Shown: piece after piece, positions 1 through 24,161 of the stretch
How the letters are laid out: the number at the start of each line of letters is the position of its first letter
How positions within the stretch are numbered: the first letter of the stretch is position 1
From: an uncultured virus (IMG/VR IMGVR_UViG_3300030104_007230)
Lineage: Duplodnaviria > Heunggongvirae > Uroviricota > Caudoviricetes
IMG/VR virus record: IMGVR_UViG_3300030104_007230
Coordinates: 62,001 to 86,161 of that record
DNA: 24,161 nt
Reading direction: 5' to 3' (one strand)
The notes under the pieces: model-generated
Told to the model about the DNA's origin: nothing
Databases searched by the model: none
What the model saw: only the letters and a program-made list of their open reading frames with translations
Made by a program: the position numbers and the translations under genes

Positions 1-392
1 TGGCTTATCCTTATGGAACATTACTAGAAACTACTGAAGTTGTAAATATTGATAGAGGTTTACAATATAAAGTTCAAAAGACTCAAACAGCTAACTCTAG
101 GAAAGTCTTAGGTGCTTATGGTGGTTCAATGAATGGTGGACCAAGTGGTGAAACCAACCTACATGATGCTCTTATATTAGGTGACGGTCATATCCTTGTT
201 AATAATGCTGGTGGAAACATTGAGGTAGGTGATGGTATTTGTTCTTCTGCAACAGCAGGTATAGGACAAAAAGCTACTGCTAACCCTTCAATGATTATAG
301 GTATAGCTCAAGAAGCCGTTACCTTTACTGGTACTGAAACTAAACTTGTAGCTGTTCAATATGGATTGCAACAGTTCACTCCTTGGTCTTAG
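1..392 (+). CDS. C-terminal part of a tail/tail-spike protein (5'-truncated by the window); end resembles a peptidase G2/intramolecular-chaperone-type domain
   Basis: Frame of ORF 129..392 is open back to position 3 (AYPYGTLLETTEVV...). The motif GDGHILVNNAGGNIEVGDGICSS..AGIGQKA..IIGIAQE is typical of phage tail-spike C-termini. Lies in the tail gene context. Confidence 0.55.
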   Translation, partial: AYPYGTLLETTEVVNIDRGLQYKVQKTQTANSRKVLGAYGGSMNGGPSGETNLHDALILGDGHILVNNAGGNIEVGDGICSSATAGIGQKATANPSMIIGIAQEAVTFTGTETKLVAVQYGLQQFTPWS

Positions 393-459
393 TTTTTTCT
401 GCACTTGCAAATTCATAATAAAAATAGAAGTATTAAAATACTTTTAAAAGGTTTTTAAA

Positions 460-783
460 ATGGCTTATTCCTATACATGGGAAATTAACGAAAAAAACAT
501 GATTTCTGATGTTTCTGATGGTTTTATTACCACTATTGTTTACAGAGTAAAAGGAATGGATGGAAGTAATGAAAAAGCTAGAGCAACTGGACAAATTGAA
601 TTAACAAAACCTTCTTCCTTGCCTAGTGATTTTATTGCTTTCAAGGATGTAACAAAAGAAAAATGCTTAGAGTGGGTTAAAGCTAATGCATCTATTGATG
701 TAACAAAGATAGAAGAAAATTTAAAAAATAAAATAGATATAATTAATTCACCCATTGAAAAAATAGGTGCACCTTGGGATTAA
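460..783 (+). CDS. Phage tail-fibre-associated small protein (YTWEI...PW family)
   Basis: 107 aa, MAYSYTWEI...FIAFKDVTKEKCLEWVK...APWD, a pattern common next to marine phage tail fibres. Sits between two tail genes. Confidence 0.6.
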   Translation: MAYSYTWEINEKNMISDVSDGFITTIVYRVKGMDGSNEKARATGQIELTKPSSLPSDFIAFKDVTKEKCLEWVKANASIDVTKIEENLKNKIDIINSPIEKIGAPWD

Positions 784-830
784 AGCGTTAGTCATTTTAA
801 ACTAGATGAATATCATAGTTAAAGTTTAAA

Positions 831-2195
831 ATGCCATACGTAGGAAGAGAAATAGTTAAAGGACAGAATCGAGAACTTGATGATATTTCAAGTAGTTTTA
901 ATTCTGGCAACACTGCTTTTACTATGCAGGTAGGAGGTGTTACAACTTCAGCTGCAAGTGTAAATCAAGTTTTTATAAGCCTTGGGGGTGTTATGCAACA
1001 TCCTGGAACAGATTATACAGTTTCTTCTAGTACACTAACTTTTACAACTGCACCTGATAGTGGACTAGCTTTTTGGGGTTTAATACAAGGTAATCAAGTT
1101 GATACAGGAACACCATCAGATGGAACGGTTGGTTCTTCTAAATTTGCAAGCGGCGATCTTACTTTCCCAAGTGATATAATTATTCCTGACAAGATTGTTC
1201 ATACTGGTGATACAAATACATCAATTAGATTTCCTGCTGCCGATACAATTACAGGAGAAACAGGTGGTACTGAAAGACTTCGCATCGACTCAAGTGGACG
1301 AATTCTTGTAGGAACAACTTCATATAAAACAAACTTAAACTCTTCTGCAGATGTATCAGGACAGCTTGCACAGTTTGTAGGAGCTGCAGATGATACTAAT
1401 AAATGTGTTGGTATATTTGCATATTCAGGAACTTCAAACCCTACAGCAAGAGGTGCAAAATTACAGTTAAACAGAGCTAGATCTACTGATGGAAGTACGA
1501 ATACTGCTCTAGCTAATAATGATCTTATTGGAACAATTGAATTTAAAGGTAATGATGGCACTAACTTTTCATCAGCAGCAAAAATTAATTGTTTTGTAGA
1601 GGATACTAGTGTTGCTGCTGATCATATGGGTGGCAGATTGGCCTTTAGTACCAGTGCTGATGGTTCTGCTGTACCAACAGAAAGACTCCGCATCGATTCA
1701 AGTGGAAACGTAAAAATACTTGACGGCGATCTAGTAATAGGAACTGCTGGTCACGGTATTGACTTTAGTGCTACTTCAGGTACAGGTACTTCAGAACTTT
1801 TGGCAGATTATGAAGAAGGAACTTTTACGCCTACTTGGGGTGGTGCTGAGGTTAGTAGCATAACTTATAGTACTCAATTCGGTAAGTATACGAAAATCGG
1901 TAATCGTGTATTTGGTGGATTAAGACTTACTGCCACCAGCTTTACTGGGTCTGGAGGTATTGCTCAAATAAATGGGTTTCCTTTTACAGCATTTAACAAT
2001 ACAAGCTCATATCACCATTTTACTTTTGGACACTTGACTGGGTTTAGTTATACAGGAGCTCCATATGGATACATTGTTTCTAATCAGAGTCATGCAAAAT
2101 TAACAACTAATACTAACGGAACAAACGCTTCTGTTGCTTATCCGAGTTCTACAACTATAGATATTATAGCTAGTTTTATGTACGAAGCAGCATAG
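831..2195 (+). CDS. Tail fibre protein (cyanophage-type)
   Basis: 454 aa, G/S/T-rich. N-terminal MPYVGR..ELDDISSSFN..GGVMQHPGTDYT module; KIVHTGDTNTSIRFPAADT; two ERLRIDSSG repeats; C-terminal GIDFSA..LADYEEGTFTP..GKYTKIGNRV module. Confidence 0.85.
   Translation: MPYVGREIVKGQNRELDDISSSFNSGNTAFTMQVGGVTTSAASVNQVFISLGGVMQHPGTDYTVSSSTLTFTTAPDSGLAFWGLIQGNQVDTGTPSDGTVGSSKFASGDLTFPSDIIIPDKIVHTGDTNTSIRFPAADTITGETGGTERLRIDSSGRILVGTTSYKTNLNSSADVSGQLAQFVGAADDTNKCVGIFAYSGTSNPTARGAKLQLNRARSTDGSTNTALANNDLIGTIEFKGNDGTNFSSAAKINCFVEDTSVAADHMGGRLAFSTSADGSAVPTERLRIDSSGNVKILDGDLVIGTAGHGIDFSATSGTGTSELLADYEEGTFTPTWGGAEVSSITYSTQFGKYTKIGNRVFGGLRLTATSFTGSGGIAQINGFPFTAFNNTSSYHHFTFGHLTGFSYTGAPYGYIVSNQSHAKLTTNTNGTNASVAYPSSTTIDIIASFMYEAA
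1272..1706 (+). repeat. 27-nt direct repeat pair within the tail fibre gene (1272-1298 and 1680-1706) encoding ERLRIDSSG
   Basis: gaaagacttcgcatcgactcaagtgga vs gaaagactccgcatcgattcaagtgga, 25/27 identical. Confidence 0.85.
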
Positions 2196-2236
2196 CTCTT
2201 TTGAAGACTAGACCGTTAGTTACAGGTGTTTAATAA

Positions 2237-2590
2237 ATGAAAGAAGATAGCTATCACTCTTTACAACGTGAACAAAATGAGAGAATTAAATCTTTAGAAA
2301 CTAAAGTTGATGATCTCGAAGAAGAAGTAGCTAAATATAAAGATAAAGAGCACGAATCCTTAAATCAACGAATTCGAAAACTTGAAAAATGGATTTGGGG
2401 AGCTGGTGCTGTTATAGCTTCGGCTATTGCAGGATTTGGTATTATGGAAATAACAGACTTTGGTTTTCAAACAACTACTAAACAGGTAAAAGAGCACAGA
2501 AAATTTCTTAAAGAAACAGTTATTCCAGCTTTTGAACTTAGTAATTGGCTTGGAAAAAACTTTACAGGTAAACCTGAATGGTCAAAGTAA
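2237..2590 (+). CDS. Coiled-coil plus single-TM protein (XhlA/holin-like architecture)
   Basis: N-terminal heptad-like charged helix, then RIRKLEKWIWGAGAVIASAIAGFGI hydrophobic segment. Located at the end of the tail module. Confidence 0.5.
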   Translation: MKEDSYHSLQREQNERIKSLETKVDDLEEEVAKYKDKEHESLNQRIRKLEKWIWGAGAVIASAIAGFGIMEITDFGFQTTTKQVKEHRKFLKETVIPAFELSNWLGKNFTGKPEWSK

Positions 2591-2603
2591 ATTTAATGAG
2601 TAT

Positions 2604-2879
2604 TTAAAACTGTCTAATTGAAGAGTTAGCAGGAGTTCTTGGAACCATCTTCCCATCTTGCATAACAAATTGTCCTGCAAATGGGTTATAAATTTCTTCT
2701 CCTAATCCCGAAAGATCATTTCTTTCAGGTGGAGCTACTCCTAATGAAGCACCTAAATAAGGATTAGAAGGTTGTTCTGCTTCACGCATTTCTTGTCCCA
2801 TAATTGCTTCTGAACCTTGCATTGCTTCCATTGCATCCATATATGCTTTAAGGTGTTTTTTACCTACGTCTTCAGGCAT
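2604..2879 (-). CDS. Hypothetical protein
   Basis: 91-aa ORF with ATG start and a -10-like TAAACT about 22 nt upstream. Confidence 0.6.
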   Translation of the reverse strand: MPEDVGKKHLKAYMDAMEAMQGSEAIMGQEMREAEQPSNPYLGASLGVAPPERNDLSGLGEEIYNPFAGQFVMQDGKMVPRTPANSSIRQF

Positions 2880-2935
2880 CTTGTTTTAAATACTTTTCTT
2901 TAGTTTACGACAACCACATCAATTAAAATAAGAAA

Positions 2936-3028
2936 ATGGAAGAATTTGCTTACTTATTTGCTTGGACCTATATAGTAGCTTTTTTAATAGTGTTTCTTTT
3001 TAAATTTATACAAGATACGGAGAATTAA
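2936..3028 (+). CDS. 30-aa single-TM microprotein (MEEFAYLFAWTYIVAFLIVFLFKFIQDTEN), not in ORF track
   Basis: Translated by hand. TAAAAT -10-like box just upstream; stop overlaps the convergent ORF's stop at TTAA (3025-3028). Confidence 0.5.
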   Translation: MEEFAYLFAWTYIVAFLIVFLFKFIQDTEN

Positions 3029-3186
3029 AATTCTAATAAAATATGATCAATAGAATTAGGATGCTCTTGAACAAATTTAACTGATTCCATTATTACTTCT
3101 CTGGCTTCAAAAGAGTTGCTTGCATAAGCACAGACATCTTGATGATGATGTTGGGAATCATAGTAACCAACTGTATAGTGATTCAT
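3025..3186 (-). CDS. 53-aa Prochlorococcus/cyanophage-type small protein (MNHYTVGYYDSQHHHQDVCAYASNSFEAREVIMESVKFVQEHPNSIDHILLEF), not in ORF track
   Basis: Translated by hand. The HYTVGY..D..H..C.YA...EA....F..EHP.SID pattern is recognisable from picocyanobacterial and cyanophage hypothetical proteins. Confidence 0.75.
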   Translation of the reverse strand: MNHYTVGYYDSQHHHQDVCAYASNSFEAREVIMESVKFVQEHPNSIDHILLEF

Positions 3187-3263
3187 TATCAATCTATAAG
3201 TTTATATTCTTACTATAAGATTTAGAAAACATAATATTCCTATAGATGTCAAAGAAACACAAT

Positions 3264-3289
3264 AAAAAACCCCTCAAATAGAGGGGCTT
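3264..3289 (-). terminator. Intrinsic terminator downstream of psbA
   Basis: Minus strand: AAGCCCCTC-TATTT-GAGGGG followed by TTTTTT. Confidence 0.85.
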
Positions 3290-3314
3290 AATGAGCTAGG
3301 TGTAAGGTGATTAT

Positions 3315-4400
3315 TTACCCAATAGCAGGCGCTATAAGAGCAACTGGGGTAGACTCAGCAGCAGCTAAATCAAGAGGGAAGTTGTGAGCGTTACGCTCGT
3401 GCATTACTTCCATACCAAGGTTTGCTCTATTAAGAACATCTGCCCATGTTGGTACCACTTTTCCAGAAGAGTCAACAACTGATTGGTTAAAGTTAAATCC
3501 ATTCAAGTTGAAGGCCATGGTGCATATACCCATTGAGGTAAGCCAGACGCAAATAACAGGCCAAGAAGCAAGAAAGAAATGTAAACTACGAGAGTTGTTA
3601 AAGGAGGCGTATTGGAAGATAAGACGTCCGAAGTAGCCATGCGCTGCGACGATGTTGTATGTTTCTTCCTCTTGTCCGAATTTGTAGCCATAATTTTGGG
3701 AATCTAATCCTGTTGTTTCACGAATAAGTGAAGATGTAACAAGTGACCCATGCATAGCACTAAACAAAGCACCGCCAAACATACCCGCCACACCTGCCAT
3801 GTGGAATGGATGCATGAGGATATTATGTTCCGCCTGGAAGACAAACATAAAGTTGAACGTGCCTGAAATGCCGAGAGGCATACCGTCACTGAATGATCCT
3901 TGTCCGAAAGGATAGACGAGGAATACAGCAAAAGCGGCTGAGACTGGTGCGGAGTAAGCAACACAAATCCAAGGACGCATTCCTAGTCGATAACTAAGTT
4001 CCCATTGTCGTCCCATGTAAGCTGAGATACCGATGAGAAAGTGGAATATAACGAGTTGATATGGTCCACCGTTATACAACCACTCGTCGATGGTTGCAGC
4101 TTCCCAGATTGGGTAGAAGTGAAGACCGATTGCGTTCGAACTGGGAACAACGGCTCCTGAGATGATGTTGTTTCCATATAAAAAAGAACCTGCTACAGGT
4201 TCGCGAATACCGTCAATATCGACGGGTGGAGCAGCAATAAATGCCACGATGAAACAAGCTGCAGCTGTTAATAAGCAAGGAATCATAATGACTCCAAACC
4301 AACCTACATAGATGCGATTGTTTGTGGAAGTAGTCCACTCACAAAACTCGTCCCATCCTTGTAATAAACTGCCACTTCTTTTTAAAGAAGATGTTGTCAT
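3315..4400 (-). CDS. psbA: Photosystem II reaction centre protein D1
   Basis: 361 aa, unmistakable D1 ([43 protein letters not shown]). Gln at the 130-equivalent (MGRQWE). Intron-free. Confidence 0.99.
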
Positions 4401-4430
4401 TAGAAAGTAATAGTACGATTAACTTGTAAG

Positions 4431-4466
4431 ATGAGAGATTTTTCCCCTTGATCTCGGTTTGAGGAT
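4431..4466 (-). ncRNA. PhotoRC-II-type cis-regulatory RNA in the psbA leader
   Basis: Minus strand ATCCTCAAACCGAGATCAAGGGGAAAAATCTCTCAT: CCTC/GGGG stem plus GAGAT/ATCTC pseudoknot pairing, about 30 nt before the psbA ATG. Matches the layout of the PhotoRC-II motif known from cyanophage psbA leaders. Confidence 0.75.
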
Positions 4467-4508
4467 AAAAAAAGACAACGAAAATTCGTCATCTTAATTA
4501 GTTTAACA
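4467..4508 (-). promoter_or_regulatory. Putative psbA promoter (extended -10 TG-T-TAAACT, 4508-4500) followed by a hairpin and U-tract
   Basis: Minus strand ...TGTTAAACTaatt-AAGATGACGAA-TT-TTCGTTGTCTT-TTTT. The hairpin could be a 5' stem-loop or the terminator of the upstream primase gene. Confidence 0.55.
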
Positions 4509-4532
4509 GCATTGTTTGTTTATCAAGACATT

Positions 4533-7151
4533 CTATTCGGACTCTTTTCCTTCTGGCAAAATCGTTGGAAAATCTTTGTATTTTAGATCAGATTTACGTG
4601 GTGCAAGACCTTTTATCAATGGCATTCCTTTACGAGTAAACGTAAAAACATTAGTCATACCAAGCTGACTCTTACAGCAATCCATTAATAAAGTAATAAA
4701 ACGTTTTTGACCTACAGCTTTAGAACCAGTTGCATCACAATGTTCGCAATAACTTGGATAAAGGTGAAAAGAACTATTGAAATACCTTTCAGAATTCTCT
4801 TTATTATTGTTAGGAATTTTTTTACCTACAGGAACAACATTATCATTATCTAAAACAACTTCTGATTGTAGCCATTCAATTAAGTTGTTACTTGTAACCA
4901 TAATATTGTTACGTACTTTTTTAAGAGAAGGAGCAGCTTCATAGGTATCTAATAGATAATGTCTCATTTCTTTTTCATTCATTTCTAAAACCCAATTCAC
5001 TAAGCCAGGTAAACAATCTTTCCATAAGCCTGTTACACGGCCTTTTTCAATTTTGATCATATCTTTTGCTTCCGAATTTTTATTATAAAGTTTTCTATTA
5101 AATTCAATTGTTAAACGACGTCTAATTAGTCCGCTTGTGTTATCTGTTGTTTGTATAGGCTCATTGGCTGCAACCATAACCATGCCTGTATAAACAAAAG
5201 GTTCACCAATATTTTTCATTTTTTCTTCATATCTAAGATTGTCTCCTCCTGTTAATGCTTTGAAAACCTGAGCAGAACCGCCATATCTTTCTGAATCATT
5301 AATTAATGTCATTCTTTTTCCTTTTATTGAAGATAATTCAAAACGAGATTGTTCTAGCTGGTTAAGAGTTGTACTTGCATAATTACCAGCGCCAACTAAG
5401 GCACAACAAAGATTGGCAAAAGTAGATTTACCACGTCCCCCTGGACCAACAATTTCTAAAAAACGTTGTAATTCGTGTCCATGCCCTACTAAACAAGCAC
5501 GTAACCATGCACGTAAAACTTGAACACGAGCTTCATCTTTATATTGAGTCCTTTCAATCCATTCAGTAATTGGACCAGGGCTTATTTCAGGGTTATATTT
5601 AAAATCTAAACCCCAAGTTACATAGTCTTCTTTTGTATGTTCAGTAAAATCTCCTGTTGCAACTTCTAAAATTCCATTTAAAAAGACAATTTTTTCAGTA
5701 TTGTCATTCCAATCAACTCTAGAAATTTTTTGTTTAAGTAGTTCAACTACATCTGATACTAAGTTTGCACTAAAACCTGCTGGCGTATATGACCTATTAG
5801 TAGTTAATTCATCCTGTACAACGTGATGAAATTCTTTTCTATATTCTTCACGTCTCCAAAAACCTCGATTTGACATGTAGTACATGAACGTATCAAAACG
5901 AGGGTCATAACACCAACCCATTCCAAGTGCCCATTCTTGTAGGTATTCAGAAATAACTGAAGAAGGAGGATTTTTTATTTTCCCATTACCACTTTTGCTA
6001 CCTCTTTTAAACGTATTACTCTCTATAAAATTAGGTAATTCGTTATCATTTAAAATATTTTCAATAGAAGGCTCATCTTCAAAAGAGGATATTAATTGAT
6101 TTAAAAACTGACTATCAGCTGATTCATTTTCTTTTTCAACTTTCTCTTTAATTTGTTCAAAAGACATAGCTGTATAACCTCCTAAATCAACCCAACCATC
6201 TTCTTTAGCCATCGCTTTAAGAGTTTTTAAACCTCTACCTTCTGGAGGGTTAGGTCCTCCAGGTAGGCGTTCAAAGCTTCTCCATTTATCCTCACAAGCG
6301 CCTGACTCAAATGCTTCAGACTTTAATGACCATTCAACCCAAGCGCCTAACAAGTCTTCATTAATTTGGTGAAGAGACATTCCAACAGCTAACCATTCTT
6401 CATAGTCATTACATCTATCTATACTTAGATGTTGTAGATATTCACATGCTTCCTCATAAATAGCTTCTTGTTTATAGGTGCTATCTTCATCGTAAAATAG
6501 ATGAATATTTTGACCAATAACTGGTGTTACTTGGTTATTTCCTCGTCTATATTTCGAAGATGGAAATGCATCAGAAATAGCTTTATATAACCATTCAGGC
6601 ATGTCTGGAAGATTTTTTACATATTCAAAACCGCCATGCGAAGTTGTTTTATAACCTTCAGTTTGAGGATGTGCACCCATAAGTGCTCCTTGACGAGAAC
6701 GCCAAAGAATTTCCCAAGGAGCTTTATCAACTTTTATTGTTGCTCTATCTGGTAATTTTTGAATTTTTTCATTAGGAATTCTAAATAACAACCTAAATTT
6801 TCCTTTTTTTCCACTTGAAATAGTTAATGTTTTAGGAAATATTGAATGTATTGGTCCACCACCAAGTTTTTCAATTTCAGGTATAGCCTCTTCACCATCA
6901 ACATCTACAAAAATTAAACCATATTCATTACAAAATTGGCCACATAAAAGACCGACCCCTGTAGCTCTCCCTTCCTCCAATTCTTTCTTAATCTGTGAAA
7001 GAGTATAAGGATTTTTAGTCCAACCGCCGACATAAGCTTTCTTACCTTGCAAGGGAGTAAGGGGCCAATCAACTGGTATGTAATCTAAATTAATCTCTCC
7101 AGATTCTAAAGACTTTTCAGGTGGTGTAGCGTCAGGAACGGATATTGTCAT
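4533..7151 (-). CDS. Primase-helicase: N-terminal Prim-Pol (AEP) domain, PriCT-2, D5_N and SF3 (D5/P4-type) helicase
   Basis: 872 aa. WPLTPLQGKKAY..GVGLLCG..LIFVDVDG..TISSGK (Prim-Pol); DYEEWLAVGMSLH..WVEWS..CEDKWRSF (PriCT-2); IVFLNGIL (D5_N); Walker A GPGGRGKST; FKALTGGD..RYEEK..AANE..RRRL (SF3). Confidence 0.92.
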   Translation of the reverse strand: MTISVPDATPPEKSLESGEINLDYIPVDWPLTPLQGKKAYVGGWTKNPYTLSQIKKELEEGRATGVGLLCGQFCNEYGLIFVDVDGEEAIPEIEKLGGGPIHSIFPKTLTISSGKKGKFRLLFRIPNEKIQKLPDRATIKVDKAPWEILWRSRQGALMGAHPQTEGYKTTSHGGFEYVKNLPDMPEWLYKAISDAFPSSKYRRGNNQVTPVIGQNIHLFYDEDSTYKQEAIYEEACEYLQHLSIDRCNDYEEWLAVGMSLHQINEDLLGAWVEWSLKSEAFESGACEDKWRSFERLPGGPNPPEGRGLKTLKAMAKEDGWVDLGGYTAMSFEQIKEKVEKENESADSQFLNQLISSFEDEPSIENILNDNELPNFIESNTFKRGSKSGNGKIKNPPSSVISEYLQEWALGMGWCYDPRFDTFMYYMSNRGFWRREEYRKEFHHVVQDELTTNRSYTPAGFSANLVSDVVELLKQKISRVDWNDNTEKIVFLNGILEVATGDFTEHTKEDYVTWGLDFKYNPEISPGPITEWIERTQYKDEARVQVLRAWLRACLVGHGHELQRFLEIVGPGGRGKSTFANLCCALVGAGNYASTTLNQLEQSRFELSSIKGKRMTLINDSERYGGSAQVFKALTGGDNLRYEEKMKNIGEPFVYTGMVMVAANEPIQTTDNTSGLIRRRLTIEFNRKLYNKNSEAKDMIKIEKGRVTGLWKDCLPGLVNWVLEMNEKEMRHYLLDTYEAAPSLKKVRNNIMVTSNNLIEWLQSEVVLDNDNVVPVGKKIPNNNKENSERYFNSSFHLYPSYCEHCDATGSKAVGQKRFITLLMDCCKSQLGMTNVFTFTRKGMPLIKGLAPRKSDLKYKDFPTILPEGKESE

Positions 7152-7177
7152 CTAGTTATTTACACTTAGGTTTAATA

Positions 7178-7205
7178 TGGTTGTCTCAGGATAACCACTA
7201 TATCA
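7178..7205 (-). promoter_or_regulatory. Putative primase-helicase promoter (TG-A-TATAGT) with an adjoining inverted repeat
   Basis: Extended -10 at 7205-7197. Imperfect palindrome TGGTTGTC-tcag-GATAACCA (7178-7197) covers the expected start site. Confidence 0.5.
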
Positions 7206-7261
7206 GATTTTGAACAGAGGAAACTTTAAGGAGAACTAAAATTAATCTAACGGGAATAGAC

Positions 7262-8206
7262 CTATCCTTCTTTTTTATCTAAATCAATCGCTTCCATTTC
7301 TATTTCAGGAATATTATAAAATTCTTTATAGTACTTATCAACAGTTGCCAACCATTTTTCTTTGTATTTTTGAATTGTTCTTTGTTGGATAGCAAAAACT
7401 TGTGAACGTTGAGTAGTAGCAACAATGATCATATGAATATCTGGTTTGATTCCAATTGTATGTTCAATAGCTAAATCATATGCAGCTAATTGCATACAAC
7501 ATTTTTGATATTTTATAAAACCAGCTCTTCTCATTCCATATTCATTTTTAGGAGTACTTCCATCTGGCCAACGACCATAATAAAGACCATTTGAAGTTTT
7601 TAAATCTCCTAAAACAGTTTTTCCTTTATAAGTAGCAATAATGTCAGGAGCACCTGCCCATCCATAAGTTTCATTTTCAACTATACCTGGATGCCAAACT
7701 CGACTAATTCCATCTCCTCCAATAGTCCAAGCGTAATCATCGGGATTTGCAGGATTTTCAGCCCATATAACTTTTTCAAATTTATCTAACTTTTCAGGGA
7801 GATCTTTCCAAAAAGGTTCTACAAAATCTTTTATAAATTCAGGATCTTCATCTTTTTCATGTTTAAAATCTTTTTCACCTAAAAGATAATGTTCCATTCT
7901 ACTGTGAACAGCAGTACCTCTTCTTGCTGCTTCTTCTTTTTTTCCTGGATTTTTTTTATTCCACCGTTCAAGAGAAGCTTTATTACCTTGTGTAGCTGAA
8001 AGAATTGTAGTTACAGAAGGTAAGGCTCCAAAAGGACTTTTATAATGCCTAGAACCCTCAATACTTAGTCGTGTGTCTCCTAAAGACTTATAATCCACGT
8101 ATTGAGAAAAATAATTCTTCTTAGAGTAAGGGGTACAAACCTTTAAACTAATATTTTCTTTGCTAATAACTTCAGCTTTTATATCTAAAATTTGGGAAGA
8201 AGACAA
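7262..8206 (-). CDS. PD-(D/E)XK exonuclease (phage exonuclease/MGME1/Cas4-like fold)
   Basis: PSVTTILS, RGTAVH..ME.YL, AGAPD, LGDLKTS and QLAAY..A motifs. TTG start, so the true start is uncertain. Confidence 0.85.
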   Translation of the reverse strand: MSSSQILDIKAEVISKENISLKVCTPYSKKNYFSQYVDYKSLGDTRLSIEGSRHYKSPFGALPSVTTILSATQGNKASLERWNKKNPGKKEEAARRGTAVHSRMEHYLLGEKDFKHEKDEDPEFIKDFVEPFWKDLPEKLDKFEKVIWAENPANPDDYAWTIGGDGISRVWHPGIVENETYGWAGAPDIIATYKGKTVLGDLKTSNGLYYGRWPDGSTPKNEYGMRRAGFIKYQKCCMQLAAYDLAIEHTIGIKPDIHMIIVATTQRSQVFAIQQRTIQKYKEKWLATVDKYYKEFYNIPEIEMEAIDLDKKEG

Positions 8207-8238
8207 AAGCTGAAATCAATTAGCTATAAATTAACAGT

Positions 8239-8433
8239 TTAGAAAACCCCTGGCAACACTTGCCCAGTTGTTAAATAAGAACCTAATAAAGCAACAAAAC
8301 CAATCATTGCCCAACGACCATTAGTTTTTTCTGCTTCTTCTGGATAGTTTGTATAGTTTTCTATTAACTGTGGTTTTGTTTCACGGCCAAAAATATTCTG
8401 TTTGCCGTATTCAGTAATAACTTGAGAATTCAT
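8239..8433 (-). CDS. hli: High-light inducible protein
   Basis: AEKTNGRWAMIGF chlorophyll-binding motif and TTGQVLPGVF terminus. N-terminus TEYGKQNIF.RET.P is Prochlorococcus/cyanophage-type. Confidence 0.96.
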   Translation of the reverse strand: MNSQVITEYGKQNIFGRETKPQLIENYTNYPEEAEKTNGRWAMIGFVALLGSYLTTGQVLPGVF

Positions 8434-8583
8434 TTAAAAAATTCCTGGAATAAGTTGACCAGTTGTTGCATAAGCACCTAAAGCAGCTACAACACCGAGC
8501 ATTGCAGCCCAACCATTTATACGTTCTGCATCAATTTTCTGTTGTTCAATGGCAATAGCTTTAACAGCTGAATTAGAAGTCAT
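8434..8583 (-). CDS. hli: High-light inducible protein, 49 aa, not in ORF track (MTSNSAVKAIAIEQQKIDAERINGWAAMLGVVAALGAYATTGQLIPGIF)
   Basis: Translated by hand. AERINGWAAMLG and TTGQLIPGIF motifs; its TAA directly abuts the ATG of the downstream hli. Confidence 0.96.
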   Translation of the reverse strand: MTSNSAVKAIAIEQQKIDAERINGWAAMLGVVAALGAYATTGQLIPGIF

Positions 8584-8609
8584 TTTTATTAGTAAGTATT
8601 GACCTTTAT

Positions 8610-8652
8610 ATATTACATTAAGTTTTGTTAAGTACTAGGTATTTTTTCTTAC
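8610..8652 (-). promoter_or_regulatory. Putative NtcA-type promoter of the hli pair: GTA-N8-TAC (8639-8652), 23-nt spacer, -10 TAATAT (8615-8610)
   Basis: Perfect GTA-N8-TAC core at class-II activator spacing. A degenerate HLR1/RpaB-like direct repeat (TTAACAAA-ac-TTAATGTA, 8631-8614) lies in the spacer. Confidence 0.55.
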
Positions 8653-8656
8653 GGTT

Positions 8657-9178
8657 TTACGTAAAAATTTTAATAACCTCATCAAAATTTAGTGAATCAG
8701 TAGCAAAACAAATTGCTTTTCTATGTACTTCCCTGTCATCTAAAGGGATTACACTATGTACTTTACTTACATCTAAAATATAAATATCTCCAGGTTGTGC
8801 TATAAAAGATTCTTTTTTAATTAAATCTTTAAGATCATAAATATAACCATCAGTTTGATTATTTATTTGAGAAGGTTTAGCATTTTCTTTTGTTTCATAG
8901 AATTGTGTTAAACAATTACTAGTTTCAATATAAAAATTTACAACTGCTTTAGTATTGCTATCTGTATGTGGAATGATATATGTATTAGCTTCTAAAAATA
9001 TTGTAAAAAATTCAGAAGCATATTTTTTAGGAATTACATCAAGTTTTTCTTTTAAAGTTATACCGCTATACCATAAACCTTTAAAGATATTATCTGCACT
9101 AAAACCATATTCAACTTCTCTAGTACCTATTTCATAAGAAGGAATATTTTTTATTGAGTTTAATTTTTTAAAATACAT
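8657..9178 (-). CDS. 2OG-Fe(II) oxygenase/cupin (DSBH) family protein
   Basis: HxD (IIPHTD), distal His (LDVSKVHSV) and downstream Arg (HRKAICF) in the spacing expected for a DSBH fold. Confidence 0.7.
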   Translation of the reverse strand: MYFKKLNSIKNIPSYEIGTREVEYGFSADNIFKGLWYSGITLKEKLDVIPKKYASEFFTIFLEANTYIIPHTDSNTKAVVNFYIETSNCLTQFYETKENAKPSQINNQTDGYIYDLKDLIKKESFIAQPGDIYILDVSKVHSVIPLDDREVHRKAICFATDSLNFDEVIKIFT

Positions 9179-9179
9179 G

Positions 9180-9212
9180 AAAAAACCCTACTAGATAAAG
9201 ACTAGCAGGGTT
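9180..9212 (-). terminator. Intrinsic terminator downstream of the OMP-like gene
   Basis: Minus strand: AACCCTGCTAG-tctttat-CTAGTAGGGTT followed by TTTT; one G-U pair supports the minus strand. Confidence 0.75.
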
Positions 9213-9232
9213 CTTTAATTCTAAATTTAAAA

Positions 9233-9601
9233 CTAGAAAGAATACTTGATGCCTGCTTTTGTTCCGTAAGAATTGTCATCGTCAGTATCTGAATCAGCTG
9301 TTAAGAGTGAAAACTCACCATAAACACCAAGTTTTTCAGTTGCTGCAAAAGAACCGCCAATTTTGCCAGAAATTCTTGTATCACCATCAGCACCGTCAGG
9401 GCGAACTAAAGCTGGTCCTCCTTGAACATAGTAATCAAGAGCACCGACTTCACCTTCATAACCTACGTGAAAATCTGTAGTTGCTGTAGTGAAATTTTTT
9501 CCTGCAAATGAGCCGTTATTTTCTACATTTACAAATACACCAGCATAAGCAGAAGGAGCGATTATAGAAGCAGCTGCTGCAATAAGAATAGCTTTTAACA
9601 T
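9233..9601 (-). CDS. Small outer-membrane beta-barrel-like protein (picocyanobacterial/cyanophage family)
   Basis: Signal peptide (MLKAILIAAAAS..AYA), then YVNVEN-like, HVGYEG, YVQGGPA, SGKIGGS, VYGEFS and a terminal KAGIKYSF (C-terminal Phe beta-signal). Confidence 0.8.
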   Translation of the reverse strand: MLKAILIAAAASIIAPSAYAGVFVNVENNGSFAGKNFTTATTDFHVGYEGEVGALDYYVQGGPALVRPDGADGDTRISGKIGGSFAATEKLGVYGEFSLLTADSDTDDDNSYGTKAGIKYSF

Positions 9602-9624
9602 TTTGTTTTAAAAAGATTGTTTTT

Positions 9625-9667
9625 ATTATAAAAGTAACAGCATTCAAAAAAGGGTACGGAAAAGGAC
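9625..9667 (-). promoter_or_regulatory. Promoter of the OMP-like gene: perfect TATAAT (9630-9625) with a near-consensus NtcA site (GTC-N8-TAC, 9667-9654) 23 nt upstream
   Basis: Read directly from the sequence; same 23-nt spacing as the hli promoter. Confidence 0.5.
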
Positions 9668-9680
9668 AGAGATTTATTTG

Positions 9681-9998
9681 TCAGTCATGTTCAACTTCAG
9701 GAGGACGTTCAACAAAGCACTGTTCAACATTAGAAGCAAAAGTCATATTTTGATATTGTGCAACATGGTTTTGAATTTTTCTGTAAATTTCAAAACTACT
9801 TTTAATAGCATCATCTGTATTAAGCATAGTTTTTTCATTGGCAAGCAATCCTGCAGTAATAATGCATACTCCTAGTTCTTGTGGATGATTAATATAAGAA
9901 CGAAGAGGTTTACCATTATCAGTGAAAGAAGCTATTAAATCAGTAATAGCTGAGATAAGTCCAATTTGATTAGATTTTTCTGGTCCAGGTGTTGTCAT
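9681..9998 (-). CDS. Hypothetical protein
   Basis: 105 aa; ATGA overlap with the upstream HTH gene suggests translational coupling. Confidence 0.7.
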   Translation of the reverse strand: MTTPGPEKSNQIGLISAITDLIASFTDNGKPLRSYINHPQELGVCIITAGLLANEKTMLNTDDAIKSSFEIYRKIQNHVAQYQNMTFASNVEQCFVERPPEVEHD

Positions 9999-10255
9999 GA
10001 GTAATCTTCTTCTTTAGTGATACTGTACAAGGCTACATAGTCCTTTTTAATAATAGTTTTAATTAATCCTTCAGCTTTAAGTGCTGTCAAACGACGACTA
10101 ATAGTTCGATGATTCCTTTTAAATTTCTTAGCGATAACAGTAATAGGTAAGAGAACAAGATTTTTATTTTGGAAAACAGTTGATTCTTCTAGGAGATATT
10201 GATGAATACTCCAAGCCAAGTCATCCATTAAATTACTTTTTTCAGCCGTTTTCAC
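9995..10255 (-). CDS. Winged helix-turn-helix DNA-binding protein
   Basis: PITVIAKKFKRNHRTISRRLTALKAEGLI is a typical wHTH signature. GTG start. Confidence 0.7.
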   Translation of the reverse strand: MKTAEKSNLMDDLAWSIHQYLLEESTVFQNKNLVLLPITVIAKKFKRNHRTISRRLTALKAEGLIKTIIKKDYVALYSITKEEDYS

Positions 10256-10270
10256 TCTTTCTTTTCAAAA

Positions 10271-10510
10271 CTACGTATATGATTCTACGCTAATATCCTT
10301 ATTTTCTTTCCAATAAAGAACAGCTTTTTTAGCATTTTCTAAATCCATTCCCCAACATGGTTCAAAATCTTCTCTACGAGGATAACGATAAAGAATATGT
10401 CCTGTATTTCCGTGTTTTAGAACACGAATTTCATATCCTTCAAATTCAACTGTCTCTTTAATTTCTGAAGGTTTTCCTTTGTAGCGTATGTGACGAGCAT
10501 TACGTGACAT
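10271..10510 (-). CDS. Hypothetical protein
   Basis: 79 aa; preceded by a perfect 8-bp inverted repeat and an extended -10-like box. Confidence 0.7.
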   Translation of the reverse strand: MSRNARHIRYKGKPSEIKETVEFEGYEIRVLKHGNTGHILYRYPRREDFEPCWGMDLENAKKAVLYWKENKDISVESYT

Positions 10511-10559
10511 ATAGGTAAAGCAATTACCTATTCACCGTACCAAGCCTAAATCTTTACTT

Positions 10560-10739
10560 TTATCGAATCACTTGTTCTTCTATATAAGCAGTAGCTTCTT
10601 CTATATCATTACAAAATTTACAAGAACCTAAGTAACAACCCAGATATCTTTCAAAAGTAGTTTGCCCACCTGTTAAAGGATAAGTATGGATTGTTCCACC
10701 TGATTCTGTAGTACGGATTAACTTAGGTTTTGTAGGCAT
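10560..10739 (-). CDS. Hypothetical protein (likely start MPTKPK; could extend to 10850)
   Basis: Complex, protein-like C-terminal part (GGTIHTYPL..ERYLGCYLGSCKFC). The upstream extension is low-complexity and overlaps the previous gene. Confidence 0.6.
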   Translation of the reverse strand: MPTKPKLIRTTESGGTIHTYPLTGGQTTFERYLGCYLGSCKFCNDIEEATAYIEEQVIR

Positions 10740-10824
10740 TTCAGGCTCTAAATTATTTGAATAATATTTTAAAACTGTTTCTGTTTCTTTGATTTTTTTC
10801 TTTACTAACCTTATTAAATTTGTT

Positions 10825-11019
10825 TTAAGGCAATTCTTTCTCATCATCAAGATAGGGTAAATAAATTTGTAATTGATTTATAATTTCAACTACATCTTTT
10901 TTAGCTTGGTCATAACCTTTTAACCAATTTTTATCTATAGAACGCATACGTTCATATGTAATATAGTTTAATCCAAGTCTTTGTATTAACCGTTTTTTTA
11001 CTACTTCAACATTGTTCAT
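10825..11019 (-). CDS. Hypothetical protein (start revised to MNNVEVVK)
   Basis: The longer track ORF overlaps the AbrB-like gene in another frame. Contains WLKGYDQAKKD. Confidence 0.55.
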   Translation of the reverse strand: MNNVEVVKKRLIQRLGLNYITYERMRSIDKNWLKGYDQAKKDVVEIINQLQIYLPYLDDEKELP

Positions 11020-11038
11020 CCTTATTTTATTTTTAATT

Positions 11039-11218
11039 TTAATTGGGATCTTTTCTAATGATAAGTGCTCCTTCTTTGATCTTGTAATAAACATGCGTAT
11101 TACTTTTCCAATTAAGTTCTTCAAGAAGTTCATCAGGGATAAAAAAAGTGTTTTCATTAGTCAAAGTTGAAGTCCAAACACCTGAATCAATTACTTGATC
11201 GGTTTCTCTTAGTTTCAT
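11039..11218 (-). CDS. AbrB/MazE/SpoVT-like DNA-binding protein, 59 aa, not in ORF track
   Basis: Translated by hand: MKLRETDQVIDSGVWTSTLTNENTFFIPDELLEELNWKSNTHVYYKIKEGALIIRKDPN. IP.ELLEEL.W...v......G.LII.K is the swapped-hairpin signature. Confidence 0.7.
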   Translation of the reverse strand: MKLRETDQVIDSGVWTSTLTNENTFFIPDELLEELNWKSNTHVYYKIKEGALIIRKDPN

Positions 11219-11241
11219 TAGTCTAAATGATTTTAAAAATA

Positions 11242-11275
11242 TAATACTCTCTCACAGTTAAGCAAGAGAGTATTA
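11242..11275. terminator. Hairpin/terminator downstream of the Gp157-like gene
   Basis: Perfect 11-bp inverted repeat TAATACTCTCT..AGAGAGTATTA, followed on the minus strand by TATTTTT. Confidence 0.55.
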
Positions 11276-11301
11276 GTGATCTAATATTATTTAAAGATCT
11301 G

Positions 11302-11901
11302 TTACGAATTTGTTAATCTTTTTCTCCTTCCATATCTGAAAGAATAAGAAGATACTAATTGAGCTATCGGAGGAACTTTTTTGTCATTTTGTTCAATAGC
11401 TTTACGAATACGATCTTTATCAGGAATAGATTCTTCTTTAACTTCAACAATTGAATCATCTTTAAGACGACTAACTGTCGTTGTTTTCTTTAAACCAAAT
11501 TCTTTAACATCTGTATCTTCCCACTGATCAAAATTATCTACTAACTTAGGCTTAACTTTTGCAATTGTGCCTTGATAACGTTCACCATTTAGCTTACTAG
11601 TTATTAAGTCTTGTTGAAAAGCGTACTTAATAATACCTATGACTTTTTCACGATTACGTTTCCAAGAATCACGAGCTTCTTTAATTTCGTTTAGCTCTTT
11701 ATCGTAAGCATCAATATAATGATCACATTTTTTAAGTAATGCAATAATGCTGTCAAACTTACGTTCTTGTTGTGAAGCTAAATCTTGAAGATATACTTCA
11801 AGTTCTGCTTTTTCATCATCGCTAGTATCAGGTAATTCTTTAAGAAAAGAAAGATGTTGAACTGATTGTGCTAACTGATGATAAGTGTTTTTGTCGGCCA
11901 T
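11302..11901 (-). CDS. Siphovirus Gp157-like protein (Gam-like coiled coil)
   Basis: Helical N-terminus with KFDSIIALLK..IDAYDKELNEIKEARDSWKRNREKV, KLNGERYQGTI and C-terminal PDKDRIRKAI..VP.AQL; these match the Gp157 layout. Confidence 0.7.
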   Translation of the reverse strand: MADKNTYHQLAQSVQHLSFLKELPDTSDDEKAELEVYLQDLASQQERKFDSIIALLKKCDHYIDAYDKELNEIKEARDSWKRNREKVIGIIKYAFQQDLITSKLNGERYQGTIAKVKPKLVDNFDQWEDTDVKEFGLKKTTTVSRLKDDSIVEVKEESIPDKDRIRKAIEQNDKKVPPIAQLVSSYSFRYGRRKRLTNS

Positions 11902-11921
11902 GATAATAAGTGTGTAAAGGT

Positions 11922-12782
11922 TTACTTTTTAGAAGATTGAGACATTCTCAGAGCCAAGGACTCTGAATATTTTTGAAGACTGTATTTATTTTCTAATGCA
12001 CCATTTAATACTTCCCAACAATTACCAGTTGGATTTCCACCTGAATCATAAACTAATTTTTCTTTCCAAGAATTTTCAGGGAACCATTTGCCATCTGATT
12101 TTACTCCGTCACTTGTAACGCGATATAAAATAGACGCACGTCGATGATCATAATAGTAAACACAAATGCGAGGATTATATTGTGCAGTTTGTTGTTTAGC
12201 ATGATAACTAGAAGCATGTAAATTCAAATTAGCTGAGTGCCATTGCATGTGTTTACATACTGGCTTGAACTTAATAGAAGTAAACCTACTAAATTCTTCT
12301 TCTAATTCTTTTTTGTATTTGTTTAATTCTACCCAAGAATTACAAGTACAAGAACCTTCTTCTGGCTTTACAAAATATATGCGTTTAGTTCCTTCTTTAT
12401 CTACAGAAACTTTAGGAGAACGACCAATGTGTTTTATCAAAGTTTCTGTAGTAGGTGAACCATCATAATTCAAAGTTGCAATAGGCCAGCCTTCAAACTT
12501 TCTTCCTTTTAAATGGAATTGCATCCATATTTTATGAGAGAAATAAGAAGGAGTTCTAGTGCGATGTTCCCAGAAATTTTTAAGTACTTCTGCTCTAGGT
12601 AAAGGGACTCTTTTTTCTCCTATATGACAAATAACTTTGTCATCTTCTAGAGTAATTGAATCAATATCTGTCTCTAAAAGATCTTTAGTTGAAGGATCTA
12701 AATTATAGAGAGTATTGACAATGCGTCTACGTCCATAGAGCATTTTTTGGCACTCAGTTTCGAGCGCCTGAATAACAGTCAT
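11922..12782 (-). CDS. SWIM zinc-finger-containing protein
   Basis: YFVKPEEGSCTCNSW...PVCKHM fits the CxC-Xn-CxH SWIM motif. Confidence 0.65.
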   Translation of the reverse strand: MTVIQALETECQKMLYGRRRIVNTLYNLDPSTKDLLETDIDSITLEDDKVICHIGEKRVPLPRAEVLKNFWEHRTRTPSYFSHKIWMQFHLKGRKFEGWPIATLNYDGSPTTETLIKHIGRSPKVSVDKEGTKRIYFVKPEEGSCTCNSWVELNKYKKELEEEFSRFTSIKFKPVCKHMQWHSANLNLHASSYHAKQQTAQYNPRICVYYYDHRRASILYRVTSDGVKSDGKWFPENSWKEKLVYDSGGNPTGNCWEVLNGALENKYSLQKYSESLALRMSQSSKK

Positions 12783-12844
12783 AGTGGTGTTAATGAAGGT
12801 GCAAAAGATGCTTTTAAAGTCTTCCTAAGACTAGTAAATACAGT

Positions 12845-12979
12845 TTACTTACCTTGGCCTCTATATGGTTTTTTTGTTTTCAATTTGTAAGATCCTCTTT
12901 TTCTTCTTCCATTACCTATGGAAGTAAGTTTAGGTTTGTTTTCAGTAATCAAACTAGAGGTCAAACTCTTTTTATACAT
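12845..12979 (-). CDS. 44-aa basic protein ending in YRGQGK, not in ORF track
   Basis: Translated by hand: MYKKSLTSSLITENKPKLTSIGNGRRKRGSYKLKTKKPYRGQGK. The KPK.TSIG.G...K.YRGQG pattern is recurrent in marine phages. Confidence 0.8.
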   Translation of the reverse strand: MYKKSLTSSLITENKPKLTSIGNGRRKRGSYKLKTKKPYRGQGK

Positions 12980-13018
12980 TGTTAGTTAAAAATATCGATT
13001 TATTTTAAACCAACCAAT

Positions 13019-13046
13019 AAAAAAGCCAGGAATTACCCTGGCCTTT
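13019..13046 (-). terminator. Intrinsic terminator downstream of the DUF5895-like gene
   Basis: Minus strand: GCCAGG-gtaatt-CCTGGC followed by TTTTTT. Confidence 0.8.
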
Positions 13047-13066
13047 CTATTATCTTTGAGGACGAA

Positions 13067-14098
13067 TCAGAACTGAATTTCTCCAGTATCTTTATCACGC
13101 TCACCGATAATCTTTTCAGATGCTGGAAGAGCAGCAGTAGCTCCTTGAGGCATTAATGCAGGAACACCTTCAGCAATCCCATAATTACCACCAAGTTTTG
13201 CAGCTTCTTGCTGACTATGCTTGTTGATGTAGTCACCTAAGAACTCGTCTTCCATTTGTTTCCAAGTTTCAGCACGTGCTTCATCTGGAACAGTTAAACG
13301 AAGAAGAGATTCTTGAGCTATTTCTTTTGTGGAGTAAGCAGGTTTTTCATAACTTTCAACTACACAAATTGAATTGTTATTTAAACCTAACGTCTTGATA
13401 CCAAGAGTTGGTACAAATACCGTGATACTTTTTACACGGTTATCAAATTTAACGCCTGCTTCCATTCCAAGAGCAACACTTAAACATTTTTCCATCTCAG
13501 TTCTGAAGTCTCTAATATATCCAGATAAGTCAACACTGGCTAATCCTTTAACAGTAAAGACAAGAGGAACTTCGTGAGCAGGAGTATTATCTTTAGTCAA
13601 AACATTTACTAGATATTTAGTTCTAGTTGAGTATTGACGTTTATACTTAGCATCTTTTTTCGCTTTATCTTGATCAGCTTTAAAAGCTGCTTCAACTTCA
13701 GGCATTGAAAGATCGCCAACTATTATATTTTTACTTTTGCCATCACGACCAAGAATTGAATCATCAACCACCAAAATATTAGATGAATGAATGATTTGTA
13801 AACGTGGCTGAATAAATGCGTGCATTTTTTCTATACCACCACTTTGTTGGAATCGATGAGTATGGTTCCAAAGAACAGAACCTGGTTCAAAATCACTTTC
13901 AGTGGCAGTCCACTTACAAGTTTTCCAACTTTCTTCTTTAACAGCCCAATATCCTTGTTGAGTGTTATGAAGAGGTTGTAGTGTTCCAAGTCCTTGAATA
14001 CCAGTGATGTATTCAGGATCTTTGAAAATGGCAAAGGAATCAAAACTACGCTTTGATAGCGCAGATTTAGCAGTTTTAGTAGGCGTCATTGTAGGCAT
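13067..14098 (-). CDS. DUF5895-like protein (cyanobacterial mobile-element family), putative ssDNA-binding/annealing protein
   Basis: PRLQIIHSS, TKYLVNVL..DN.PAHEVPLVFTVKGLAS and VFVPTL..K.LG...S..V.SYEKP resemble DUF5895 proteins as recalled. Acidic tail ending DTGEIQF; adjacent to SSB. Confidence 0.6.
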   Translation of the reverse strand: MPTMTPTKTAKSALSKRSFDSFAIFKDPEYITGIQGLGTLQPLHNTQQGYWAVKEESWKTCKWTATESDFEPGSVLWNHTHRFQQSGGIEKMHAFIQPRLQIIHSSNILVVDDSILGRDGKSKNIIVGDLSMPEVEAAFKADQDKAKKDAKYKRQYSTRTKYLVNVLTKDNTPAHEVPLVFTVKGLASVDLSGYIRDFRTEMEKCLSVALGMEAGVKFDNRVKSITVFVPTLGIKTLGLNNNSICVVESYEKPAYSTKEIAQESLLRLTVPDEARAETWKQMEDEFLGDYINKHSQQEAAKLGGNYGIAEGVPALMPQGATAALPASEKIIGERDKDTGEIQF

Positions 14099-14125
14099 TG
14101 TTAGATGCGGTGAATGTGTAACAGG

Positions 14126-14179
14126 TCCTCAATGCAGGAATTGCACCCACACAAGACAAGCTTGGAGCTAACTTGAGGA
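14126..14179 (-). ncRNA. tRNA-like structured element lacking an anticodon arm
   Basis: Minus strand TCCTCAA-GTT-AGC-TCCAA-GCT-TGTCTTG-TGTGGG-TGCAATT-CCTGCA-TTGAGGA: closing stem, small D-like hairpin and a T-arm-like stem with a 7-nt loop stacked on the closing stem. Confidence 0.5.
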
Positions 14180-14215
14180 AGAAAAGCCAGAGTGCAGACC
14201 AACCTTCTCTGACTT
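14180..14215 (-). terminator. Hairpin after the SSB gene (weak terminator or part of the structured RNA)
   Basis: AAGTCAGAG-(14 nt)-CTCTGGCTT followed by TTCT; one G-U pair on the minus strand. Confidence 0.45.
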
Positions 14216-14226
14216 AGGTTTTTATT

Positions 14227-14925
14227 TTAAAACGGTAAGGAGTCTTCGCTTACAGGTGTTACAACTGTTGATTGTTTTGTAACAGATTTTAAAACATTTG
14301 GTTTTGATTCAGGTTTTTCTACGTCTGTTTCTGTTTTTCTTTTACCAAAGAATTGATAAAGACCTGCTCTGGTTCTGATGCTATATCCACCTCGTTTTGC
14401 ACCTTCAGCTGTTTGCCATGTTGAATAACGTATCATTCCTTCTAGAACCATTTGTCTTCCTTTATGTCCAAGTGTCTGAATACGTTTAGCATCATCACCC
14501 CAAGATTCCATTCTGAAACTAAGGCTATCGTCCCATGTATGGTTTAAGAGAGTTTGTGCAGGTGCTGAACACATTAAAGTAAATTTTAATAATCCGAGAT
14601 TGTCGTTAAATTCTGGATTAACAAAACCACCTGCTAAAGTTACTTTATTTAATGTAATATTTGTAGTTACAACTTGTAGAGGAGAATTCGGTACAAAATA
14701 CATTTTATAGTCTTGTCTACTGGGATATAGACGACCATTTAATAATAATCTAGCTCCAGGAGCAAAGGCATCAAAAGTTTCTCCTGCAGCTTTATTAGGA
14801 ACTACAAAGATAGGAACATCTGATCCTTTATTACCTATTTTAGGTATATCAACTTGCATGAATCTTAAACCGTTATCGGTGAAGACTTCACCTTTGTAGC
14901 TGCCGATTCCTGTAAAGGTGTTCAT
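14227..14925 (-). CDS. ssb: Single-stranded DNA-binding protein with two tandem OB folds
   Basis: Two OB-like repeats (MNTFTGIG..GARLLLNGRL and LNKVTLAG..ESWG..A....KGRQMVLEG.IRYSTWQ..EG.KR), a disordered linker and a C-terminal acidic tip EDSLPF like the bacterial SSB-Ct. Confidence 0.8.
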   Translation of the reverse strand: MNTFTGIGSYKGEVFTDNGLRFMQVDIPKIGNKGSDVPIFVVPNKAAGETFDAFAPGARLLLNGRLYPSRQDYKMYFVPNSPLQVVTTNITLNKVTLAGGFVNPEFNDNLGLLKFTLMCSAPAQTLLNHTWDDSLSFRMESWGDDAKRIQTLGHKGRQMVLEGMIRYSTWQTAEGAKRGGYSIRTRAGLYQFFGKRKTETDVEKPESKPNVLKSVTKQSTVVTPVSEDSLPF

Positions 14926-15143
14926 AATTGTTTTTGTGAAGGGCTTTTAGTTTTGTAAAAAGCAGTATCAAGTCGTTCTAGTATAACTTCTTGTAATGCG
15001 ATTTGTCTTTGTATTAATGAATCAATTAATACAACTAGATCATCATTCATATCACTAAGTTCTTTCATTTCAAAATCTTTTAAAGATTCTGTAATAGCTT
15101 TTTTTAATTCAATGAAATCGGTGACATTTTTCATGATGCTCAT
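14922..15143 (-). CDS. Hypothetical helical protein
   Basis: 73 aa; overlaps its neighbours by ATGA and TAATG, suggesting a coupled operon. Confidence 0.7.
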   Translation of the reverse strand: MSIMKNVTDFIELKKAITESLKDFEMKELSDMNDDLVVLIDSLIQRQIALQEVILERLDTAFYKTKSPSQKQL

Positions 15144-15454
15144 TAGAACTTCAGTACTTTATGGCCTGACTCAAGTATGTCAAGCAATTTATCAGTAATT
15201 TTCTCAATAATACTTACATCAATATTCAAGAATGGAGGAATTATTCCTAGAATTCTTAACAATCCATCAACAAACGCAGCCATAATAATAAAACCAAGAA
15301 TCATGCTAATAATTGTTGCTTCTCTATTATGCTTTTCCATTGATAATCTATCAATTTCTCTAGCTTCCTCTACTGCAGCCTCTATCATTGCGTCAACCTC
15401 TATTTTGGTATAACACATTTGAGGTAAAATTTCTCTAATTTTTTCTTCAGTCAA
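15143..15454 (-). CDS. Conserved cyanophage membrane protein
   Basis: CYTK.EVD.MI..AV.EAR.ID..SM.KHNREATIISMILGF...FVDGLLRILGIIPPF is recognisable from cyanophage hypothetical proteins. TTG start. Confidence 0.75.
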   Translation of the reverse strand: MTEEKIREILPQMCYTKIEVDAMIEAAVEEAREIDRLSMEKHNREATIISMILGFIIMAAFVDGLLRILGIIPPFLNIDVSIIEKITDKLLDILESGHKVLKF

Positions 15455-15501
15455 GTAAAGGAGTAAAGGGAATAGAATTAGGTTAACAATATTTTAATAT
15501 A

Positions 15502-15690
15502 ATGTCTGATAGATTTGCAGGAGAAAACTTACAAGGTTGGAATCCTTTTCATTGGAAAGAGATACTTCAAAATAAAGTAGACAGTGCTATAGATACTGCA
15601 AGAACTAATCCTAATCAAAATCTTATAGGAGGAAGTGGAATGCGTGGTAATAGAGAATTAATTGAAAATATCTTGAATCAATCGTATTAA
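15502..15690 (+). CDS. Hypothetical protein
   Basis: 62 aa on the opposite strand, filling the gap; TAGAAT -10-like box upstream. Confidence 0.55.
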   Translation: MSDRFAGENLQGWNPFHWKEILQNKVDSAIDTARTNPNQNLIGGSGMRGNRELIENILNQSY

Positions 15691-15790
15691 ATAGGATGAT
15701 TTGGATGAGAATTATCTATTAATAATCGTATTACAAAATAAATAAGTACTATTAAAAAAATAACAAGAACAGTTGATCCTTCCATAGTTT

Positions 15791-17641
15791 TTAATGCGTT
15801 TCCATCCAATTCTGTCCAATTCTAGCTTCACCTGTCAAGGGACATTTTAAATTAAAATACTGACCTGATTTTTTAAATGAATCAATTGCAAGTTCTTTAA
15901 ATATTTCTGTATATTCAGGTCTAACAAGAGCTTGTACCTCATCATGAACATGAGCAACAAGTCCCCAATCTTTTCCAAAAGATAAATTAATTCTTTCCAT
16001 AGAATCATAAAGAATTGTTGTGGATTTTTTAACAGCAATAGCACCAGTTGATTGTAATAATTGGTTTAAAGCAGAATGTTTAGATCTTATTTGTAAATGT
16101 CTACCATCAATTCCTTTAAGATAACTTCTATCTCTTAAAGCAATTTCAATATTATCTTTTAGTTGTTTAATAGCAGGTAAGTTTCTATAGAAAGTATTTA
16201 TAGTTTCCTTACCTCTACGATATTGTTGATCTTCAGTTCCTTTAGGTAAAATAATTGATCCTGTTTTTTTACCTCCGCCACCATAAAGAATGCAATAAAT
16301 TAGCCGCTTACTGAGATCTCTAGTTGCTTTTTCTATAGGTTTATCATGTTCTTGTATACCAAATAAACATGCATTATGAAAATGAATATCACGCTCAGGA
16401 TTACTAACTAGAGCAGCATACTCACCGTCGTCGTAATAAGCTAACCAGTGGCCAAGTGCCCTAAGTTCTAGCCCAGAAGCATCTGCACCTACTAACTTCC
16501 ACCCCTTTGGAGCATAGAAGAGAGCACGGCACTCAGCACCATAAGGATGACCAACACTTGGAATTTGCCCAGTATTGGGACGTTTGTGTGCGCAGCGTCC
16601 CGAAATTGCCGCGTTGGTAACAACTTCACCATGTATCTTGCCATCGTGGTATCGATCACAGTGTTTAAGCCACGCTTCTTTGCCTTCCGCAATTTGACCT
16701 ATCCTTTTATTAAGAAGTTGATATTCAGCTAATAGTTTAGCTTCAGGATATTTAGTACCTAATTTATTTAAAACATCATCATCTACTTTTGGTGAGCCTT
16801 TTTCTGTCTTTTCAAAAGTAATTTCAGGATATTTTTCTTTAAGTCTTTCAGAAGTTTGTTGCCTTGAAGCTGGATTAAAATTGGTAACTTTTGTTTTTAA
16901 TTGTTTACCAGTTTTTTCTGACCATCTTTCTAATGAGATAGGAGGAAAAGTTTTTTGAAGTGATTCTTCTAACTCAGCACGTTTAGCTTTTAAATCATTA
17001 ACTAAAGCATAAGCAGCTTTTGAATTAAAAGGAAAACCAAATCTCTCTTGTAGAGAAATAACATGGGCAAATTCATGTTCTAAAAGTAAAGAACGTTTGT
17101 CCATTTTTTGAGTAAGAAAATATTCATATAATTTATGGGTAACAATTGTATCTTGTTCACAATATTCCTGCATACTTATAGTCCATTTTTCCCATACATC
17201 TTCTACATCAGTTTCTTTTTTTGTTTCTTCAGTGAAAGCTATTTTTTTAGTATTAAGCCTTTCACCCCAAGCGGCTAAAGAATGTCTACCTTTATATTTA
17301 GGTTCTATATGTGCCCATCTAGAATAATCAAACGGATCTAGTTCAGGTGCCCAGAGACGACTAGCAACTAATGTATCAAAGACTTTGCAGCTTCTTTTTA
17401 ATTTAAAAATTTTAGGACATATCTTTTCTAAGACAGGAATATCATACTTTATTACATTATGTCCAATTAATAAGTCTGCTGAATTAAGAATTTCAATTCC
17501 TTTAAGAATAGAAAGATATCCTTTTTGATCTGCGCAACTTATTATTTCATTATTTTCAATATTTCTTAAAACTAAAGAATGAATAGTTGTAACAGTATCT
17601 AATAGTCCGTTTGTTTCTAAGTCAAAAATGAATGCTTTCAT
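15791..17641 (-). CDS. polA: DNA polymerase family A (T7-type; 3'-5' exonuclease plus polymerase, no 5' nuclease)
   Basis: Exo I FDLETNG, Exo II GHNVIKYD, HSLAAWG, Exo III YCEQD; motif A ADASGLELR; motif B RDLSKRLIYCILYG (Tyr at the 762-equivalent); motif C VHDEVQ. Confidence 0.96.
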   Translation of the reverse strand: MKAFIFDLETNGLLDTVTTIHSLVLRNIENNEIISCADQKGYLSILKGIEILNSADLLIGHNVIKYDIPVLEKICPKIFKLKRSCKVFDTLVASRLWAPELDPFDYSRWAHIEPKYKGRHSLAAWGERLNTKKIAFTEETKKETDVEDVWEKWTISMQEYCEQDTIVTHKLYEYFLTQKMDKRSLLLEHEFAHVISLQERFGFPFNSKAAYALVNDLKAKRAELEESLQKTFPPISLERWSEKTGKQLKTKVTNFNPASRQQTSERLKEKYPEITFEKTEKGSPKVDDDVLNKLGTKYPEAKLLAEYQLLNKRIGQIAEGKEAWLKHCDRYHDGKIHGEVVTNAAISGRCAHKRPNTGQIPSVGHPYGAECRALFYAPKGWKLVGADASGLELRALGHWLAYYDDGEYAALVSNPERDIHFHNACLFGIQEHDKPIEKATRDLSKRLIYCILYGGGGKKTGSIILPKGTEDQQYRRGKETINTFYRNLPAIKQLKDNIEIALRDRSYLKGIDGRHLQIRSKHSALNQLLQSTGAIAVKKSTTILYDSMERINLSFGKDWGLVAHVHDEVQALVRPEYTEIFKELAIDSFKKSGQYFNLKCPLTGEARIGQNWMETH

Positions 17642-17895
17642 TAGAAAACCTTGTTATACAACTGAGCAATGTTAATAATTTTTGTTTCTGGAAAATTAGG
17701 ATCGAATTTTATAATTCTTTTTTGAATAGCTTTTGCTCCTGTAATAGTGTTAAAACAAATAGCTTTATTTAATATCGTTACATTCAATGCAGGAAGTAAA
17801 TTAAATTTTTTATTTTTTTTATCAATTGAAACAATAGATGTTAAATCTAAACTTACAAGAACATATCCTCTTTGCATTGGTCTACTCCATGTCAC
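17641..17895 (-). CDS. Hypothetical protein
   Basis: 84 aa; TAATG overlap with the polA start. Confidence 0.65.
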   Translation of the reverse strand: MTWSRPMQRGYVLVSLDLTSIVSIDKKNKKFNLLPALNVTILNKAICFNTITGAKAIQKRIIKFDPNFPETKIINIAQLYNKVF

Positions 17896-18163
17896 CTTTA
17901 TTAGGTAGTTTCTGCATAATATAAATATCTAAGGCAATATGTAATAAAGAAGGAGCCATTGAAAGAGCTTTCTGAGGTAAGCCTCCAAAAAAACTTTCTA
18001 ATTTATCATTCAAATCACTTCTTTCTAATTCACGGTATTCAACCGCAAACATCTGTGCTAAACCTAATAGAAAGTCTTCTAAATCTTCATCTTGATTTTT
18101 AAGACGTTCAACCAGTTCCCATAATTCAGGGTCTGCTTGAATCATCTGAATTAATTCATTCAT
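17882..18163 (-). CDS. Hypothetical acidic helical protein
   Basis: 93 aa; overlaps the downstream gene in operon fashion. Confidence 0.7.
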   Translation of the reverse strand: MNELIQMIQADPELWELVERLKNQDEDLEDFLLGLAQMFAVEYRELERSDLNDKLESFFGGLPQKALSMAPSLLHIALDIYIMQKLPNKGDME

Positions 18164-18164
18164 A

Positions 18165-18713
18165 ATGAGACAACGAATACGCCGTCAGCTTATCAGTACT
18201 AAATTTAAACTCAATAAAAAGTTATGCAAACTCTTTATTGATCCTTGGTATACCTATGAAAAAGATTTCTGGGTATGGAATGTAGGTTTTGCAATAGGAA
18301 GATCAAATCGTCAGCTTAATGATTGGTATAACCAAAGAAAAAATAAAAGAGCAAATGCTCTTAGAAAAAAGATGAGTGGTCCAGGAGATTACAGATCTTT
18401 TTATCAAGCATGGAGAAGAATTTTAAAATTAAGATGGCAATTGCCTCCTGGAGATAGTCTTATGATTGATTGCACGGGAGCGTATCCAGAACAACAATAT
18501 AAAGTTTATAAATTTTTAACAGATTCTAAACACAGGCAACACCCTGATTGGTCTTGGAGAGAAGAGTTAAAACAAATTTATTGGACAAGACCTCCTTCTA
18601 GAATCCATCCTGCATGGAAAAAAGGGATAATCATTCCAAAACTTCCAAAAGATCTTTATGGATCAGTAACATCTAAAAATTATTCAGACTCTTTCTATGT
18701 TTCCTTAAAATAA
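18165..18713 (+). CDS. Hypothetical basic, Trp-rich protein
   Basis: 182-aa ORF, too long to be chance in this AT-rich sequence; no competing minus-strand ORF. Confidence 0.75.
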   Translation: MRQRIRRQLISTKFKLNKKLCKLFIDPWYTYEKDFWVWNVGFAIGRSNRQLNDWYNQRKNKRANALRKKMSGPGDYRSFYQAWRRILKLRWQLPPGDSLMIDCTGAYPEQQYKVYKFLTDSKHRQHPDWSWREELKQIYWTRPPSRIHPAWKKGIIIPKLPKDLYGSVTSKNYSDSFYVSLK

Positions 18714-18860
18714 TTAATTTTCTTGAGACCAGATAGAAGCTGCTATAAAAACTAAATTAATAATAGCTAAAATTCCTGCAGGTAAAGAAGGAAAGATCAA
18801 AAAAGAAATGGTAAATGTTATCCAAACAATGAAAATTGTTAAGCTATTTTTTGTTGACAT
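18714..18860 (-). CDS. 48-aa two-TM hydrophobic protein (start revised to MSTKNS)
   Basis: MSTKNSLTIFIVWITFTISFLIFPSLPAGILAIINLVFIAASIWSQEN. The track's longer N-terminus runs through the structured-RNA candidate. Confidence 0.55.
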   Translation of the reverse strand: MSTKNSLTIFIVWITFTISFLIFPSLPAGILAIINLVFIAASIWSQEN

Positions 18861-18874
18861 AGTTAAAATAAATG

Positions 18875-18996
18875 AGGGAAGGCGAAGAAGAACAGCGTCA
18901 ACCTTTCCTAAAGAGGGAGCCATTGTTTTTGTTGTTTCCGGTGGCTGGTAAGGAAGCCCCTATTCAGTAAAGAAATTTTGAGTAGGGGACCCCTCT
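18875..18996 (+). ncRNA. Candidate novel structured ncRNA: 5' hairpin plus three-way junction
   Basis: P1 AGGGAAGG/CCTTTCCT; P2 AGAGGG/CCCTCT; P3 AGCCATTG/CGGTGGCT; P4 CCCCTATTCAG/TTGAGTAGGGG. Five G-U pairs, all valid only on the plus strand. TAAAAT at 18864-18869 lies just upstream. Confidence 0.6.
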
Positions 18997-19109
18997 AGTA
19001 TTTTTAATATATTTTTATAATCATTTTTTTCTTGTTCAGAAAATTCATATTGCATTTCATCTAAACAAAAACGAATTAATGAAACTTCTTGAGGTTTAAA
19101 TTCTTTCAT
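18960..19109 (-). CDS. 49-aa hypothetical protein, not in ORF track (MKEFKPQEVSLIRFCLDEMQYEFSEQEKNDYKNILKILEGSPTQNFFTE)
   Basis: Translated by hand. Its 3' end overlaps the ncRNA candidate antisense by 37 nt. Confidence 0.5.
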   Translation of the reverse strand: MKEFKPQEVSLIRFCLDEMQYEFSEQEKNDYKNILKILEGSPTQNFFTE

Positions 19110-19165
19110 AATAATGGTATTCTTCAATACATGTAGAATTAATTTTAATTTAGAGTTTGCTTTGC

Positions 19166-19363
19166 ATGACTTGTAAAAAACATCAAATCAAATCAAGTAG
19201 ATATTACCTGTTCTGGGGGATTATGGCTGCCAGTGTTGTGGCAGGACAAATCTATGTTGGCACAGGCTATCGTGAAATGAATAAAACTCTTAAAGAATTT
19301 ATTAATTATTCTTTTTTAAAAGATAAACATCAACCGTTTTTGTTATTAACTCATAAGCCTTAA
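19166..19363 (+). CDS. Small single-TM protein of a Prochlorococcus-type family
   Basis: KSSRYYLFWGIMAASVVAGQIYVGTGYREM resembles small Prochlorococcus/phage membrane proteins. TAGAAT box upstream; overlaps the convergent ArdC-like gene by 62 nt. Confidence 0.7.
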   Translation: MTCKKHQIKSSRYYLFWGIMAASVVAGQIYVGTGYREMNKTLKEFINYSFLKDKHQPFLLLTHKP

Positions 19364-20213
19364 AGATACGATCACCTGACTTAGTAATTTCTTCTACGAT
19401 GTCATCTGTAGCTGTGTTGTGATGAACGATATATTGAAAAGTACGCTCACCCAGATCAATATTGTAATGAGAGCATACCAAGTAAGCAACTGATTCTGCT
19501 TCAAGCTCTTTAATAGATCCTGGAGTTTGTCTCCTATATTCGTCACTATTGTGCAAAATAGCGTGGCCAAGTTCATGAGACATAACACTGACCTGGGTAG
19601 CAACATTAAGTCCTTCAACCAGTCTGATTTCTTTTGCTTCTTCACCTGTAAAACAACAACAACCTAAAGCTCCTTCCATTTGTCCTTTATAAACTTCTGT
19701 TTGAACTTCAATTTTACGATTGATAGCTACTTGGCATAAGCCTTTAAAAAGATCAGGAGAAGCAATATCTTCTAATTCGTCCATCATATTCGATGTATCA
19801 GGCTTAGGAATAGGTTCACCTTCAGTCTGGTGGTGATCAAAGACATGAGCTGTCTTAAATCGATAAGGTCTTTTAATAGGTTTACCTTCATCATTTAATA
19901 AAGCATTACCATTGTCATCAGTAACAGTTGTCATAACAGGAGCAAGAATATGAATACTTTTTTCGCCTTTTTTAACTGTACGTTTAAATTCGTTTTTCCA
20001 TTTATGGAAACCAGCAACTAAAGGACTAAAGCCATAGCCACGTTTTTCTTGTTGCAATGCAATTAAAAAACGATTATTGAAACTGTAATGATGAATTTTT
20101 CTCATTACATTGAGAAAGCCTGCCCAATCCTTATCATCAAGAATTTTTTGAACACCATCCTTTAGAGATCCCAGAAGTTCTTCTGGAATCTTTGATTTTG
20201 TTTTAGTAGACAT
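19302..20213 (-). CDS. ArdC-like protein: N-terminal ssDNA-binding domain plus HExxH metallopeptidase-like (IrrE/MPTase) domain
   Basis: HHYSFNNRFLIALQ..VAGFHKWK...RTVKKGEKSIHILAP..VFD..QTEG (ArdC-N); HELGHAILH..ELEAESVAYLVC. Confidence 0.85.
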   Translation of the reverse strand: MSTKTKSKIPEELLGSLKDGVQKILDDKDWAGFLNVMRKIHHYSFNNRFLIALQQEKRGYGFSPLVAGFHKWKNEFKRTVKKGEKSIHILAPVMTTVTDDNGNALLNDEGKPIKRPYRFKTAHVFDHHQTEGEPIPKPDTSNMMDELEDIASPDLFKGLCQVAINRKIEVQTEVYKGQMEGALGCCCFTGEEAKEIRLVEGLNVATQVSVMSHELGHAILHNSDEYRRQTPGSIKELEAESVAYLVCSHYNIDLGERTFQYIVHHNTATDDIVEEITKSGDRIFKAYELITKTVDVYLLKKNN

Positions 20214-20408
20214 TTAATTTCCCCTTCTTGGTTGAACACTATCAATTTCGATTAGATAATCGTCATGATAGATAGCTTCTTCTGGATTAATTAACCATTT
20301 AAAGAAAGGTTGTTCTTCTGCAATTTTTTGAGCTTGATCTACATCTTTTGCATCTATATCAATTAGATAAGGAATAGTAATTTTTGCATAAGCTGTGTAT
20401 TTAGGCAT
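20214..20408 (-). CDS. Hypothetical small protein (start revised to MPKYTAY)
   Basis: beta-beta-alpha pattern (IDIDAKDVDQAQKIA) common in phage early genes; the longer track ORF overlaps 20401..20676. Confidence 0.65.
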   Translation of the reverse strand: MPKYTAYAKITIPYLIDIDAKDVDQAQKIAEEQPFFKWLINPEEAIYHDDYLIEIDSVQPRRGN

Positions 20409-20676
20409 TAGTTTGCTCTCCTTTAATAGAATTACTTTTTTGAACTTCAGAAATAAGATAAAGAATAAAAGAATTTTGATCCCAAAAACCTTCCATAAAG
20501 GCTTTGAGTACTTTTTCAATTTCTTCTTCAGTAACTTTTAGATTGAAATGTTCAATTTCATCTCTAATTTCTTTTTTTACATCAATAAATCTGCTATTAA
20601 AATCAAATGGACAAGCTTCTTTCCATTCATTTATGAATTTAAATTTTGGGTTTTTTGATTTTTGGATAGAGGTCAT
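20401..20676 (-). CDS. Hypothetical protein
   Basis: 91 aa in a tightly packed minus-strand array. Confidence 0.65.
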   Translation of the reverse strand: MTSIQKSKNPKFKFINEWKEACPFDFNSRFIDVKKEIRDEIEHFNLKVTEEEIEKVLKAFMEGFWDQNSFILYLISEVQKSNSIKGEQTNA

Positions 20677-20854
20677 GATCTTGTTGGTTTAAAAGACGAG
20701 TTAAGGCAAAGAGATCCAAATGACTATCAATTTCAATAAAAGCATTTTTAGCATTATCAAATCTAGTTAAATGATAACTACCATCTTTATCTATCATCAA
20801 ATTATAAAGTTTGAGGATATGTAAAGGATCTCTTTTTTTAATTAATTTAGTCAT
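20639..20854 (-). CDS. Hypothetical protein (start revised to MTKLIKK)
   Basis: The upstream extension overlaps the duplicated gene in another frame. Confidence 0.55.
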   Translation of the reverse strand: MTKLIKKRDPLHILKLYNLMIDKDGSYHLTRFDNAKNAFIEIDSHLDLFALTRLLNQQDHDLYPKIKKPKI

Positions 20855-21080
20855 AATTCCTATCAGCTTGAGCTTCTTCCATTTTCGCATCCAAAAGTTG
20901 TTGATCTTTGTCAGAGATATCCGCCTTATGCAATGCATAGAGAAGTCTAGACTGAAGCTCATAACATTCAGCCCTCCAAATAAGACTGCCATTACGATTA
21001 GCTTGTTTAATTTGTTTTTCAGCTAATTCGCTAAGTCTATAAAGTTCTGGAAAAGACATTTCAACATTAACTTTTTTCAT
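20847..21080 (-). CDS. Hypothetical protein, paralog A of a duplicated pair
   Basis: Near-identical to 22622..22873 (EKQIKQANRNGSLIWRAECYELQSRLLYALHKA is shared). Confidence 0.85.
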   Translation of the reverse strand: MKKVNVEMSFPELYRLSELAEKQIKQANRNGSLIWRAECYELQSRLLYALHKADISDKDQQLLDAKMEEAQADRNYD

Positions 21081-21333
21081 TATTTAACTCCTCAGTTGTG
21101 TACTCAGTAGCATCTTTAAAATTTTCTTTTATGTCATCTTTTCTATATTCATATATATCATCAAATTCCCAATCAGAAGAATATTTATCTTCAGTAAACA
21201 TTCCACCATCAAACATACTGTGATCAGTTTCTTGTAGTTTCCAAATATCATTTGTAGTAAATGAATCAGGAACTTTTATATAATGGCTATACCTCGTGAC
21301 TGAGGTAGCAGTTAATCGAAAATACTTAGTCAT
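21067..21333 (-). CDS. Hypothetical acidic protein
   Basis: 88 aa; overlapping start/stop junctions on both sides. Confidence 0.7.
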   Translation of the reverse strand: MTKYFRLTATSVTRYSHYIKVPDSFTTNDIWKLQETDHSMFDGGMFTEDKYSSDWEFDDIYEYRKDDIKENFKDATEYTTEELNNEKS

Positions 21334-21596
21334 TCGTTTTCACCTTCATGATAGTTCTTTGGGTAGTTATCAGATAGTTCTTTAGTTTCTTCAATAAAAG
21401 TACGATGAACACGTGGACCAAAACTTCTTAGAGTTTCTTCTTTAAAATAGATAATGCGGTTATAAGTCCTATCATTATCTTTTTCTTTATTAAGAAGATC
21501 ATCAAAAAGTTTTTTCGCTTCTTCTTCAGAATCACATACAATTTGACCTCTACGTGATTCCTGTACAAGAATGATCCATTTCTTAATTGCTTTCAT
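21330..21596 (-). CDS. Hypothetical protein
   Basis: 88 aa; ATGA overlap with the downstream gene. Confidence 0.7.
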   Translation of the reverse strand: MKAIKKWIILVQESRRGQIVCDSEEEAKKLFDDLLNKEKDNDRTYNRIIYFKEETLRSFGPRVHRTFIEETKELSDNYPKNYHEGENE

Positions 21597-21741
21597 GGTT
21601 TTCAGGCGAAGGATACGTCATTAATTTTTGGTGAATGACATTTTGTTTATGCCATTCATTTTTTTCTTTCCAATTGGGATCTAAAGCCATAATGAAATCT
21701 TCAAACATTTGATCATCCATTGGCTTACCATTTAGTTGCAT
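21583..21741 (-). CDS. 52-aa hypothetical protein, not in ORF track
   Basis: MQLNGKPMDDQMFEDFIMALDPNWKEKNEWHK...; TAATG overlap with the upstream gene; fills the gap exactly. Confidence 0.6.
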   Translation of the reverse strand: MQLNGKPMDDQMFEDFIMALDPNWKEKNEWHKQNVIHQKLMTYPSPENHESN

Positions 21742-22217
21742 TAGAGATAACCTGCAATTTGTGCACCTGGTTCATCAAAAAACCAAGTAACTTCTAAGTT
21801 TTCAAAATTTTCTCTTAAGGCATGACAGATTCCTTCTGCTGGACACCAAGCAGTTGCAAAAATAATACAAATTTCCTCATCTTCATCGTCAAGCCAATCA
21901 ATTTCATTTTTTTTAATTTCCCATTTACAACCCCAATGTGTAGTTCTCCACGGATGCCAACGACTATCAGCACGTTTAGATGAAGGCCATTCTAAGTTGA
22001 AGAAGTTATCCTCACTTACAACAGGTAATTCACCTTTTTTTGCTAAAGAATTTCCAGCAGAATCTTGTAAATCTTCTGGTGCTGGAATTTTACTCCAATC
22101 AGGTTCAGGAATAATTTGATGAAAAGGACGATCATTTGAAAAGATTGTTTTAATCTTTTGAAGTTCTTTAGAAACAGGAGTATAAAAAGTAACTCTGTTT
22201 TCACACCAACTAGGCAT
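21741..22217 (-). CDS. YubB/DUF1281-like ferredoxin-fold protein (start revised to MPSWCENR)
   Basis: MP.WCEN, WR..HWG.KW, F.TAW.P and F.EPG..AG family motifs. Confidence 0.85.
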   Translation of the reverse strand: MPSWCENRVTFYTPVSKELQKIKTIFSNDRPFHQIIPEPDWSKIPAPEDLQDSAGNSLAKKGELPVVSEDNFFNLEWPSSKRADSRWHPWRTTHWGCKWEIKKNEIDWLDDEDEEICIIFATAWCPAEGICHALRENFENLEVTWFFDEPGAQIAGYL

Positions 22218-22369
22218 TAGGTTTCTTCCCAATTAAGACTTTCTAGTTTAGAAAAAATTGAATCAACTTCTTCTTCACTTTCTTTGCTAAGTTTTTCACC
22301 TTGAATACCTCCTTCTACGTAATAAAGGATGGTAGAAATTTCATTGTGAGTTAGATCAATTAAGGGCAT
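22217..22369 (-). CDS. 50-aa acidic hypothetical protein, not in ORF track
   Basis: MPLIDLTHNEISTILYYVEGGIQGEKLSKESEEEVDSIFSKLESLNWEET; TAATG overlaps at both ends. Confidence 0.65.
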   Translation of the reverse strand: MPLIDLTHNEISTILYYVEGGIQGEKLSKESEEEVDSIFSKLESLNWEET

Positions 22370-22635
22370 TAAGATTCCTCCAATAAAGATTCAAAGCCAT
22401 AAATTCTACAGACGTTTTCTATTTGACCTAGATCACATGGTAGAGGTCCTAAAGAAGCTTTAACTCTAAATAAGGCATCTTTAAGGATGTCAGCTAAATC
22501 TTCTTCTGCATGCATCTTGTCGAGATAATCAGAAGATTCATCAGCACAAGGACCACACATGAAACCAGAGTATTCATCTGTTTCAGCAGGTATTCGATTA
22601 ACGNNNNNNNNNNNNNNTGGGTTATGAGTTGACAT
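22369..22635 (-). CDS. Hypothetical protein with VNRIPA..CxxC motif, interrupted by an N-gap
   Basis: VNRIPAETDEYSGFMCGPC. A partner CxxC may be hidden in gap 22604-22617, whose real length is unknown. Confidence 0.6.
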   Translation of the reverse strand: MSTHNPXXXXXVNRIPAETDEYSGFMCGPCADESSDYLDKMHAEEDLADILKDALFRVKASLGPLPCDLGQIENVCRIYGFESLLEES

Positions 22636-22873
22636 GAGTTTCCTCCAGATCTCTATCAGATTCAGCTTTTTCTATTTGTGCATCTAAAAGACGTTCCTCT
22701 TTATCAGAGAGTTCAGCTTTATGTAATGCATAAAGAAGTCTAGACTGAAGCTCATAACATTCAGCCCTCCAAATCAAACTGCCATTACGATTAGCTTGTT
22801 TAATTTGTTTTTCAACTAATTGACTAATCTTATAAATCTCTGGAAAAGACATTTCGACATTAACTTTTTTCAT
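22622..22873 (-). CDS. Hypothetical protein, paralog B of a duplicated pair
   Basis: Near-identical to 20847..21080. Confidence 0.85.
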   Translation of the reverse strand: MKKVNVEMSFPEIYKISQLVEKQIKQANRNGSLIWRAECYELQSRLLYALHKAELSDKEERLLDAQIEKAESDRDLEETHVNS

Positions 22874-23086
22874 TTGATTTCTCTCTCAGGTAGTGGTTCT
22901 TTTAAGGCATAAAGATGTAATTCAGTAGATTTACCATGATCTACTTCAACAGGTATTAAAGTCATTCCTTTAATTGCTGCTTTTACTTTTCTTTTAACCA
23001 TTTCATCAAACCATTCACTATCCATAGTGATGGCTATTTGATCGTTGACTCGATCAATAATGTAAGAATTTAACTCATCAAGATTT
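22870..23086 (-). CDS. Hypothetical protein whose 5' end is lost in the N-gap
   Basis: Open frame NLDELNSYIIDRVNDQIAITMDSEWFDEMVK...REIK*, with ATGA overlap to paralog B. Confidence 0.55.
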
Positions 23087-23096
23087 NNNNNNNNNN

Positions 23097-23300
23097 CTCA
23101 AACTTTTTAGCTTGAGCTACTAGAACTTGAGCAAGACCAAGCATGACTCGTTTTACTTTGTCTTTGTTCCATTCATAGTTATGTTTATTGGAACAGTTAC
23201 CAAGTATTCGGAGTTGATCTTTAATCTTTAATGCACGAGGAGGGAACATTCTTGCGAAACGATTTTCCTTTTCTCGTTTTTTAGTTAGATCTCCAATCAT
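23097..23300 (-). CDS. Conserved phage hypothetical protein (3' end in the N-gap)
   Basis: K.NRF.R....R..KI...LRILGNCSNK.NYEW..D.V pattern, widespread in phages. Confidence 0.7.
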
Positions 23301-23506
23301 GTAGTCTTATCCTCCTTTGGATAATGCCAAGAAGCTATGGTATCTAAAACATCCCAATTAACACCAATACTTGCATCATGTTTATGTCCACAGGCATAAG
23401 ATAAGACATCACTTGCTTGTTCTTTTGTTAAGTCAGGTCTAATACTTAAGACATCATCAATATGCCAAGTAATAGTGTATTCTTCTTGAATTGAATCATC
23501 GTTCAT
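23297..23506 (-). CDS. Conserved phage hypothetical protein
   Basis: ITWHIDDV...RPDLT.EQA..VL......HDA.IG.NWD pattern seen in phage early regions. Confidence 0.75.
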   Translation of the reverse strand: MNDDSIQEEYTITWHIDDVLSIRPDLTKEQASDVLSYACGHKHDASIGVNWDVLDTIASWHYPKEDKTT

Positions 23507-24161
23507 GACTTCTTTTCCTCCTTTGGATGAAGGATATAATTCCTTGCACGATTAGCTTCTTTCAAGGAAGTTTTGAGAATAGATGGATCTTTGTGTAGAC
23601 ATTTAATCCATGACTGTAGATAGTTGGCATGATTTTGCGTATCTGAATTAATTTGTAATTCATCTGCAATCAAAAATGCACATAATTCAGCCACTAATTC
23701 TTCTTTTGCGTATGTATGTAAGCCAAACATGCCTGACATATCACGATTTAGACGTTTGGAATGTCCTGTCGAATGACCTAATTCGTGTCCCCAGGTGGAG
23801 TACAATGCATGAGCAGAATGGAACTGTTTACGTTTAGGCATTGTGACTATATCTAAAGAAGGAGAGTAGCAAGCTTTATCACCACCCCATTGGGTTTCTA
23901 ACGTTTCTCGACGGTGGTATTCTGTAAATACTTTTTCGCAGTTCTCCATACGTTCTGGTTCAGGTCTTGGCTTTTCTAGTTCTCCTTGGTGTCTAGCAAT
24001 AATTTCATCTTTATCTTCTCCTTCTATATCTTTAACATTAAAGATTGGAGAGAAATAGAATCCACCAGTTCTAGATTCTTTAACTTTTTCACCAAAGTGA
24101 TTCTCTACTTCAATTTGATATTTACTAGGGACACAGATATAACAAGCTTTAGATCCTTTAC
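23503..24161 (-). CDS. Second ArdC-like antirestriction protein (5' end outside the window)
   Basis: Frame is open beyond the track start to the window edge (KGSKACYICVP...PIFNVKDIEG, ArdC-N). GGDKACYSPSLD.VTMP, HELGHSTGH..RLNR, YAKEELVAE and HANYLQSW form the classical ArdC zincin-like domain. Confidence 0.9.
   Translation of the reverse strand, partial: KGSKACYICVPSKYQIEVENHFGEKVKESRTGGFYFSPIFNVKDIEGEDKDEIIARHQGELEKPRPEPERMENCEKVFTEYHRRETLETQWGGDKACYSPSLDIVTMPKRKQFHSAHALYSTWGHELGHSTGHSKRLNRDMSGMFGLHTYAKEELVAELCAFLIADELQINSDTQNHANYLQSWIKCLHKDPSILKTSLKEANRARNYILHPKEEKKS

Follow-up and report, generated by a model that had tools for sequence, protein, structure and literature searches.

The window analysed here, 24,161 nt long, is the terminal part of a virus record of 86,161 bp (IMG/VR IMGVR_UViG_3300030104_007230) whose G+C content is 34.7%. 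The record carries genes for terminase, portal-like and head proteins, tail fibres and a primase, and within the window there are a psbA gene (photosystem II D1 protein; nt 3315–4400, minus strand) and a family-A DNA polymerase gene (nt 15791–17641, minus strand). This gene set, including psbA, identifies the virus as a cyanophage. Its DNA polymerase shares at most 44.8% identity with that of any cultured phage, so that the lineage is an uncultured one. Between the polymerase gene and an ArdC-N/M78-like gene (nt 19302–20213, minus strand), in a cluster of mostly minus-strand genes, lies a short GC-rich island (nt 18850–18999, G+C 0.42–0.45 against 0.19–0.30 in the flanks), which the initial annotation had singled out as such and taken for the site of a structured RNA. 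The features of this RNA are listed in Table 1. The covariance model R1 (see below) finds a single copy of the RNA in the 86-kb virus record, and its position bears no relation to the packaging genes. Searches with ARAGORN returned no tRNA and no tmRNA gene in the window or in the whole record, and no Rfam family was matched at gathering score. The initial annotation had not recognised the RNA as a tRNA either.

Table 1. Elements of the structured RNA and its flanks (positions within the window).
Feature	Position	Strand	Remarks
-10-like promoter hexamer TAAAAT (TANNNT type)	18864..18869	+	transcription predicted to begin some 7 nt further on, at the first P1 bases
Structured RNA, first P1 base to last P2 base, about 122 nt	18875..18996	+	matched by model R1
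P1 hairpin	18875..18909	+	stem 18875-82/18902-09; present in the MFE fold; 8/8 pairs changed on both sides
P1 loop, 19 nt		+	near-invariant GAAGAAGAAC at 18884-93, plus ..GUCA
Pseudoknot 5' strand AACAGCG, in P1 loop	18891..18897	+	pairs with 18930-36
P2 5' strand, closes the three-way junction	18912..18917	+	pairs with 18991-96
P3 hairpin	18918..18946	+	stem 18918-25/18939-46
P3 loop UUUUUGUUGUUUC		+	invariant U5 run and G..UUC
Pseudoknot 3' strand UGUUGUU, in P3 loop	18930..18936	+	2/7 pairs are G-U in the window
Junction J3/4 GGUAAGGAAG (= GGTAAGGAAG)	18947..18956	+	family consensus (U)GGUAAYUGA
P4 hairpin	18957..18988	+	stem 18957-67/18978-88; variable loop; conserved tandem U-G/G-U step
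P2 3' strand	18991..18996	+	likely 3' boundary of the mature RNA; tRNA abuts the equivalent base in 15 relatives
Terminator-like alternative hairpin UAGGGG-ACC-CCUCUA (18983-97) and U-rich tail GUAUUUUUAA	18983..19007	+	consensus match alone

Four plus-strand stems had been proposed from the letters of the window, and both the MFE and the centroid structure of the plus strand (ViennaRNA) consist of exactly these stems, P1 to P4, at a folding energy of −43.7 kcal/mol (z = −3.09); none of 200 dinucleotide shuffles folded as well. The minus strand reaches −29.8 kcal/mol (z = −0.52), which 66 of 200 shuffles equalled. The P1 loop of the window reads CGAAGAAGAACAGCGUCAA.

Related viral loci were retrieved by way of the polymerase gene (80 loci) and the ArdC-like gene (14 loci), while none was retrieved with the 182-aa protein encoded upstream on the plus strand. 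An nhmmer search located the element in 42 of the polymerase- and ArdC-retrieved loci, always on the strand equivalent to the window's plus strand and 1.3–1.8 kb upstream of the polymerase gene. Model R1, which was built from 21 sequences and contains the four nested stems alone, matches the window at nt 18872–18998 (101 bits, E = 5e-24). It finds the RNA in 31 of 31 related loci with a polymerase at least 60% identical to that of the window, and in none of 49 loci with a polymerase at most 43% identical, the flanks being short in some of these. When viral contigs were scanned with a degenerate pattern, there were at least 32 matches (32 of the 100 loci listed), many of them in unrelated gene contexts. 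With a tighter pattern at least 118 metagenome loci were found, and R1 confirmed 98 of the 100 searched (L325–L342 being left out) as true members, which makes the RNA abundant among the matches listed. In total, at least 128 distinct homologous sequences were gathered from viral and metagenome contigs, and the RNAs of the family are 103–129 nt long. The tighter pattern matched five places in 596 Gb of species-representative genomes; the three that were true matches sit on MAG contigs of short length, next to genes of phage type (transaldolase, HNH endonuclease, phage polA). Across the viral, metagenome and genome contigs scanned, with cyanobacterial genomes covered via the strict pattern scan alone, the RNA is restricted to phage-type contigs, and the carriers are uncultured viruses of cyanobacteria, both marine and freshwater ones. 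A blastn search of nt 18100–19400 of the window against cultured phages gave no match, and one with another family member (L289) gave chance matches of 19–24 nt alone. The polymerase of a group-2 contig has a best identity of 45.8% to cultured phages, and the cultured relatives S-EIV1 and S-SBP1 carry no copy of the RNA. S-H68 is a myovirus fragment.

Base pairing was assessed in two alignments, A3, with 40 sequences from 69 matched viral loci after same-contig repeats had been dropped (median pairwise identity 57%, minimum 41%), and A4, with 94 distinct metagenome sequences. Since it was the model that aligned both to the nested stems, the pairing counts of P1–P4 are inflated, and the values for these stems are best read against their controls: standard pairs fill 95.2% (A3) and 94.0% (A4) of the cells, against 67.0% and 63.5% after shuffling; 36 of 39 and 37 of 39 pairs are changed on both sides; and the covariation score is 0.736 and 0.741, against 0.215 and 0.199 after shuffling (0/500 shuffles reach the observed value) and 0.10–0.16 and 0.10–0.14 when the partners are slid by 1–3 columns. 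Under the same inflation, two-sided changes affect all five modelled pairs of P2 in both alignments and, in P4, 10 of 11 pairs (A3) or 11 of 11 (A4), and all eight pairs of P3 are compensatory, with 96–98% of their cells paired (A3, A4). The tandem wobble of P4 is kept as UG in 63 and as GU in 50 of the 94 sequences of A4.

The pairing of the P1 loop with the P3 loop, a further proposal of the initial annotation, is absent from the search model and so is unaffected by this fitting. In the window it joins nt 18891–18897 to nt 18930–18936, in the register that had been proposed, and in the family 99.6% (A3) and 99.7% (A4) of the cells are paired; five of its seven pairs are compensatory and the other two (C-G, G-U) are invariant. 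At one position the members have CG (13), AU (12), UA (10) or GC (5). This pseudoknot is the best-supported helix of the family, and all four stems covary along with it. About 30 unpaired nucleotides are invariant in the family. The P1 loop has GNAGAAGAAC and G.CA, the P3 loop has UUUUU...G.UUC, and the junction has G-UAA-Y-UGA; the G-UAA of J3/4 is near-invariant in both the 40- and the 94-sequence alignment. The RNA is built like a riboswitch or ribozyme core, and its structural support, in which covariation proves the pseudoknot, is unusually clean.

Selection on the plus strand had been suggested from G-U pairs in the window. Family-wide, A3 has 169 G-U/U-G cells to 21 A-C/C-A cells and A4 has 406 to 45 (about 8–9 to 1), an excess which indicates that the RNA is read from the window's plus strand. 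A quite different reading is that the locus is not an RNA gene, the element being instead a piece of DNA (origin, operator), a minus-strand RNA, or a part of small minus-strand ORFs. It would fit the placement inside a minus-strand cluster between the ArdC-like gene and polA, the overlap with a 55-aa minus ORF, at the 3' end of that ORF, and with a possible N-terminal extension of a TM-peptide ORF (nt 18714–18860, minus strand), and a -10 box that is TATAAT-like on the other strand also. Against it stand the G-U excess and a minus strand that folds like its shuffles. The reading frames do not favour it either, since homologs of the TM peptide in relatives lie wholly outside the RNA, the extension to nt 18923 is not conserved, the 55-aa ORF, which overlaps P4/P2, has a homolog in one locus alone, and the lengths of loops and linkers differ by numbers that are not multiples of three. 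Moreover, most neighbours are antisense to the RNA in the lineage of the window, but in other phages the RNA is usually co-oriented with its neighbours. This reading is already largely refuted and is hardly credible. The element is a real, strongly conserved folded RNA of about 115–125 nt on the plus strand, and neither a DNA palindrome nor a by-product of the minus ORFs, in line with what had been claimed for it.

The TAAAAT hexamer had been named as a -10 box, with the start expected at P1, and a TANNNT hexamer ending 13–17 nt before the AGAAG anchor occurs in 114 of the 125 members with 60 nt of upstream sequence, against 12–20 of 125 in four control windows. TATTAT is the commonest version (44 members), and the box of the window ends at −17. 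A putative -10 box so fixed in position implies that transcription should start at P1. At the other end, 15 metagenome members have a tRNA gene whose first base lies −2 to +5 nt after P2 ends (14 tRNA-Leu(UAA), one tRNA-Asn; in one case the first of a five-tRNA cluster). With a tRNA directly after P2, RNase P would cut the 3' end of the RNA there, a simple maturation route that is open to test for the abutting tRNA-Leu genes, and the functional unit would be bounded by P1 and P2. A hairpin with a T-run follows within 100 nt in 14 of 123 members, and the 3' end of most members is undefined; in relatives such as L018 the hairpin and T-run lie 23–90 nt downstream. The terminator-like site of the window (Table 1) is the sole one between nt 18600 and 19300, where 0.4 would be expected from shuffles.

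The genes around the RNA vary, and include ArdC-like, polA, thyX, integrase, HNH and tRNA genes as well as the auxiliary metabolic genes talC (transaldolase), petF (ferredoxin), hli and psbA. When the open frames in the 450 nt that follow the RNA were crudely classified in 96 members, there were 30 co-oriented and 28 opposite frames and 27 ambiguous cases, with nine members having an abutting tRNA and two no open frame. Varied neighbours and orientations point to an independent gene and not to a dedicated leader. Counting against a stand-alone gene, co-oriented genes lie close downstream in many members: a DUF4278-like ORF (see below), petF at about +125, and in the window a PHROG-matched ORF 160 nt downstream of the RNA. 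The upstream gene at nt 18165–18713 (phrog_38455) is co-oriented with the RNA in 22 loci and was considered as a general RNA-binding partner, a role that was rejected because all of these loci belong to one lineage and because T7-like cyanopodoviruses have the gene but not the RNA.

The preferred interpretation, with a probability of roughly 0.55, is that the locus is a stand-alone gene for a compact, stable phage non-coding RNA of about 115–125 nt. Host RNA polymerase would initiate at the TANNNT-type -10 promoter to give a transcript beginning at P1. The RNA folds into the 5' hairpin P1 followed by the three-way junction P2/P3/P4. A 7-bp kissing helix would then lock the P1 loop to the P3 loop and gather the invariant single-stranded segments GAAGAAG, U5 and GUAAYUGA into one core. 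The 3' end would coincide with that of P2, RNase P making it in members with an abutting tRNA and a terminator or other trimming in the rest. The compactness of the RNA would presumably make it stable, and during infection it may act in trans, its conserved core engaging a partner that could be a protein, another RNA or a small molecule.

Searches with Rfam 15 returned no family for the window at gathering score and nothing relevant at E ≤ 10 in nt 18700–19150, and the loci of 20 further members (100.6 kb) gave tRNA alone at gathering scores. A permissive scan of 20 other members returned sub-threshold matches to CyVA-1 (RF02965), an orphan Rfam motif typed as 'sRNA', in six cases (19.5–26.3 bits), all on P1; the gathering threshold of 41.4 bits was reached by no member, and for the window there was no match at E ≤ 10 in nt 18700–19150, nor was there one in the whole 86-kb record. 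P1 aligns to consensus positions 39–67 of CyVA-1, its second hairpin, with nearly every loop base identical. The CyVA-1 consensus has an outer stem around two hairpins, with the first loop being gGUUUUaCCGUUuugu and the second GAAGGAGAaCGACGUCA; its average length is 78 nt according to the original description (Weinberg et al. 2017, PMC5737381). Copies with the CyVA-1 order of hairpins were sought in viral contigs. A strict pattern gave no matches, and a looser one gave 56 viral loci with one true CyVA-1 (L506), on a 63.5-kb viral contig, that scores 54.6 bits and served as the positive control. A pattern of the loops only gave 116 loci, of which the sole real one (L368) is a member of the window's family and not a CyVA-1.

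The loops of the true CyVA-1 pair at 7 of 7 positions, and R1 matches this RNA in two pieces of reversed order, a P1-like piece at nt 420–463 (25.6 bits) and a P3-like piece at nt 395–419, where R1 positions 49–73 (the 5' side of P2/P3 and the loop) align with 16.3 bits (E = 3e-4). Both families have a hairpin with the loop GAAGRAGAAC-NNN-GUCA, as in GAAGGAGAaCGACGUCA, and a second hairpin with the U-rich loop UUUUU-NNN-GUU, the variable loop triplets being complementary. They differ in order and wiring. In CyVA-1 the U-rich loop comes first and one outer stem surrounds both hairpins, within about 77 nt, whereas in the window's family the GAAG loop comes first, P2 encloses the U-loop hairpin but not the GAAG-loop hairpin, and P4 and the junction GGUAAYUGA are added. 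The two families therefore have a common kissing-hairpin module in different wiring. The novelty claimed for the RNA has to be qualified to this extent: it belongs to no Rfam family at threshold, but its two kissing hairpins are those of the CyVA-1 module in swapped order. As the core tolerates such a swap, its function would rest on the three-dimensional fold and not on the co-transcriptional order of the hairpins.

An alternative to the stand-alone gene is that the RNA acts in cis as the 5' leader of a downstream gene, either as a riboswitch or as a polymerase-modifying (put-like) element, and it might then sense nitrogen status or glutamine. Its position, always directly after a promoter-like box, agrees with this, as do the many invariant unpaired nucleotides, which are typical of aptamers. 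In the window, the alternative hairpin, which is small and has a U-run behind it, can arise from the 3' half of P4 together with the 3' strand of P2, so that a choice between terminator and anti-terminator is possible. The true CyVA-1, which also has a TAAAAT box upstream, has a Shine-Dalgarno sequence and an ATG immediately downstream. The members abutted by a tRNA, 0–5 nt after P2, argue in the other direction, since they leave no room for an expression platform, as do the downstream frames on the opposite strand, nearly as frequent as co-oriented ones (28 and 30 of 96), and those relatives in which a terminator right behind the RNA is followed by convergent genes.

Among the 100 members with a sufficiently long flank, 19 have a small DUF4278-like ORF that starts 86–101 nt downstream of the RNA, with Pfam E-values of 6e-6 to 5e-5 that lie around the cut-off. 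In 19 of 19 cases a GTA-N8-TAC box, matching the NtcA-site consensus, is found between the RNA and this ORF, 22–58 nt before the ATG, and in three loci inspected by eye (L013, L233, L012) it is followed by a -10-like hexamer. The box and hexamer suggest that the ORF has a separate putative promoter, which again speaks against a leader. Glutamine riboswitches are found in cyanobacteria and cyanophages, and are pseudoknotted RNAs with purine-rich, GAAG-type conserved strands. PMC6212724 describes DUF4278 as marking IF17-like proteins, the genes of which are under glutamine riboswitch control in cyanobacteria, and places such riboswitches (glnA RNA, RF01739; Downstream-peptide, RF01704) upstream of DUF4278 genes, an arrangement like that of the 19 members, which lends the leader some weight. 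Their architecture is a different one, however, 81 of 100 members lack the DUF4278 ORF, and no riboswitch model of Rfam 15, including the glutamine ones, matched the window region or the 20 members at E ≤ 10. A leader function is considered unlikely.

It is also conceivable that the RNA is catalytic, self-cleaving or otherwise, with the kissing-loop core as its active site. Its size, its pseudoknotted three-way junction and its roughly 30 invariant unpaired nucleotides are reminiscent of small ribozymes, and tRNA and homing-endonuclease genes are among its neighbours. Ribozyme models of Rfam 15, self-cleaving classes included, gave no match even at E ≤ 10 in the window region or the 20 members, and a conserved scissile position is not identifiable from the sequence alone. 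Catalysis is considered improbable. A broader and rather speculative proposal, to which a low probability is given, is that the kissing-loop core common to this family and CyVA-1 forms a ligand-binding or catalytic centre, and that it would represent a new riboswitch or ribozyme class rewired by a hairpin swap, which would amount to a natural non-circular permutation. It may perhaps even be a free-standing nitrogen sensor, a guess made because of the recurrent IF17-like DUF4278 neighbour preceded by the GTA-N8-TAC box.

The stand-alone gene, which remains the preferred reading, would employ the kissing helix within one molecule. The two loops could instead pair between molecules and build dimers, rings or cages, as phi29 pRNA assembles through loop-loop pairs and as has been reported for ROOL and GOLLD. 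Covariation is blind to the difference between pairing in cis and in trans, and the occurrence of the same two loops in either order, in CyVA-1 and in the window's family, is something that pairing in trans tolerates easily. Large ornate phage RNAs also adjoin tRNA genes, a further point in favour of this view. Nevertheless, an intramolecular kiss agrees with the length of the loops (17 and 13 nt) and with a P1–P2 linker that can be as short as 1 nt, and the phi29 pRNA model (RF00044), which is part of Rfam, gave no match; assembly between molecules is decidedly improbable. The likeness to phi29 pRNA is one of type: both are phage RNAs, they are similar in size, and each combines a three-way junction with two loops whose pairing is backed by covariation. 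In phi29 pRNA the loops connect separate molecules, and this RNA belongs to the packaging motor of small protein-primed phages. The phage of the window is of a different type, with polA and a record of 86 kb.

Small structured RNAs beside tRNA genes are known also from phage T4, in the form of rnaC (species 1) and rnaD (species 2), which presumably mature together with the neighbouring tRNAs. Homology to these was rejected, as R1, with filters off, gave at most 3 bits (E = 1.4) in T4 nt 69500–72500. The arrangement differs as well, because the T4 RNAs lie 3' of a tRNA while RNAs of the window's family lie 5' of one, where present, and most members, the window's phage among them, have no tRNA neighbour. 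No description of the RNA was found in the literature searched, and it may be one of the 8,495 unnamed IMG/VR candidates (PMC10690425).

Cyanophages control a large share of the ocean's primary producers and, to our knowledge, almost nothing is known of their non-coding RNAs. Should a ligand, partner or activity of the RNA be identified, a new means of manipulating infection would come to light for phages of Prochlorococcus and Synechococcus. In the comparison with known RNAs the family is not wholly without relatives, being a rearranged relative of the orphan motif CyVA-1. This ties CyVA-1 to a second architecture, and two independent scaffolds with one core help to find the key nucleotides.

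The window carries a full-length psbA gene (photosystem II D1), and the virus is therefore a cyanophage. The genes around the structured RNA of about 122 nt lie on both strands (see table). The phrog_38455 gene is read from the plus strand within a cluster of minus-strand genes, an antisense placement that is kept in 22 related loci, and its product is basic and rich in Trp. Homologs occur in the T7-like cyanopodoviruses S-SBP1 (gp36), S-RIP2 and KBS-P-1A, where they are positioned directly after tail tubular protein B. The ATG of the hydrophobic 48-aa peptide gene is 4 nt away from the -10 box of the RNA. On the other side, the ArdC-like protein with its IrrE/M78 motif shows 53–57% identity across 14 related contigs. 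The 3' end of its gene is overlapped by about 60 nt by the convergent phrog_2000 ORF, which is covered by a local G+C peak and has a homolog in only one of the gathered loci (L002).

Features of the window and of related contig loci (L-numbers)
Feature	Location	Strand	Evidence or remark
psbA (D1), full-length	window 3315-4400	-	phrog_182, E 2e-194
182-aa protein gene	window 18165-18713	+	phrog_38455, E 8.5e-35
48-aa hydrophobic peptide gene, single-TM-like	window 18714-18860	-	homologs in 9 related loci
Small ORF	window 19157-19363	+	phrog_2000 match, E 3e-20
303-aa ArdC-like protein gene	window 19302-20213	-	N-terminal ArdC domain, E 9e-11; motif of IrrE/M78-type metallopeptidases, E 7e-6
RNA and tRNA cluster	L272 409-1257		RNA first, then tRNAs Leu, Arg, Met, Thr, Pro
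Divergent RNA-family member	L368 589-697		63 bits
True CyVA-1 RNA	L506 387-476		54.6 bits; 63.5 kb viral contig

In the related loci L272, L267, L236, L235 and others, a tRNA-Leu(UAA) gene begins 0–5 nt past the RNA. In L012, L013, L014, L009, L233, L252 and 13 more, a phage-encoded ORF of 46–55 aa specifying a DUF4278 (IF17-like, 'YRG' repeat) protein follows 86–101 nt downstream. Every one of these ORFs is preceded by a GTA-N8-TAC box, which corresponds to the NtcA-site consensus, and in the three loci with spacers inspected by eye (L013, L233 and L012) the box is followed by a TATAGT-like hexamer. The DUF4278 ORFs may represent a nitrogen-regulated auxiliary gene of cyanophages.

The family was also compared with the orphan Rfam motif CyVA-1 (RF02965). 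The CyVA-1 RNA of L506 has GTTAAAATAA upstream, as does the RNA in the window; directly 3' of it are AAGGAG and an ATG, and in this phage it looks like a 5' leader. The divergent family member of L368 contains GAAGGAGAAC in its P1 loop, a CyVA-1 feature, and UUAAAAU replaces GGUAAYUGA in its junction. This RNA may be an intermediate between the CyVA-1 architecture and that of the RNA family.
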